Source: an uncultured Anaerolineales bacterium (GTDB lineage Bacteria; Chloroflexota; Anaerolineae; Anaerolineales; UBA4823). From it: a DNA stretch of 64,000 bases. A program made the position numbers and the translations under genes. The notes under the pieces are model-generated. The model was given only the letters and a program-made list of their open reading frames with translations. It had not been told where the DNA came from and did not search any database. Positions 1-64,000 of this stretch are shown in pieces; the stretch's first letter is position 1; every line of letters starts with the position of its first letter. The stretch lies in contig CALFWB010000066.1 in assembly GCA_937928795.1 (NCBI GenBank), positions 38 to 64,037 on the forward strand, in the 5' to 3' direction.

Positions 1-17
1 AACTTTTGAGTGCACAC
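1..17. repeat. Terminal 17 bp of MITE family A (rest lies outside the window)
   Basis: AACTTTTGAGTGCACAC is identical to the end of the 78-bp copy at 37765-37842 and is the reverse complement of the start of the copy at 20886. Confidence 0.75.
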
Positions 18-103
18 GCTTGAAGTGACACGTTGCTCGCTTCACTCGAAAGCGGAGCTTGCTGTTCCGAAAAGAGCCTCACATTAAATTTTTGAAAAGC
101 CCT
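18..103. mobile_element. End of a miniature element inserted into intI
   Basis: Ends in TTTTTGAAAAGCCCT, the same terminus as the element ending at 45971. IntI homology (…GLRLRV) stops exactly here. Confidence 0.55.
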
Positions 104-549
104 ACCCGCAGGCGCAGGCCTTCCATCAAGCGCAGACCGGAACCATAGAGCCAGGTGTGCTTTCAGCCGATAAATTCCAGAAAGATGGGCGAAAACTTGC
201 TGAACCTCCCATTTGGTCAAGACGGTGGGCAGGCGCTTGGGGTTTTTGGCACGCAGAGCCTGCAGTGGAATGGAGATGTCTTGGTGCAGAACTTCTCGAT
301 AGAGAAACAAGAGCGCACTGTAAGCCTGGTTTTGGCCGGATGCGGATACCTTTTCGTTCACCGCCAGATGGGTAAGAAAGGCTTCGATTTCAACGGCACC
401 CATCTCAGCGGGATGACGCTTCTTGTGGAAGAGGATATACCGCTTAATCCAATCCACGTAGGTCTGCTCTGTGCGATAGGAGTAGTGTTTGAGACGGAGA
501 GTCTCACGAACCTGATCAAGCAGTTTTGGGGTTGGGTGTGGATTGACAA
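103..549 (-). pseudogene. intI: Integron integrase (tyrosine recombinase), N-terminal part; frameshifted and truncated
   Basis: Manual minus-strand translation gives KLLDQVRETLRLKHYSYRTEQTYVDWIKRYILFHKKRHPAEMGAVEIEAFLTHLAVNEKVSASGQNQAYSALLFLYREVL…RAKNPKRLPTVLT, a typical IntI N-terminus. After a frameshift near 150 it reads LYGSGLRLMEGLRLRV and then ends abruptly. The likely TTG start (549, GAGGTG RBS) is also out of frame. Confidence 0.92.
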
Positions 550-565
550 AGAGAACACCTCTGAA

Positions 566-596
566 TTGCTTGAAAAAATTAGGAGGATGCTATAAT
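566..596 (+). promoter_or_regulatory. Candidate cassette promoter (Pc-like), extended -10
   Basis: TGCTATAAT at 588-596 points into the cassette array, with TTGCTT/TTGAAA upstream. Confidence 0.55.
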
Positions 597-628
597 GGTA
601 TTAGCAAAAAAGTATATGATGGAATTCA

Positions 629-657
629 ATTAAACGAAGGTTTTCCGTAAACGTCAA
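629..657 (-). promoter_or_regulatory. Candidate intI promoter
   Basis: Minus strand reads TTGACG-17 nt-TTTAAT, pointing to the intI start. Confidence 0.55.
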
Positions 658-739
658 CAATTAAGGGATTAGGTGGATTCCGTATAAGAAGGAGATAAAT
701 CGTTGCTAGAGTTGGTTTCCGTCTAATTAATAGTTAGGC
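641..739 (+). mobile_element. attI-like integron recombination site
   Basis: GTTRRRY core GTTAGGC at 733-739 lies just before the first cassette gene, preceded by CCGTCTAATTAATA. Three TTCCGT direct repeats (643, 678, 717) could be accessory integrase sites. Confidence 0.7.
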
Positions 740-771
740 GGGCTATGATCTTGGAGACAAAGTAGGAAGGG

Positions 772-1800
772 ATGACTTACAAGTGCGTTGTCATTACCGA
801 GTTTGGTGGGCCAGAAGTCCTCAAGATGGTCGAGGAGACTGAATTACCAGAGCCAAAACCCGGCGAGGTACGAGTCAAGGTGTTGGTCACGAGTGCAGCC
901 TTCACTGACGTGATGATTCGCAAAGGAAAGTATCCCGACGTGAAGGATAAGCCGCCTTTCTCCCCGGGCTATGATATGGTCGGCGTGGTAGACAAGTTGG
1001 GTGAAGGCAGAAGCCGTTTTGAGGTGGGGCAGCGAGTAGCAGACCTCACAGTCATTGGTGCATATTCGGAATACCTCTGTATACCGGAAATCCGTTTAAC
1101 GCATATGCCCGAGAGTCTCGACTTAGCGGAAGCAGTCAGCCTCGTACTTTCGTATGTCACTGCATATCAAATGCTCCATCGGGTGGCAAAAGTGAAGCAA
1201 GGTCAGCGCATCTTGATACATGGTGCAGGAGGGGCTGTTGGCACAGCAGTGCTGCAATTAGGTTAGCTATTGGATTTGGAAATATACGGCACGGCTTCCA
1301 AGTCCAAACATGACTTGCTCAAACGACTGGGCGCAACGCCCATTGATTACAAAGGTGAAGATTTCGTGGAGCGCATCCGTAGCCTAACAGGTGATGGTGT
1401 TGACGCAGTTTTTGACCCAATAGGAGGTGAGAATTTCAAGCGGTCATTTCGTGCATTGCGGCGCGGTGGGAAACTGGTGGCGTATGGCTTCTACAATGCA
1501 GTACAGGGAAGGGGTGGCAGCATCCCGTTGGATTTCGTGCGGCTTCAGCTATGGCACTTCTTGCCGAATGGACGGTCAACAGCGTTCTACTCGATTGGTG
1601 CATTGCGGCAGAAAAAACCCGATTGGTTTTCAGAGGACTTGACCAAGTTGTTTGATTTGTTAACACAGAACAAAATCAAGCCCATCATTGCGGCGCGTAT
1701 GCCACTGGCGGAGGCCAAGCGTGCCCATGAACTTATCGAACAAGCAGAGGTACAGGGCAAGATTGTGCTAACTGTTGCCGAAACGACCGTCCAAAAGTAG
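772..1800 (+). pseudogene. Medium-chain dehydrogenase/reductase (quinone oxidoreductase/VAT-1-like) with an internal stop
   Basis: ORFs 772-1266 and 1270-1800 are in the same frame, split by a TAG at 1264-1266. Motifs FGGPEVL, PGYDMVGVV, IHGAGGAVG, GKIVL. Confidence 0.85.
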
Positions 1801-2008
1801 GCGGGCGAACACCTGTCCCACATTTGTTACTGCACAAGGAGTTGGCCCATGACCAAGTCACAATCTCGTCCGGCGATGAGCCGCTGTGACTTTCTTAAAG
1901 TCGCCGACCGTGGCAGCAACGGCTGTCACATGTCCCGGTTTGGGGTATCTCGCCACCCGCGCACCGAGTGTAGATACCCCTGAGTTTGCTTTTGGAGAGG
2001 AGGCAAAC

Positions 2009-2500
2009 GTGAATAGGCGAATTCTCATTACCTATGCCACTCGCGCTGGGTCTACCGCCGAGGTGGCTGCTGCCATAGGCGAAACCCTCAGCGCCCGTGG
2101 CTACGTCGTGGATGTCAAACCGGTCAAGCAGAAGCCTGATCTCACCGGCTATGCCGCCATCGTAATGGGCAGCGCCATCCGCATGGGCAATTGGTTGCCC
2201 GAGGCTGTGGATTTTGTCAAGCGCAACCAGTCCGCACTGAATCAGGTGCCTGTTGCGCTCTTTACTGTACACATGCTCAACATCGGTGATGATGAGACCA
2301 GTCGGACTGCCCGTCTGGCCTACTTGAACGCCGTACGCCCATTGTTGAATAACGCAGAAGAAGTCTACTTTGAGGGCAAGATGGACTTCTCGCGCCTGTC
2401 CTTTCTTGACCGGATGATTGCCCGCATGGTCGGTGCGGTAGAGGCCGACCGCCGAGATTGGGACAGAATCCGCGGCTGGGTTCCGGCAGCACTGGGTTAA
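2009..2500 (+). CDS. Flavodoxin-domain protein (HemG/Flavodoxin_5-like); upstream Tat-leader extension from 1849 is frameshifted
   Basis: ILITYATRAGSTAEVA, IVMGSAIRMGNW, DRRDWDRIRGW. GGAGG RBS before GTG 2009. Confidence 0.8.
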   Translation: MNRRILITYATRAGSTAEVAAAIGETLSARGYVVDVKPVKQKPDLTGYAAIVMGSAIRMGNWLPEAVDFVKRNQSALNQVPVALFTVHMLNIGDDETSRTARLAYLNAVRPLLNNAEEVYFEGKMDFSRLSFLDRMIARMVGAVEADRRDWDRIRGWVPAALG

Positions 2501-2510
2501 GGGAGGATAG

Positions 2511-3371
2511 ATGCACACAAGTCCAGCGCTCAAATGGCTTATCCCCTTGATTTTCATTCTGATGCTGATCGCCGCTCTGTCTGGTCTGTGGCCCGCCGAG
2601 GGGACACCCTACCCGCTCACGACCTTTCGCGGCGAGGAAGTGACGATCAACGCGCGTGGTTTGTATTATCGGGATACGGTTAGTTCGGCGGCTCAAATGC
2701 AGGCTAACGACTTGGTCATGCTGGTGCTCGGCCTGCCGCTGTTGGCGATTTCCTTCTGGCTGACGCAGCGCGGCTCGCTGCGTGGGCAACTATTGCTGGC
2801 AGGCACGCTGGGCTTCATACTCTATACCTACATCACGATGTGTTTCGGCGCAGCCTACAACCAGTTGTTCCTGGTCTATGTAGCGTTGTTCAGCCTAAGC
2901 CTGTTCGCCTTCCTGCTGGTAATGATGTCTTTTGATGTCCCCTCTCTGCCGGCGCGTTTTTCCGGCAGACTACCGCGGGGCTGGATTGCCGTATTGCTCT
3001 TTTTCGCGGCTGGGTTCTTGCTCCTGGCTTGGCTGGGGCGCATCGCCGCGACTTTCACTCCAGGTGCAGTTCCTGCGCTGGAGAACACTACCAGTATGTT
3101 CATCCAGGCCATGGATCTAGGCATCATCGTTCCCGTCTGCGTGCTTTCGGGTATCCTGCTGCTACGCCGAAGCCTTTGGGGTTACCTGCTGGCCTCGGTG
3201 GGGATGATGAAATTCCTGACATTGGGCATCGCCGTCAGCGTGATGGGGTTGAACATGGCGCGAGTCGGAGTGCCGGTCAGTGCGGAAGAGTTGGTAATCT
3301 TCCCTACCATCGCCATCACCAATATCTTGATGACCGTGGTGCTGCTCAAGAACATCACTTCAGCAGAGTAG
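2511..3371 (+). CDS. Polytopic membrane protein of unknown function
   Basis: 286 aa with about 8 hydrophobic segments. GGAGG RBS 10 nt after the flavodoxin stop. Confidence 0.8.
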   Translation: MHTSPALKWLIPLIFILMLIAALSGLWPAEGTPYPLTTFRGEEVTINARGLYYRDTVSSAAQMQANDLVMLVLGLPLLAISFWLTQRGSLRGQLLLAGTLGFILYTYITMCFGAAYNQLFLVYVALFSLSLFAFLLVMMSFDVPSLPARFSGRLPRGWIAVLLFFAAGFLLLAWLGRIAATFTPGAVPALENTTSMFIQAMDLGIIVPVCVLSGILLLRRSLWGYLLASVGMMKFLTLGIAVSVMGLNMARVGVPVSAEELVIFPTIAITNILMTVVLLKNITSAE

Positions 3372-3411
3372 AAGGGGCGATTCACACCAACTGTTGAGTT
3401 GCAGCGGAAGC

Positions 3412-3488
3412 GCCCGCCTAACAATCGCTTCCACCTGACGCCGCTCCGCTGCGCTTGGTCGCTGCGGCTAAGCTCGGTGCCGTTAGCT
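3412..3488 (+). mobile_element. attC site 1
   Basis: Inverse core GCCTAAC (3416-3422) and core GTTAGCT (3482-3488) flank a GC-rich imperfect palindrome. GCCCGCCTAAC is the exact reverse complement of GTTAGGCGGGC at 733-743. Confidence 0.85.
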
Positions 3489-3521
3489 GGCACTTGCGCA
3501 ATAAACTAAAAGGAAACCACA

Positions 3522-4323
3522 ATGACACAATTTCCTCGATTGAGTAACCGTGAATGGGATGTTCTAAAACTATTGTTGCAGGGCAAAGGCAATAAACAAA
3601 TTGCTTTATCTCTTGATATTTCTGTCCGCACGGTTGAGTTCCATTTTGAAAAATATTTATGCCAAGTTTCAGGCAAGTTCCAGAATAGAGTTGATTTTGA
3701 AACTAGGGAGCGCCACAGGTGAGTTTGAAATTGAAAAACTAGGGCGTTCCACAGTTGCGAATATAGGGGAAAATGTCGAAAATAGAGACAGGCTCAATTT
3801 ACGGAAGAGTTGGGCAGGATCTTTCATCGGCAAGGAGATAGACATGAAAAACATACTGACTTCAAAGCATGTTCTGGTAGGAGTAATGACGACGCTCTTC
3901 ACAGGCGCAATGTGGGTTTCTGCGCTCCTATATTCGCAATTGTTGTTCCCAAGTGAAATCAAGGCATGGGTTGCGCCCCTGATTATCGTTTGGGTCATTA
4001 TCGGTCTAACAATTGGGCTTGTTGGAAATCGCTATGGTGCTACGCTACAACGAGTGTTTTTCAGCACCTTACTTGGCGCAGGCTTGAGTCCGTTTACGAT
4101 TATTCCGCTTATGATGTTCGTTGTCTTACCCATCGGAAAACTGGCTGAATGGCTTGGAATGATTGACCCAGCAACAATGCCCAATGATGTTGCTACCAAC
4201 TTAACAATGATTGCAATGATAACAATATGGCTTTTCGTTGGAATATTTATCGGGATTATCTTGTTGTTCTTGACCATAAAAAAGCCTGAACAAGCAAAAG
4301 TTCAAGCGCAGTTTTCGGGATAA
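3522..4323 (+). pseudogene. LuxR-type HTH fused to a 4-TM membrane domain; +1 frameshift at ~3645; the membrane domain has its own start at 3844
   Basis: LSNREWDVLKLLLQGKGNKQIALSLDISVRTVEFH continues as LKNIYAKFQASSRIELIL in the next frame (CATTTTGAAA has one extra T). AAGGAGATAGAC-ATG at 3844. Confidence 0.8.
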
Positions 4324-4353
4324 AGTTTGTAAGGCAGAGTTACTTGTAACCTA

Positions 4354-4483
4354 AAGTGCCAGCCAACACCGCTTGCTAAGAACCAACTCATCTGGTTCAC
4401 CCGCTGGGGAGGCTGGCGCGCCTGTCAGGGAGTGTTGCACCTGATGCCGCTTTGCGGCGCGGCAGAGCGGCCAGCCGTTAGCG
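4354..4483 (+). mobile_element. attC site 2 (degenerate)
   Basis: AAGTGCCAGCCAAC (4354-4367) is complementary at 13/14 positions to GTTAGCTGGCACTT at the cassette start (3482). Core GTTAGCG at 4477-4483. Internal GCCGC-TTT-GCGGC hairpin. Confidence 0.75.
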
Positions 4484-4610
4484 GTTTAGAGGTATAAAGT
4501 CAGAGGTAGGCTTGCTGCTATCGAGGGAGAAAAGACCATGAAAATCATCTATGGCAGAGCTCGCCTACGAGTCGTCAGACCGCTGGGCGAATAAGCTACT
4601 TTCCCATCAA

Positions 4611-4696
4611 TGGGGCGGGTGGGAGTCGAACCCACAAGGAGTGTCACCTCCGGAGGATTTTAAGTCCCCTGCGTCTGCCAGTTCCGCCACCGCCCC
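4611..4696 (-). tRNA. tRNA-Leu(TAA)
   Basis: Minus strand GGGGCGGTGGCGGAACTGGCAGACGCAGGGGACTTAAAATCCTCC…GTGGGTTCGACTCCCACCCGCCCCA. Long variable arm, TAA anticodon, CCA not encoded. Confidence 0.96.
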
Positions 4697-4729
4697 TTTG
4701 CATTAATTCTACCCAAAAACTGGTAGTGG

Positions 4730-5386
4730 TCAAGCAATTTGGAAGTTTTTTTTCCATTTAGCATAGCGCGAAATCAGATGGACGATTGGCGAAGATAGGC
4801 GGGTGTAAATTTTTGAGTTTTGAAGGGCTATTCGAAATTCAGTTACCCCGTCAAAATTCTCCATCAAATGATGCGCTCTCCCAACTTCGCCAGCGGAGTG
4901 AGCATCTGAACCTACCGTTCCAAGTAAATTGTGGAGTTCCGCAAAAGACTGCGCTTGGTGATTGTGCTGGCTTATGATACAACGTGCGTTGAAAACTTCA
5001 ATAGCATCCACTTGACCAGCAACCTGAATTAAGTCCGCTTCTTGCCAGTGACCCTTACGAAAGGAGTCGTAAGGGTGAGAAACACTAATGAAGGCCCCTT
5101 GTCGGCGCAGTTCTGCGATGACTTCTGTGACATCTAAACCGGCTGGGATCTCTTCTTTGACAAAAAAAGCCAGCAGTTCTCCTTGACGGGTTAGGATTTC
5201 TTCCCCCACGATCACACTATCAGGAGCCATCTGTTGGGCAAGAAGGGCATTTTGGATCATATTATGGTCGGTTATGGCAATTTTGTCGATCTTCCGTTGT
5301 TTACAGACTGCTAAGAGTTTAGGGATGCTCAATAAACTATCTGCGGAAGCGTCGGTATGGCAGTGAAGTTCAACACGGATGGGCAT
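4730..5386 (-). CDS. PHP-domain metal-dependent phosphoesterase
   Basis: ELHCHT, AITDHN, GEEI, HPYD, GSDAH motifs. Confidence 0.9.
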   Translation of the reverse strand: MPIRVELHCHTDASADSLLSIPKLLAVCKQRKIDKIAITDHNMIQNALLAQQMAPDSVIVGEEILTRQGELLAFFVKEEIPAGLDVTEVIAELRRQGAFISVSHPYDSFRKGHWQEADLIQVAGQVDAIEVFNARCIISQHNHQAQSFAELHNLLGTVGSDAHSAGEVGRAHHLMENFDGVTEFRIALQNSKIYTRLSSPIVHLISRYAKWKKNFQIA

Positions 5387-5470
5387 GATGAAAGGTTTAT
5401 CTCCTCGCTAGGTTTGTGCTGTAAAAACGGATGCTCTTGAACAGAGAGGTTCTATTATAATTTAGAGAGG

Positions 5471-6430
5471 ATGATCAAGCAGAACAATTTTGAGTTGAAA
5501 ACAGACGGTCCGGTGGTCGTTATCGGTGCAGCAGGGGTGGACATCGTTGGTAAATTAAAAGGCGACTTGCATGAAGGATCATCCAATCCAGCACGCATCC
5601 GCACCACCTTTGGCGGAGTGGCAAGGAATGTGGCAGAGAATCTAGCCCGCTTAGGTCAAACGGCTATTCTCCTAACGGCGGTAGGAAGTGATGAAGAAGG
5701 TGAGCGTTTGATCAAGGCTGCCCAATTAGCCGGAGTCAATACCGAATACGTCGTTCGCTGTGAAGACTATCCGACCGGCATGTATATGGGCATTTTGAAC
5801 CATAAGGCAGAAATCCTGTTTGCCTTAGATAATATGGAGATTATCCGCAACATCACTCCTCAGTATATTCGCAGCCATGCCAAATTGCTCAAAGAGGCTT
5901 CGTTTATTTTCGTGGATATGAATCTTCCTCCCGAAGCCCTCAAAACAATTTTTTCCTTGGCAAAGCGTTATCGTGTCCCGATCTGTGCTGACCCTACCTC
6001 GATGCACTTAGCGCAGCGTTTACGACCCTATTTGGCGCAAACCTTTTTGATCACTCCTAATTTTGCTGAAGCCGCCTTGCTTGCCCAACAGTCTCATAAG
6101 CTCCCGTCTCGCCGTCAAGCCCTGATGATCGCCAAAGCACTGGTCGGTCAAGGGGTAGATGTCGTGATTATTACGCTGGCTGAGCAGGGACTCTGCTATG
6201 CTTCTTCGGAGACAAACGGGCATATCCCGGCTATCCAGACCGAGATCGTTGATCCAACCGGTGTGGGAGATGCTTTGACGGCTGCGGTTCTGTTTGCCTT
6301 ACTAAATGAGATGCCCTTAGATGAAGCTTTGCGCTTGGGTGTATCAGCGGCGACCCTAACCTTACAATATCCCGGAGCGGTTGTTCCGGATTTATCATTA
6401 GAAAGGCTGTATGATCAATTGGTGATTTGA
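5471..6430 (+). CDS. psuK: PfkB-family kinase, probable pseudouridine kinase
   Basis: GGVARNVAENLARLG and DPTGVGD motifs; overlaps the start of psuG. Confidence 0.8.
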   Translation: MIKQNNFELKTDGPVVVIGAAGVDIVGKLKGDLHEGSSNPARIRTTFGGVARNVAENLARLGQTAILLTAVGSDEEGERLIKAAQLAGVNTEYVVRCEDYPTGMYMGILNHKAEILFALDNMEIIRNITPQYIRSHAKLLKEASFIFVDMNLPPEALKTIFSLAKRYRVPICADPTSMHLAQRLRPYLAQTFLITPNFAEAALLAQQSHKLPSRRQALMIAKALVGQGVDVVIITLAEQGLCYASSETNGHIPAIQTEIVDPTGVGDALTAAVLFALLNEMPLDEALRLGVSAATLTLQYPGAVVPDLSLERLYDQLVI

Positions 6431-7365
6431 TGAAAACCGAGACCTCCGCCTATTTCCGCCTCTCTTCCTCAATAACTGAAGCCTTAGCGACAGGGCAACC
6501 TGTGGTTGCATTGGAAACAACGGTAATCACCCACGGCTTACCGTACCCGCAGAACCTCCGCTTGGCTCAGGAGATCGAGCAACAGGTCAGGGATGCAGGA
6601 TGTGTCCCAGCCACTATTGGTATCCTCAATGGACAAATCGTCTGTGGATTAACAGAGGACGAAATTCGCTCCTTAGCCACTCGACAAATGGTTGCAAAGG
6701 CAAGCTGGCGTGACATCGCTCGATTGGTGGTTGAAAAGGGGTGGGCGGGAACGACAGTGGCTGCCACAATGTGGGTGGCACATCGCTTGGGAATACATGT
6801 GTTTTCAACCGGTGGGATTGGAGGCGTGCATCGCTATAGCGAGTTATTGCACCATGCGGATGTTTCGGCTGATATTCAAGCCTTAGCCGAGCTCCCGATG
6901 ATTGTGGTCTGTTCCGGTGCCAAGGCAATCCTTGACCTAGCAGCGACCCTAGAAGTCCTCGAAACCAACTCGGTCCCGGTGGTGGGTTACCAAACACGGC
7001 ACTTTCCTGCTTTTTATAGCGCAGGGAGCGAGGATTTAGAGGTGAGCATGGTGGCAAACTCACCTCAGGAAGTTGCCGAGTTTGCTCAAACCCATTGGAA
7101 TTTGGGTTTTCGCAGCGCAGTCCTTGTGGCTGTGCCGCCACCTGAAGCCGATGCTTTGCCAGCCGACCGAATGGAAGCGCTGATTGAACAATCCATCCAG
7201 GATGCAGAGACCCAAGGGATTCATGGTCAAGCCGTGACCCCTTTTCTATTACAACGTCTGAATGAGTTGTCGGGAGGCAAGAGCGTTCAAACGAATATAA
7301 GCTTATTGAAAAATAACGCCCGCGTTGCTGCCCAAATCGCCTTGGCATTCTCTACCAGTCATTAA
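6427..7365 (+). CDS. psuG: Pseudouridine-5'-phosphate glycosidase
   Basis: VVALETTVITHGLPYPQN, TGGIGGVHR, DVSAD, GAKAILD, VTPFLL. Confidence 0.95.
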   Translation: MMKTETSAYFRLSSSITEALATGQPVVALETTVITHGLPYPQNLRLAQEIEQQVRDAGCVPATIGILNGQIVCGLTEDEIRSLATRQMVAKASWRDIARLVVEKGWAGTTVAATMWVAHRLGIHVFSTGGIGGVHRYSELLHHADVSADIQALAELPMIVVCSGAKAILDLAATLEVLETNSVPVVGYQTRHFPAFYSAGSEDLEVSMVANSPQEVAEFAQTHWNLGFRSAVLVAVPPPEADALPADRMEALIEQSIQDAETQGIHGQAVTPFLLQRLNELSGGKSVQTNISLLKNNARVAAQIALAFSTSH

Positions 7366-8564
7366 TTGCTGGGAGTAGGTGTGCGGGTCAGGGTAGGATA
7401 AGGGGTGATACTTGGCGTGACCGGCGTACGCGTCAGCGTGGGATAGGGGGTGCGGGTTAGGGTAATTGTCGGACTGAGATAGGGAGTGCGAGTTAGGGTC
7501 ACGGTAGGGGTAAGCGTGGCCGTCCACGTGGGGCGTTTGGTGCGTGTCGCCGTAGGTGTATAGGTTGGAATGCGCGTGCGGGTTGGGGTTACAGGAGTGT
7601 AAGTCAAGGTCGGATAAGGGGTGCGAGTTGGAGTCAGGGTAGGACTAAAGCGCGCGGCTAAGGTTTGCCTTAACTGGGGTGATAGCGTTTGGGTTCGTGT
7701 GGGTGTAGAGGTACGCGTTGGTGTTAGCGTTCGAGTCGGAGTTGGGGTGCGAGACGGCGTTGGGCTTTGGGTGAAGGTGGAAGTCGGTGCAGGGGTAGGC
7801 GGTTCGCCGACTACTCGAAAACGTCCTGACCGTTTCCACAGTAAACCGTTAAATAGTTGGACTTCGTATTCGCCGGGTAACCATTTTGAGGGTTCGGGAT
7901 TCCAGTCGGTGTAGCCATACCCGCCCGTGCCGCCGTCCCAAACTTTGGTTTCAAAATGGACTAATTCACCGTTACGGTACCAGAGGGCTGTCCACTGGGA
8001 GCCATCGACCATTTGATCGTAGCTGAAGACGCCGTAAAGGTGTCCGACCGGATTGCGGAACTCCTCACCGGGAGCAATGGGTTGGTACAGGGCATCGATC
8101 CCTTGCGTAAAAACGATGGCGCTAAATTTTGCTTCTGGATTTGGGGAAACCGTTGCTTCAAAGCGAGCTTCAATAGCAAGGGGGACAAAGGGAGTTGGAG
8201 TGATGGTGGGGGTGTCGGTCACTTCAGGGGTTAGGGTGATGGTCGGTGTGAGGGTGATTGTGGGCGAGAGTGTGATGGTTGGAGAAAGGGTGATGGTTGG
8301 AGTGAGGGTCAGTGTAGGGGAAGGTGGAAATACGGCATAGATCATGGGTTCCAGTCGGGTATTTAAGACCAGAGTGACAAGCAGAAGCACAATCGAGCCG
8401 CCGAGCAGCCGCCAACCGCGTAGAGTTCGATTCCGCCTCAAGCGGAAAAAAGGCAATTTACGAGCCGTGCGAATGGATTGAATGCCTTGCCATACCATCA
8501 AGGCAGCTAGGATCAACAGGAGCAGCAGCGTGACCTGAACGGCAGTATGAATGTCAAGGTTCAT
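7362..8564 (-). CDS. Membrane-anchored Pro/Thr-rich surface protein
   Basis: Two N-terminal TM segments, TPT repeats flanking a ~120-aa beta-rich domain, and a long TPTRT/TPYPT tail. Confidence 0.8.
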   Translation of the reverse strand: MNLDIHTAVQVTLLLLLILAALMVWQGIQSIRTARKLPFFRLRRNRTLRGWRLLGGSIVLLLVTLVLNTRLEPMIYAVFPPSPTLTLTPTITLSPTITLSPTITLTPTITLTPEVTDTPTITPTPFVPLAIEARFEATVSPNPEAKFSAIVFTQGIDALYQPIAPGEEFRNPVGHLYGVFSYDQMVDGSQWTALWYRNGELVHFETKVWDGGTGGYGYTDWNPEPSKWLPGEYEVQLFNGLLWKRSGRFRVVGEPPTPAPTSTFTQSPTPSRTPTPTRTLTPTRTSTPTRTQTLSPQLRQTLAARFSPTLTPTRTPYPTLTYTPVTPTRTRIPTYTPTATRTKRPTWTATLTPTVTLTRTPYLSPTITLTRTPYPTLTRTPVTPSITPYPTLTRTPTPSN

Positions 8565-8573
8565 CGAAAAATT

Positions 8574-9344
8574 TTAATGAGGCGCTTCTGATTTGACCGG
8601 ATTTTCTAAAGCGCCGATCCCTTCGATGGTGATGCGCACCACATCGCCATCTCGAAGGGGGCTTACACCCGCAGGGGTGCCGGTTAGAATGAGATCGCCG
8701 GGCTCTAGGGTCATCACTGAGGATGCAAAAGCGATCAATTGGTATGTATTAAAAACCATATCATGGGTAGAAGCCATTTGGCGGATTTCATCATTGACGG
8801 TGCAGGTGATCAAGGCATCGGCTGGATTGAATTCTGTTTCGATCCATGGACCAATAGGACAAAAGGTATCGAATCCTTTGGCACGCGTCCATTGATGATC
8901 TCGGTTTTGTAAATCGCGGGCAGTGACATCATTGGCAATCGTATATCCGAGAATGTAATTTTCGGCTTGATCAGGCAGGATCCAACGGCCGCGCTTTCCG
9001 ATGACGATGGCAAGTTCTGCTTCATGTTCGACTTGTTGGCTTTGAGGGGGGAGAAGGATGGTATCCAGATGGCCGATAACTGCCGACGGGGGTTTGAGAA
9101 ATAAGAGCGGCACTTCAGGAACTTCGGCGCCGTGTTCGGAGGCATGCGCAGCATAGTTTCTTCCGACACAGATGATCTTACTGGGCAGGACAGGTGGCAA
9201 AATCTTAATTTGGGAGAGTTCGTCCTCGGCTTCTAGGCGTCGAAATTCGGTGAATATGGAACCTTCTATCGGCCCCACTTCGTTCCCTGAAAGCCATCCT
9301 TGACGAGGGGGGTGATTGGGTTTTTGATAACGAACGAATCGCAT
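8574..9344 (-). CDS. Fumarylacetoacetate hydrolase family protein
   Basis: KIICVGRNYAAH, EHEAELA, NDVTARD, GDLILTGTPAGV. Start reassigned to MRFVRY because the longer ORF overlaps the neighbouring gene. Confidence 0.92.
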   Translation of the reverse strand: MRFVRYQKPNHPPRQGWLSGNEVGPIEGSIFTEFRRLEAEDELSQIKILPPVLPSKIICVGRNYAAHASEHGAEVPEVPLLFLKPPSAVIGHLDTILLPPQSQQVEHEAELAIVIGKRGRWILPDQAENYILGYTIANDVTARDLQNRDHQWTRAKGFDTFCPIGPWIETEFNPADALITCTVNDEIRQMASTHDMVFNTYQLIAFASSVMTLEPGDLILTGTPAGVSPLRDGDVVRITIEGIGALENPVKSEAPH

Positions 9345-9364
9345 TCTTGCTCTCCAGAATAGGC

Positions 9365-10201
9365 TTAATCCATCGGTTGTTGAAGACGGTTCGAGATCTC
9401 TAAGATGGCTTGTTCGGTGCCGGCAAAGCGACCGGCAAATCGCCAGCGTAACAGTTTGGCAAACGTATAGACGATTGCCTCTAACGAGACGATCCCAACT
9501 CCTGCGGAGGAATGAGCGGCTGCAGCAATGACAATATCGGCACAACGTGTTGAAGCTAAAGAAGCAGCCCCGACAATGGCTGCCGTGGGGATGCCGCGGG
9601 AGCGAGCTTCACAGAGCGCTGGGGCGATATAGGGGGTCTGTCCAGTGATCTCCATGGCTAAAATCAAGTCCTGATTGGTGGCGTTATTTAGGGCGCGGGC
9701 TAGGTCAACAACGCCTGATCGAGCGATATAGACCGGGAAACCACCTTGCTCAAGATATTGTACCAGACTATAGGCGTTGGGTTGAGCTGGTCCTTCGGCA
9801 AAAATAACAATCCGACGCACGCTACCGAGAAGTTCCACCAGTTTGGAGAGGGCGTCGACGTCCAAAGAGATGCGCGTGTGCTCAATCGCTTCGGCAATTT
9901 CCCGCATGGCGGATTGGACAATTCCCGCCATGCTGTTGGGATCTAAGGCTTCTTGGGGGCGCAGAAGCAGATCGTTGCGCACTTTTTGACGAATTTCTTG
10001 TTGTAGTTCGGGGAAGCCATTATAGCCGAGAAATTGAGAGAAACGCACGACGGTCGCTGCATCTAGGTTTAAGGTGTGGGCAAGTTCGCTGGCGGTCATA
10101 AAGGAGGCTTCAATATAAGAGTCTAAGAGGTAGTCGGCTAGCTTTGAAAAACTTTTCGACATTTTTGACCTTGCCGCCCGGATTCTTTCTTCGTAACTCA
10201 T
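9365..10201 (-). CDS. RpiR/MurR-family transcriptional regulator (HTH + SIS)
   Basis: ASELAHTLNLDAATVVRFSQFLGYNGFPELQ followed by a SIS-like C-terminus. Confidence 0.9.
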   Translation of the reverse strand: MSYEERIRAARSKMSKSFSKLADYLLDSYIEASFMTASELAHTLNLDAATVVRFSQFLGYNGFPELQQEIRQKVRNDLLLRPQEALDPNSMAGIVQSAMREIAEAIEHTRISLDVDALSKLVELLGSVRRIVIFAEGPAQPNAYSLVQYLEQGGFPVYIARSGVVDLARALNNATNQDLILAMEITGQTPYIAPALCEARSRGIPTAAIVGAASLASTRCADIVIAAAAHSSAGVGIVSLEAIVYTFAKLLRWRFAGRFAGTEQAILEISNRLQQPMD

Positions 10202-10221
10202 GTCTACTCCTTCAAAAATGA

Positions 10222-10240
10222 CAGAAACCAAAACTTTCAA
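10222..10240. promoter_or_regulatory. Possible RpiR autoregulatory operator
   Basis: GAAACCAAAACTTTC (GAAA-N7-TTTC) just upstream of the RpiR start. Confidence 0.3.
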
Positions 10241-10629
10241 TAAATATTACCATAAATTCGCAAAATATGCAAACTTTACTGAAATTCAAACCGATTCTTC
10301 AATCGAAATCGAGAAATGATCCCATTGCCCGGTTGCGCCCTAAACCTCCTTTGAGGGAGAAAGAAAGGACAAGAAAATTTCTTTTCTAATCTGGAGTATA
10401 ATCTTGCTTGTATCGAGGTTTGCGATTGGGATTTAACAGGGAAAACTCTCACAGTGGAGGATTCATTTGTTACAGGTGGGTTGAAGTACTCTCGATCGGG
10501 CGAAGCTAAGCAAGGACCTTCGCAATTAACCTCAGCAAATCTGCGTAAAAATGCGAGTCTGTTCCTCTGATAAGAGGATTATTGTTGGTTATTTTCATGC
10601 CGACTTAACCACTAGACGGATATGGGTAC

Positions 10630-11529
10630 ATGGTTGAAGGACTGAATCGTAAAGGGTTGCTTCTCGGATTTGGAGCCTATTTGATTTGGGGTTTTTTCCC
10701 TCTGTACTTTAAGGCTCTCTCTTCGATTCCCTCGACTCAAATCCTAGCCCATCGATTTGTATGGTCTTTTCTTCTCTTGCTCCTCGTTCTTGGTTGGCGG
10801 AAGGAGTGGAAAACACTTGGAAAACTTCTTGAGGATAGAAAAACACTTGCCATATATACCCTTGCCGGTAGCTTATTGGCGATCAACTGGGGGATGTATG
10901 TCTGGGCGGTTAACGCTGGCTTTGTTGTGGAGACCAGCTTAGGTTATTTTATCAACCCATTGGTAAATGTTTTATTGGGGGTTCTTTTCTTACGCGAGAA
11001 GTTGCGTTGGTCGCAGTGGTTGCCGGTTGGGATTGCCGCGGTAGGTGTATTCTATCTGACCATTCAATACCATTCTTTGCCCTGGATCGCATTAACGCTT
11101 GCCTTTTCGTTTGGGTTCTACGGGTTGGTAAAGAAAATCGCTCCTCTATCTTCCTTGTATGGTTTGACATTAGAGACCATGGCTCTTTTCCTGCCCGCAG
11201 TTCTCTATCTGACCAGCCAAGAAATGAACGGAATGGGGAGCTTTGGGCATGGAACAGGAATCCTCACGGTGTTAGTGGTACTTACGGGGGTTGTGACGGT
11301 GATCCCATTATTAATGTTTGGGAGTGCGGCGCGGCTGGTCCCTTTGTGGACGATGGGATTACTGCAATATATTGCCCCAACTTGTCAGTTTCTTTTAGGA
11401 GTCTTAATTTTTCATGAGCCATTTACGACAGAAAGATTGGTGGGTTTTTCTTTGATTTGGCTGGCGCTGATCATCTTTTCAACCGAGAGGTGGTGGATGC
11501 GAAAGACACCGCAGGTGGTGTATAAGTAA
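10630..11529 (+). CDS. rarD: RarD-type EamA transporter
   Basis: AYLIWGFFPLYFK, SLGYFINPL, GLLQYIAPT. Confidence 0.92.
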   Translation: MVEGLNRKGLLLGFGAYLIWGFFPLYFKALSSIPSTQILAHRFVWSFLLLLLVLGWRKEWKTLGKLLEDRKTLAIYTLAGSLLAINWGMYVWAVNAGFVVETSLGYFINPLVNVLLGVLFLREKLRWSQWLPVGIAAVGVFYLTIQYHSLPWIALTLAFSFGFYGLVKKIAPLSSLYGLTLETMALFLPAVLYLTSQEMNGMGSFGHGTGILTVLVVLTGVVTVIPLLMFGSAARLVPLWTMGLLQYIAPTCQFLLGVLIFHEPFTTERLVGFSLIWLALIIFSTERWWMRKTPQVVYK

Positions 11530-11580
11530 GTACAAGTAGAGTGTACAAACAGCGCAAGATTCGGTGAAGAAAACCATATA

Positions 11581-11628
11581 GAAAATCGTTTTGAAACCGA
11601 TTACAATCACGGATTGAAAAAGCTTTGA
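11581..11628. promoter_or_regulatory. LacI/cre-like operator(s) upstream of glpD
   Basis: TGAAACCGATTACA at 11592-11605, plus related GAAAATCGTTTTGA and TGAAAAAGCTTTGA. Confidence 0.4.
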
Positions 11629-11656
11629 TAAATTTTCCTTTGAGTTGGAGTAAGAA

Positions 11657-13300
11657 ATGATGAGATACCATCCGATTGACGAGAATGTACTATCCCAAAA
11701 GTGGGATGTGATTGTTATTGGCGGGGGTATAAATGGAAGCGCGATTGCCAGAGACGCTGCTTTACGCGGCTTGAAGGTGCTGGTGTTGGAAAAGGAAGAT
11801 ATTTCCAGCGGCACTTCCGCCTGGTCAACTCGCTTGATTCATGGTGGATTGCGCTATTTAGAGTACTTTGAATTCTACCTCGTGCGCGAGTCACTTGCTG
11901 AGCGGGAAAGATTGCTGCGAAATGCACCTCATTTGGTTAAGCCATTGGGGATGGCATTTCCCTTTTACAAACAAAATCGCCGTCCACCCTGGATGATTCG
12001 CATGGGCATGATCCTCTATGATGTGCTTTCGTTTGACAAAAGCTTGGATCATCATCACATCCTTTCACCACAACAAGTTTTTGAGCGGGTGGGCGCCTTG
12101 AACCCCGATGGGTTGAGTGGAGCAGCCATGTATTATGACTGCCAAGTGGATTATGCAGAGAGGCTTTCGGTTGAGAACATTCTCTCTGCTCAACAACAGG
12201 GTGCACTGTTTTTGAATTATGCCAAAGTGACGCGGTTTATCATGGAGGATCATCGAGTACGGGGGGTCGAATTTCAAGATTTACTGGACGGTAAAACTTA
12301 CTCTGCCTCGGCCGAATTCGTTATCAATGTGGGAGGGCCGTGGGTGGATGAAGTCTTAAGGGGGGTTGGCAAACCTATCAAGCGGTTAATTGGGGGGACA
12401 AAGGGGAGTCACCTGGTTGTGCCACCTTTCCCAGGAGCTCCTAAGATCGCTGTTTATTTTGAAGCTCAACAGGACGGCCGACCGATGTTTGTTATCCCTT
12501 GGACAGGACGCATCTTGATTGGAACAACCGATTTGCCCTACCATGGCGATCTAGACCATGTCGAAATTGACGATGATGAAATGAATTATTTGATGAGCGA
12601 AGCTAATGGAATCTTCCCATCGGCTCAAATCAACGTCGATCAAGTCCTTTACACTTATTCGGGAATTCGTCCCTTGCCTTATGTGGGAGATAAGAAGACG
12701 GCGGCGATTACTCGCCGTCATATCATTCACGATCATGCTCCAGAAATAGAGGGATTGATTTCTATCATTGGAGGTAAGCTGACAACTTTCCGCAATTTGG
12801 CTGAACAATGCGTTGACTTAATTGGGAAAAAGTTAAATCGGCAACTAAGGCCTTGTATCACAAAAAATATTCCTCTGCCCGGTGCCGGAGAAGGGAGTTT
12901 CGGAGACTTCCGAAAGCAGTTTATGGCTAAAAGTGGTTTCGAGGTGGATATTGCCAATCATCTCATCGAAATTTATGGGGTTCGAGCGGAAAAAATCCTT
13001 GAATTAACCCGACAGGAACCGAAATTGAAGGAACGATTGCATTCGGGGGAACCTACAATTGCCGCAGAGGTTGTTTTTGCTTTCCAAGAAGAACAAGCTG
13101 AGACGATCCAAGATGTCTTGTTACGCCGCTGTATGGGAGCATATAACAATCAGGCTGGGTTAGATCTGCTTATGCCCGCTATTCAGGTAGCTGGCGATTA
13201 TCTCGGTTGGGATAAGAGCCGCAGAGAACAAGAGCAACAAGCCTATAAGGAATATATCCGCCGTTATCGGCCGAAACTCTTGCGTGCCTCTCAAATGTAG
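11657..13300 (+). CDS. glpD: FAD-dependent glycerol-3-phosphate dehydrogenase/oxidase
   Basis: VIGGGINGSAIARDAALRG, STRLIHGGLRYLE, GGKLTTFR. Confidence 0.9.
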   Translation: MMRYHPIDENVLSQKWDVIVIGGGINGSAIARDAALRGLKVLVLEKEDISSGTSAWSTRLIHGGLRYLEYFEFYLVRESLAERERLLRNAPHLVKPLGMAFPFYKQNRRPPWMIRMGMILYDVLSFDKSLDHHHILSPQQVFERVGALNPDGLSGAAMYYDCQVDYAERLSVENILSAQQQGALFLNYAKVTRFIMEDHRVRGVEFQDLLDGKTYSASAEFVINVGGPWVDEVLRGVGKPIKRLIGGTKGSHLVVPPFPGAPKIAVYFEAQQDGRPMFVIPWTGRILIGTTDLPYHGDLDHVEIDDDEMNYLMSEANGIFPSAQINVDQVLYTYSGIRPLPYVGDKKTAAITRRHIIHDHAPEIEGLISIIGGKLTTFRNLAEQCVDLIGKKLNRQLRPCITKNIPLPGAGEGSFGDFRKQFMAKSGFEVDIANHLIEIYGVRAEKILELTRQEPKLKERLHSGEPTIAAEVVFAFQEEQAETIQDVLLRRCMGAYNNQAGLDLLMPAIQVAGDYLGWDKSRREQEQQAYKEYIRRYRPKLLRASQM

Positions 13301-13362
13301 GAGTATCTGTGCTGCACTACCCGCTACAAGAGCGCTGACCTGACACTCCTTTGGAAAGGTAG

Positions 13363-13395
13363 CTGCCCCCGTCTCCTTTTCCCGGATGGGGGCAG
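13363..13395. terminator. GC-rich hairpin after glpD
   Basis: CTGCCCCCGTCT…GGATGGGGGCAG stem; no strong U-tail. Confidence 0.4.
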
Positions 13396-13488
13396 ACTGT
13401 TTCAACCCTCGAGATTATCTTTGGTTCAGGTAGAAGATCATGGAACTCCATATAAAATAATTTTTTCGTTAATTCTTCTTCTACTTGA

Positions 13489-13552
13489 TTGCCATAAGAT
13501 CGATGATCAAGTATAATACATACCGACCAGTTGGTATGTATTATACTTGATC
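13489..13552. promoter_or_regulatory. Promoter embedded in a perfect palindrome with 20-bp arms (TetR-like operator core)
   Basis: TTGCCA-17-TATAAT (13489-13517). Arms GATCAAGTATAATACATACC (13505-13524) and GGTATGTATTATACTTGATC (13533-13552). Confidence 0.7.
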
Positions 13553-13690
13553 GTTGGATTAGGCAGTTTTTATCCAAGGTGAAGATTGCTTTACGTTGAA
13601 TTAATCTTATTCTTACACGCAAAGTCAGAATTATCGAGTAAGATTAGAGCTTGTGATGTCGAATTACTTTAGGAGTGGAACGGTCGACTC

Positions 13691-14476
13691 ATGATGGAGA
13701 GTAGCGTTAAGGAGAGCGCAGTTAATACTCAGGTGAGTAGTCTTCCTCAAAAAGCCAGTGGGCTATCCCCAAACTTGTGGCGGGATAGTCATTTAATGGA
13801 TTTTCCGTTGCTAAAAGCCGAGGATTTGTGGAAAATCTACGCAACTCCTAGTGGAAATGTCACTGCCTTGAAAGGAGTGAGCCTCTCGATCCAAGAAGGG
13901 GAGTTTATCATCGTGTTCGGGAAATCGGGTGCGGGTAAGTCGAGCTTGGTCAATCTGTTGACCGCTATTGATGAACCGACGCAGGGCAAGGTACTTTTTC
14001 GAGGAATTTCAATTTTTGATCTCTCCGAGGAGGAGAGGACTCGCTGGAGGGGGAAAAACCTCGGCATTGTGTTTCAATTCTTTCAATTGTTTCCAACCCT
14101 GAGTATCTGGGAAAATGTAAAGATAAGCATGGATTTGCTGGGTGAAATCCCGGCTAAAGAACGGAAAGATAGAGCATTTGAGCTACTCTGCCAAGTTGGG
14201 TTAGGCGATCATGCTCAGAAAGTGCCGGCAAAAATCTCAGGAGGACAGCAACAACGCGTGGCTATTGCACGAGCTTTAGCGAACGACCCACCTTTACTCA
14301 TTGCAGATGAACCAACCGGAAACCTTGACTCGCGCACCACAGCGGAAATTATGGATTTGTTTGCCTCATTTGTGGCAAGAGGAAAAACGGTCTTGATGGT
14401 GACCCACGATCGGGGAGCCTTGAAATGGGCAACCCGAAAGTTAGAAATCCTAGATGGGGAGTTGCAAAAAGAATGA
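13691..14476 (+). CDS. ABC transporter ATP-binding protein (LolD/MacB type)
   Basis: [25 protein letters not shown]. The true start may be the downstream Met at 13796. Confidence 0.92.
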   Translation: MMESSVKESAVNTQVSSLPQKASGLSPNLWRDSHLMDFPLLKAEDLWKIYATPSGNVTALKGVSLSIQEGEFIIVFGKSGAGKSSLVNLLTAIDEPTQGKVLFRGISIFDLSEEERTRWRGKNLGIVFQFFQLFPTLSIWENVKISMDLLGEIPAKERKDRAFELLCQVGLGDHAQKVPAKISGGQQQRVAIARALANDPPLLIADEPTGNLDSRTTAEIMDLFASFVARGKTVLMVTHDRGALKWATRKLEILDGELQKE

Positions 14477-16884
14477 TCATCGATGCACGTTGGGTGAAAA
14501 TTTGGCGTGATCTCTGGAGCAACAAAACCCGCTCCGTACTCGTGACTCTCTCGATTGCCGTCGGCGTTGGCACCATTGGAATGATTTACAACGCTGCGCA
14601 TATCATTCAGAGGGATCTCTATGCGCAATTTCGACAAGGCAATCCGGCTCATGTCTTTCTGTACGTTTCTCCGTTCCCGAAAGAGATTGCAGAGGCTGCG
14701 GAAGGAATCCGTGAGGTAAAACAAGCGCAAGCGCGTCGGGTTGTCCAAGCAGAAATTTGGAGTTCAAATGGCAGTTTTGAGAATCTGAACCTTCATGTTT
14801 TGCCCAACGCGTCTTCTTTTGAAATCAATCGCTTGGTTATGGAACAAGGCAGTTTTCCTCCAAAGGTTCGCGAGATCGTTCTAGAACGCCAGTCAGCCAA
14901 ACTGTTGGGTTATGAGATTGGCGATAAAGTATTCATCAAACTGGCAGACGACCGTCAGTATGAACTCACCCTATCGGGTATTGCCCATGATGTAAATGAA
15001 ATTCCTTATGCGATTCTAGGAGATGCAACTGCCTATGTCAGCATGGATACGTTGCGCTGGATGGGTGAGATTGCAGCCTACAATCGCTTAGAGGTTGTTG
15101 TGCAAGGTGAGGATGTTGAGAAAGCTGACGCGCTGGAGGTAGCCGAGAAAATCAAGAAACGAATTTTGGAGCCGGCCGGCTATCAGGTGTTCAGTATCCG
15201 CATTCCAGGGGTGGGTTCGGATCCTGGCGATCATTGGGCACATAATCAAATTCGGGGGTTTATTCTGATCCTCCAGATTATGAGCATTATGGCAACTTTG
15301 CTGAGTGGTGGATTAATTATTAACACGGTTTCTGCGATTTTGATTCAACAAACCAAACAAATCGGTATTCTGCGCGCAATTGGCGCTTCACGTAAGCAAA
15401 TTATCAGTATGTACCTCTTGAATGTGTTGATTTTTGCCGTGGCAGGCTTCCTATTGGCGCTGCCTTTTGGATTGGTGGGAAGCTGGTGGCTGTCGAATTT
15501 TGCGGCGCGATTTTTAAATTTTAATGTTACGCAAGTTAACCTTACGTGGCAAGTGTTCTTAATTCAGGCTGGTGTGGCGATCTTGATGCCGATTGGAGTT
15601 GCCATTTATCCCATTCTCAATGGAACGCGCATTTCGGTCTATGAAGCAATCTACCAATATGGCCTTGGAGATCGAAAGCGAGTAAGCCGCTTAGAGCAAC
15701 TGCTGAGCCGCATTCGTTCAGTCAACCCGCCGTTGCTGTTGTCCTTACGAAATACTTTCCGACATAAGTCGCGTTTAGTTTTCACCTTGGGAACGCTAAC
15801 GCTGGCCGGAGCGATGTTCATCGCATCATTTAGTACCTACTCTTCACTAATGGCTCAAATTCGCGATGTTGAACGATATGTAGCTTTTGATGCGCGCTTA
15901 TCTTTGCCGCGCGGCGTGAGTAAAGTTACCGCAGAACGAGAAGCGCAAAGGGTCGAAGGAATTGGTTATGCCGAAGGTTGGGCGATTAGTGAAGGCGTCA
16001 TTGTTCGCCCAGACCTGAGTGAGAGCCAGGGAATCGAAATTGTTGGCTTGCCACCTGACAGCAAAACGCTCCATCCAAAACTGTTGACTGGCAGTTGGTT
16101 GGCTTCTTTGCCAAACTCTCGACAGGTTGTTGTAAACGCCGATTTGGTGCTGGAAGAACCCGAAATTCAGGTTGGTAAGGAGATTCAAGTTAAGGTTGCA
16201 GGACGCACTCACACTTTCGTTGTGGTGGGAATCGTTTCGAAACATATATTCGGGCCGCGAATTTATATGGATTTCACGGCCCTCTCTCGCCTTACAGGTA
16301 GGCCCAACGAGGTTGATGAGATTCGGGTGCTGGCTGAAGAAGGCAAATTGAGCTCTCCTGCCATTCAAAATCTCCTGGCGGAAAGGTTGCAAGAACGTTT
16401 CCGAAATGCGGGTATCAGCAAACGCAGTAGTGTAACCCGAGCTTCTTTTTTTAGCGAATTTACGGAGGTTTTCAATATCATTTTGTTTGTTTTGCTTTTG
16501 ATGGCTGGCTTGTTGGCATTGGTGGGCAGCCTAGGCTTGAGCGGAACGTTGGGCATCAATATCATGGAAAGAATGCGGGAAATTGGGGTGCTGCGAGCTG
16601 TCGGAGCAGCCAATCAAGCCCTAGTAAAAATCGTGTTGACCGAAAGCATGGTGGTGAGCTTGGTAAGTTGGATCATGGGGGCCATCACATCGGCGATATC
16701 TAGCCCCATTCTGGCAGCGGTGGTTATTTATGCTGTGCTGGAAACCCAAATGAACTTCCGTTATTCAATGATTGGCTTGCTGCTTTGGTTTGGTGTCATT
16801 CTCCTGATCGGGGTCTTCTCCAGTCTGCTACCGGCTCGCAGAGCAGCCTTATTGCAGGTTCGAGAGGTTTTGGATTACGAATGA
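14473..16884 (+). CDS. ABC permease, duplicated MacB-periplasmic/FtsX type
   Basis: KIWRDLWSNKTRS, QIGILRAIGAS, ERMREIGVLRAVGA. ATGA overlap with the upstream gene. Confidence 0.9.
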   Translation: MIIDARWVKIWRDLWSNKTRSVLVTLSIAVGVGTIGMIYNAAHIIQRDLYAQFRQGNPAHVFLYVSPFPKEIAEAAEGIREVKQAQARRVVQAEIWSSNGSFENLNLHVLPNASSFEINRLVMEQGSFPPKVREIVLERQSAKLLGYEIGDKVFIKLADDRQYELTLSGIAHDVNEIPYAILGDATAYVSMDTLRWMGEIAAYNRLEVVVQGEDVEKADALEVAEKIKKRILEPAGYQVFSIRIPGVGSDPGDHWAHNQIRGFILILQIMSIMATLLSGGLIINTVSAILIQQTKQIGILRAIGASRKQIISMYLLNVLIFAVAGFLLALPFGLVGSWWLSNFAARFLNFNVTQVNLTWQVFLIQAGVAILMPIGVAIYPILNGTRISVYEAIYQYGLGDRKRVSRLEQLLSRIRSVNPPLLLSLRNTFRHKSRLVFTLGTLTLAGAMFIASFSTYSSLMAQIRDVERYVAFDARLSLPRGVSKVTAEREAQRVEGIGYAEGWAISEGVIVRPDLSESQGIEIVGLPPDSKTLHPKLLTGSWLASLPNSRQVVVNADLVLEEPEIQVGKEIQVKVAGRTHTFVVVGIVSKHIFGPRIYMDFTALSRLTGRPNEVDEIRVLAEEGKLSSPAIQNLLAERLQERFRNAGISKRSSVTRASFFSEFTEVFNIILFVLLLMAGLLALVGSLGLSGTLGINIMERMREIGVLRAVGAANQALVKIVLTESMVVSLVSWIMGAITSAISSPILAAVVIYAVLETQMNFRYSMIGLLLWFGVILLIGVFSSLLPARRAALLQVREVLDYE

Positions 16885-17624
16885 GCTTCATTCCAACGAT
16901 AAAACCAATCAAAGAAGGCTGGTTTGACATGGCAGAGGCATTGAAAAATGAGCCGCTCATTTTACTCAACGGGGTCAGCAAAATCTATCACACCGGCGCC
17001 GGGCGCTTTGTGGCATTAGAGGATGTCAACCTGCAAATTCATCCAGGGGAATTTGTTTCCATTATCGGAAAGTCGGGCAGTGGAAAAACGACCTTAATCA
17101 ATTTGATCACCGGCATCGATCAGCCCTCAAGAGGGGAGATCTTCATTGACCAAACCCCGCTTCATCTCCTCAAGGAAAGTGAGAAAGCGGTTTGGAGGGG
17201 GAAGACAATCGGTGTTGTTTTTCAGTTCTTTCAACTATTACCCACCTTAACCGTAATTGAAAATGTCATGTTGCCGATGAGCTTATGCAACCTCTATCCC
17301 GGCAATGAACGTTTAGAGCGCGCTTATCAACTGCTCAAGCTTGTCCATCTGGAACATCAAGCGGATAAATTACCCTCTTTCCTTTCAGGGGGTGAACAAC
17401 AACGGGTGGCTATTGCGCGGGCGCTGGCAAATAACCCCCCAATCATCGCGACGGACGAGCCGACCGGAAACCTTGATTCGCGCACGGCAGAGTCGATTAT
17501 GGAATTGTTTCAAGACCTAACTGGGCAGGGAAAAACTTTGTTGATGGTTACCCATGACCCTGATCTTGCCGCTCAAGCTCAGCGGACCATTGCCTTGGCT
17601 GACGGACGAATTGTTCAAGCTTAA
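16881..17624 (+). CDS. Second ABC transporter ATP-binding protein
   Basis: [24 protein letters not shown]. Start at 16881 or 16929. Confidence 0.92.
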
Positions 17625-17723
17625 ATTTTGGGCGAACCTTACGCAATTTTTATGGCTTTTATATTAAGTGGAGGTTATAATGTCAATAAGGGAATTCGTT
17701 ATGTTTGACTAAAAAGTGAAAAG

Positions 17724-18578
17724 ATGGATGTTGGAATACTAGAGTTGTTGCGGCGAGTTGCCGCGGCGGAGGCAGAAATACGCCTGCTGAATGTGTATCA
17801 GGGGATTCCAATTGCATTTCCAGCAGCCATCGTTTATGTCGGACAGAATTCCATCACGGTTAAGACAGAACGCTATCAATTGGTTTGCCTCTACCAAGAG
17901 AGACAAACTTTTATTCAGTACCCGGGGTTCCCGGCCGTCATCCGAGCGCGGGTTGAACGAATTGAACCTTTGGCGTTGCAAGCCAGCTTGTTTGAGTTTG
18001 AGTACATGCGGGAAGGGATTGGTGAGCGGCGTCAGATTCGCGTCTGGCCAAAAGAGGGCGTAACTGGAGAGTTGCAACTTTCCGATCGGACAGAGGCGAT
18101 CCGCGGAGATTTGGCGGATATCTCATTGGATGGGATGGGAATTTATTTGCCAGATGCTGATTATTATGCTCACATTTTCCGTCAGGGTCGTAAAGTTTTA
18201 GTCTCCTTACGCTTGCCAGGTGTTTTTCACCTTCAACAACCTAGGCGGTATGATGCTTCTGCTTCAGGCGGAATTGATCGTTATGACCGCACGCAATTGC
18301 GTTTATCCACCATTCATACTCCTGCTTATGGAAGTGATCGAGATGATTCCGCAACGATCAAGACCGTTCATTCACCGGAAATCGAAGTTGATGGGGTAAT
18401 CTCGAATTATTATACGGAGGCGAACACGCGGCGCTATCGCATTGGTGTTCGCCTTCAACCGAATGAACTCTATCGCTCGATCGTCTCCCAATTTATTTCG
18501 CAACGGCAATCGGAAATTATCCAAGAAATCAACGCCATCTACCGTTTGTTAACCCGCGAAACGGGTGCGTTGCGTTAG
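17724..18578 (+). CDS. PilZ-domain protein (putative c-di-GMP receptor)
   Basis: ERRQIRV (RxxxR) and DISLDG (DxSxxG) motifs; C-terminal SQFISQRQSEI helix. Confidence 0.75.
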   Translation: MDVGILELLRRVAAAEAEIRLLNVYQGIPIAFPAAIVYVGQNSITVKTERYQLVCLYQERQTFIQYPGFPAVIRARVERIEPLALQASLFEFEYMREGIGERRQIRVWPKEGVTGELQLSDRTEAIRGDLADISLDGMGIYLPDADYYAHIFRQGRKVLVSLRLPGVFHLQQPRRYDASASGGIDRYDRTQLRLSTIHTPAYGSDRDDSATIKTVHSPEIEVDGVISNYYTEANTRRYRIGVRLQPNELYRSIVSQFISQRQSEIIQEINAIYRLLTRETGALR

Positions 18579-20840
18579 TCAAATTTCACGACTCATTGCG
18601 TCCATAACCGCAACAGCGGCGATATTGACAATATTGCGCACCTCTTCACCGGTTTGGAGCACGTGAATCGGGGCGCCGATTCCCAATAAAATCGGGCCAA
18701 TGGCTTGAGCGTTGCCGAGGCGAGCCAACAGTTTATAAGCAATGTTGGCGGACTCAAGGGAGGGAAAGACAAGCACATTGGCATCCGAGACGCGGCTGAA
18801 GGGGTAGCGTTCTTGGATAATTTCTGGACTAACGGCTGTATCGGCTTGCATCTCACCATCAACCAATAGGTCTGGTCGCCGTTGGCGGATTAGCTCGACA
18901 GCCGTCTTGACTTTGAGCGAAAGCGGGTGAATGGTGCTGCCAAAATTGGAGAAAGAAAGCAAAGCCACCCGTGGTTCGATGCCTAATTGTTGGGCAAAAT
19001 CGGCAGCGAGGCAGGCAATCTCGGCTAAATCCTCTGCAGAAGGATCGATATTAACAGTCGCATCGGTGAACAAATACGTGCGGTCATTAACGATCATAAT
19101 ATAAACCCCAGCCGCGCGATGGGTGCCTGCTTTGGTGTGATGAATCTGAAGCGCTGGGCGAATCACATCGGGATAGTCATAGGTCAACCCGGAGACAAAG
19201 GCATCGGCATCCCCCATTTTGACCATCATCGGGCCAAAGACATTAGGGTCTAAGATGCGATGGCGAGCATCTTTGAGCGTGATCCCTTTGCGTTGGCGCA
19301 GTTGATAGAAAGCTTCGGCGTATTCTTCATATCGTTCATAATGAATTGGTTCGACAACACGTGGAGTGCAACTCAACCCAAGATCGCCTAGTTTTTGACA
19401 GATGACCTCCGGTCGACCGATTAAGATCGGCTCCCCGATCTTTTCTTCCATGATCTGATAGGCGGCGCGAATGATTTTGGGTTCTTCACCCTCAGCGAAA
19501 CAAATCCGCATCTGTCTGGGGGCTGATTTTGCCTTGTTCAGAATGTAGTAGCGGACTTGTTCTCCCATACCGAGCCGAAAGGTGAGTTGTTGGCGATAGT
19601 CTTCAATGTCGATCACTTTGCGGGCAACGCCGCTCTCGATAGCAGCTTTGGCGACAGCCGGCGCTTCCCACAGCAAAACTCGTGGGTCGAGCGGTTTGGG
19701 GATAATGTAATCGGGCCCGAATTTTAGACTTTCGAGGTTATAGGCGCGCAGGACGCTATCCGGAACATCCTCTTTGGCTAAAGCTGCCAAGGCATGACTA
19801 GCTGCCACTTTCATCTCGTCATTAATTGTCTTGGCGCGCACGTCCAATGCGCCGCGAAAGATAAAGGGAAAGCCTAGGACGTTGTTGATTTGGTTAGGAT
19901 AATCCGAGCGGCCGGTAGCAACAATCGCATCGGGACGGGCTTCTTTTGCTAGCTCATAGCGAATTTCCGGATCGGGGTTTGACATGGCGAAGATCAGCGG
20001 GCGTTCAGCCATGGTTTTCACCATTTCAGGGGTCAGAATATCCTTCACCGATAACCCATAGAAAACATCGGACTCCCGCACTGCATCGGCGAGGGTGCGC
20101 GCATCGGTTTCTGCAGCAAAGCGTTCTTTGTAGGGATTCATCCCCTCTTGGCGGCCTTTGTAAATCACACCCCGTGTATCCACCAGCAGGATGTTCTCGC
20201 GCTTTGCACCCAGTTTGACCATCAATTCTGCGCAGGAGATGGCGGATGCTCCTGCTCCGGAAACAACGATTTTCACTTGGTCGATTTGTTTCCCCACCAA
20301 TTCCAAACCATTCAGAAGAGCAGCTCCAGAGATGATGGCTGTGCCATGTTGATCGTCATGAAAGACGGGGATATCTAGCAGCGACCTTAAGGTTTCTTCA
20401 ATGTAAAAACATTCTGGCGCTTTGATGTCTTCTAAGTTGATACCCCCAAAGGAGGGGGCTATCGCACGTGCAACCTGAATGACCACATCTGGATCATGGC
20501 TATCCACCTCGATGTCGATAGCATCGACATCGGCGAAGCGTTTGAACAGAACAGCTTTGCCTTCCATGACGGGTTTGGCTGCCAGCGCGCCCCGATCGCC
20601 TAATCCCAAAATAGCCGTGCCATTGGTTATAACGGCTACGAGATTGCCTTTTGCCGTATATTCGTAGCTGGCATTCGGGTCTTGTTCGATTTCAAGAACT
20701 GGGATAGCAACGCCCGGAGTGTAGGCTAAAGACAAATCTCTTTGGGTGAGCATCGGTTTGGTCGGAATAATAGAAATTTTTCCAGCCTTGCCTTGTAACC
20801 GATGGTATTCCAAGGCTTCTTCGCGGGTAATAGTAGCCAT
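18579..20840 (-). CDS. maeB: NADP-dependent malic enzyme with C-terminal phosphotransacetylase-like domain
   Basis: [53 protein letters not shown]. Start at MATITREE. Confidence 0.95.
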
Positions 20841-20885
20841 AAACTTTCTCCTTAGATTTTTTTCGGTACAGTGATTTAGCCTATT

Positions 20886-20963
20886 GTGTGCACTCAAAAG
20901 TTGTTGGCAACATTGCTTTGTAGGACAACTCATTGAGTTGTCCTACAACTTTTGCGTGGACAC
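20886..20963. mobile_element. MITE family A, 78 bp
   Basis: Terminal inverted repeats GTGTGCACTCAAAAGTTGT / ACAACTTTTGCGTGGACAC and internal palindrome TGTAGGACAACTCA-T-TGAGTTGTCCTACA. Near-identical inverted copy at 37765. Confidence 0.85.
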
Positions 20964-21014
20964 TAGCCTATTATACCTATAAGTAGGGCTGCGTTCCTAT
21001 GCTATAATTTCTGA

Positions 21015-21153
21015 TGATTAACCACAATCCAAAGTGGCAGCGCTAAAGCCGCTTACTTATGCACGGGAGCCTTTAAGCTGGCGCTCCGAGTCAGATAAAT
21101 CCAACTCCTAAGTCCGGGCTCAAAATTGGGCTGCGCCAAGATGTGGACAATCA
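21015..21153 (+). ncRNA. ssrS: Probable 6S RNA (compact)
   Basis: TGCTATAAT directly upstream (21000-21008). End-to-end pairing TGATT/AATCA, CCAC(A)ATC/GATGTGG and GGCAGC/GCTGCGCC. Internal GGAGC/GCTCC, with GGGAGC and CCGGGCTCAAAA segments reminiscent of 6S RNAs. No ORF. Confidence 0.6.
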
Positions 21154-21203
21154 CCGATATAATATTGACCGGCGAAGGCAAAGGATGATGAACTTATAAG
21201 ACC

Positions 21204-21638
21204 ATGGAGTCGCACGATAACCTAGTCCCGCCAGTTCAATCTTCTCCTCACATTCGGAGTTATTTGCCTCTATCTCTCGTTCTCATGGTGATTGGTTGGG
21301 GAGGATTAGCTTATTTGATTTTCTTTACTTTGCCAACGTTGGGAATGCGATGGTTATTCTATTTTCTGGCTGTCTTGGCTTTCACCGGAACAGCCCTGCC
21401 GATCATTGCCTTCTTGCACCTTCGCTTTCCCGGCAAAAACGCGACATCTGTTAGCAGCGTAGTGCGTCAGGCAATGTGGGTGGGCATCTATTTCCCTACT
21501 TTAGCTTGGTTACAAATTGCACGTGTCCTAACTTGGGGATTAGCGCTTTTCGTTGCCCTATGCATTTTGGTCATTGAATTAGCGCTAACGCTGCGCGAAC
21601 GAAGTCTATGGATAACCCCCAAAAAGGAGAGCGAATAA
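21204..21638 (+). CDS. Hypothetical 4-TM membrane protein
   Basis: Four hydrophobic segments; first gene of the selA-pepP-tsaD run. Confidence 0.8.
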   Translation: MESHDNLVPPVQSSPHIRSYLPLSLVLMVIGWGGLAYLIFFTLPTLGMRWLFYFLAVLAFTGTALPIIAFLHLRFPGKNATSVSSVVRQAMWVGIYFPTLAWLQIARVLTWGLALFVALCILVIELALTLRERSLWITPKKESE

Positions 21639-21642
21639 ATTC

Positions 21643-23013
21643 GTGGACGCACGGCGCTTGCTCCCTTCGGTTGAAAAAATCCTACAGATGAATCAGATCC
21701 AATCTTTGGTCGCAGTCTACGGGCGCAACCTTACCCTTTCAGCGACGCGTCAAGTTTTGGAAGATGCTCGAACAGCTATTTCTCAAAGGGGGTTGATTCC
21801 TAGAGAGGAGCAGATCCTAAGAGCGATAGAAGAGCATTTGATTGCTTTGACAACCCCTTCTCTGATCCCGGTCATCAATGCCAGTGGGGTTATTTTGCAT
21901 ACAAATTTAGGACGCGCTCCACTAAGTCAGGAAGCCATGCAAGCAGCTCGTCAGGTTGCTTGTCGTTACTCCAACCTTGAATATGACCTAGAAAAAGGCA
22001 AACGTGGCAGCCGCTTGTTTCACGCCGAAAAATATTTATGTCACCTAACCGGTGCAGAGGCTGCGCTGGTCGTTAATAACAATGCGGCTGCGGTTCTCTT
22101 GGCATTGGCAGCCCTAGCGAGTCGTAGAAGGGTGGTCATTGCTCGCTCACAATTGGTTGAGATCGGTGGTGGTTTTCGCATCCCAGACGTTATGCGGCAA
22201 TCGGGGGCAAAACTTCTGGAAATAGGCACGACCAACCGAGTGAATTTAGAGGACTATCGTTCCTCTATGGAGCAGAACCCCGTTTTGTTTCTGGTTGCTC
22301 ATCGCTCAAATTTCAAATTGATCGGCTTCACTGCTGAACCCAGTCTCCCTGAGATTGCTAACCTTGCCCATCAAGCCGGTATCCCTCTATTGGTCGATCT
22401 CGGCTCGGGGACGCTTATTGATACGGCAAGGTTTGGTTTAGCTCATGAGCCAATGGTTCAGGAAGTGTTGCAAGATGGGGCAGATTTGGTCTGTTTTTCG
22501 GGGGATAAGCTGCTGGGCGGACCTCAAGCAGGGATCATTGTTGGCAAGAAATTGTTTATTGAAAAACTGCGGCGGCATCCTCTTGCCCGCGCCGTCCGAG
22601 CGGATAAGATTGCCCTGGCAACGCTCTCGGCTACCTTGCTGCACTACATGAAGGAAGAAGCTATTCAAAAGGTGCCGATTTGGCAGATGATTGCGCAGTC
22701 TGCGGAGGACATTCGGCGTCGCGCCAACGATTGGAAGGCAAAACTCGCTCAACAAGGCATAAGCAGCGAGGTGATGGAAGGGATGAGCACGGTGGGCGGC
22801 GGCAGTTTACCTGAAGAGAGCTTATCAACTTATCTGCTAGCCATCCAAGCCAAGCAAGCGGAAACTTCCCTGAAACGCTTGCGCCAGAATTCTCCGCCGG
22901 TGATTGCGCGAATTGAACAAGATAAGGTTGTCTTTGACCCTCGGACGGTTTTCGTCGAAGAGGAAAATGAACTCATTGCCGCTATAAAGGCCTTAAAGGG
23001 ACAGGTGTTATGA
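21643..23013 (+). CDS. selA: L-seryl-tRNA(Sec) selenium transferase
   Basis: VINASGVILHTNLGRAPL, YSNLEYDL, LVEIGGGFRIPDVM, FSGDKLLGGPQAG. Confidence 0.96.
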   Translation: MDARRLLPSVEKILQMNQIQSLVAVYGRNLTLSATRQVLEDARTAISQRGLIPREEQILRAIEEHLIALTTPSLIPVINASGVILHTNLGRAPLSQEAMQAARQVACRYSNLEYDLEKGKRGSRLFHAEKYLCHLTGAEAALVVNNNAAAVLLALAALASRRRVVIARSQLVEIGGGFRIPDVMRQSGAKLLEIGTTNRVNLEDYRSSMEQNPVLFLVAHRSNFKLIGFTAEPSLPEIANLAHQAGIPLLVDLGSGTLIDTARFGLAHEPMVQEVLQDGADLVCFSGDKLLGGPQAGIIVGKKLFIEKLRRHPLARAVRADKIALATLSATLLHYMKEEAIQKVPIWQMIAQSAEDIRRRANDWKAKLAQQGISSEVMEGMSTVGGGSLPEESLSTYLLAIQAKQAETSLKRLRQNSPPVIARIEQDKVVFDPRTVFVEEENELIAAIKALKGQVL

Positions 23014-24251
23014 AAAAAGACCTTGACCGATTAATGCGAGAAGCTCAAATTGAGGCTATTTTCATTGTCGGTGCTGCCCAACATAATGCAGCGATGGTTT
23101 ATTTCACCGGCCGGGCGCATGTCTCGCAAGCCGAATTGATCAAAAGGGTTGGGAAGGAGCCAGTCCTCTATTATGCCTCGGCTATGGAACGCGAAGAAGC
23201 CGCCAGAACGGGCTTAAGGACCCAGTCCATTGAGGTTTATCAACCCAAACGATTATTGGAACAAGCGCAAGGAGATGCGATTTTAGCCCGCGCCTTACGC
23301 TATCAACGCATGCTTGAAGAGCAAGGCATCCATCAAGGACGGATTGCGGTTTACGGCATGAGTGATGCTGGGCTTGCTTATTCAGTTTTCTCAACGTTAG
23401 TGCGCCTAATGCCTGAAATTGAGATTATCCCTGAAGCCGATCATTCGTTATTGGGACAGGCGCGGGTCACCAAAGATGAAAAAGAACTTCAAGAAATCCG
23501 CCGTATGGGTGAAATCACGGTCGAGATTGTGGGGCTGACAGCCGACTTTCTAAGCAGCCATCTGGTCAAAGATGGGTTGCTCATCAAGAAAGATGGAGAC
23601 CCTCTCCGCATTGGGGATGTAAAGCGCCAGATCAACCTTTGGTTGGCAGAGCGCGGCGCAGAAAACCCGCATGGCACGGTGTTTGCCCTAGGCAGAGATG
23701 CAGGCATTCCGCACAGTTCCGGAGATGATCGGATGGCACTGGAATTAGGAAAGACCCTTGTGTTTGATCTATTCCCGTGCCAAGAACAAGGGGGGTACTA
23801 TTATGATTTTACCCGCACGTGGTGTCTCGGTTATGCGCCTGACGAGGTTCAAGCCCTGTATGAAGATGTCAAAAAGGCTTATCATAAAGTGGTTGAAGCC
23901 TTAAGCGTTAATGAAAAATGTTCAACGTATCAAAAACTGGTATGTGATTTTTTTGAAGCATGTGGCCATCCAACCGTACAATCGAATCCAACGACGGAAG
24001 AAGGATATGTGCATAGTTTGGGGCATGGCGTGGGACTGCAAATCCATGAGAGGCCTTGGTTCGGGGCAAATGCCAGCGAAAAGGACCTCTTAGAGGTTGG
24101 AAGTGTGTTTACAATTGAACCGGGTTTGTACTATCCCAGCAGAGGAATGGGAGTGCGGCTGGAGGACACTTATTATGTGGATGCAAACGGCAGCATCCAG
24201 CCCTTTGTCTCGTTCCCGATGGAGTTAGTGTTGCCGATCAAAGGCAGTTAA
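23010..24251 (+). CDS. M24 Xaa-Pro aminopeptidase family protein
   Basis: DFTRT, HSLGHGVGLQIHE, TIEPGLY, GVRLED. Confidence 0.9.
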   Translation: MKKDLDRLMREAQIEAIFIVGAAQHNAAMVYFTGRAHVSQAELIKRVGKEPVLYYASAMEREEAARTGLRTQSIEVYQPKRLLEQAQGDAILARALRYQRMLEEQGIHQGRIAVYGMSDAGLAYSVFSTLVRLMPEIEIIPEADHSLLGQARVTKDEKELQEIRRMGEITVEIVGLTADFLSSHLVKDGLLIKKDGDPLRIGDVKRQINLWLAERGAENPHGTVFALGRDAGIPHSSGDDRMALELGKTLVFDLFPCQEQGGYYYDFTRTWCLGYAPDEVQALYEDVKKAYHKVVEALSVNEKCSTYQKLVCDFFEACGHPTVQSNPTTEEGYVHSLGHGVGLQIHERPWFGANASEKDLLEVGSVFTIEPGLYYPSRGMGVRLEDTYYVDANGSIQPFVSFPMELVLPIKGS

Positions 24252-24268
24252 GAGGAAAAGGAAAATCT

Positions 24269-25330
24269 GTGATTCGTCCGACCGGTCAAAGGTTAACTTC
24301 TGAACCGAGTTTTCGCATCTTAGGCATTGAGTCCTCTTGCGATGAGACGGCTGTTGCCGTAGTCGAAAACGGCCGCATCATCCTTTCTAATGTTGTCGCT
24401 TCTCAAGCATCCCTTCATGCCCAATTTGGAGGTGTCTTTCCGGAAGTTGCTTCTCGCCAGCACCTTTTGAATTTTCCGCCCGTGCTTGAGCAAGCCCTAA
24501 AAGATTCTCACCTAGAGTTAAAGGACGTTGATGCTATTGCTGTTACCCGAGGTCCGGGCTTGCCTGGATCTTTGGTGGTTGGATTGAATATTGCCAAAGG
24601 GTTGGCAATGATGAGCGGCAAACCGTTAATTGGCGTCCACCATCTGGAAGCCCATCTCCTCTCCGTTGAGTTAACAGAGGAAACAGGGAATACAAATCCT
24701 TTGGTTTATCCGGCCATTGGGTTAATTGTCTCTGGCGGTCACACAGAGTTGGTATTGATTGAGGCACCCCTGTGCTATCGAGCCTTGGGGGCAACCCTAG
24801 ATGATGCGGCTGGAGAAGCCTTCGATAAAGTGGCTCGCCTGTTGAATTTACCTTACCCCGGAGGGCCCTCCATTCAGGCTATCTCCCAGCACGGAGACCC
24901 TCAAGCTTTTCGTTTTCCGCGCGCTTGGCTGGAAGGCACGTGGAATTTTTCTTTCAGTGGTCTGAAAACCGCAGTATTACGGGAGATCAAGCGACTTGAA
25001 CGGTATGGAACCGGGCTGCCCATCGAAGACCTTGCGGCGAGTTTTCAGCAGGCGGTTGTTGATGTCCTGGTCGGGAAAACGTTGCAGGCGGCTGAGGCAT
25101 TTTATGCTCAAAGCGTTGTCGTTGTCGGGGGTGTTTCGGCAAATCGCGCGCTGCGCGAAGCTTTTTTTCAACAATCGAAGCTCCCGGTTTTCATTCCGCC
25201 ATTGGAGCTCTGCACCGATAACGCAGCGATGACGGCTGTGGTAGGCTATCATCGCTATCGGAGAGGGCAGAGGGACGGGTTGGATATGGATGTCTTACCC
25301 AATTGGCCGCTTATGGAGCTATCGAGCTGA
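24269..25330 (+). CDS. tsaD: tRNA N6-adenosine threonylcarbamoyltransferase
   Basis: ILGIESSCDET, GGVFPEVASRQH, HHLEAH, DDAAGEAFDK, CTDNAAM. Confidence 0.96.
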   Translation: MIRPTGQRLTSEPSFRILGIESSCDETAVAVVENGRIILSNVVASQASLHAQFGGVFPEVASRQHLLNFPPVLEQALKDSHLELKDVDAIAVTRGPGLPGSLVVGLNIAKGLAMMSGKPLIGVHHLEAHLLSVELTEETGNTNPLVYPAIGLIVSGGHTELVLIEAPLCYRALGATLDDAAGEAFDKVARLLNLPYPGGPSIQAISQHGDPQAFRFPRAWLEGTWNFSFSGLKTAVLREIKRLERYGTGLPIEDLAASFQQAVVDVLVGKTLQAAEAFYAQSVVVVGGVSANRALREAFFQQSKLPVFIPPLELCTDNAAMTAVVGYHRYRRGQRDGLDMDVLPNWPLMELSS

Positions 25331-25367
25331 CTACTGATCGCTGAAAGCTGAATGCTGACAACTGACC
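25326..25367. repeat. Six tandem heptamers RCTGANN
   Basis: GCTGACT ACTGATC GCTGAAA GCTGAAT GCTGACA ACTGACC; the first unit supplies the tsaD stop codon. Confidence 0.8.
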
Positions 25368-25442
25368 ACAGTGTATTTTTGAATGGGAAGATGGTAACCT
25401 CGCTCACCGATTTTCAAATGATTAGCCTGCTATTTCGCAAAT

Positions 25443-25473
25443 AAAATAGGCCGAAACCCATCGGCCTATTTTT
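25443..25473. terminator. Bidirectional intrinsic terminator
   Basis: AAAATAGGCCGA-AACCCA-TCGGCCTATTTTT between the convergent tsaD and ferredoxin genes. Confidence 0.85.
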
Positions 25474-25505
25474 GGTACTTGAGTTAGCCGTTTGAAGACA
25501 AAAAA

Positions 25506-25694
25506 TTAGGCTTGGACGATGCAGTCCACCGGGCAAACAGCGGCGCACTGCGGTGAGTCATAATGCCCAACACATTCAACGCAGGTATCTGGATTGATGA
25601 CGTAGATGGTGTCGCCTTCTGAGATAGACTCGGTTGGGCATTCTGGCAAACATGCACCACAAGCGATGCAATCCTCGGTAATTTTCATTGCCAT
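25506..25694 (-). CDS. 2[4Fe-4S] ferredoxin (YfhL-like)
   Basis: CIACGACLPECP and CVECVGHYDSPQCAAVCP. AAGGAG RBS before MAMKITE. Confidence 0.93.
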   Translation of the reverse strand: MAMKITEDCIACGACLPECPTESISEGDTIYVINPDTCVECVGHYDSPQCAAVCPVDCIVQA

Positions 25695-25951
25695 AGCGAT
25701 CGACTCCTTTTTATGAGAATAACCTTCCAAAAGTTTACCTCAAGCGTAATCAACTTCAAAAATCATGTCAATTGACAAATATCATACAATACCGCAAGAA
25801 TCATCACTGATGGAACTTCTTTATCTCTGTGTTAAAATTAACTCTTGTTAGGAAAGTACCAATCTTGCTCGGCTTTTTTAGAGATTTTTTCTTTAGCAAA
25901 AGCTTTAACTAGTGGTAAGATTAGGAGCTCATAACGAGATTGAGGCAGCCT

Positions 25952-28123
25952 ATGACTGATGTATTTCAAGCTCATTACCCAAATCGCTTTCCACTCCCGC
26001 GCCGAATTCAACGCTTGGGAGAGTTAGCCTATAACCTATGGTGGACGTGGCATCCGGAGGCAGTCCGTCTTTACATGCGGATCGACCCTCTTTTATGGGA
26101 GAAAACCTATCACAACCCGATCAAATTTTTGCGGCAGGTTGAAAGGGCTAAGATCAACGCAGCGACGTTAAACCGTTACTATCTAGAAGATTACGATCGC
26201 GTCATCAGTGAATTTGATACATACATGAAGCGTCAAGACACTTGGTTTGCGCAAACATATCCGCAATGGATTTATCGACCGATTGCCTACTTCTCGATGG
26301 AGTTCGGTTTACATGAAACTTTACCCATCTATGCGGGTGGTCTGGGTGTTCTATCCGGGGATCACTTGAAAGAAGCCAGTGATTTGGGTTTGCCGATGGT
26401 GGCGGTGGGTTTCTTTTACACAGAAGGATATTTTACCCAACGCATCACCGAAGATGGGTGGCAAGAAGCCAAATATACCCATCAGATTTTCGATGATTTG
26501 CCGGTCCTCCCTGTCCTGAGTGAAGATGGGAAACCTGTGACTATCTCGGTAGAATTGCCCGGCCGTGAAGTGCAGGCGCGCTTGTGGGAAATTCATGTTG
26601 GCCGCATTCCCCTTTACCTATTGGATGCGAATGTAGAAGAAAATTCTGTCACCGATAGAACGTTAACGGCGCGGTTGTATAGTGGTGACTTAGAGATGCG
26701 CATTGCGCAAGAGTTGATTTTGGGTATTGGCGGCGTGCGCGCTCTCAGAGTGTTGGGCTTTAACCCAGCCGTTTGGCACATGAATGAAGGACATTCGGCT
26801 TTTTTGGTCTTAGAGCGAATGAGGGAATACATTGAGGCTGGAAAGTCAATCCAAGAAGCCGAAGATCTTGTCAAAGCATCCAACATTTTTACCACCCATA
26901 CGCCGGTGCCGGCAGGCAATGACGAGTTTCCCTTATGGTTGGTGGATAAATATCTTTCCCCGATTTGGACTAGTTTAGGGATGAAGCGGGAGCAATTTAT
27001 CGATTTGGGGCGAAACACAAATGCATGGGGAGATCTGTTTAGTATGCCGGTGCTTGGACTAAAACTTTCTGAAGGACGGAACGCAGTGTCGGAATTGCAT
27101 GGTCAGGTTGCTCGCAAGATGTGGCACTTTCTCTGGCCCGATTCCGATGTTGATCAGGTACCCATCACCCATATCACCAATGGGGTTCACCTCAGTACCT
27201 GGCTAGCCCGCAGGATGCGCTATCTTTTCGATGAGTACCTTGGCGAAGATTGGATTGAACGTCACGATGATTTTGAATTATGGGAAGGGGTGATGGAAAT
27301 CCCAGATGAAAAGTTGTGGGAAGTGCATCGTCATCTGAAGCGTAAACTGGCTTACTTTATTCGCGAGCGGGCGCGTTGGATGTGGGCACAAGGAAATGTC
27401 CATCCGGTTCAGGTGGTTGCTTCGGGGGTTTTGCTTGACCCTTATGCGCTCACCATCGGGTTTGCGCGTCGTTTTGCGCCATATAAACGGGCGAATTTGT
27501 TGCTCCATGATCCGGATCGATTGCTGCGAATTGTCACGCGGGCGGATATGCCGGTGCAAATCATCTTTGCCGGAAAGTCTCATCCTGATCACGAGGGAGG
27601 AAAGTTGATCATTCAAGAGATCTACCGCTATATCAAGCGGGCTGAAGTGGCGGGTAGGATGGTCTTCTTGGAGGATTACGATATGAATCTTGCCCGCTAC
27701 TTGGTGCAGGGGGTGGATGTTTGGTTGAACACGCCACGCCGTCCGAATGAAGCTTCGGGGACTTCCGGCATGAAAGCTGCTCTGAATGGAGTGCTGAATT
27801 GCTCGGTTTACGATGGCTGGTGGCGTGAAGGCTATAATGGGCAAAATGGTTGGGCGATCGGACAAGATATTGACTATGATGATCCTCAAAAACAAGACGA
27901 AGCGGATGCCCACAGCCTTTATGAACTTCTTGAACAGGAAATTGTGCCCTTATACTACCGCCGCCGCTCTTCGGACGAGTTACCCGGCGATTGGCTTTTC
28001 ATGGTCAAAGACGCCTTGCGCACGATTGTGCCTCAATTTGTAATGCGGCGGATGGTCAAAGAATATTTGGAACGACTATATAAGCCGATTCTCTCTCCAA
28101 GGGCTACAATAACCGAGTCGTAA
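25952..28123 (+). CDS. glgP: Alpha-glucan (glycogen/maltodextrin) phosphorylase
   Basis: YFSMEFG, YAGGLGVLSGDHLK, HMNEGH, EASGTSGMK. Confidence 0.95.
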   Translation: MTDVFQAHYPNRFPLPRRIQRLGELAYNLWWTWHPEAVRLYMRIDPLLWEKTYHNPIKFLRQVERAKINAATLNRYYLEDYDRVISEFDTYMKRQDTWFAQTYPQWIYRPIAYFSMEFGLHETLPIYAGGLGVLSGDHLKEASDLGLPMVAVGFFYTEGYFTQRITEDGWQEAKYTHQIFDDLPVLPVLSEDGKPVTISVELPGREVQARLWEIHVGRIPLYLLDANVEENSVTDRTLTARLYSGDLEMRIAQELILGIGGVRALRVLGFNPAVWHMNEGHSAFLVLERMREYIEAGKSIQEAEDLVKASNIFTTHTPVPAGNDEFPLWLVDKYLSPIWTSLGMKREQFIDLGRNTNAWGDLFSMPVLGLKLSEGRNAVSELHGQVARKMWHFLWPDSDVDQVPITHITNGVHLSTWLARRMRYLFDEYLGEDWIERHDDFELWEGVMEIPDEKLWEVHRHLKRKLAYFIRERARWMWAQGNVHPVQVVASGVLLDPYALTIGFARRFAPYKRANLLLHDPDRLLRIVTRADMPVQIIFAGKSHPDHEGGKLIIQEIYRYIKRAEVAGRMVFLEDYDMNLARYLVQGVDVWLNTPRRPNEASGTSGMKAALNGVLNCSVYDGWWREGYNGQNGWAIGQDIDYDDPQKQDEADAHSLYELLEQEIVPLYYRRRSSDELPGDWLFMVKDALRTIVPQFVMRRMVKEYLERLYKPILSPRATITES

Positions 28124-28134
28124 GGAAAGGGAAA

Positions 28135-28662
28135 ATGGAAATCTTGCTAAATATCCATGCTTGGCTGGGTGCCGGCATGATTTTTTTGATGCGTGTATCG
28201 GATATGACCCTTGATACTTTGCGGGTTCTGGTGGTCATGCGAGGGAAAAAATCGATCGCTTGGGTGTTAGGTTTTTGTCAATCGGCCATCTTCGTCCTCG
28301 CGATTAGTACCGTTTTGAGCAATTTGGATAACCCGCTTAACATGATCGGGTATGCAGCCGGATTTGCGACCGGCAATGTGGTCGGGATGTGGATTGAAGA
28401 GCGCTTGGCTATCGGTCATCTGCATCTAAGAATTATTAGCTCGCGCCGGGGAGCAGCCATTGCTGAAGCCTTGCGGGCTGAAGGTTACGCCGTGACCGAA
28501 ATCCCGGCGCGTGGGAAGGATGGCACGGTTTCCTTGTTAGCGATCAGTGTATTGCGTAAAAATGCCGGGAAAGTTCAAGAGATGATTCGCTCAATTGACG
28601 AGGAAGCCTTTATTACAGCCGAAGACGTGCGGCCGCTGAGGCGTGGTTTCTGGCGTCCCTAA
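28135..28662 (+). CDS. DUF5698/DUF2179 membrane protein with a PII-like C-terminus
   Basis: RVSDMTLDTLR, YAAGFATGNVVG, GYAVTEIPARGKDG, IDEEAFIT. Confidence 0.85.
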   Translation: MEILLNIHAWLGAGMIFLMRVSDMTLDTLRVLVVMRGKKSIAWVLGFCQSAIFVLAISTVLSNLDNPLNMIGYAAGFATGNVVGMWIEERLAIGHLHLRIISSRRGAAIAEALRAEGYAVTEIPARGKDGTVSLLAISVLRKNAGKVQEMIRSIDEEAFITAEDVRPLRRGFWRP

Positions 28663-28782
28663 GGGCTAAGAGAGTGGGAGAAATGTCATCTCGCAATGAT
28701 GACGATTGTAAGTTGCCCCATTGGTCAATAAACCTATACAATAAAGGTAAATATTGACTAAAGAAGTAAAGGTCTGTTGCCA

Positions 28783-29220
28783 ATGATGCGCATTAATCGG
28801 CGTGTCGATTACGCGATCCGGGTCTTAATTGCCCTTGCTAAACAGCCAGCCGGTACGCGTCTTTCCACCCGCACAATTCAGAAGACGATGTGGATTCCAA
28901 GGGCTTTTCTTTCGCGGATCATTGCCGAATTATCCAAAGCAAAGATCATCGATACCTTCCCTGGCCCAAACGGAGGAGTGCAATTGCTTCGGGATCCAAG
29001 GGAGATCAATCTCCGCTTAATTTGGGAAGTGATGGATAAGCCCTTGGTTATTTCAGATTGTTTGGAAAACCCGGAGGAATGTCCTCTCAATTTAGGTTGT
29101 CCAGTGAATGCTTGTTGGGGTCGGATTCAAGCTTTGGTATTGAGAGAAATGGAAGTGACAACAATTGCGGAGTTAGCTCGCGAAGTGCGAGATGCGGAAC
29201 TGGTTGGGGTAGCTGTTTGA
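28783..29220 (+). CDS. Rrf2-family regulator with three Cys (probable Fe-S sensor)
   Basis: DYAIRVLIALA, GPNGG, CLENPEECPLNLGC. Confidence 0.9.
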   Translation: MMRINRRVDYAIRVLIALAKQPAGTRLSTRTIQKTMWIPRAFLSRIIAELSKAKIIDTFPGPNGGVQLLRDPREINLRLIWEVMDKPLVISDCLENPEECPLNLGCPVNACWGRIQALVLREMEVTTIAELAREVRDAELVGVAV

Positions 29221-29290
29221 GTATTTAGCGGTTTATAAGTTGCGGCAATAGACAAAAGAAGAATCTACTTAAGTGTTAAAGGAGGCATCT

Positions 29291-30688
29291 ATGGATTCTC
29301 TGCTTTTCGCGCGGGCACAATTTGCCATTACAACCGTGTACCACTTCTTTTTCGTGCCCCTCACCTTGGGTCTCTCGGTTCTGGTTGCTTTGATGGAGAC
29401 CATCTACGTTCGCACCGGACGTGTGATCTATAAAGATATGGCAAAATTTTGGGGGAAGTTATTTGTGATTAACTTCGCCATGGGAGTGGTGACGGGCATT
29501 GTTCAGGAATTTCAATTCGGGATGAACTGGTCGGAATATTCTCGCTTTGTAGGCGACATCTTTGGAGCGCCATTAGCCATTGAGGCGTTATTGGCTTTTT
29601 TCCTCGAGTCCACATTCTTGGGAATTTGGATTTTCGGTTGGGATAAACTCTCAAAGGGCCTTCACGCGCTCACCATGTGGATGGTTGCCATCGGCAGCAA
29701 TGTCTCTGCCTTATGGATTCTGATCGCCAACTCTTTCATGCAGGAACCGGTTGGTTATACCATCCGCAATGGACGAGCGGAGATGACTGATTTCTTTGCT
29801 TTGTTGCTTAATCCCAATGTCCAAGTGCAATTTCCTCATACCGTTCTAGCTGGTTTCACCACGGCCGCCTTTTTTGTGATGGGGATCAGCGCTTATCATT
29901 TGATGCGCAAACAGAATATTGAGTTTTTCCGCCGCTCCTTTCAAATGGCGGCCATTGTAGGCGCCTTTGCAATCATCATGGTCGGCTTAACCGGGCACAG
30001 CCAAGCCCAAGAGATGGTGCGGTCACAACCGATGAAGATGGCTGCTGCTGAAGCCTTGTGGTACACGGAAGACCCGGCGTCTTTTTCCATTTTGACAATC
30101 GGTGACCTAGCTCAGCGCCGTGATGTCTTTGCCATTCGCATTCCACGACTATTAAGTTTGTTAGCCTATAACCAGCTTTCTGGAGAAGTCAAAGGCATTC
30201 ACGATCTGCAAGCGGAATTTGAACAACAGTATGGGGAGGGCAATTACATCCCACCAGTGGCAGTTACTTATTGGACGTTTCGGATGATGGTCGGGTCCGG
30301 AATCCTGCTTGGCTGGTTTGGTTTATATGCCGTGTTTATCGTCATGGCCGATTTATATGATAACCGCCGCTGGGCGTGGAGGATCTTTCCATATACGATC
30401 GCTCTCCCTTACCTTGCTAATACCAGCGGTTGGTTGATGACCGAGCTGGGTCGGGCGCCTTGGGTGGTCTATGGAGTGATGAAAATCGAGGATGCCATTT
30501 CGCCAACCGTAAGTGGTGGGATGGCTCTCTTCACTCTTGTTGCTTTCACTTTGATCTACGCGTCTTTGATGGTTGCTACTATCTATTTGTTGAGAAAGTT
30601 TGCCATTGCCGGACCAAAGATTACTGAAGTAGAAGAGCCTAAAGCAGATGTTGGATTTGTCCCTGCAGCTCAACCGGCTCAAGATTAG
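29291..30688 (+). CDS. cydA: Cytochrome bd ubiquinol oxidase subunit I
   Basis: ARAQFAITTVYHFFFVP, EFQFGMNWS, QPMKMAAAE, TELGRAPW. Confidence 0.96.
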   Translation: MDSLLFARAQFAITTVYHFFFVPLTLGLSVLVALMETIYVRTGRVIYKDMAKFWGKLFVINFAMGVVTGIVQEFQFGMNWSEYSRFVGDIFGAPLAIEALLAFFLESTFLGIWIFGWDKLSKGLHALTMWMVAIGSNVSALWILIANSFMQEPVGYTIRNGRAEMTDFFALLLNPNVQVQFPHTVLAGFTTAAFFVMGISAYHLMRKQNIEFFRRSFQMAAIVGAFAIIMVGLTGHSQAQEMVRSQPMKMAAAEALWYTEDPASFSILTIGDLAQRRDVFAIRIPRLLSLLAYNQLSGEVKGIHDLQAEFEQQYGEGNYIPPVAVTYWTFRMMVGSGILLGWFGLYAVFIVMADLYDNRRWAWRIFPYTIALPYLANTSGWLMTELGRAPWVVYGVMKIEDAISPTVSGGMALFTLVAFTLIYASLMVATIYLLRKFAIAGPKITEVEEPKADVGFVPAAQPAQD

Positions 30689-30703
30689 GGATAGGAGGCG
30701 GAA

Positions 30704-31738
30704 ATGGATCTCAATACTGTTTGGTTTATCTTGATTGCCGTTCTATATATTGGCTTCTTTGTCTTGGAAGGGTTTGATTTTGGAGTGGGGATGCTATTGC
30801 CTTTCCTCTCGAAGCATTCCGACCCCCAAGAGCAAGATCGCTTACGGCGCACCATGATCAACAACATTGGCCCGCACTGGGACGCCAACGAGGTGTGGTT
30901 GTTAACCGCCGGTGGAGCAACCTTTGCCGCTTTTCCACACTGGTACGCTACCCTGTTCAGCGGCTTTTACTTGGCACTGTTTCTCTTATTGGCAGCCCTC
31001 ATTGTGCGGGGGGTGGCCTTTGAGTTCCGCAGCAAAGATGATAATCCCCGATGGCGAAGGTTATGGGACACTTGCATCTTTCTTGGAAGTGCTGTACCCG
31101 CTCTGTTATTAGGGGTAGCATTTGCAAATCTCGTGCGTGGCGTGCCGATCGATGCTGAGATGCACTATGTCGGTACATTCTTTGACCTCTTAAATCCTTA
31201 CTCGATCATGGCTGGGTTGGATACCGTGCTCACCTTTGCCCTTTACGGAGCGATCTTTTTGTCGTTGAAAACGAAGGGCGAGGTGATGGAGCGAGCGGAG
31301 AGCGCTGCGCAAAGGTTATGGTTGCCAACGCTGGTGGTAACGGTATTGGTGCTGATTATGACCTACTTTTACACCGATATCCTGACCAAGTTGGGAGTCA
31401 ACCCCGGCTTTATTCCCATTGCCGGAGCAGCCGCCTTTTTGCTCAGCTTTTATTTCATCCGTCGCAGGCAAATGGGTTGGGCATTCATCTTGGTTGCGGT
31501 CTCGATCGCGTTTGCTTTCCTTTCGGAGTTCATGATCCTGTTCCCGCGGGTGATGGTCTCGAGCTTGAACCCAGCCTGGAGCCTCACGATCTATAATGCC
31601 GCTTCTAGCCCCTATACGTTGCGGGTGATGACCATTATTGCCGTTATCTTTTTGCCGATTGTCCTAGCTTATCAAGCATGGAGCTACTGGGTGTTTCGCA
31701 AACGGATTAGCGGACTCCCTGAAGAACTAACTTATTAG
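30704..31738 (+). CDS. cydB: Cytochrome bd ubiquinol oxidase subunit II
   Basis: LEGFDFGVG, IGPHWDANEVWL, RGVAFEFR. Confidence 0.96.
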   Translation: MDLNTVWFILIAVLYIGFFVLEGFDFGVGMLLPFLSKHSDPQEQDRLRRTMINNIGPHWDANEVWLLTAGGATFAAFPHWYATLFSGFYLALFLLLAALIVRGVAFEFRSKDDNPRWRRLWDTCIFLGSAVPALLLGVAFANLVRGVPIDAEMHYVGTFFDLLNPYSIMAGLDTVLTFALYGAIFLSLKTKGEVMERAESAAQRLWLPTLVVTVLVLIMTYFYTDILTKLGVNPGFIPIAGAAAFLLSFYFIRRRQMGWAFILVAVSIAFAFLSEFMILFPRVMVSSLNPAWSLTIYNAASSPYTLRVMTIIAVIFLPIVLAYQAWSYWVFRKRISGLPEELTY

Positions 31739-31739
31739 C

Positions 31740-34700
31740 ATGTTGTTTGAGCGACGCCTCCTGCAGCAGGGCAAATTTGGCAAACAGATGCTGCTCATTG
31801 CTGGTTTGTGTGCCTTTGCAGGAGGCTTCTTAGCTTTCTTTCAAGCTCAATTCTTTAGTCAGATTATTCAGAGTATTTTTTTGCAAAATCAGCCTGTCGA
31901 AGCCGTCGGTAGGCTTTTTGGGGGGCTGGCTGTTCTTCTGGTTACCCGAGCCATCGTGTTAGGCGGACAAGAGTTGGCTGCCTTTCGAGCGGCCTTCCAG
32001 ATCAAACAAGCCCTTCGCGAACGTCTGATTGGTCATCTGAGCAGCTTAGATCATCTCGATCGCGATGCTGAGTCGAGCGGGGAGGTGAGTCAGGTTCTCA
32101 TCGATGGGGTGGAGGCGCTCGAACCCTACTTTGCCCAGTATATCCCCCAAGTGTTTGTGGCTTTTTCTGTGCCGCCGCTTCTCTGTCTTGCTGTCTTTTT
32201 GATTGATCCGTTGAGTGGGGTCATCTTCCTAGTCACAGCACCGCTCATTCCGCTTTTTATGCGTTTGATTGGGGACGTGGCAGAGCGTCAGACTCAACGG
32301 CAGTGGCGGCGGCTGAGCCAATTGAGCGCGTTTCTGTTCGACGCCCTGCAGGGATTACCCACCATTAAGCGCGTTGGCAAGAGTGAAGAGATGGCTGGTC
32401 TGCTAGCTGAGAAGGGAGATGAGTATCGTCAGGCTACTCTTGAAACCTTGCGGACGACGTTTTTATCGGCGCTGGTAATGGAAATGTTGTCTACGCTTTC
32501 CACAGCGGTGGTTGCAGTACAAGTTGGTTTGCGCTTGTTGTATGGTTGGATCCCTTTTGAGCAGGCGCTATTTGTACTGGTCATTGCGCCCGAGTTTTAC
32601 CTGCCTTTGCGCCTGTTGGGACAACGCTTCCACGCCGGCATGAGTGGCGTCACCGCTTGGAAACGCATCTGCGAGCTGCTGGAGTTGCCTGTCGGAAATG
32701 CGAAAGAAGTTGGGCTTCTAGACAAACAAGAGATAACCGAGCGATTTGAGTCTGAGAATATACGTGAAATAGTCTTGGATGAGGTTTCGTTTGCTTACCC
32801 TGGCCGAGATGGCGGACTGAAAAACGTTCAAGCCAAATTAAGCGCTGGTCAAATTACGATCTTGGTCGGAGAAAGCGGTTCAGGAAAGACAACCCTGCTG
32901 AATTTATTGCTGCGTCTTCTTCGCCCCTCTGAGGGGCAAATTTGGGTTGATGGCAAATCACTGGAAAGAATCCCGTTGTCGGATTGGTGGTCAAAAATCG
33001 GTTATGCGCCCCAATTCCCTTTTCTTTTTCAGGGGACGGTGCGAGAGAATATTGCCTTTGCTAAACCCGATGCCAGCCTGATGGAAATCCGTCGAGCAGC
33101 AGAGATGGCTTATGCCGATGAGTTTATCGCTCGTCTTCCCGACGGTTATGAGACCAAGCTAGGTGAAAATGGTTACGGGTTGAGCGCGGGTGAAAAACAA
33201 CGCATCGTGTTGGCGCGGGCTTACCTGAAGAATGCTCCTCTGTTGCTTTTGGATGAAAGCACGGCAAACGTCGATCCGCAGAGTTTGGGGAAGATCTTGC
33301 GCAGCTTACAGGAGCACGCAAAGGGCAGAATGACTCTGATTGTCAGTCACCAACCTCAAGTGTGGGAAATCGGGCAGCGGTTTTGGGTTTTGCAAGATGG
33401 CACAATTCAGGAGCTGGATCGCCAAACTTTTGGGCAAATGTGCAAGTCAGAGAATCGCTTCCAAGAGATTAGCGCGGTTCGGGAGTCTGATCAAAAGCGG
33501 TTTGAGGCGCTTTCTAAAAAGGAGCACAAGGTTTTACCTGAATTATCTACCGCTCGTAAAGTGGTGGGACTAACATCCTCACCAAATCCTTTCAATCAGA
33601 AGAAAGGGGTATGGCAACCTTGGCTCGTTCAAATTTGGTCGCTGCGGACTTGGGTGATCCTTGCGGTTCTGCTCGGCTGGGCGGCAATTTTTAGCAACGT
33701 TGGGCTGATGAGCACTTCCGCTTACATTATATCCTTGGCGGCATTACAACCCTCAATTGCCTTACTGCAGACTGCCATTGTCGGAGTGCGCTTTTTTGGC
33801 ATTAGTCGTGGGGTTTTCCGTTACTTGGAGCGACTTGCTTCACATCGGGTGACGTTGGACCTCCTATCGAAGATGCGGGTTTGGTTTTATCGTGCCTTGG
33901 AGCCCCAAGTGCCACAACTGTTCGGACGTTATGGCAGCGGAGAACTGCTCAGTCGTTTGATGGGCGACATTGCTTCTTTAGAACCTTTCTACGTGAGGGC
34001 AATTGCGCCGTTCTTGGTGGCGATCTTGATCGGGGTGGGAATGGTGGTTTGGCTACTGACTTACCATCCTTCCTTAGGCCTGGGTGCTTTAGGTTGTTAC
34101 CTTCTTGCTGCTTTGCTTGTGCTGCCACTTTTTTATCTTCTGACCGTTCGTTTAGCTTCGCAGAATAATGCCTTGCGCGGTCAATTCAATGAGCGGTTCA
34201 TTGTCTTTGTACAAGGGCTGAGTGACTTAAGAGTGAACCAACGTCTGGAGCAATTTCAAGGACGCCTCTATGCAAGCGCAAAAGTGTATGGAGAGGGGAT
34301 GCAAAAATTCAACGCCCTGATGAGCCTACAGGGGACAGGGATGACTTTATTGGCTTATCTGGGGATGTGGATGACCTTATGGATGGCGAGTTCGCTTGTG
34401 CATAAGGGGTTGTTAAGCGGCTTGGTATTGGCGGGGTTGAGTTTGGGGGTGTTGGTTAGCTTTGAAGCCTTTCTGCTCTTACCGCAGGCAGTTCAGCATT
34501 TTGTGAGCGGAAGAGAGGCCTTATCCCGCTTAACTGAGTTGACCTCAAGTAAGGCAAGTGTTTTCCCTCACTCAAGAGGTTTTCTTTCTCGGATTAGCCG
34601 TTTGGAAATCAAGGCGACAGAAGTAGGTTTTTCATATCGGGCTTTGGGGCAGGCTGGTGCGGAAGAGAGCAGAGCAGCTCTGCAAGGGATCAGCTTTACC

Positions 34701-35351
34701 CTTTGCGAGGGACAGAGGTTAGGGATTGTCGGGCGAAGTGGAAGTGGGAAAACAACCTTGATCCACTTGCTTTTGGGGATGTTTGATCCCCAGCAGGGTG
34801 ATATTTATTTAGACGGCAAAGATTTGCGTTTATATGACTCGAGATGGTGGCGGTCGGCGGTTGCCTCCTGCAGTCAAGATGATGTTCTGTTTCAAACCAC
34901 CCTGCGCCAAAATTTGCTCTTTCTCAACGCCAAAGCTTCCGAAGAAAAGCTTTGGCAAGCCTTAGAAGCTACCCAACTGACGGATTTCGTCCGTCAACTG
35001 CCGCAGGGTTTAGAGACGAACTTGGGTGAGCAGGGAAAACAACTAAGTGGAGGGGAACGCCAGCGATTGTTATTAGCGCGAACCCTGCTCAGAGATGCGC
35101 CGCTTTATATTTTCGATGAGCCCACCGCGAATTTAGACCTTGCTACTGCTAAGGAAGTGATTCGGGCACTTTTTGAGTGGACGAAGGAGAAAGCGTTGAT
35201 TTTGGTGAGTCATCAGGCGATCGGTTTCGAGCAGATGGACGAAATTTTGGTTTTGGAAGCTGGCGAGGTCGTCCAGCGTGGCACACATGAGCAGTTACTT
35301 CAATCGGATGGATATTATGGGCAATTATGGCGCAGCAGTAGGGTGAGATAG
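31740..35351 (+). CDS. cydDC: Fused CydD-CydC ABC exporter (TMD-NBD-TMD-NBD)
   Basis: APEFYLPLRLLGQRFHA (CydD-like) and GVRFFGISRGVFRYLERLASH (CydC-like). Two Walker A and signature sets in one 1203-aa ORF. Confidence 0.9.
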   Translation: MLFERRLLQQGKFGKQMLLIAGLCAFAGGFLAFFQAQFFSQIIQSIFLQNQPVEAVGRLFGGLAVLLVTRAIVLGGQELAAFRAAFQIKQALRERLIGHLSSLDHLDRDAESSGEVSQVLIDGVEALEPYFAQYIPQVFVAFSVPPLLCLAVFLIDPLSGVIFLVTAPLIPLFMRLIGDVAERQTQRQWRRLSQLSAFLFDALQGLPTIKRVGKSEEMAGLLAEKGDEYRQATLETLRTTFLSALVMEMLSTLSTAVVAVQVGLRLLYGWIPFEQALFVLVIAPEFYLPLRLLGQRFHAGMSGVTAWKRICELLELPVGNAKEVGLLDKQEITERFESENIREIVLDEVSFAYPGRDGGLKNVQAKLSAGQITILVGESGSGKTTLLNLLLRLLRPSEGQIWVDGKSLERIPLSDWWSKIGYAPQFPFLFQGTVRENIAFAKPDASLMEIRRAAEMAYADEFIARLPDGYETKLGENGYGLSAGEKQRIVLARAYLKNAPLLLLDESTANVDPQSLGKILRSLQEHAKGRMTLIVSHQPQVWEIGQRFWVLQDGTIQELDRQTFGQMCKSENRFQEISAVRESDQKRFEALSKKEHKVLPELSTARKVVGLTSSPNPFNQKKGVWQPWLVQIWSLRTWVILAVLLGWAAIFSNVGLMSTSAYIISLAALQPSIALLQTAIVGVRFFGISRGVFRYLERLASHRVTLDLLSKMRVWFYRALEPQVPQLFGRYGSGELLSRLMGDIASLEPFYVRAIAPFLVAILIGVGMVVWLLTYHPSLGLGALGCYLLAALLVLPLFYLLTVRLASQNNALRGQFNERFIVFVQGLSDLRVNQRLEQFQGRLYASAKVYGEGMQKFNALMSLQGTGMTLLAYLGMWMTLWMASSLVHKGLLSGLVLAGLSLGVLVSFEAFLLLPQAVQHFVSGREALSRLTELTSSKASVFPHSRGFLSRISRLEIKATEVGFSYRALGQAGAEESRAALQGISFTLCEGQRLGIVGRSGSGKTTLIHLLLGMFDPQQGDIYLDGKDLRLYDSRWWRSAVASCSQDDVLFQTTLRQNLLFLNAKASEEKLWQALEATQLTDFVRQLPQGLETNLGEQGKQLSGGERQRLLLARTLLRDAPLYIFDEPTANLDLATAKEVIRALFEWTKEKALILVSHQAIGFEQMDEILVLEAGEVVQRGTHEQLLQSDGYYGQLWRSSRVR

Positions 35352-35354
35352 AAA

Positions 35355-35390
35355 AGGTCATCAAGTCCTCGGGTTAAGACTTGATGACCT
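35355..35390. terminator. Hairpin terminator between convergent operons
   Basis: AGGTCATCAAGTC…GACTTGATGACCT, a perfect 13-bp stem. Confidence 0.8.
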
Positions 35391-35402
35391 AAGAGAGGGG
35401 AC

Positions 35403-36236
35403 TTAATCTCCAACAGGCTGAAAAGCTGGAAGTGGGAAGGGTAGGGGTTGCAGGTGCGGCACGCTGGTTTCTTTGGGTTTTGGATGAGGTTGGGGTTGTA
35501 CAGGGCTTTGTTGTTGTCCGATAGCTGCTAGCGCTTCGATCTCGGAGCGGGCTTCGATCACTCGGGCAACTTTACCGTCTAACATTTGAATAACCCGGTC
35601 GGCAAATTGCACCATCCGCAGATCGTGGGTGACCATAATGGCGGCGCGTTCTTCCTCGTGAATGAGCTCAGCAAGAATTTGCACGACCTGAAACGCTCGC
35701 TCGGAATCTAGGGCGGCAGTCGGTTCATCGGCGAGGACAATAGCTGGATCGTGAACCAGGGCACGAGCAATGGCAACTCTTTGTTGTTGACCACCCGAGA
35801 GTTGCGAGGGCAGATTGTTCAAGCGATCCTCCAATCCAAGCCGAATGAGTAATCGTTTGGCTAGGTCGGCCGTCTGGCGATTATAGCGCTTGTTCATGCG
35901 CAGCATCAATTCAACATTTTCTAGAGCAGTTAAAAACGGGACGAGATTATTGGCTTGAAAGGTAAAGCCAACTTTTTCACGGCGGAAACGGGTGCGCTCG
36001 ACATCGCTCATTTTGACGATGTCTTTGCCATCAATGATAATCTCCCCCTTGGTGGGTCGGAGTAAGCCTGCAATCAAGGCTAACAGGGTGGTTTTCCCGG
36101 AGCCGGAGGGTCCTACCATGGCGACAAATTCGCCCTTGCGCAAGGTGATCGAGGCATTCTCTACAGCGGTAACGGATAGGTTACCGCTTTGGTAAATTTT
36201 ATAAACTGAGTTTGTTTCTAAAATGGTGTTCATCAT
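35403..36236 (-). CDS. ABC ATP-binding protein (HrtA/DevA-like)
   Basis: GPSGSGKT, LSGGQQQR, ADEPTAALD. Confidence 0.92.
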   Translation of the reverse strand: MMNTILETNSVYKIYQSGNLSVTAVENASITLRKGEFVAMVGPSGSGKTTLLALIAGLLRPTKGEIIIDGKDIVKMSDVERTRFRREKVGFTFQANNLVPFLTALENVELMLRMNKRYNRQTADLAKRLLIRLGLEDRLNNLPSQLSGGQQQRVAIARALVHDPAIVLADEPTAALDSERAFQVVQILAELIHEEERAAIMVTHDLRMVQFADRVIQMLDGKVARVIEARSEIEALAAIGQQQSPVQPQPHPKPKETSVPHLQPLPFPLPAFQPVGD

Positions 36237-36262
36237 TTCTCCTCGTTGATTCGGCGTTCAAA

Positions 36263-37411
36263 TTACATACCTAGCGCAGCCAGGGGTTCAACTTTTAGCG
36301 CTAGACGGACAGAAACCATGCCGCCAATTGGTCCAATCAGCAGGAGGGTGCTGATGGCAATTAGAGCGGTTGTTCCACTCAATAATATAGGAATGCCGGC
36401 CGGCAAAAAGAGAGTCAATAAAAAGGTTAGCATGGAGCCAATGGCAACTCCTAAGATGGTTACCAAAACGATTTGAAGGACAACCGCAACGGCAATGCTA
36501 TGATTGGAAGTGCCAATGGCTTTTAGGACGCCAATTTGGGGGACTTTCTGCAGGGTTTGAATCTGGAAAAAGCCGCCGATAACCAGAATACCGATCAACA
36601 GAGTAAAACCGCGTTGGGTGTTCAAGGTGCCTTGTTGGGCTTGGTAACCCGGCGAGGCTTCGTAGGCGGTTTTTCGATCGACCACTTCTACATTGGAAAC
36701 GCGACTCTCAATGCGCGCCGCAACGATCTCTGGGGATACACTTGGCTCAATGCGTACCGCAACCACGTTGGCAATAACTGCAGTAGGTTGACCGTTGAGG
36801 TTTGGTTGAGGCTTGATCGAGTCCCAAGTGTTGAAGGGCACAAAAATAGAGGGGGCATAGAAGAATTGGCGGCCGTCGGTAATGCCAACTACTTCGAGGG
36901 TGTGAAATTTTTCATCGCTGCCGACAATCGTCTTGATTTTGATGCGGTCGCCGACCTTGATGCCGGTTCGCTTGGCGACATTGCCATCGATCATGGTCTG
37001 ATAACCACGTGGGGAACGCAATCCAGTGCCTTCAAGAGCCGGAGGCATGCCGGGTTTGCCTGGTTCCACACCGATTAGAGAAACATCCAGTAGGGGAGTT
37101 TTATCATCAAGGACAATGGTTGCCGTCGCAAAACCGAGCGGCCCGATTTCGGCAACTCCTTCAATGCGGCGGATGTCGTTGAATTTATCGCGTGGAATGC
37201 GACTGGCTGCAGTGGAGAGATCGACATTCTTTTGAAAGACAATCAATTCTGCATCGAGTTTCTCAAGATATTCCTTGTTGGCTTCAGCAAGCCCTTGAGC
37301 AAGGGCAGCGATAAACAGCACCAAAACCGTAATGAGAGCGATTACCAAGCTAAACAGTAAGAAGCGCCCTCGATTGCGTAAGATTTCTTTGACTGCTAGA
37401 TACCACGCCAT
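36263..37411 (-). CDS. ABC permease (HrtB/DevC-like, MacB-FtsX)
   Basis: LAVKEILRNRGRF and QKVPQIGVLKAIG; 1+3 TM topology. Confidence 0.88.
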   Translation of the reverse strand: MAWYLAVKEILRNRGRFLLFSLVIALITVLVLFIAALAQGLAEANKEYLEKLDAELIVFQKNVDLSTAASRIPRDKFNDIRRIEGVAEIGPLGFATATIVLDDKTPLLDVSLIGVEPGKPGMPPALEGTGLRSPRGYQTMIDGNVAKRTGIKVGDRIKIKTIVGSDEKFHTLEVVGITDGRQFFYAPSIFVPFNTWDSIKPQPNLNGQPTAVIANVVAVRIEPSVSPEIVAARIESRVSNVEVVDRKTAYEASPGYQAQQGTLNTQRGFTLLIGILVIGGFFQIQTLQKVPQIGVLKAIGTSNHSIAVAVVLQIVLVTILGVAIGSMLTFLLTLFLPAGIPILLSGTTALIAISTLLLIGPIGGMVSVRLALKVEPLAALGM

Positions 37412-37541
37412 GTTTCTCTACACTCCTTCTTCTCAAAAATGCTCTCCCGCAGGCACCACCCAATTCGTTCAACGCACTGTACCGATAAGCTACCCATTTT
37501 TGTACCCAAGTCTACCGCCTACGGGAGAGCTACTGAAAAGT

Positions 37542-37569
37542 ATTGTACCATATGTATATGTTTTGTCAA
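37542..37569 (-). promoter_or_regulatory. Sigma-70 promoter of the ABC operon
   Basis: Minus strand TTGACA-16-TACAAT with a TG extension; spacer contains CATATACATATG. Confidence 0.7.
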
Positions 37570-37764
37570 GTTAATATCCATTAATTGTATGGATTTTCGA
37601 CAGGTTGCTATTAGCTTCACCTCGAGGTAACAAAACAAAAAGGGTGGAGAACTCCGCTCTTGCGGCGGGAAAGGGTATCTGGAGGAAAAAGCCTTTCGAG
37701 CAGGCTAAATCCAGTAGAAGGGGACCAGGAGATTAGAAGATTGAAAAGCCCAAGCCTAATGAGT

Positions 37765-37842
37765 GTATCCACGCAAAAGTTGTAGGACAACTCATTGAGT
37801 TGTCCTTCAAAGCAATGTTGCCAACAACTTTTGAGTGCACAC
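37765..37842. mobile_element. MITE family A, 78 bp, inverted relative to the copy at 20886
   Basis: Matches the reverse complement of 20886-20963 with about three substitutions. Confidence 0.85.
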
Positions 37843-37963
37843 TAATCAGTGCTTCAGTTTGCGACCAAACCAGAAGGGTTTATAATTCCCTCTGCCTTCT
37901 CAATCTTGAAGTCCGAATCGATTAACATTCTTTTCCTTGCTTGACAGCTTGAAGGATGAAAAA

Positions 37964-39223
37964 ATGGATTTTCTGCGCATCCAAAATCACATCGAAACAA
38001 CTTTAGCCAATCGCTTGCCTCACTATTTGGACCTTCTGCGCCAAATGGTTGAGATCAACAGCTTTACTGCCAATGGACAAGGAGTCGATCGGTTAGGAAA
38101 ACTGACGGCTGAAATTTTTGAACAACGCGGTTTTCGGTCCGAGTTTATCCCTTCAGAGCGAGCTGGTTTTGGGCATCATCTGTTTCTTTATCGTGATGCG
38201 TCATCCGGCGAATCGGCAGTACAGAGACCTGCTTTGGCGTTGATCTCTCATTTAGATACAGTCTATTCACCTGAAGAGCAAGAAAAACACCAATTCTATT
38301 GGCGTTTAGAAGGGCGGCGGGCTTATGGGCCTGGTTGTGTGGACATCAAGGGTGGAACTGTGATGATCCTAATGGTTTTAGACGCTCTGCGAGAAGCCTT
38401 TCCGCAGGATTTTGAGAACGCCCAATGGATTGTGGCGCTCAATGCCAGCGAAGAAGTCCTTTCCGCTGATTTCAGCGGTTTCTGCCTCCAGCGGTTTCCG
38501 CAGCATACGCGGGCTTGTTTAGTCTTTGAGGCAGGGAACATACAAGATAAGACCTTCAAGCTGGTTGTAGCGCGCAAAGGTCGCGCTTATTTTCATGTAG
38601 ATGTCGAAGGACGTTCTGCCCATTCGGGGAACAACCATGGGGGAGGGGCAAACGCAATTGTTCAGTTGGCTCATACTACCCTCCGACTGGCTTCTATGAC
38701 CGACTATGGACGTCATTTGACGGTGAACGTCGGGGTTGTGCGCGGCGGGACGGTAGTCAATCGAGTGCCCCACTTCGCCCATGCTGAAGTCGAAATGAGG
38801 GCTTTCTCGCCAACGGTCTTCGCTGAAGCCATCCAGCAGATTCTTAGTCTGCAAAAAGAACCGCAGGTTTACAGTCAGGACGGCTTCGCTTGTAAGGTGA
38901 ACGTGCGATTGGTGGAGCAATCCTCTCCCTGGCCAGAAAACGAATCGACCCAGCAACTATTTTCCGTTTGGCATGAGGTAGCTGAACGGCTAGGGATGAA
39001 ACTTGAGGGTGAAAAGCGAGGAGGACTGAGCGATGGCAATTATTTCTGGGAGCATTTCCCAACGTTGGATGGCTTAGGTCCGGCGGGAAACAACGCCCAT
39101 TGTTCCGAAAGAGACCCTGCCTCCGGCAAAGAACAAGAATATGTGTCATTGCCGTCCTTTGTCCCAAAGGCTTTGCTCAATACGTTGGCGATCCATAAAA
39201 TTTTGAAGGAAGGGCCATCATGA
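37964..39223 (+). CDS. M20 metallopeptidase (glutamate carboxypeptidase-like)
   Basis: SHLDTV, GPGCVDIKGG, SEE, GRSAHSG, GGLSDGN. Confidence 0.88.
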   Translation: MDFLRIQNHIETTLANRLPHYLDLLRQMVEINSFTANGQGVDRLGKLTAEIFEQRGFRSEFIPSERAGFGHHLFLYRDASSGESAVQRPALALISHLDTVYSPEEQEKHQFYWRLEGRRAYGPGCVDIKGGTVMILMVLDALREAFPQDFENAQWIVALNASEEVLSADFSGFCLQRFPQHTRACLVFEAGNIQDKTFKLVVARKGRAYFHVDVEGRSAHSGNNHGGGANAIVQLAHTTLRLASMTDYGRHLTVNVGVVRGGTVVNRVPHFAHAEVEMRAFSPTVFAEAIQQILSLQKEPQVYSQDGFACKVNVRLVEQSSPWPENESTQQLFSVWHEVAERLGMKLEGEKRGGLSDGNYFWEHFPTLDGLGPAGNNAHCSERDPASGKEQEYVSLPSFVPKALLNTLAIHKILKEGPS

Positions 39224-41424
39224 AGCAGGTGGTTCAAAACATGCGCACCGGTCAAACAGAGTTGATCGAAACCCCTGTACCGGCCTTAAGACCTGGCTTT
39301 GTTTTGGTCAAGACGCGTGCTTCGTTGGTTTCAGCCGGCACCGAGCGGATGTTAGTGGAATTTGGCAGCAAAAGCTTAATTGGAAAAGTGCGCTCTCGCC
39401 CGGACTTAGCCCGCCAAGTGCTGGAAAAAGCTCGTCAGGAAGGAGTGCTTACTACTCTGGAGATGGCTTTCAACCGCTTGGATCAGGTTATGCCCTTAGG
39501 ATATTCCTCAATGGGGAAAGTTGTTGCTGTTGGGGAAGGTGTGGATGGGATTGAAGTCGGTCAGCGGGTAGCCTGTGGCGGTGGAGGATACGCCGTACAC
39601 GCCGAATATGCGGTAGTGCCTAGGAACTTAGTGGTCCGGGTGCCAGCAACGATTGATGATGAGTCGGCGGCTTTTGCAACGGTTGGAGCAATCGGGATGC
39701 ATGCCTTTCGTCTGGCTAACGCGCAGGTTGGCGAGCGCATTGCTGTAATCGGGATGGGTCTGATCGGTTTTATGGCTGCTCTGGTCGCTCGGGCAGCCGG
39801 TTGTGGGGTGGCGGCTTTTGAGTTAAATTCTTGGCGGTTAGAGCTTGCCCAAGCATTGGGATTTGTTGCCATTCAGCCCGAACGAGCTCTCGAATTGACA
39901 CCAACCTTCACCGAGGGGCAGGGATTTGATGCCGTTATCATTGCAGCCGATACGCCTTCCTCTGAACCGGTCGAGTTGGCCGCTGCGATTGCTCGTTCGC
40001 GGGCAACGATTGTTGCAGCGGGTGCAGTGGGGGAAAATCTGCCTCGCAAGCCTTATTATGAGAAAGAACTCTTTTTCGTAAATTCGCGCTCGTATGGACC
40101 CGGACGCTACGACCCGCTTTACGAAGAGAATGGTATCGACTATCCGATTGACTATGTGCGTTGGACAGAGGGACGGAATTTAGCCGCCTTCCTCACTCTG
40201 ATTGAAAAGGGGCTCATCGATGTAAAGCCATTGATTACCCATCGCTTCCCAATTGACCAAGCTGAACAAGCCTATGCTTTGATTTCTGGGAAGAAAGAAG
40301 AACCGTTTCTAGCAGTTTTGTTCCATTATGCAGATCAAGCTTCTGAACCTACGCCTACGGTTCAATTTTCCCTGCCGCAAACACCGAGCCGGTCGAAGAG
40401 GTCGCACTTGCCGGTGCGCCTAGGGATCATCGGGGCAGGGAACTTTGCCTCGCTAGTGCTTTTGCCCATTCTCAAACGCACAAGCGGGGTAGAGTTGAGA
40501 GGAATTGCTTCCGCTGGGGGATTGTCTGCGCAGCATTTAGGGCAGAAATACAAGGTTCGTTATGCAACCAGTGACGTGGCTCAGATTTTATCGGACAATG
40601 AAATTGATGCGGTTGTCATCTTAACCCGTCATCATCTCCATGCACAACAAGCTGCTGCAGCGCTGCGCGCAGGAAAGCACGTCTTTTGTGAAAAACCACT
40701 TGCCATCAACGACTCCGACCTTACCCTTATCCGAGATGTTCTGCTTGAGATAGAGACGATAGGTTCCGCAAACGGGGCGAGTCCCTTGTTGATGGTTGGT
40801 TTTAATCGGCGCTTTGCGCCGTTCGTTCAAGCGCTGCAACAATTTCTTGAACCGAGAACTCAACCCGCTTATCTCCATTATCGGATCAACGCTGGCTATA
40901 TCCCACGTACCCATTGGGTGCATGATCCGCAGCAAGGTGGGGGACGTTTGATCGGCGAGGTGTGCCACTTCTTAGACACGATTGTCTATCTTCTCAACGA
41001 ACTGCCCATCAAGGTCTGGGCTAAGGGTTTGCCGGATCAAAATTGGTATCGGGAGGATAATTTGGTCCTCCAATTTACCTTTGCGGACGGTTCGATTGGA
41101 GTGATTACTTACCTCGCCAATGGGGATAAAGCTTTTCCGAAAGAGCGCATTGAAGCCTTTTGTGGGGGGAAGGTAGCTGTGCTGGATGACTTTCGGCGTT
41201 TGGAATTGGTCAAGGGCGGAAGTCGCCGGGTAGAGCGCAATTGGCTACGGCAGGATAAGGGCCATGCTGCTGAGATGCGCGCCTTCCTTCAGGCAATTTC
41301 AAAAACTGGGAGCCCACCGATCCCTTATCCGCAGCTCTTCGGGGTCACTCAAGCGATCTTAGCCGCTCAACAGGCCCTTCATTCGGGGAAAGAGGAAACC
41401 ATTTCCTATATGGACTTAGGATGA
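39220..41424 (+). CDS. Bi-domain oxidoreductase (Zn-ADH-like + Gfo/Idh/MocA), polysaccharide-associated
   Basis: SLVSAGTE, SRSYGPGRYDP, YVRWTEGRN, GAGNFA, HVFCEKP, VGFNRRF. Confidence 0.9.
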   Translation: MKQVVQNMRTGQTELIETPVPALRPGFVLVKTRASLVSAGTERMLVEFGSKSLIGKVRSRPDLARQVLEKARQEGVLTTLEMAFNRLDQVMPLGYSSMGKVVAVGEGVDGIEVGQRVACGGGGYAVHAEYAVVPRNLVVRVPATIDDESAAFATVGAIGMHAFRLANAQVGERIAVIGMGLIGFMAALVARAAGCGVAAFELNSWRLELAQALGFVAIQPERALELTPTFTEGQGFDAVIIAADTPSSEPVELAAAIARSRATIVAAGAVGENLPRKPYYEKELFFVNSRSYGPGRYDPLYEENGIDYPIDYVRWTEGRNLAAFLTLIEKGLIDVKPLITHRFPIDQAEQAYALISGKKEEPFLAVLFHYADQASEPTPTVQFSLPQTPSRSKRSHLPVRLGIIGAGNFASLVLLPILKRTSGVELRGIASAGGLSAQHLGQKYKVRYATSDVAQILSDNEIDAVVILTRHHLHAQQAAAALRAGKHVFCEKPLAINDSDLTLIRDVLLEIETIGSANGASPLLMVGFNRRFAPFVQALQQFLEPRTQPAYLHYRINAGYIPRTHWVHDPQQGGGRLIGEVCHFLDTIVYLLNELPIKVWAKGLPDQNWYREDNLVLQFTFADGSIGVITYLANGDKAFPKERIEAFCGGKVAVLDDFRRLELVKGGSRRVERNWLRQDKGHAAEMRAFLQAISKTGSPPIPYPQLFGVTQAILAAQQALHSGKEETISYMDLG

Positions 41425-43469
41425 CTTTCGCCAAGCGCCTTTGGCTAGCTTTTCGAGCTGCAAGAGAATTGGGGATTGCCCAAACTTGCCACTATGCTTG
41501 GTATCAATTGACTCTTCGCACTGGGCTTACGGAGCAAATGAGTCGCAAGGCGCTTGAACGGGCTTTGAACGGTGCACGGGGGGTAGGTTTTCAGCCGTTA
41601 TTTGAGTTACCTTCAGCGCATTCCCTTCGAGTTGTGCTTGGCGATCAAGTTGGAGCATTGCTTGACGAGGCAGAAGAGATTTGCGCCGGCAAGATGCGCG
41701 TGTTTGGTTCCCAAGTGATGGAATTAAGGGTTCCTCCAAAGAAAGCCGACCTTTGGTTCACGCAGATAGAACGCTCCCTAAACCGTTCCGAAAACGAGGA
41801 TTTTGACCTCAAAATGGTCTGGGAAGCGGCTCGTTTCGGCTGGGTTTACCCTTTGGCACGGGCATATCGGTTGCAATCGCAGGAACGCTATGCCGAGCGG
41901 TTTTGGGAGGAGATCGAGTCCTTTCTGGAAAACCATCCTCCGTACACTGGCTTCCAGTGGTTGTCGGCTCAGGAGGTGGCATTGCGTTTGATCGCTTGGA
42001 CGTTTGGCTTCCAAGTTTTTCGAGGCGCCTCTTCCAGTACGGAAAAACGCCAACAACGATTGCTTGAAGCCCTAGCTATCCACGCTGCGCGCATTCCCAG
42101 TACGGTGCATTATGCCTTTGCTCAAAACAACAATCATCTCCTTAGTGAAGCGGTTGGCTTAATGACGGCTGGCTGGGTGCTCGCAGAGCACCCTCTCGCT
42201 AGGAGTTGGTGGCAACAAGGCTGGAATTGGTTCGTGAGCGGGTTGCGGAGGCAGATTGCCGAAGATGGGACCTATGTTCAACACAGCACGAATTACCACC
42301 GTTTGATGCTCCAACTGGCGCTTTGGGCGCATCTTTTAGCCGTAGGCAGGGGAGAAGCATTCCCAGAGGAGATCACCAAACGCCTTGCCGAAGCGGCGAG
42401 ATGGCTCAAGGATTGTTGTGAACCACGCAACGGGTGTGTACCAAATCTGGGCCCCAATGATGGGGCTTATATCCAACCCCTAAGTCAGAGTCCCTTTGAG
42501 GATTTCCGCCCGGTTATCCAGTCTGCCTATCGAGCGTTTGTCGGTGAGGTGGCTTTTGGCGCAGGATGTTGGGATGAGATGAGCCTTTGGTACGGCGTTT
42601 GGCAGGGGGAGCCCTCCGCGTGGGAGGAATCTAGGAAAACCGCTGCGGCTGTTCAAAGCGAGCGTTTTTCGACTCGTCCGAATTCATGGGTTTTGCTTCA
42701 CTCACAGGATCGATCGACTTGGGCAGCCTTGCGTTGCCCGCGCTTTTTCTCCCGTCCCACCCACGCCGATCTTCTCCACGTTGATTTGTGGTGGGAAGGG
42801 ATAAATCTGGCATGCGATGCCGGCACCTATCGTTATACCGCTTTACCTCCTTGGGATAATTCTCTGTCGGAGGCGTTCTACCACAACACGATTACGATTA
42901 ACAGTTGCAACCCAATGACTCGAGCGGGAAAATTCCTTTGGTTGGATTGGGCAAAGACAAAGATTTTGGAATGGCGCATGGATAGCGTAAGAAATGAGGT
43001 CATGGTTGGAGCTGAGCATAACGGATACCGTTCGTTTGGCGTTCGCCTGCGCCGATGGCTTACCCTTCAGGATGATCATCGCTGGGTGATTCAAGATGAA
43101 CTGGAACCGAGCAGAGGAAAAGGGCAGCTATCTAGGCATTGGATAGGCTTGCATTGGTTAATCCATCCCTGTAATTGGCAGGTTTTTACAGAAGAAGAGG
43201 GTTGGCGATTGTTATTGCAGCTTGATGCACGGCAAATTTGTTTAAGGCTGCGCGCCCCAAGGCAATTCAGGTTGTGCATCGTCCAAGCTGGGAGGGTGGT
43301 GTTCGGTGAGGGCGAAGAAAGGATGGTTTACGGTTTCCGCTCGCCAAACTATAATTTGCTCCAACCAGCCCTTTCCGTTATCTTGGAGGGGCAGGCAACT
43401 TTGCCTACCACGCTCGAGACGATTTGGGATTTGCCAGTCAAATCTACATACCAAGACGAAAAGGCATGA
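41421..43469 (+). CDS. Heparinase II/III family protein
   Basis: KMVWEAARF, QEVALR, QNNNHLLSE, QHSTNYH, HADLLHVDLW, DAGTYRY. Confidence 0.88.
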   Translation: MTFAKRLWLAFRAARELGIAQTCHYAWYQLTLRTGLTEQMSRKALERALNGARGVGFQPLFELPSAHSLRVVLGDQVGALLDEAEEICAGKMRVFGSQVMELRVPPKKADLWFTQIERSLNRSENEDFDLKMVWEAARFGWVYPLARAYRLQSQERYAERFWEEIESFLENHPPYTGFQWLSAQEVALRLIAWTFGFQVFRGASSSTEKRQQRLLEALAIHAARIPSTVHYAFAQNNNHLLSEAVGLMTAGWVLAEHPLARSWWQQGWNWFVSGLRRQIAEDGTYVQHSTNYHRLMLQLALWAHLLAVGRGEAFPEEITKRLAEAARWLKDCCEPRNGCVPNLGPNDGAYIQPLSQSPFEDFRPVIQSAYRAFVGEVAFGAGCWDEMSLWYGVWQGEPSAWEESRKTAAAVQSERFSTRPNSWVLLHSQDRSTWAALRCPRFFSRPTHADLLHVDLWWEGINLACDAGTYRYTALPPWDNSLSEAFYHNTITINSCNPMTRAGKFLWLDWAKTKILEWRMDSVRNEVMVGAEHNGYRSFGVRLRRWLTLQDDHRWVIQDELEPSRGKGQLSRHWIGLHWLIHPCNWQVFTEEEGWRLLLQLDARQICLRLRAPRQFRLCIVQAGRVVFGEGEERMVYGFRSPNYNLLQPALSVILEGQATLPTTLETIWDLPVKSTYQDEKA

Positions 43470-44686
43470 AAATTCTCCTGATCCATCAAGCGTTTGCAGC
43501 GCTGGATGAGCCGGGCGGAACGCGTCACCATGAGCTGGCTCGCTTCTTTGCCGAACGCGGTCATGAAGTGGTAGTGATCACGAGCCCAATTAATTATATG
43601 ACCGGCGCTGCGCAATCGTCGGAAAAGGCCGAGCGCATGAAAATCGGGGCGGGGGAAGTCGTTATCCGCAGAGTGCCGGTTTATGGCGCCTTTCACCGCA
43701 GTTTTGTCCATCGCACGCTGAGTTTTATCAGCTTTATGTTCACCTCTCTTTGGTATGCCTTGCGCGTGAAGGAGGTAAGCGTTGTGTGGGGGACTTCTCC
43801 GCCCATCTTTCAGGTGATTACGGCTTGGTTGGTGGCGAAATTGAAACGCAATCCGCTCTTGTTGGAAGTGCGCGACCTCTGGCCAGCGTTTGCGATCCAA
43901 GTTGGGGTCTTGAAAAATCCCATCTTGATTGCTGCGTCCGAATGGCTGGAGCGGTTTCTGCTTCGTCAAGCCGACCTCGTAGTGGTCAATTCGCCCGGTT
44001 TTACAGCGCACGTTCGCGAACGAGGGGCAAAACGGGTCGAGGTCGTTCCTAATGGTTCGGACCCTAGTTTATTTGCTTCAAATGACAATAGCAATGAATT
44101 TCGGCGCAAACATGGCTTAGAAGATAAGTTTGTCGTTTTGTATGCTGGGGCGCACGGTTTGTCGAACGATTTGGATCAAGTTTTGGCGGCAGCAGAAGAG
44201 CTGCGCTTAATTCCTGAAATTGCTTTTGTGTTGGTTGGCGATGGCAAAGAAAAGCCTCGCTTGCAGCAAGAGGCGCTCCGAAGGGATCTAACGAATGTGC
44301 AATTTCTGCCGCCGGTGGCAAAAACCGAGATGGCAACCGTGTTGGGAGCGGCTGATGTTTGTCTGGCGATTTTGAAGCCGATCCCGCTTTATGGAACAGT
44401 TTTTCCAAACAAGGTGTTTGATTATATGGCAGCCGGTAAAGCGGTGTTGTTGGCTATTCCGGGTGTTATCCAAGAGGTCGTTGAGAAAAATCAAGCTGGC
44501 ATGGCTGTTCCGCCTGGCGATCCTCATGCATTGGCACAAGCTGTGCTATCTTTATGCCAAGATCGAGCGCTTGTCGCCGAAATGGGGAAAAACGGGCGCA
44601 AAGCGATTGAGGATCGTTTTCATCGTCAAAAGTTAGCTGCGGACTTTCTGGCTCTATTTGAAGAGTTAGGGTCGAGACAGGGTTAG
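43466..44686 (+). CDS. Glycosyltransferase family 4 (WbuB-like)
   Basis: GGTRHHEL, TSPPIF, EVRDLWP, PNKVFDYMAAGK. Confidence 0.92.
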   Translation: MKILLIHQAFAALDEPGGTRHHELARFFAERGHEVVVITSPINYMTGAAQSSEKAERMKIGAGEVVIRRVPVYGAFHRSFVHRTLSFISFMFTSLWYALRVKEVSVVWGTSPPIFQVITAWLVAKLKRNPLLLEVRDLWPAFAIQVGVLKNPILIAASEWLERFLLRQADLVVVNSPGFTAHVRERGAKRVEVVPNGSDPSLFASNDNSNEFRRKHGLEDKFVVLYAGAHGLSNDLDQVLAAAEELRLIPEIAFVLVGDGKEKPRLQQEALRRDLTNVQFLPPVAKTEMATVLGAADVCLAILKPIPLYGTVFPNKVFDYMAAGKAVLLAIPGVIQEVVEKNQAGMAVPPGDPHALAQAVLSLCQDRALVAEMGKNGRKAIEDRFHRQKLAADFLALFEELGSRQG

Positions 44687-45630
44687 TTTCGCTGGGCAAT
44701 CCTCTCACTTAGATAGACCGGGGTGTTCCAATGGCGGTATTTGGGCAAGCAGCCGCGGATGGCTTTCTCAAAAGCCTCTCGTAACGCAGCGGTGATTGGG
44801 CCCATAACACCTGATCCGACCGGGCGATGATCAATGCGGGTGACGGCAACGATTTGGGCTGCCGATCCGGTTAGGAACAGTTCGTCACATAGGTAAACCT
44901 CAGTGCGGTCGATCGGGCGTTCCTGGGTGATCACGCCGAGTTCACCTTGGGCTAATTCGATCACGGCACGCCGCGTGATGCCTTCGAGAATGTTTTCTGT
45001 GATTGGGGGTGTGATGAGCGTGCCATCCTTGACCATAAAAACGTTCATTGCGCTTCCTTCGGAGACATGGCCCTCTTGGGTTAGCACAAGCGCTTCATCG
45101 TAGCCTGCTAGCACCGCATCGGTTTTAATGAAGGCTGAGTTGATATAAGCGCCGCTGATCTTGCCTCGAGCTGGGATGGCATTATCATCAATGCGCCGCC
45201 AGGCCGAGAAGGTGACATGGGCGTTAGTGTCGTTTTTAAGATACCTTTCAAAGGGAAGGGCAACAATGGCGAGTTCATCACGTAAATCGTGTAATCGCAC
45301 TCCGATCACTTCATCTGCCTTGTAGGCAATGGGGCGAATGTAAATATCTTGGCGATAATTATCTTGGCGAATCAAGTCGACCGTTACTTGAGTTAAGCTT
45401 TCGGGGGTATGATTAAGCTCCATGCGGAGCAATTTAGCTGAGTTCAAGAAGCGGCGATAGTGATCGATGGGGCGAAAAAGATACAGCTCCTCTTTCTCGG
45501 CGTTCCAATAGGCGCGTAAGCCGCCAAAAACGGCTGTGCCGTAGTTAAAGCCATGCGTCAACACGCTAATTTTTGCTTCTGCATAAGGGACAATTTTGCC
45601 TTGAAAGTAGGCATGGGGAGGAATAGACAT
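44683..45630 (-). CDS. ilvE: Branched-chain amino acid aminotransferase
   Basis: HGFNYGTAVFGGLRAY, GKISGAYINS, EGSAMN, ILEGITR. Confidence 0.93.
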   Translation of the reverse strand: MSIPPHAYFQGKIVPYAEAKISVLTHGFNYGTAVFGGLRAYWNAEKEELYLFRPIDHYRRFLNSAKLLRMELNHTPESLTQVTVDLIRQDNYRQDIYIRPIAYKADEVIGVRLHDLRDELAIVALPFERYLKNDTNAHVTFSAWRRIDDNAIPARGKISGAYINSAFIKTDAVLAGYDEALVLTQEGHVSEGSAMNVFMVKDGTLITPPITENILEGITRRAVIELAQGELGVITQERPIDRTEVYLCDELFLTGSAAQIVAVTRIDHRPVGSGVMGPITAALREAFEKAIRGCLPKYRHWNTPVYLSERIAQRN

Positions 45631-45728
45631 GGGCATTTTCTCCTACACCAAATTGTACAAAACAGGGTGGATTTTCTATGATTATACTCCGAAGCGATGA
45701 TTTTTTTGCCTGCCTCTAGGGTTCATCT

Positions 45729-45971
45729 AGGGTTTTCCAATCATCTAATCTCTTTTGCCTTCTTCTTGCGTCTTTGGTGTGCTTGAACGGTTCCCTCACT
45801 CCTCTCCCAGAGGGAGAGGGGAGACCCTAGCGCCGCACTGAGCCTGACGAAGTGCTGGTAGGTTGAGCTTGTCGAAGGGCGCTGTCCTGAGCTTGTCGAA
45901 GGGCGCTGTCCTGAGCTTGTCGAAGGGATGAGGGCACAAGGTTTGATCCTAATAAGTTTTTGAAAAGCCCT
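45729..45971. mobile_element. Composite miniature element (family B) carrying REP-like modules
   Basis: Imperfect terminal IRs AGGGTTTTCCAA / TTGAAAAGCCCT. Internal CCCTCACTCCTCTCCCAGAGGGAGAGGGG hairpin and 24-bp tandem repeats. Confidence 0.65.
45864..45927. repeat. 2.7 tandem copies of TGAGCTTGTCGAAGGGCGCTGTCC
   Basis: Units start at 45864, 45888 and 45912; a degenerate CTGAGCCTGACGAAG lies at 45838. Confidence 0.9.
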
Positions 45972-46073
45972 GCCTTGAGACAAATCTGTCTATTCAAAGT
46001 GGTAACGTTGGAGTATGATTGGGGTTGTTTTCTATGGGAATCAACTGGAGGAGGATGATTGGAGGCGGATAAG

Positions 46074-46973
46074 ATGAAACGCGCAGTGAGCATTAGTATC
46101 GGCTCATCAAAACGAGATAAGAGCGTAGAAGTGCAACTTTTGGGGGAAACTGTGCTAATCGAGCGCATTGGTACCGATGGGGATATGGAGAAAGCGGCGC
46201 GGCTCTATCAAGAGTTAGATGGAAAAGTAGATGCCTTTGGCGTGGGTGGGGCAGATTTAGGCGTCATGGTGGATCGGAAGTGGTATCCCTTGTATTCTGT
46301 GCAGCCGATGGTGCGCTTTGTCCAGAAAACCCCATTGGTTGATGGAGCTGGATTGAAAAATTCCCTAGAATACCGCCTAGCGCCTTTTATTAATGAGAAA
46401 ATTGGGGAGTACGTGAAGGAGCGCAAGGCTTTTATTACTGTCGGCGTTGATCGTTGGGGCATGGCTTGCTCCTTTGCTGAGCATGGATATGAATGTGTAT
46501 TTGGCGATATGATGTTCGCTTTGGGGTTGCCCATTCCGATTCGGAAGACGTCAACGCTCAAAGTTTTAGCCGCGATTCTGATGCCAATTGCCGGTCGCTT
46601 TCCGTTTGAATGGCTCTATCCAACCGGTGAAAAACAAGAACAGCGCATCCCCAAGTGGGAAAAATATTATCAGTGGGCGACCGTGATCGCCGGCGATTGT
46701 CATTACGTCAAACGGCACATGCCTGAGCGGTTAGATGGAAAAGTGATTGCGACAAACACAACCACAACCTCTGATGTGGAGTTGTTCCGTCAGGCAGGTG
46801 TGAAATATCTGATAACCTCAACCCCGGTTTTGGACGGGCGTTCTTTTGGGACGAACATGATGGAGGCCGCCCTCATCGCAGCCAGTGGGAAGGGGCGTAA
46901 ATTGACTGTTGAGGAGTTAAACGAACTATTAGATCAGATTGGTCTGCAACCCCAACTTCAGGAGTTAAATTGA
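46074..46973 (+). CDS. Uncharacterised conserved protein, commonly labelled 'quinate 5-dehydrogenase'
   Basis: MKRAVSISIGSSKRD, ERIGTDGD, LDGKVDAFGVGG, GRSFGTNMMEA recalled for this family. The function implied by the label is doubtful. Confidence 0.7.
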   Translation: MKRAVSISIGSSKRDKSVEVQLLGETVLIERIGTDGDMEKAARLYQELDGKVDAFGVGGADLGVMVDRKWYPLYSVQPMVRFVQKTPLVDGAGLKNSLEYRLAPFINEKIGEYVKERKAFITVGVDRWGMACSFAEHGYECVFGDMMFALGLPIPIRKTSTLKVLAAILMPIAGRFPFEWLYPTGEKQEQRIPKWEKYYQWATVIAGDCHYVKRHMPERLDGKVIATNTTTTSDVELFRQAGVKYLITSTPVLDGRSFGTNMMEAALIAASGKGRKLTVEELNELLDQIGLQPQLQELN

Positions 46974-47764
46974 TGCTTCCTGCCATAGTCACTGCTGGTG
47001 GAATTCCTCAAGCAGGGGAACCCCTTTACCCATTGTCCCAGGGAAGGGCAAAAGCTTTACTACCTATTGCTGGCAAACCGATGATTCGATGGGTACTGGA
47101 GGCGTTGCAAGAGGCAGAGCAAATTAGCCGAGTCATTGTTGTAGGGGCGCTGCTGCCAGAAGAGATGCGAACAAGCAAAGTCCAGGCAACTATTCCCAAT
47201 CAGGGAGATATGCTGTCGAATATCCTTGCGGGAATGCAGAAGGTTTTGGAGTTGGAACCAAAGGCGCATCACGTGGTCTTGGTATCATCGGATATTCCAG
47301 CGATCACAGGGAAGATTGTCGATTGGTTGGTGCAGACAACCATGCAAACTGATGAAGATGTTTATTACACGGTGATTGAGCGGCGGGTGATGGAAGCCAA
47401 ATACCCCCAATCGCGGCGTTCGTACACTCGCCTGAAGGATATCGAGGTCTGCGGTGGTGATATGAATGTTGTGCGGGCAACCCTGGCAGCGGAAAATCAA
47501 GAAATGTGGAAGAAAATTATTGCCGCCCGCAAAAATGTGTTCAAGCAGGCTGCTCTGATCGGTTTCGATACCTTGATCTTGCTTCTTCTCCGTCAGATCA
47601 CCTTAGATAAAGCCGTTCGCACGGTGGCTGCGCGCATGAAGATCAGCGGGAGAGCAATCCTCTGTCCTTATGCAGAGCTGGGCATGGATATCGACAAGCC
47701 GCATCAATTTGAAATTGTTGAGGCAGATTTGCTTCGGCGTCTGGAGGAAATGAAAACAGCATGA
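46973..47764 (+). CDS. MobA-like NTP-transferase family protein
   Basis: AIVTAGG…KALLPIAGKPMI, SSDIP, ELGMDIDKP. Confidence 0.85.
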   Translation: MLPAIVTAGGIPQAGEPLYPLSQGRAKALLPIAGKPMIRWVLEALQEAEQISRVIVVGALLPEEMRTSKVQATIPNQGDMLSNILAGMQKVLELEPKAHHVVLVSSDIPAITGKIVDWLVQTTMQTDEDVYYTVIERRVMEAKYPQSRRSYTRLKDIEVCGGDMNVVRATLAAENQEMWKKIIAARKNVFKQAALIGFDTLILLLLRQITLDKAVRTVAARMKISGRAILCPYAELGMDIDKPHQFEIVEADLLRRLEEMKTA

Positions 47765-48267
47765 ACCAATGGATGGAATGGGATGCGCAATTTAGCGGCA
47801 AACTGCGCATAGACAATCATTCTGCTTGGTTGAAGAACGTTGCAGCGCTTTTGGCTCATTCGGGAGATTCTTGGTTTTGGTTGATCGGTTTGCTCTTGGT
47901 GAGCATCTTCTTCCCTGCTTTAAGACAAGTTGCTGTTCTATACGCTGCCTCGATTTTGATTTTGGCAATCTTGGTCTTAGGCATCAAATTCTCGATTAAG
48001 AGGCAAAGACCATCGGGTGAGTGGGGAGGGATTTATCGGCGCACCGATCCGCATTCCTTCCCCTCTGGACATGCGGCGCGCGCAACTTTATTGGCGATTT
48101 TAGGGTTAGGGCTAGGGCCACCGTTGTGGGGGATTGGCTTGCTAATTTGGGCGCCGCTGGTCAGTCTTTCTCGGGTATGTTTAGGACTTCACTATTTGTC
48201 AGACGTTCTGGCTGGGGCAATCTTAGGAGCTTGTGTTGGCTTAATATGCCTAAGGATATTTGCTTAG
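47761..48267 (+). CDS. PAP2-family membrane phosphatase
   Basis: KFSIKRQRP, SFPSGH, SRVCLGLHYLSDV. Confidence 0.92.
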   Translation: MNQWMEWDAQFSGKLRIDNHSAWLKNVAALLAHSGDSWFWLIGLLLVSIFFPALRQVAVLYAASILILAILVLGIKFSIKRQRPSGEWGGIYRRTDPHSFPSGHAARATLLAILGLGLGPPLWGIGLLIWAPLVSLSRVCLGLHYLSDVLAGAILGACVGLICLRIFA

Positions 48268-49337
48268 GGCAGCGAGAGTGGTCGTTTTCCTAATTCGGCT
48301 TTGAAGTTTTCCAATACATCGATCGGCGTAGGATCAATCCCATAAGCCATGGCAAGGTAATAGGCAATATAATCCCCTAACAGGAGGCTGGTCCACAAGT
48401 GGGCAAGGAGCGTATCCCCTTCGGCGTCGAGAAAATCGGTGCCTAATCCTTGTAACATAAACTCCTGCTTGGTCATTTCCAAACGTTGTTGATGACGGGG
48501 GTGGAGGAAGCGAGAACGGAGAAATAGGGCAACAATTTGGGTCATCAACTTTTCAGGGTTTTGGGTACCTGTTAGGGTATTGTGGTTTGCTTCTGGGATC
48601 TCCTCAAACTGCGCCCAGGCTTTAGCTAGTTCGTTGATTTGCGTTTTCCAACGACGGGCAACCGGGACAAGAAATCCAGCTCCGTAAACCGTAATCCATC
48701 TTCCAATTAATTGCCCAGCCATCCGTTTGGCAAGATTCTGCACGGTAGGGACTTGTGGGGCTAGCTTTTTCTGCAGTTCAGACAGTGCCTGAATGGCGCT
48801 TTGGAGCTCTGCAGTTGGATCGGGAATCGCATTGAGGCGATATAGAAGAGCTAGCATTAGGCTAAAAGAGTAACCGACCGCCGCGCGCGGCTGCCCTTTA
48901 TACTCATATTTCCAAAGCGGAAAATTCATCTCGGCGGCAAGTTTGGCTAGTTTACCTCCTGTTGAAATCCCGATCAGAGAACAATTTCGTTTTTGCGCTA
49001 ATTGCAAGGCATATAGGACTTCTTCGGTGTTCCCCGAATGAGAGGAACCGACCACGAGAAATGAAGGACCGCTTGCCCAAGCCGGAATCTCGTAATCTCG
49101 AATGAGGCTAAAGGGGATGGATAATTGATGCAGCACAGAGTGGCTGACCAGATCGGCGCCGATCGCCGATCCACCGACACCTACAACAAGAATATGTTTC
49201 GGTGAATGGATTTCGCCTAACTCTTGAGTCATCCCAAGTTGCCAGCCTTTTTGTAATTGTTCGCCCAGGTGCTGAAGATGCCACAGCATGTCGTGGCGGT
49301 CATAACGAGGGTAAATGGTTAAGTCATCCAAGATCAT
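48264..49337 (-). CDS. Bifunctional phosphoglucose/phosphomannose isomerase
   Basis: GVGGSAIGAD, SHSGNTEE, QPRAA, RWKTQINE, PEANHN. Confidence 0.9.
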   Translation of the reverse strand: MILDDLTIYPRYDRHDMLWHLQHLGEQLQKGWQLGMTQELGEIHSPKHILVVGVGGSAIGADLVSHSVLHQLSIPFSLIRDYEIPAWASGPSFLVVGSSHSGNTEEVLYALQLAQKRNCSLIGISTGGKLAKLAAEMNFPLWKYEYKGQPRAAVGYSFSLMLALLYRLNAIPDPTAELQSAIQALSELQKKLAPQVPTVQNLAKRMAGQLIGRWITVYGAGFLVPVARRWKTQINELAKAWAQFEEIPEANHNTLTGTQNPEKLMTQIVALFLRSRFLHPRHQQRLEMTKQEFMLQGLGTDFLDAEGDTLLAHLWTSLLLGDYIAYYLAMAYGIDPTPIDVLENFKAELGKRPLSLP

Positions 49338-49492
49338 AGCCTCTCCCGGTAGATTGTGTTTGCAGGCGTATTTTAACGCCAATTTGGCGTTTGCTATCCC
49401 TCTTTCTTTTCTCAGATTCTGTTCGCAGGCGGAGACCCCTGTGACTCAGCAGTGTTGCTGCAAGGCAGACAGCTTCATTTGCTGCGATGACA

Positions 49493-50338
49493 TCAGGGTG
49501 GGTTCTCTTTACTCGCCTGACGGAGTTGCGATGCTTTCTGGTAGATTTCTCTGCTATTCCAGCCAGACTCGTCAGCAAGCTGTTGGGCTAGCTCTTTAAG
49601 GTTTGTTCCGACGCAAAGTCTTTGACGAATCACTTCGATTAGGCGGTGTTCGTCCCATTTTTGAGGGGGTGGATGAGAGCCTTCAATAACGAGGGTAATT
49701 TCGCCGCGCGGTTTGTCGCTGCCAAAGTGTTCAATGGCTTGAGAGAGATAGCCACGCCAGAACTCTTCGTGAAGTTTGGTCAATTCTCTGGCGACGACGA
49801 CCCTGCGATCACCTAAAACTTGGTGAAGCAAGCGTAGTGTTTTGAGCAAGCGGTGAGGAGCTTCTAAGAAGACCAGAGTATAGGAGAGCGCAGAAATATT
49901 TTCGAGAGAGCGTTTTAGCTCGGTTGATTTGCGCGGTAAGAAACCTAAATAGAGAAAGCGGTCGGTGGGCAGACCCGAAGCAACCAGCGCAGCAATCGGT
50001 GCACACGGGCCGGGAATAGGGCTGATCCGATGTCCGGCTTGGATGGTAGCGTTCACGAGTTCGTAGCCGGGGTCATTCAGCGCAGGGGTGCCGCTATCAG
50101 AGACTAAAGCGACATCCCCTTGTTCTAAGGCTGCAAGGAGGAGAGGAATGCGCCGGGTTTCGTTCTGATCATAAAGGCTAATCAGCCGCTGGCGAATTTG
50201 GTAGTGGTTGAGTAATTTTCGGGTAACGCGGGTATCTTCGGCTGCGATGAGGGAAACACTCTTGAGAACTTCAATAGCACGGAGAGTGATGTCGGCTAGA
50301 TTCCCGATCGGTGTAGCGACCAAATACAACGTGCTCAT
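49493..50338 (-). CDS. rsmI: 16S rRNA (cytidine1402-2'-O)-methyltransferase
   Basis: LYLVATPIGNLADIT, AEDTR, SDSGTP, ARELTKLHEE. Confidence 0.95.
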   Translation of the reverse strand: MSTLYLVATPIGNLADITLRAIEVLKSVSLIAAEDTRVTRKLLNHYQIRQRLISLYDQNETRRIPLLLAALEQGDVALVSDSGTPALNDPGYELVNATIQAGHRISPIPGPCAPIAALVASGLPTDRFLYLGFLPRKSTELKRSLENISALSYTLVFLEAPHRLLKTLRLLHQVLGDRRVVVARELTKLHEEFWRGYLSQAIEHFGSDKPRGEITLVIEGSHPPPQKWDEHRLIEVIRQRLCVGTNLKELAQQLADESGWNSREIYQKASQLRQASKENPP

Positions 50339-51504
50339 GCTTCTTGTGGTAAATTGATCGCCGGTTTTGAGGGTAATCGCTCGAAGATGATGCGGGCAAT
50401 GTCCATTGCTGCGGACGGGCGGGCGATCCGTTTGCAGGCTTGAACAGCTTGTTGATAGCTTTCTGGATTTTCAAGCCAAGTGTGCAAGGCTTGTGTGAGG
50501 CTTTCATCTGTAGGTGTCCAGAATCCCGCCCCGCGAGAGACAACATAAGACACATTACCGTCTTCCTGCCCTGGCAATCGAGAATAAAGCAACATAGGTA
50601 AAGCGGCGTTGATGGCTTCGGTAATGGTGCCTGGCCCGGCTTTGGTGACCAGAATATCGGCCGCCTGCATGAAGTCGGGCATTTCCCGCACAAAGCCATA
50701 GACTTTGACCATTTGATTCCAACGGCGCGCTTCAAGTGAGTTCTTGAGTTTTTGATTACGCCCACAGACGACTACCAAACATAGAGGTAAGGGGAAGCGA
50801 TCGATGTTGAGCGCAACCCGCTCCATTGGGCCCATGCCCTCGCCGCCTCCAACCAGCATCACGATTGGACGATCTTGAGGCCAACCCAACTTTTCACGTA
50901 GGGTGTGTTTGTCCGTAGGAGGCTGACAAAAGCGTTGCGCCACCGGCAGCCCGATCACCATGACTTGGTCTTCGCGCAACCCGCAAAGGAGGGCTCTTTG
51001 GCGCGCTTCTTCCGTGGGGACGATACACAAATCCACGCGCCGATGGTACCAAAAAGCATGGGTTGTCACCAGATCGGTCACGACGGTGATAAAGGGCGGT
51101 CGCCGTTCCCCCAAAGCGCGTAGGACTGGGGCGTTGGCGATAGGGTGAACCGAGACAATGAGGTCGCTGGGATGAGATTTCACTAACTTGCGGATGTTAT
51201 GACGGATGAGTGGCCAAGCGCTGTCGGCGATGAGCTTTGCCCGGCGGGAGTCGTTGCTGATGTAATACCCCCACCCCCAAGCTTGAGGCACGCGCACCAT
51301 AATGGGATAGAGTTCTGGTAACAAGTCAAAAGGCTTTGGGGCATATTGCTTAAAGATATCCACCATTTCAGTCTCAATGGCATTGCCATATTGAAGTTGA
51401 AGGGCTTCAATGATCGCTTCTGCGGCGCTGCGATGGCCGCCGCCGGTATCGGAAAACAGAAACAGGATGCGTGCTTTGTCAGGGTTGGTTGGTCGGAGTG
51501 CCAT
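50335..51504 (-). CDS. MGDG synthase / UgtP-like diacylglycerol glycosyltransferase (GT28)
   Basis: [41 protein letters not shown]. Confidence 0.9.
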
Positions 51505-51688
51505 GGGAAAGGATCACCTTTTTGAGACGATGAGCAAGTTCTCGGCGCGATAGCAAAATACGCCGCCCGCAAACGAGACATTCTAAGCCGATATCTGCTC
51601 CTAAGCGGACAACTCGCCATTCGTAGCTACCGCAAGGATGCGGTTTGCGTAAGCGGAGGATGTCGTCAAGTTGGATATCTGGTAACAT
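51479..51688 (-). CDS. DUF951 family protein
   Basis: [30 protein letters not shown]. Confidence 0.9.
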
Positions 51689-51853
51689 CTGCTTTGCTCT
51701 AGACAAAAAATTTTTTTTTGCCCTCGTTGTTCAGAGAGGGGTTTTTTGGATTATAACATGCTGGTTTTCTCCATAATAGGAAAGATGTGGGGTGAGTTCT
51801 TCGGTTTGCCAAAGAGGAGATGGTATAATCGCATTACGGTTAGGAAAGATTTC

Positions 51854-52501
51854 ATGTTGATGAATTTCGATCTCTCTACACTCCTCGCCCATTTATTTGT
51901 TTTGTTGACAGCCTTTTCTGTCCATGAATTCGCTCACGCCTGGACGGCAAATTATTTTGGTGACCCGACCCCGAGAATGAACGGACGGTTGACCTTAAAC
52001 CCATTAGCTCATTTGGATCCGATCGGTTCTTTGTTGTTGTTAGTGGCGGGATTCGGTTGGGCAAAGCCGGTGCCGGTTAACCCTTATGCCCTACAACGAA
52101 AGTCGTCCTCTGCTATGATGTTAGTTGCTCTTGCGGGTCCGCTATCGAATCTGGCTATGGCACTGGTCGCCGCAATTCCATTCCGCATGGGGTGGGTTTC
52201 TCTTGAGGAAGCTATTTTTGCCATCCAAACCCGATCGAGTCACCTCCTGCCGACTCTTCCCCAATTGCTCTATGTTTTTATCCAGATCAATCTCCTGTTG
52301 ATGCTGTTCAATCTATTGCCGATTGCTCCTTTGGATGGTGAAAAGATTGCGGAGTATTTCTTTCCCCCAAGGTGGGTGCAATTCTTAGATGCGATTCGCC
52401 CTTATGGGCCGATCATCCTGATGGCAATCGTTTTTCTGGGTGTTTTGGGGTACATTATCAGTCCGCCTTTGTGGTTTCTGATGCGCGTTCTGATTGGCTA
52501 A
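51854..52501 (+). CDS. Site-2 protease (M50)
   Basis: HEFAH, GDPTPR..GRLTLNP, FNLLPIAPLDG. Confidence 0.92.
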   Translation: MLMNFDLSTLLAHLFVLLTAFSVHEFAHAWTANYFGDPTPRMNGRLTLNPLAHLDPIGSLLLLVAGFGWAKPVPVNPYALQRKSSSAMMLVALAGPLSNLAMALVAAIPFRMGWVSLEEAIFAIQTRSSHLLPTLPQLLYVFIQINLLLMLFNLLPIAPLDGEKIAEYFFPPRWVQFLDAIRPYGPIILMAIVFLGVLGYIISPPLWFLMRVLIG

Positions 52502-52504
52502 TTC

Positions 52505-53038
52505 GTGGGTCGGCTTTATCGCTTTTGGCAGTTTTGGAGCGCCTTGCGGGCGAAGACAGAAGAAGAAGATCGAGAATTGGTCGAGCGGCTTCTGACCCCG
52601 TCACTCGTTTATCTATTTGATCGTCTTGAGCGCTCTGAGAAAGCTCATGCCATCAGGGTATGCCAAAAATTGATTGAACAAGGTGAAGGGGATGAGCTTT
52701 TGCTTTCCGCAGCCTTACTCCACGATATTGGGAAAATCCGCTATCGATTAAGGCTTTGGGAAAGGGTGTGGATTGTTCTTTTCAGGTGGTTTTCAAGAAA
52801 GTTGGGGATAAAATTAAGATTGAAAGATCAGGATTTGTCAAAGGTTTCATGGTGGCAACGACCCTTATTGGTAGGGCAATTTCACCCGATCTGGGGTGCA
52901 GAGTTGTTGCGTGAGCAAGGAGTCAATGAGCAAATCGTTTGGTTGGTGCAACATCATCAGGATCATGAAGAGCTTGATTTTGTCTTACCCGAAGCAACGA
53001 AGTTAAGTAAATTGCAGAAAGTGGATCAGGTGAGCTAA
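52505..53038 (+). CDS. HD-domain protein
   Basis: AALLHDIGK, HPIWGAELL, HH. Confidence 0.82.
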   Translation: MGRLYRFWQFWSALRAKTEEEDRELVERLLTPSLVYLFDRLERSEKAHAIRVCQKLIEQGEGDELLLSAALLHDIGKIRYRLRLWERVWIVLFRWFSRKLGIKLRLKDQDLSKVSWWQRPLLVGQFHPIWGAELLREQGVNEQIVWLVQHHQDHEELDFVLPEATKLSKLQKVDQVS

Positions 53039-53048
53039 GGAGAAGTCG

Positions 53049-54041
53049 ATGATTATTACGATTATTGGATTGGGAAAGATCGGTTGTTCTTTGGGGTTAG
53101 CGCTAGGGGAAAAAGCGGGAGACATTCAACGAATCGGGCACGACCGAGAGATAAATGCAGCTCAAGAGGCGAAAAGGGTAGGGGCAATTGATGCCTATGC
53201 AATCAATCTTCATCAAGCGGTGCAGGATGCTGACGTTGTCTTTTTGGCGCTGCCGTTTGATCAAATTCGAGAGACCGTTCAACAGATTGCACAGGACTTA
53301 ACACCAGGCGCAGTTGTCATCGATCTAAGCCCTGCAAAACAGAAGGTCTCCGAATGGATGGGGAGTCTACTACCCCCGAATCGGTATTATATCGGCTGGA
53401 ATCTTGCCATTAACCCTGCTTATCTTCAAGATACAAGCAAAGGGGTAAGCGCTGCAAGGCGAGACTACTTTTACCAAGGGGTCGTGGCTGTCACTGCACC
53501 GCCCGGCATGCCGGCTGAGGTTTATGACCTGATGGGGGGATTAATTCATAGGATCGGGTCGCAGCCATTGTTTGCGGACATGATCGAAATGGACGGTGTG
53601 CTAGCCGAAGCGCAGGTCATCCCGCAATTGCTTTCGGCTTTGATGGTTTATACGCTCGCCCGTCAACCCGGTTGGCGAGAGGCGCGCAAATTTGCCGCCC
53701 AAGACTTTTGGGAAATGGGACTGCCAATTGCGAAGTCAACCTCAGCGGCGGAATTGTCACACACCTTATCTGCCAATCGAGAAACAGTAGAGCGGTTAAT
53801 CAATGACTTGCTCACAGTGTTGGTTGAGTGGCGTGAACAAATTCACAACGGTGAAGTTGAGGGGTTAACCCAGAGCCTACTCGATGCACAACAACGATTT
53901 GAGCAATGGCAAACAGAACGGATGGCAGCAAACTGGGTTTTGGAAGAAAGCGGCATTCGGCGCGAAGACCTGCCAACTTCTAGGGAGGTCTTTGGGCGAT
54001 TAGTGGGTTTGGGGAATCGGAAAAGGGATCGAAATAAGTGA
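53049..54041 (+). CDS. Prephenate dehydrogenase-like (TyrA fold) protein with a divergent active site
   Basis: [15 protein letters not shown] Rossmann motif. The expected GHPMAG reads GWNLAI. Confidence 0.7.
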
Positions 54042-54057
54042 GATGAGGAGGTCTAAA

Positions 54058-55239
54058 ATGACAAGCGCCTTGACTTGGATAGGAGATGAAATCCAGAATC
54101 TCAAAGCAGCGGGATTATATAACCGCATCCGCACGCTGAGCTCCCCGCAAGGAGCGTGGTTGGTTGTGGATGGCAAAAAGGTCTTGAATTTCTGTTCAAA
54201 CAATTATTTGGGCTTAGCCAACCATCCCAAAGTAGTGCAGGCGGCCCAAGCTGCGATGGAGAAGTACGGAGTCGGGCCGGCCGCAGTGCGCACGATTGCC
54301 GGCACCATGGATTTACATATCGAATTGGAAAAACGCTTGGCGGCTTTCAAAGGGGTGGAAGCAGCGATTACCTTCCAGTCTGGTTTCAATGCCAACCTAG
54401 CTACCATACCTGCATTAGTTGGCAAGGAAGATGTTATCTTTTCCGATGAACTTAACCATGCCAGCATCATCGATGGTTGTCGCCTATCGGGGGCAAAGAT
54501 CGTGCGTTACAACCATTGCGATCCGCAGGATTTGGACAAAGCTTTGTTTGAGGAACGGCGCAACCACCCGCGCGCCTTAGTGGTCACCGATGGTGTCTTC
54601 AGCATGGATGGTGACATTGCCCCGCTTGATCAGATTTATGAGGTTGCTAGAAAGCACGATGCAATCCTGATGGTGGATGATGCGCATGGCGAAGGAGTGC
54701 TCGGCAAAGGTGGGCGGGGAATTGTTGACCACTATGACTTGCATGGCAAAGTTGATATCGAAGTTGGCACACTATCGAAAGCCTTTGGGGTGGTTGGCGG
54801 TGTTGTGGCAGGGAATGGCTTGATTGTCGAATGGCTGAGACAGCGTGCTCGTCCCTTTTTGTTTTCCTCGGCCATGACAGTTCCGGATACGGCAGCTTGC
54901 TTGGCTAGCCTTGAAATTTTGGAGAGTTCAACCGAATTAGTGGACCGCCTTTGGGAAAACACGCGGTTCTTCAAGGACGAGATGCGCAAAGTCGGTTTTG
55001 ATTTGGGGAAGAGTGTGACACCCATTACCCCGGTGATGTTAGGTGAGGCCCCCTTGGCTCAAGAGTTCAGTAAAGCCTTGTTTGAAGAGGGTGTTTTTGC
55101 CATGGCAATTGGATTCCCAACAGTCCCGCGCGGTAAAGCGCGCATTCGCGTGATGATCTCGGCGGCTCACCAGCAAGAAGACTTGGAACGCGGTTTGGAG
55201 ATTTTCACTAAGGTCGGAAAAAAATTGAGTGTGATCTAA
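54058..55239 (+). CDS. kbl: Glycine C-acetyltransferase / alpha-oxoamine synthase
   Basis: [44 protein letters not shown]. Confidence 0.85.
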
Positions 55240-55240
55240 C

Positions 55241-55471
55241 TTAACTGCGGTCGGCAAAAGGATCGACCAAGGGGTTGGTTCCCGACCAAACACAGCCGGC
55301 ATGTTCATCGTAGTTGCAGATCGTACCATGCGAGCAGCGATGGGCAAGCACGCGCGGCGGCGTATCGGGCATCCATTCGGGTGGATAGACAACTTCGACC
55401 TCAAACTGTACGTCGCAGCCAGCTTGATTGCAAAAACGGGTCTTATAGATTTCCCAAACTCGCATTGCCAT
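55241..55471 (-). CDS. Small Cys-rich hypothetical protein
   Basis: 76 aa, GGAGG RBS, five Cys including RCS…C…CVW. Confidence 0.7.
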   Translation of the reverse strand: MAMRVWEIYKTRFCNQAGCDVQFEVEVVYPPEWMPDTPPRVLAHRCSHGTICNYDEHAGCVWSGTNPLVDPFADRS

Positions 55472-55516
55472 ACGATACCTCCAAGAGCATCAGACTCAAT
55501 GATAAATGGATTATAT

Positions 55517-55639
55517 GACTCTACTGCAAAAACATTGAATTCTCACCACGAATACACAGAGTCACGAAGTTCTTCTTCATTATCACCTCGGTGCCTCCGT
55601 GTCTCTGTGGTTTGATTTTGACCTTTTTGCAGTGAACTC
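55517..55639. mobile_element. MITE family C with a 7-bp flanking direct repeat
   Basis: TIRs GACTCTACTGCAAAAA / TTTTTGCAGTGAACTC, flanked by ATTATAT at 55510-55516 and 55640-55646. Internal ACCACGAATACACAGAG…CTCCGTGTCTCTGTGGT inverted repeat. Confidence 0.8.
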
Positions 55640-55779
55640 ATTATATTTTATTGCAAGCAATTTGCAAAGTGCAGGGTGTCATGTAATATCCTGACAAAAT
55701 TCGTCTACTTCGACAGAACAGTTCCTTTGACTTTATTTTTGTCGGCAAGTATGGTTTAATGAATTTGAAGGAGGATCAT

Positions 55780-56367
55780 ATGGAAATCCGTGATCTGAAC
55801 GACGAGGAGAAAAAATATCTACTGAAAGTCGCCCGTCGGGCATTGGAAGAGCAGTTCGGAATTAAGTCGCCGCATGAATTACCTCCTCCTTCAGAATCCT
55901 TGCTGCAACCTGCAGCAACCTTTGTGACCCTGACCATTCAGGGCGAGTTAAGGGGGTGTGTTGGCGCGCTAGAAGCTTATCAGCCTCTAATCGAAGATGT
56001 GAAAGAGCACGCCCTTGCGGCTGCGTTTCAAGATTTCCGCTTTCCTCCGCTAACTAAGGAAGAATTACCTTTGATTGAGATCGAAATCTCAGTTCTTACC
56101 AAACCACAACATATAGACTACAACCAACCACTTGATCTGCCAAGTTTGCTGAAACCTTACGAGGATGGGGTTGTATTATCTTGGCGGGGCAGAAGAGCTA
56201 CGTTTTTACCCCAAGTGTGGCACAAAATCTCCGATCCGAGGGAATTTCTCGATCATTTGTGTATGAAAATGGGCACCGACCCTCATCTTTGGCGCAGAGA
56301 AGTTTTAAGTGTTTCGATTTATCATGTGATCGAATTTCGGGAAAGAGAATACCTTAGAGCTGAGTAA
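55780..56367 (+). CDS. AmmeMemoRadiSam system protein A (AMMECR1 domain)
   Basis: ATFVTL…LRGCVG, DFRFPPL, EISVLT, ATFLPQVW. Confidence 0.93.
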   Translation: MEIRDLNDEEKKYLLKVARRALEEQFGIKSPHELPPPSESLLQPAATFVTLTIQGELRGCVGALEAYQPLIEDVKEHALAAAFQDFRFPPLTKEELPLIEIEISVLTKPQHIDYNQPLDLPSLLKPYEDGVVLSWRGRRATFLPQVWHKISDPREFLDHLCMKMGTDPHLWRREVLSVSIYHVIEFREREYLRAE

Positions 56368-56620
56368 ATTGAGCAATGTTTAGCACAAAGATTGTTGCTC
56401 TTTTCATGTCGCTTTCTTGTGGCCGAGTGGTGTGTTCGCGGATGATTTTTAATGCTTCCTGAAGGCGATCGTCTTCAACACCAATCATCAACGTTGTTGA
56501 CCCTTTACGAAGGAAGCCCCCCGTTGACGCCACTTGAGTCACCCGATAATCAGCACCAATCAATGCTTGACAGACGGCTTCGTTATCTACATCCCTGATA
56601 ATGGCAATAATGAGTTTCAT
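56354..56620 (-). CDS. Cyclic-di-AMP receptor PstA/DarA-like (short form)
   Basis: MKLIIAII, ASTGGFLRKGSTTLMIGVED, ATIFVL. Confidence 0.88.
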   Translation of the reverse strand: MKLIIAIIRDVDNEAVCQALIGADYRVTQVASTGGFLRKGSTTLMIGVEDDRLQEALKIIREHTTRPQESDMKRATIFVLNIAQFTQL

Positions 56621-56623
56621 GGT

Positions 56624-56965
56624 TTAGAGCTCCTCATACGATTCGATGGGGATAAAGAAGACGGTTGCTCCCCCGATTGTGATTGGTGTGGAGACTGGAA
56701 TAGGAAGCGGAGTTCCTTCTAACGGCGTGGCGATGTATTCAATGCGTTCATGGCAATAAGTGTGAATAATGTCTAAAAAGGATTGGACTTCTGTCTCTGG
56801 AACTCGGACGAGCAGCGTGCTATTTCTTTTGCCTAATAACGCCCCGTGTGTGGAGATGCTAACCAGATCAAAGCCAGCTTTTTGAAGAGCATCACAGGCT
56901 CTTCTTTCATCCTGACTTTGTACGATGGCAATCGCGAGATAGATTTGATCGCTTTGGGATATCAT
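56624..56965 (-). CDS. Second PstA/DarA-like PII-fold paralog (divergent)
   Basis: AIVQSQD, STHGALL…NSTLL, CHER…PITIGGATVF. Confidence 0.8.
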   Translation of the reverse strand: MISQSDQIYLAIAIVQSQDERRACDALQKAGFDLVSISTHGALLGKRNSTLLVRVPETEVQSFLDIIHTYCHERIEYIATPLEGTPLPIPVSTPITIGGATVFFIPIESYEEL

Positions 56966-57180
56966 GAGTTCTTAGCATCTGAAAGATTGTTCTCTAAGAC
57001 TAAGACAGATGAATCAATTTTACCGTAGGAGCGTAGAAAAATGGAGGAAAGAATCAGAAACAAATTTGGATTTAGGATGGGCGGGATGATTGAACCAGAA
57101 CGAATTCTGGGTTGGTGTGTTCTAAAAATGAAGAGTTTCAGTAGCTTGTGCTAGAATAGATTAGGCTAAAGGAGCAAACC

Positions 57181-57651
57181 TTGAATGAGAAATTAGAAAT
57201 TCGTGGTCGTTATTTTGAAGAGTTTGTCGTAGGACAATCCTATACCAGCGTTGGTAGGACGATTACCGAGCACGATGTGCTAACTTTCGCCGGTTTATCC
57301 GGTGATTATAATCAGATTCACACCGACTCCGAATTCGCTAAGACAACTCCTTATGGGCAACGAATTGCTCATGGGCTTTTGGGTTTAGCAATTGCGAGTG
57401 GTTTAGCGATGAGGACGGGCATTCTCGAAGGCACTGTTCTTGCATTTCGAGAGATAGAAGAATGGAAATTTATCAAGCCTGTGTTTATTGGCGATACCCT
57501 TCAGGTTGAAATGCGAGTCGTTGAAGTAAAAGCCTTGCCCCGACTGGGTGGAGGAATGGTTTCCATCCAAGTTGATGTGATCAATCAAAGGGCCGAATCG
57601 GTAATGAAAGGAAAGTGGTTGGTGCTCGTTGCCTCTAAACCACAACCATAA
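57181..57651 (+). CDS. MaoC-family dehydratase
   Basis: FAGLSGDYNQIHTD, RIAHGL, FIKPVFIGDT. Confidence 0.9.
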   Translation: MNEKLEIRGRYFEEFVVGQSYTSVGRTITEHDVLTFAGLSGDYNQIHTDSEFAKTTPYGQRIAHGLLGLAIASGLAMRTGILEGTVLAFREIEEWKFIKPVFIGDTLQVEMRVVEVKALPRLGGGMVSIQVDVINQRAESVMKGKWLVLVASKPQP

Positions 57652-57660
57652 GGAGCAAAG

Positions 57661-60600
57661 ATGAGTGAGCCACTTAGTTCTCCTTCTGATCAGGACGCCG
57701 CAAAGCGCTTTCGACGGTTGTTATCAGAAGGAGAAGACGAAACATCAGAAGCCTCATCACTCGAGAGTTTGACGACCGGTAAACTTAGCCGTCATCCTAC
57801 AGGTGAGCCGGAACGAACGGGCGGATGGTTTGAGGAGATCGAGCCGCCTGGAGAAAGCGAGCCTTCTCCAGCCGAGGATTTCGTTGGAGAAGGAGAAGGC
57901 AAAGGCGAGCAAGAAGAAGAGACGAAACTTCGCGAGCCGCCCCCACCGGAATTCGGCAGCACTCCACCTCATCCTTCCCCGCCAATTGGCACCTATGGCT
58001 TACCCTTGCCGCGGCGGATTACCGAAACCGATTCCGATGCCACCCGAGTAGCTCCACGCACCAGAGCCTCGGAGGCGACACGAGTTCACCCTGTCTCCCC
58101 GGATCCTACCAGAGTTAATCCCCTAAAATCAAACCGGCCTGCTCAGTCTGTGTCTCGAACGCAATTCTCTCAAACCGGGGAACGGCCTCCTTCAATGACC
58201 TCACAAAAGGTTTTAGAACCGCCCAATAAGCAGGAAGGCAAATTTGATTGGAGTATTGTCAGCGGTTGTTTTGTACGGAGTTTCGTCTTGGCCTTATTTG
58301 GGGGTGTCATCTTAACTGTGTGCTTATTCTCGATTATGCTCATTCAGTATTTCCGTATTCTGCAAGAACTGCCCGATATTGAAAATCTGCGTGAGCGGGC
58401 ATCAAAATTTGAAACGACCCGTATCCTTGATCGAAACGGAAACGTTCTTTATGAGATCCTTGATCCGAACGCGGGGCGGCGGACTTACGTTCCACTTGAG
58501 AGAATTTCGCCTTATCTGGTGGCTGCCACGATTGCTACCGAGGATAAGGAATACTACAATCATCCTGGCTACGATGTCTTCGCTATCTTTCGCGCCTTTT
58601 ATCAAAATCTGAGTAGTGGGGATACGGTATCTGGAGCATCGACAATTACCCAGCAGTTAGCGCGCAATTTGCTTTTTAGCCCTGAAGAACGCAGTAATCG
58701 ATCCTATCAACGCAAAGTGCGTGAAGCCATTTTGGCGGCTGAATTAACGCGGCGCTATTCCAAGGACGAGATTTTGGAGATTTATCTCAATGAAAATTAC
58801 TATGGCAATCTTGCCTACGGCGTTGAGGCAGCCGCGGAAACCTACTTTCGGACGACAGCCGATAAGCTCACCTTGGCGCAAGCAGCCTTTCTTGCGGGGT
58901 TGCCTCAAGCCCCTTCGATATACGATATCTACACCAACCGAGAGGCGACTCTAAAGCGGTTTAGTGATGTTTTAGTCCTGATGTATCGCGTCAGTCAAGA
59001 GCAGGGTTGTATTTATGTGAGTAACTCTCCTCAACCCGTATGTGTTGATCCGGTAACTGCGACGAAGGCACGCGAGGAAATCCTCAACTACACTTTTCCC
59101 TCTCCGAATATTCCCATGAAGCATCCGCATTGGGTGAATTATATTCGCCAGCAATTGGAAGCGGAATACGATGTCCAGACCATCTACCGCTCTGGGTTTT
59201 CGGTTTATACCACTTTAGATAGTGAGCTGCAGCAAATTGCGGAGCGTTTGGTCAAAGAACAGGTAAGCCGCTTGCGAGAGAAAAACGTGAAGAGTGGGGC
59301 TTTAGTGGCAATTCACCCTCCGACTGGAGAAATCTTGGCAATGGTCGGATCAGCCGATTTTGAAGATGAAACCATTGATGGACAGGTGAATATGGCAATT
59401 AGCCCGCGCCAGCCGGGTTCCTCGATCAAACCCATCACCTATCTTGCGGCTTTTGAGAAGGGTTGGACTCCAGCCACTCTGATTTGGGATGTCCCTTCGG
59501 AGTTCCCTCCTTCGGGACGCCCTGAAGACCCGCGTCCGCCCTATAAACCGGTCAACTACGATGAGAGATTTCACGGTCCGGTAACCGTTCGCGCAGCTTT
59601 AGCGAACTCTTATAACGTGCCGGCAGTAAAGGCGCTGCAATTTGTTGGTATCTATGATGATCCACTGATTCCCGGTGAAGATGGATTTCTGGCGATGGCG
59701 AGGAGGTTGGGCATTACAACTTTAACTCGCGAGGATTATGGCTTATCGCTGACGTTGGGCGGTGGGGACGTTACGCTCTTAGAACTGACAAATGTGTATG
59801 CTATTCTGGCAAACATGGGACGAAAGACGCCCTTGATTTCCATTACGAAGATCTTTGATCACGAGGGTAATGTGGTCTATGAAGCGCCGCGAGGTCCCGT
59901 TCAGCAGGTGCTGCGCCCAGAGCATGTTTTCCTCATCACTTCGATATTATCGGATAACGAGGCGAGAGCGCCAATGTTTGGCAGGGACTCGCCCTTGAAC
60001 TTGCCGTTTCCGGCTGCAGCTAAGACAGGGACGACCAATGATTTCCGCGATAATTGGACGCTTGGATACACGCCAGATTTAGCAGTGGGTGTCTGGGTGG
60101 GAAATGCGGACTACACCCCGATGAGCGATGTCAGTGGCATCAGCGGGGCTGCTCCAATTTGGTCGGCTTTTATGCAACAGGCTGTACCAAGGGTTGCAGG
60201 AGGGAAAGTTACCCCGTTTGTGCGCCCAGCAGGCATTGTGGATCGGATTATCTGTGCTGTTTCTGGCACAGAGCCCTCGCAGTGGTGTCCGAAGCAGACG
60301 ACAGAAATCTTTGCTGCTGATCAACCTCCTCTTCCCAAGGAGGAAGATTTATGGCAAATGGCGCAAATTGACACCTGGACCGGCCTAAAGGCATCCTCAG
60401 CCTGTTCGGATTTTACCAAAGAGGAGTTTGTCCTCAATGTGACCGATCCGTTTGCAAAAAAGTGGATTCAAAAAGACCCAGAAGGCAAAAAGTGGGCGGA
60501 ACGGAACGGCTTTGAGAAGAAGATCCGCTTTGCGCCAGAACGGGAATGCAAATCCGATGATCCACGTCCGAAGCTGGATTTCATCTCCCCGCGCAATGGG

Positions 60601-61011
60601 GATACCTTGACGAACCCACTGGTGGAGATTTATCTCTTGGCCGATGCTACTCAATGGTTTAAGTCCTTTCAACTTGACTTTGGCATTGGCGCCGATCCAA
60701 AAGAGTGGACGACCATTGTAAAGCGGAACAACCCCGCCCAACCTAACGATCCGGCGGCAAGTTGGGAAGTGATGGATTTGCCCAGTGGTTTAGTGACCCT
60801 GCGCTTAACGGTCTTTAGTGAGAAGGATACTTACTCAGAAAAGAAAATTCAAGTGATCCTTCAAGTGCCGACACCCACGCCTACTTTTACGTCAACACCG
60901 ACTGAAACACCCATACCAACGCAAACCCCTACACCAACCTTTACCCCAACGATTACGGCAACACCTTCACCCACAGCAACTGAAACACCGACTTTGACCC
61001 CCACACCCTGA
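57661..61011 (+). CDS. Class A penicillin-binding protein (transglycosylase-transpeptidase) with long N- and C-terminal extensions
   Basis: ATEDKEY, GASTITQQLARN, RKVRE, QPGSSIKP (SxxK), SYN, KTGT; PT-rich tail. Confidence 0.93.
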   Translation: MSEPLSSPSDQDAAKRFRRLLSEGEDETSEASSLESLTTGKLSRHPTGEPERTGGWFEEIEPPGESEPSPAEDFVGEGEGKGEQEEETKLREPPPPEFGSTPPHPSPPIGTYGLPLPRRITETDSDATRVAPRTRASEATRVHPVSPDPTRVNPLKSNRPAQSVSRTQFSQTGERPPSMTSQKVLEPPNKQEGKFDWSIVSGCFVRSFVLALFGGVILTVCLFSIMLIQYFRILQELPDIENLRERASKFETTRILDRNGNVLYEILDPNAGRRTYVPLERISPYLVAATIATEDKEYYNHPGYDVFAIFRAFYQNLSSGDTVSGASTITQQLARNLLFSPEERSNRSYQRKVREAILAAELTRRYSKDEILEIYLNENYYGNLAYGVEAAAETYFRTTADKLTLAQAAFLAGLPQAPSIYDIYTNREATLKRFSDVLVLMYRVSQEQGCIYVSNSPQPVCVDPVTATKAREEILNYTFPSPNIPMKHPHWVNYIRQQLEAEYDVQTIYRSGFSVYTTLDSELQQIAERLVKEQVSRLREKNVKSGALVAIHPPTGEILAMVGSADFEDETIDGQVNMAISPRQPGSSIKPITYLAAFEKGWTPATLIWDVPSEFPPSGRPEDPRPPYKPVNYDERFHGPVTVRAALANSYNVPAVKALQFVGIYDDPLIPGEDGFLAMARRLGITTLTREDYGLSLTLGGGDVTLLELTNVYAILANMGRKTPLISITKIFDHEGNVVYEAPRGPVQQVLRPEHVFLITSILSDNEARAPMFGRDSPLNLPFPAAAKTGTTNDFRDNWTLGYTPDLAVGVWVGNADYTPMSDVSGISGAAPIWSAFMQQAVPRVAGGKVTPFVRPAGIVDRIICAVSGTEPSQWCPKQTTEIFAADQPPLPKEEDLWQMAQIDTWTGLKASSACSDFTKEEFVLNVTDPFAKKWIQKDPEGKKWAERNGFEKKIRFAPERECKSDDPRPKLDFISPRNGDTLTNPLVEIYLLADATQWFKSFQLDFGIGADPKEWTTIVKRNNPAQPNDPAASWEVMDLPSGLVTLRLTVFSEKDTYSEKKIQVILQVPTPTPTFTSTPTETPIPTQTPTPTFTPTITATPSPTATETPTLTPTP

Positions 61012-61033
61012 TCAATCCTTCAAGGAGTTAGTG

Positions 61034-62152
61034 ATGAAAATTGTAAAAGTCGATCTCAACAATCTTGAGTGGGTGAAACGCTTCATCGCTTTTCCCTTTG
61101 AGTTGTATCGCCAGTCGCCGTATTGGGTTCCGCCCCTCTGGGATGAGATGTTGAAAAACTTGAATCCCCGTCGTCATCCTTTTTACGAACATTCTCAAGC
61201 GGAGTTTTTTCTAGCTCTAGAGGGGAGTCAAATCGTTGGACGGATTGGCGTTCAAGAGAATCGACGTCACAATCATTTCCGCAAGGCAAAAGATGCGATT
61301 TTTTGCTTTTTTGAATCGATCGATGATGAAAAGGTTGCTCAAGCGTTGTTTGAGACGATTTTTGATTGGGCAAGAAAACGCGGGCTGGAGAGAGTGATAG
61401 GTCCGAAGGGATTGCTGGGTTCGCAGGCGGGCGGCGTTTTAGTGGAAGGTTTTGAGCATTTGCCAGCTCTATCCATACCCTATAATTTTCCATACTATGA
61501 CCGTCTGATCGGTGCGGTGGGTTTTGAAAAAGATACCGATCACCTCTCCGGTTATCTGCGAGCGGATCATCAATTGCCGCAAAGAATACTGCGCATAGCC
61601 GAAAGAGTCAAGGAAAAAAGGGGTTTTTGGGTGAAAAATTTTACTTCCAAGGAAGAGATGAAACCATGGATTCCAGTTGTTGCTAGGATTCATGCCGCAG
61701 CATTTGTCCATAATTACAGCTTTGTTCCACCTACAGAGAAGGAACTGGAGATGATCGCCCATTCGATTCTCAGTGTTGTGGAGCCCCCTCTGGTTAAAGT
61801 GGTGATGAAAGGCGAGGATGTCATCGGATTTCTGATTTCTTATCCGGATATCTCAAGAGGCTTGCAAAGGGCGAAGGGGAAAATCTTGCCTTTCGGGTGG
61901 TTTTGGTTATTGTTGGAGAAGAGAAGGACGAAGTGGTTAAACGTTAACGGAGCGGGCTTGCTCCCTGAATATTGGGGCTCGGGAGCAAATGTGATCCTCT
62001 ATACGGAATTGCAAAAGACGGTTAGGCAATATCCTTTTGAACATGTGGAAGTCGTTCAAGTCGATGAAAAGAACTTCGCCAGTAAATCGGATATGGAGGC
62101 GATCGGAATCACTTGGTATAAACGGCATCGCAATTACCAGCGCGATTTGTAG
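61034..62152 (+). CDS. YghO/bacterial ceramide synthase-like GNAT acyltransferase
   Basis: FIAFPFELY..SPYWVPPL…HPFYEH..AEFFLA…VGRI, FFESIDD, GVLVEGF, PYNFPYY. Confidence 0.7.
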   Translation: MKIVKVDLNNLEWVKRFIAFPFELYRQSPYWVPPLWDEMLKNLNPRRHPFYEHSQAEFFLALEGSQIVGRIGVQENRRHNHFRKAKDAIFCFFESIDDEKVAQALFETIFDWARKRGLERVIGPKGLLGSQAGGVLVEGFEHLPALSIPYNFPYYDRLIGAVGFEKDTDHLSGYLRADHQLPQRILRIAERVKEKRGFWVKNFTSKEEMKPWIPVVARIHAAAFVHNYSFVPPTEKELEMIAHSILSVVEPPLVKVVMKGEDVIGFLISYPDISRGLQRAKGKILPFGWFWLLLEKRRTKWLNVNGAGLLPEYWGSGANVILYTELQKTVRQYPFEHVEVVQVDEKNFASKSDMEAIGITWYKRHRNYQRDL

Positions 62153-62192
62153 GTTAGGCAAAATAGATTTCTCAGAACGGAGGAGATGAAAG

Positions 62193-63242
62193 ATGAGGGC
62201 ATGGGTCATTGAGCAAGTTTCAAAAATTGAAGAGACTCCAGCGCCGTTGAAAATGGTCGATCGGCCTGTTCCGAGAACGGAAGAGGATCAAATTCTTATT
62301 GAGGTCGAAACTTGTGGTGTGTGTCATACTGAAATTGATGAAATCGAGGGAAGAGCTGCACCCCCCGAGTTGCCAATGACCCCCGGTCATCAGGTTGTTG
62401 GCAAGGTCGTAGAGCGAGGAAGCGAGGCTAAAAGGTTTCAAGTTGGGGATCGAGTGGGGGTAGCCTGGATTTATCAGGCTTGTGGGAGTTGTCCCTTCTG
62501 TTTGCGAGGGCAAGAGAACCTTTGCCCGCAATTCAAAGCCACCGGGCGAGATGCGCACGGTGGCTACGCTGAGTATATGGCGGTCAAAGAAAGTTTTGCT
62601 TATGCTATTCCTCCTCAGTTGGATGCTCTGCGGGCAGCCCCCTTGTTATGCGCCGGCGCAATCGGCTATCGATCCCTGAGGCTTACGCAACTGCAAAATG
62701 GGATGAGGCTTGGCTTGAGCGGCTTTGGCGCTTCGGCCCATTTAGTTTTATTAATGGCAAAAGCGTTATATCCGCAGAGCGAGATTTATGTCTTTTCGCG
62801 CAGCGAAGGCGAGCGAGAGTTTGCCAAGCAGCTCGGAGCGGTTTGGGCTGGCGCTATCGAGGAGAGAACTCCGCAACCGCTGGATGCGATCATTGATACC
62901 ACTCCTGTTTGGAAACCGATCGTTGAAGCTTTACGGAATTTATCACCCGCTGGCAGGCTGGTCATTAATGCCATTCGCAAAGAGGATTCTGATCGGCATC
63001 TGTTGGCTGAAGTCGATTATCCCTCTCAACTATGGTTGGAAAAAGAGATCAAAAGTGTTGCCAATGTTACCCGTAAGGACGTAGAAGATTGTTTGCAATT
63101 GGTTGCCCGCGAAGATATCCGTCCTGAAGTACAAGTTTATCCTTTTGAGGCGGCTAATCAAGCGCTCTTGGACTTGAGGAATCGCAAAATCAAAGGAGCC
63201 AAGGTTCTCCAAATTGCTAGAAACATGCAGAGGATCGCCTAG
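62193..63242 (+). CDS. Zinc-dependent alcohol dehydrogenase
   Basis: CGVCHT, GHQVVG, CGSCPFC…ENLC, APLLCAG. Confidence 0.92.
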   Translation: MRAWVIEQVSKIEETPAPLKMVDRPVPRTEEDQILIEVETCGVCHTEIDEIEGRAAPPELPMTPGHQVVGKVVERGSEAKRFQVGDRVGVAWIYQACGSCPFCLRGQENLCPQFKATGRDAHGGYAEYMAVKESFAYAIPPQLDALRAAPLLCAGAIGYRSLRLTQLQNGMRLGLSGFGASAHLVLLMAKALYPQSEIYVFSRSEGEREFAKQLGAVWAGAIEERTPQPLDAIIDTTPVWKPIVEALRNLSPAGRLVINAIRKEDSDRHLLAEVDYPSQLWLEKEIKSVANVTRKDVEDCLQLVAREDIRPEVQVYPFEAANQALLDLRNRKIKGAKVLQIARNMQRIA

Positions 63243-63250
63243 CTCGAGTT

Positions 63251-64000
63251 CTACTGAGATGTGTCCTTCAGCGCTTCCTCAATAACGCCTTCAAACACCT
63301 CATAGGGCTGAGCGCCGATAATCGCTTTGCCGTTGATGAGGAAGGAGGGTGTGCTTGTCAGTCCAATTTGACGGGCGAATCGGGTTTGTTGGAGGACGGT
63401 AGCCGTATAACGCCCGCTGTCTAGGCATTCTGAGAAGGTTTTGCTGTCCAAATTTAATTGTTGGGCAAGAGCTTTTAGGTTTTCACTGCTGTAGTCGGGC
63501 GTGTTTCCGCCTTCTCTTTGGGCAAATAGCAGCTCATGATATTCCCAAAACTTACCTTGTTCTGCAGCGCATTCGCTGGCGACCGCCGCGCGAACGGAGT
63601 CTTCTCCTAAGATGGCAAGGTGCACAAAGCCCAAATAAACTTTGCCTTGATCGATGTATGTCGCAAAGATCTTCTTGCCGGTCTCCAAATTGTATTTGGC
63701 GCAATAAGGGCAGCGAAAATCGCTAAATTCATACATCCGCACGGGGGCTTGCTCGTTGCCGATGTAGTTTTCGGTTTGGCTTGCCAGCAAGTCAAGCATT
63801 TGTTGGCGGTTGCTCTGGTCCTGAGTGGTTGGGTTTTGACCAAGAGCGGCGGTTGGACGAGCTGCTTGCGTTGGGTTTGCGTTTGGACGGAGATAATATC
63901 CGAGGAGAAAGCCGGCGAGGAAGGTGATAAGAAGTGCAATGGGGAACGTCCAGCTATAAACCGCAAGGACAAAGAGGGGTTTCTCAGCGCCTAAGCGCCG
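63251..64000 (-). CDS. Membrane-anchored DsbA/BdbD-like thioredoxin (5' end outside the window)
   Basis: EFSDFRCPYC and STPSF (cis-Pro). The frame stays open to 64000 and includes a TM segment (FPIALLITFLAGFLLGYYL). Confidence 0.88.
   Translation of the reverse strand, partial: RRLGAEKPLFVLAVYSWTFPIALLITFLAGFLLGYYLRPNANPTQAARPTAALGQNPTTQDQSNRQQMLDLLASQTENYIGNEQAPVRMYEFSDFRCPYCAKYNLETGKKIFATYIDQGKVYLGFVHLAILGEDSVRAAVASECAAEQGKFWEYHELLFAQREGGNTPDYSSENLKALAQQLNLDSKTFSECLDSGRYTATVLQQTRFARQIGLTSTPSFLINGKAIIGAQPYEVFEGVIEEALKDTSQ

Follow-up and report, generated by a model that had tools for sequence, protein, structure and literature searches.

Probable remains of a sedentary chromosomal integron in an Anaerolineales bacterium

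The left end of the 64,000-nucleotide window (the whole stretch of DNA that was analysed) very probably carries what is left of a sedentary integron in the chromosome of an Anaerolineales bacterium, decayed and no longer working; we put the probability at about 0.88. As the initial annotation had proposed, a remnant of the integrase gene intI is followed by attI and then by co-oriented cassettes closed by attC (Table 1), and the open reading frame map agreed that the cassette genes all point away from intI. A complete integron comprises intI, attI and attC cassettes, with an integrase that has the catalytic RHRY residues and the IntI-specific patch; neither residues nor patch was found at the locus or in the assembly. 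The CALIN category calls for two or more attC sites within 4 kb at which a search with PF00589 and the intI C-terminal profile detects no IntI. At this locus the catalytic domain is absent, one attC is secure and the second is a weak site, and in the IntegronFinder scheme the locus would be a CALIN with an adjacent intI pseudogene, not a complete integron, if the weak attC2 were accepted. The element is inactive.

Table 1. Features at the left end of the window
Feature	Position	Strand	Remarks
End of multicopy modular MITE-like repeat, truncating intI	1..104		Contig ends inside repeat, 37 bases before window
intI pseudogene	103..558	-	N-terminal 151 of ~326 codons (46%); truncated at 103/104
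TATAAT box, candidate -10 of Pc-like cassette promoter	593..598	+	Conserved columns across aligned sequences
TTGACG-17-TTTAAT, candidate PintI	630..658 (658-630)	-	Consensus match by eye only
attI core AATAGTTAGGCGGGC	729..743	+	ATAGTTRG motif common to congeners
Cassette 1 (2749 bp)	734..3482	+	Start complementary to flank of own attC
NAD(P)H:quinone oxidoreductase-like gene (MDR/PIG3 family)	772..1800	+	In-frame TAG at 1264-1266
Flavodoxin-domain gene (HemG-like)	1849..2500	+	PF12724, E = 1.8e-26; open frame from GTG 1886
286-aa multi-pass membrane protein, no named family	2511..3371	+	Homologues in relatives
attC1 (73 bp)	3416..3488	+	R'' GCCTAAC 3416-3422, R' GTTAGCT 3482-3488; covariance models
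Cassette 2 (995 bp)	3483..4477	+	Start complementary to flank of own attC
LuxR-type HTH fused to four-helix membrane domain	3522..4323	+	Split by one extra T in run 3644-3647
attC2 (123 bp), divergent or degenerate	4361..4483	+	R'' AGCCAAC 4361-4367, R' GTTAGCG 4477-4483
tRNA-Leu(taa)	4611..4696	-	Right-hand limit of variable region; conserved synteny with congeners begins

The intI remnant and the attI region

The IntI N terminus that had been read on the minus strand at 103-549 was confirmed as a remnant running from 558 to 103. It matched TIGR02249 with 150.9 bits (E = 5e-44, model positions 1-124 of 315) and PF13495 with E = 2.7e-32, as opposed to 32.4, 23.6 and 19.4 bits for the XerA, XerD and XerC models, which favors IntI in the suggested comparison with XerC/D. 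Aligned with a full-length relative of 326 amino acids, the stretch from 535 to 152 corresponds to residues 7-135, with 109 of 129 positions identical (84%), and that from 150 to 103 to residues 136-151 in another frame. The closest full-length relatives scored 490 to 500 bits with TIGR02249, above the cut-off; P0005, 84% identical to the remnant, reached 499.5 bits against a cut-off of 265. The remnant has one base missing in the G run at 528-531 relative to sister populations and a +1 frameshift near 151-153. In contigs from metagenome runs X2 and X4, position 527 is followed by one more G, which places the GTG at 558 in frame with IntI.

The C-terminal half had been expected beyond position 1, an expectation that failed, as a repeat truncates the gene at 103/104 and the contig stops within that repeat, 37 bases ahead of the window. 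Positions 1-104 are 100% identical to C29:61664-61767 and C7:20922-21025, their first 95 bases also to the ends of two more contigs, with 36 matches in all. Its modules gave 336 HSPs on 83 contigs. The terminal motif GGGCTTTTCAAAA is present in 71 copies (TA-flanked in 32 of 71), and a complete copy of 297 bp with inverted ends lies at C73:9735-10031. The C-terminal half of IntI was not found in the 3.29-Mb assembly, a 93%-complete MAG of 128 contigs, either by HMM (best other matches, 35.5 and 25.9 bits) or by tblastn (best, 37% identity over 46 amino acids).

On contig C114 the genome has another platform fragment, likewise bounded by MITE-like repeats; the attI side of this copy, whose joint is present in metagenome contigs, was sought in this assembly and not found. 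We also considered whether the same repeat had cut an intI remnant in G005. This was ruled out; the terminal motif is absent from L033-L035, and the decay in G005 was thus independent.

Divergent promoters had been claimed for the spacer between intI and attI, and we found no more than expected by chance. A strict sigma-70 consensus scan of 540-770 returned zero sites, and the boxes picked out by eye (593-598 on the plus strand and 658-630 on the minus strand) face each other. The scan was silent on the TATAAT at 593-598 because the spacing there is 15 or 19. Its T, A, T and A columns are invariant in five sequences (the window, G004, G006, G005 and the C114 copy), and G004 has TTGACT-17-TATAAA at this place. 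The C114 paralogue has CTGACG-17-TATCAT in the place of the candidate PintI.

The attI-like core, GTTAGGC at 733-739, starts 175 nt from the intI GTG at 558. By itself this motif is weak evidence, since it occurs 239 times in the genome. The annotated core held up through its surroundings: it stands in an ATAGTTRG block common to the attI regions of G004 (L033, ~3160) and G006 (L034, ~2170), two same-genus genomes with intact intI, 145-185 nt from the intI start. The crossover would fall between G733 and T734. A putative GTT crossover point is present beside the intI start, and the sequence of the predicted junction at 733 is complementary to the attC1 flank.

Cassettes and attC sites

Folding energy alone did not discriminate attC sites: attC1 was no more stable than shuffled sequence (z = +0.34 for the bottom strand and -0.01 for the top). 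This test was therefore dropped, and covariance models were used instead. Our own finder, based on a regular expression and folding, was noisy and was kept for the choice of seed sites only. The two models, R1 and R2, were built from 8 and 30 sites, respectively, all outside the window, and their structure has two helices, R and L, with a spacer between them and an unpaired column in the L helix. Both independently confirmed the attC that had been placed at 3412-3488, now bounded at 3416-3488, with 38.9 bits for R1 (E = 1.4e-7, match 3413-3491) and 31.8 bits for R2 (E = 6.8e-6). On these matches attC1 was accepted as a site of the attC type, for which R''(RYYYAAC)...R'(GTTRRRY) in an imperfect palindrome is expected, the spacer being unpaired and one base extrahelical.

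The attC claimed at 4354-4483 stood in part. The first 14 bases of cassette 2 (counting G3482) are complementary to 4354-4367 at 13 of 14 positions, and the right half of the site forms a stable bottom-strand fold (4395-4490, z = -3.2), but the covariance matches were not significant with either model: R2 aligned 4358-4486 with 13.6 bits and E = 0.36, and the other model gave E = 0.34. It was the second-best covariance match in the window, on the right strand, and its R'' box has one mismatch to RYYYAAC.

In relatives, attC sites of this family form co-oriented arrays beside full-length intI, and all 19 of the 19 hits in the cassette-side loci (L033, L034, L035, L042 and L044) fell on the cassette strand. 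In the family alignment 91.6% of cells pair, as opposed to 76.8% in shuffles and 26-41% when the alignment was slid; compensatory changes affect 13 of 21 pairs, and the AAC...GTT boxes are invariant. The genome studied here has at least 10 sites of the family, on 8 contigs. An Rfam search returned tRNA only. Contig C87 carries a three-site attC cluster, the cassette ORFs of which looked toxin-antitoxin-like (PIN, MazF) when read by eye, with no family search.

Cassette boundaries followed from the complementarity between each cassette start and the flank of its own attC. The start of cassette 1 (from 733) is the exact reverse complement of 3412-3422, the R'' flank of attC1 (11 of 11); this 11-mer occurs four times in the genome, two of the occurrences being 733-743 and 3412-3422. 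The 14-mer of cassette 2, with at most one mismatch, was found at two places, both at the expected positions. Each cassette opens with the bases that its own attC needs for a complete R' box, from which we infer that attC x attI recombination assembled the array; two insertion events appear to have left their marks in it. An R'' partner that would reveal a third cassette was sought genome-wide for the bases after attC2. That 14-mer (at most one mismatch) was found only as itself, so the array ends at 4483.

The cargo consists of a quinone oxidoreductase, a flavodoxin-like and membrane protein pair, and a LuxR-HTH membrane protein, with a stop or frameshift in three of the four genes. The oxidoreductase gene matched TIGR02824 (E = 5.5e-61, 206 bits, under the cut-off of 297) and the Pfam domains ADH_N and ADH_zinc_N; at 1264, X2, X4 and one X3 contig have an A, which gives AAG (Lys) and no TAG. 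Its only relatives found by tblastn among 139 fetched loci were ~30% identical. In the flavodoxin gene the Tat-like signal is damaged: SRC stands in place of SRR, and a 5-nt gap, seen in alignment with three relatives, shifts the frame near 1900. The LuxR-type gene matched GerE (E = 2.4e-14) up to model position 39 of 57, where the helix resumes in the next frame, and X2 and X3 lack one T of the run at 3644-3647. A tblastn search of the same 139 loci found no close relatives of this gene. The lesions (oxidoreductase stop; frameshifts in the LuxR-membrane gene and the flavodoxin signal peptide) suggest that the cargo is also decaying in this population.

Cassette 1, at 2.75 kb with three genes, is unusually large, which was counted against its reading as a cassette. 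Two units have probably been fused in it, one with qor (734-1797) and one with the flavodoxin-like and membrane protein genes (1798-3482). At 1797-1807 stands a near-copy of the cassette 1 start motif, GTAGGCGGGCG, found nowhere else in the genome, and homology to the flavodoxin-membrane pairs of relatives starts near 1840. The membrane protein had zero Pfam or NCBIfam matches; a search of 60 relatives gave homologues (E <= 1e-10) in 19, of which the nearest nine were 60-86% identical. Its gene adjoins a flavodoxin-like gene in four of the five relatives' loci examined, and across the five loci the amino-acid identities of the pair were 62-67% and 74-86%. There the pair stands in ordinary contexts, where the surrounding 1.5 kb contain no attC (best E = 0.28), in three relatives after a conserved other gene, a neighbor that is absent here; in this genome the unit opens with a cassette-start motif and closes with a canonical attC. 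Among close relatives the gene pair exists in two forms, as a cassette and as ordinary chromosomal genes; this by-product of the analysis could bear on cassette origin and may be of greater use than the locus. Unit 1798-3482 may conceivably be native to this bacterial family as a two-gene module, sampled here shortly after it became an integron cassette, an idea we regard as unlikely. If true, comparison of the cassette with the native pair would show where and how an attC joined native genes, an unsolved step of cassette genesis.

Chromosomal setting, alternative readings and known integrons

The claims of a chromosomal integron and of an Anaerolineae-like host were both borne out. The rest of the window encodes housekeeping genes and is syntenic with same-genus genomes from tRNA-Leu onward, and the host belongs to Anaerolineales, as did all six malic-enzyme homologues that carried an organism name. 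R1 had zero matches beside the tRNA-Leu of congeners (L036-L041), and the sequence beyond the tRNA in those genomes had zero matches in this genome. The integrons of G004 and G006 share with the locus a homologous intI (68% and 71% nucleotide identity to the remnant), the ATAGTTRG attI core and the TATAAT box, and that of G004 also shares the attC consensus. They differ in that their intI is full length (481.9 and 437.5 bits) and lies on a contig other than that with the tRNA-Leu synteny block.

By the known mechanism of integrons, the leftward-encoded IntI tyrosine recombinase would formerly have inserted circular cassettes at the attI core (G|TT, 733/734), attI would have recombined with the folded bottom strand of the cassette attC, and a promoter in the intI-attI spacer would have read into the array. 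The platform has since died: intI has lost its catalytic half at the MITE-like repeat junction and has two frameshifts. The assembly yielded no other intI; therefore, the cassettes should no longer be mobile by the cell's own means. They could at most be transcribed from the surviving promoter-like boxes.

Other readings have to be weighed against that of a decayed integron. The element might be complete in the cell, with a MITE of ~300 bp inserted in intI and the catalytic half, just past the contig end, lost in assembly or binning. The contig does end inside the repeat, and the full repeat copy is only 297 bp; because the MAG is 93% complete and split into 128 contigs, a C-terminal piece could lie on an unbinned contig. 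However, neither HMM nor tblastn recovered that half from the assembly, and even if that half existed, intI would be interrupted by the repeat and frameshifted near 152 (X1, X2 and X4), so that we consider an intact integron unlikely.

It is more improbable that only the right-hand part is cassette DNA, with 734-3415 being ordinary chromosomal genes between an attI-like motif and a single attC in a rearranged remnant. The ordinary, attC-free contexts of the pair in relatives, its place behind a conserved other gene in three of them and the three-gene span of cassette 1 would all suit such a remnant, but the match of 733-743 to 3412-3422 is what an excised circle needs to rebuild one attC, the near-copy at 1797-1807 falls exactly where homology to the relatives' pairs stops, and the attI motif is conserved with congeners. 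Hardly credible is the absence of any integron, with a fragment of an XerC/D-like or phage integrase beside unrelated GC-rich palindromic repeats. The IntI model score (151 bits versus at most 32 for Xer), the 84% identity to proteins that pass the IntI cut-off, the compensatory pairs, invariant boxes and intI-associated arrays of the attC family, and the tRNA-only Rfam result all stand against it, even though the protein part with the IntI-specific patch is missing and the genome is full of short palindromic repeats.

The decayed integron resembles the sedentary chromosomal integrons of Vibrio, Xanthomonas and environmental bacteria in its leftward intI, its attI with a putative GTT crossover, its chromosomal location, its non-resistance cargo and its co-oriented cassettes, closed by attC sites of a single homogeneous family, of which attC2 is a weak candidate. 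It differs in having an integrase without the catalytic half, two (perhaps three) remaining cassettes and an Anaerolineales host. The initial annotation described the integrons of Anaerolineae as poorly described, which was overstated: intI of Chloroflexi has been reported since 2008 (PMC2426708; PMC4889954), and the name integron integrase is already attached to many proteins of Anaerolineae MAGs. Chloroflexi were already known to have both integrons and pseudo-integrons, and the locus is ordinary as an integron.

Nemergut et al. (2008; PMC2426708) list Chloroflexi among the phyla with integrons and report that nearly one third of the intI genes identified were pseudogenes. The fate of the element, with intI broken and shortened by a small repeat, is ordinary for integrons. 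As in the pseudo-integrons described there, intI was inactivated by frameshift and truncation; here, the truncation lies at a MITE-like repeat junction, and the C114 fragment is repeat-bounded as well. Cury et al. (2016; PMC4889954) define CALINs as attC clusters without an integrase and report an intI pseudogene near 15 of 279 of them. The locus is like a CALIN in that it has attC sites and its IntI is undetectable because the C-terminal domain is absent. Those CALIN pseudogenes, as the paper describes them, were found through the C-terminal domain, whereas here only the N-terminal domain survives, with attI still in place; a search by the C-terminal domain would miss this locus for that reason, and pipelines seeking that domain will miss platforms like it. 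With its cassette boundaries placed exactly, the locus adds a documented and dissected case of integron decay among Anaerolineales. Another by-product, a clade-specific attC covariance model that recovers the 10 or more sites in this genome and the arrays in relatives, may outweigh the locus itself in usefulness.

Variation among metagenome contigs

Independent contigs came from four runs of one study (X1-X4). The repeat junction was reproduced in all four, either as a contig passing from the repeat into the remnant or as one ending at it, and the frameshift near 152 was unchanged in the runs whose contigs cover it (X1, X2 and X4). The contigs also showed the remaining lesions to be variants within the population. 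The indels at 527 and 3644 could be sequencing errors, since both lie in homopolymer runs and were seen only in X1, the probable source of the assembly.

In the bin at attC1, summed contig depth reached 480-1640x in the four runs, as opposed to ~6-26 around it, with diverse sequences before 3414-3420; attC2 had no depth spike in the metagenomes. The depth of the X1 contigs was 12.6 over 75-3455 and 26.2 from 3533 onward. These values, each a single figure per contig, might at most hint that only part of the population carries cassette 1.

Truncated integrase and the repeat that cuts it

The locus is an authentic integron platform that bears cassettes (see the table); it is inactivated and decaying, and the initial annotation had rightly recognised it as a platform. 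Decaying platforms of this kind are already well known. Nemergut et al. (2008, PMC2426708) list Chloroflexi among the integron-bearing phyla and describe nearly one third of intI genes as pseudogenes. Cury et al. (2016, PMC4889954), who define CALIN, state that Chloroflexi encode integrons and found that 15 of 279 CALINs had an intI pseudogene close by, and a 2025 paper (PMC12772301) describes an Anaerolineae MAG with sul4. A full-text literature search returned no paper specifically on Anaerolineales integrons, although one may exist.

Features of the integron locus and its flank (window coordinates)
Feature	Position	Strand or direction	Remarks
MITE-like repeat	1-104		truncates intI
intI remnant	558..103	minus	pseudogene
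Candidate TATAAT	593-598	rightward	chosen by eye; -35 spacing poor
Candidate TTGACG-17-TTTAAT	658-630	leftward	chosen by eye
attI core	733		
Cassette 1	734-3482		three genes
Quinone-oxidoreductase-like gene	cassette 1		in-frame TAG at 1264-1266
Flavodoxin-domain gene, Tat-like signal	cassette 1		SRC for the twin arginine; 5-nt gap versus three relatives
Membrane protein gene	cassette 1		286 aa; no family found
attC1	3416-3488		
Cassette 2	3483-4477		LuxR-type HTH fused to four-helix membrane domain
Putative attC2	4361-4483		
tRNA-Leu(taa)	4611-4696	minus	

Translation of the minus strand yields an IntI N-terminus. This remnant scored 150.9 bits (E=5e-44) against the integron-integrase model TIGR02249, as opposed to 19-32 bits for Xer models, which upholds its proposed identity as IntI rather than XerC/D. 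The match covers only positions 1-124 of the 315 in the model, and Pfam detected only the N-terminal SAM-like domain. The closest full-length relatives are 77-84% identical to the remnant, score 490-500 bits with TIGR02249, above the cut-off, and are named integron integrase, some of them coming from Anaerolineae, Ardenticatenia or Chloroflexota MAGs. Residues 7-135 of the closest relative align with window 535..152 and residues 136-151 with 150..103 in another frame, after which the alignment ceases; thus, the gene carries a +1 frameshift near 151-153 and is truncated just past the first catalytic arginine region. Nor does the remnant have a start codon in frame. In two further metagenome runs of the same study, contigs have an extra G after 527, which puts a GTG at 558 in the IntI frame and thus indicates a one-base loss in the window population. 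The initial annotation had expected tblastn to locate the catalytic half, but searches of the assembly by HMM and by tblastn, the latter queried with the 175 C-terminal residues of the closest relative, failed to detect it.

The truncating repeat (window 1-104) has 36 matches in total, including 100% identical copies where four other contigs end, and the contig of the window itself ends within the repeat, 37 bases before the window. One complete copy, 297 bp long with inverted ends, is found on contig C73. The repeat-remnant junction is reproduced by Logan contigs in all four runs (X1-X4, X1 being the probable source of the window assembly); these contigs either run from the repeat into the remnant, three of them starting at 75, or stop at the repeat edge at 104. 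Among the contigs listed, those of X1, X2 and X4 cover the frameshift near 152 and show it unchanged, and those of X3 stop short of the site.

Short modular repeats are abundant genome-wide (window 1-104, 20886-20963 and 37765-37842) and interrupt the assembly at several contig ends. The central hairpin module alone accounts for most of 336 HSPs on 83 contigs. An 80-nt hairpin module has about 120 copies, and the motif of the terminal modules, which have inverted ends (GGGCTTTTCAAAA), occurs 71 times, in 32 cases adjoining TA. An X3 contig fuses the final 28 bases of the repeat directly to window 4044 (about 4044-4047), inside the membrane domain of the cassette 2 gene, which suggests that the insertion near 4044 is polymorphic and the repeat hence recently mobile.

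Recombination sites and cassette ends

When a cassette inserts at attI, the distal part of its own R' box comes to lie at its 5' end, and the first bases of the cassette should therefore pair with the R'' side of its 3' attC. The 11-mer that begins at 733 is identical to the reverse complement of 3412-3422, and of its four occurrences in the genome two are these sites. Of the 14 bases that begin at 3482, 13 agree with the reverse complement of 4354-4367, and with up to one mismatch this 14-mer is found in the whole genome at these two sites only. No complementary partner exists in the genome for the bases after 4477, indicating that the array ends there. This signature is the strongest evidence for 4361-4483 as the attC of cassette 2 and for 733 as the true attI junction.

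Two covariance models were used to evaluate the attC sites. The first (R1) was seeded with eight sites from outside the window, three on contig C87 of the window genome and five in two same-genus genomes (G004 and G005). Its consensus fold is that of a textbook attC, comprising an R helix (CTAAC/GTTRG), a spacer without pairing, an L helix in which one column is unpaired, and a variable tip. The second (R2) was seeded with 30 outside sites, some of them 130-145 nt long and from other families. Across these 30 sites, 91.6% of cells were paired, as opposed to 76.8% in shuffles and 26-41% with slid partners, and compensatory changes occurred at 13 of 21 pairs, in an alignment that was fitted to the model and is hence biased toward both figures. 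In five cassette-side loci (L033, L034, L035, L042 and L044), all 19 attC hits fell on the cassette strand.

The two attC sites proposed earlier fared differently. That at 3412-3488 stood: R1 matched 3413-3491 on the plus strand with 38.9 bits (E=1.4e-7; genome-wide E=7.2e-6) and R2 gave 31.8 bits (E=6.8e-6). The fold of this site was no better than that of shuffled sequence. That at 4354-4483 remained weak, ranking second in the window with both models yet non-significant: R1 aligned only 4420-4485 (13.6 bits, E=0.34), and R2 aligned 4358-4486 (13.6 bits, E=0.36), placing R'' at 4361-4367 and R' at 4477-4483. The right half of this second site folds well (z=-3.2). In X1-X4, the summed contig depth over the attC1 core (window 3361-3520) was 480-1640, as opposed to about 6-26 around it, and many different sequences precede the core; thus, this type of attC appears to end many different cassettes in that community.

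The attI-like core placed at 733 by the initial annotation was supported by the complementarity of its first bases to the attC1 flank and by an aligned set of intI-proximal spacers from the window, G004, G005, G006 and a second copy in the window genome. The window, G004 and G006 have in common an ATAGTTRG block, located at the junction and 145-185 nt away from the start of intI, and a TATAAT box beside the intI start is conserved. The divergent promoters claimed there were not confirmed: a consensus scan found no site between 540 and 770, and both boxes picked by eye are leads, not findings.

Cassette contents and the composition of cassette 1

Both cassettes carry lesions in the window. The codon at 1264 reads AAG in X2, X4 and one X3 contig, and the extra T in 3644-3647 that divides the LuxR gene is absent from X2 and X3 contigs. 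The TAG and the extra T are thus either variants of the window population or errors (homopolymer or base) in its data set.

The cassette-start motif at 733 recurs in near-identical form, with one T missing (GTAGGCGGGCG), at 1797-1807 between the oxidoreductase and flavodoxin genes, where it overlaps the oxidoreductase stop codon. This 11-mer occurs nowhere else in the genome, its 9-base core has 35 occurrences, and about 6e-4 chance occurrences are expected in short intergenic gaps; it may be a relic of a cassette boundary that has lost its attC. Among the relatives' loci examined, the flavodoxin and membrane protein genes adjoin in four of five, with neither an oxidoreductase gene beside the pair nor an attC within 1.5 kb of it (best E=0.28). 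In three relatives, the pair is preceded by a conserved other gene, homology to the window starting only near 1840. From the motif and this gene order, we read cassette 1 as two putative units that would have lost an internal attC. Since the pair occurs in cassette form as well as among ordinary genes, it might also be a resident module caught soon after becoming a cassette, which we consider improbable. A small CDGSH-type iron-sulfur protein gene neighbours the pair in two congeners; on C122:1-600 of the window genome, tandem and modular repeats are densely stacked upstream of such a gene.

Genomic setting and other integron traces

The assembly comprises 3.29 Mb in 128 contigs and is 93% complete; the window corresponds to bases 38-64037 of its contig C66. 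The chromosomal location and Anaerolineae-like host proposed earlier agree with the mostly housekeeping content of the window (glycerol-3-phosphate dehydrogenase, malic enzyme, glucan phosphorylase, CydDC and PBP1A) and with the malic-enzyme homologues, of which the six with a named organism all come from Anaerolineales. DNA to the right of the locus is 71-75% identical in five same-genus genomes. Synteny starts at 4606-4611, the 3' end of tRNA-Leu(taa), in four of them; in the fifth (G001), the match is divided between two contig ends, one also starting there. Sequence left of the tRNA gene is specific to the window genome at that position. The 127 bases between attC2 and the tRNA gene (4484-4610) have no counterpart in congeners, and their sole ORF has 18 codons (4538-4594).

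At least 10 attC sites of this type are found on 8 contigs of the genome. Three lie without an integrase at a contig end (C87:10031-12080; L012, L048), where the cassette ORFs look toxin-antitoxin-like by eye: a PIN-domain toxin pair, a MazF-like toxin plus a small antitoxin, and part of a transposase. At C114:143-265 (L007), an intI-attI spacer paralogue of 120 nt that is 87% identical to window 555-672 lies between two repeat copies and retains neither intI nor attI. Metagenome contigs contain an attI-side junction that matches this fragment and is absent from the assembly. An IntI match with E<=1e-30 is present in 27 of 60 relatives, and one above the cut-off in 19 of the 60. Within the genus, G005 has an independently decayed intI remnant, whereas G004 and G006 retain intact intI on contigs separate from the tRNA-Leu block.
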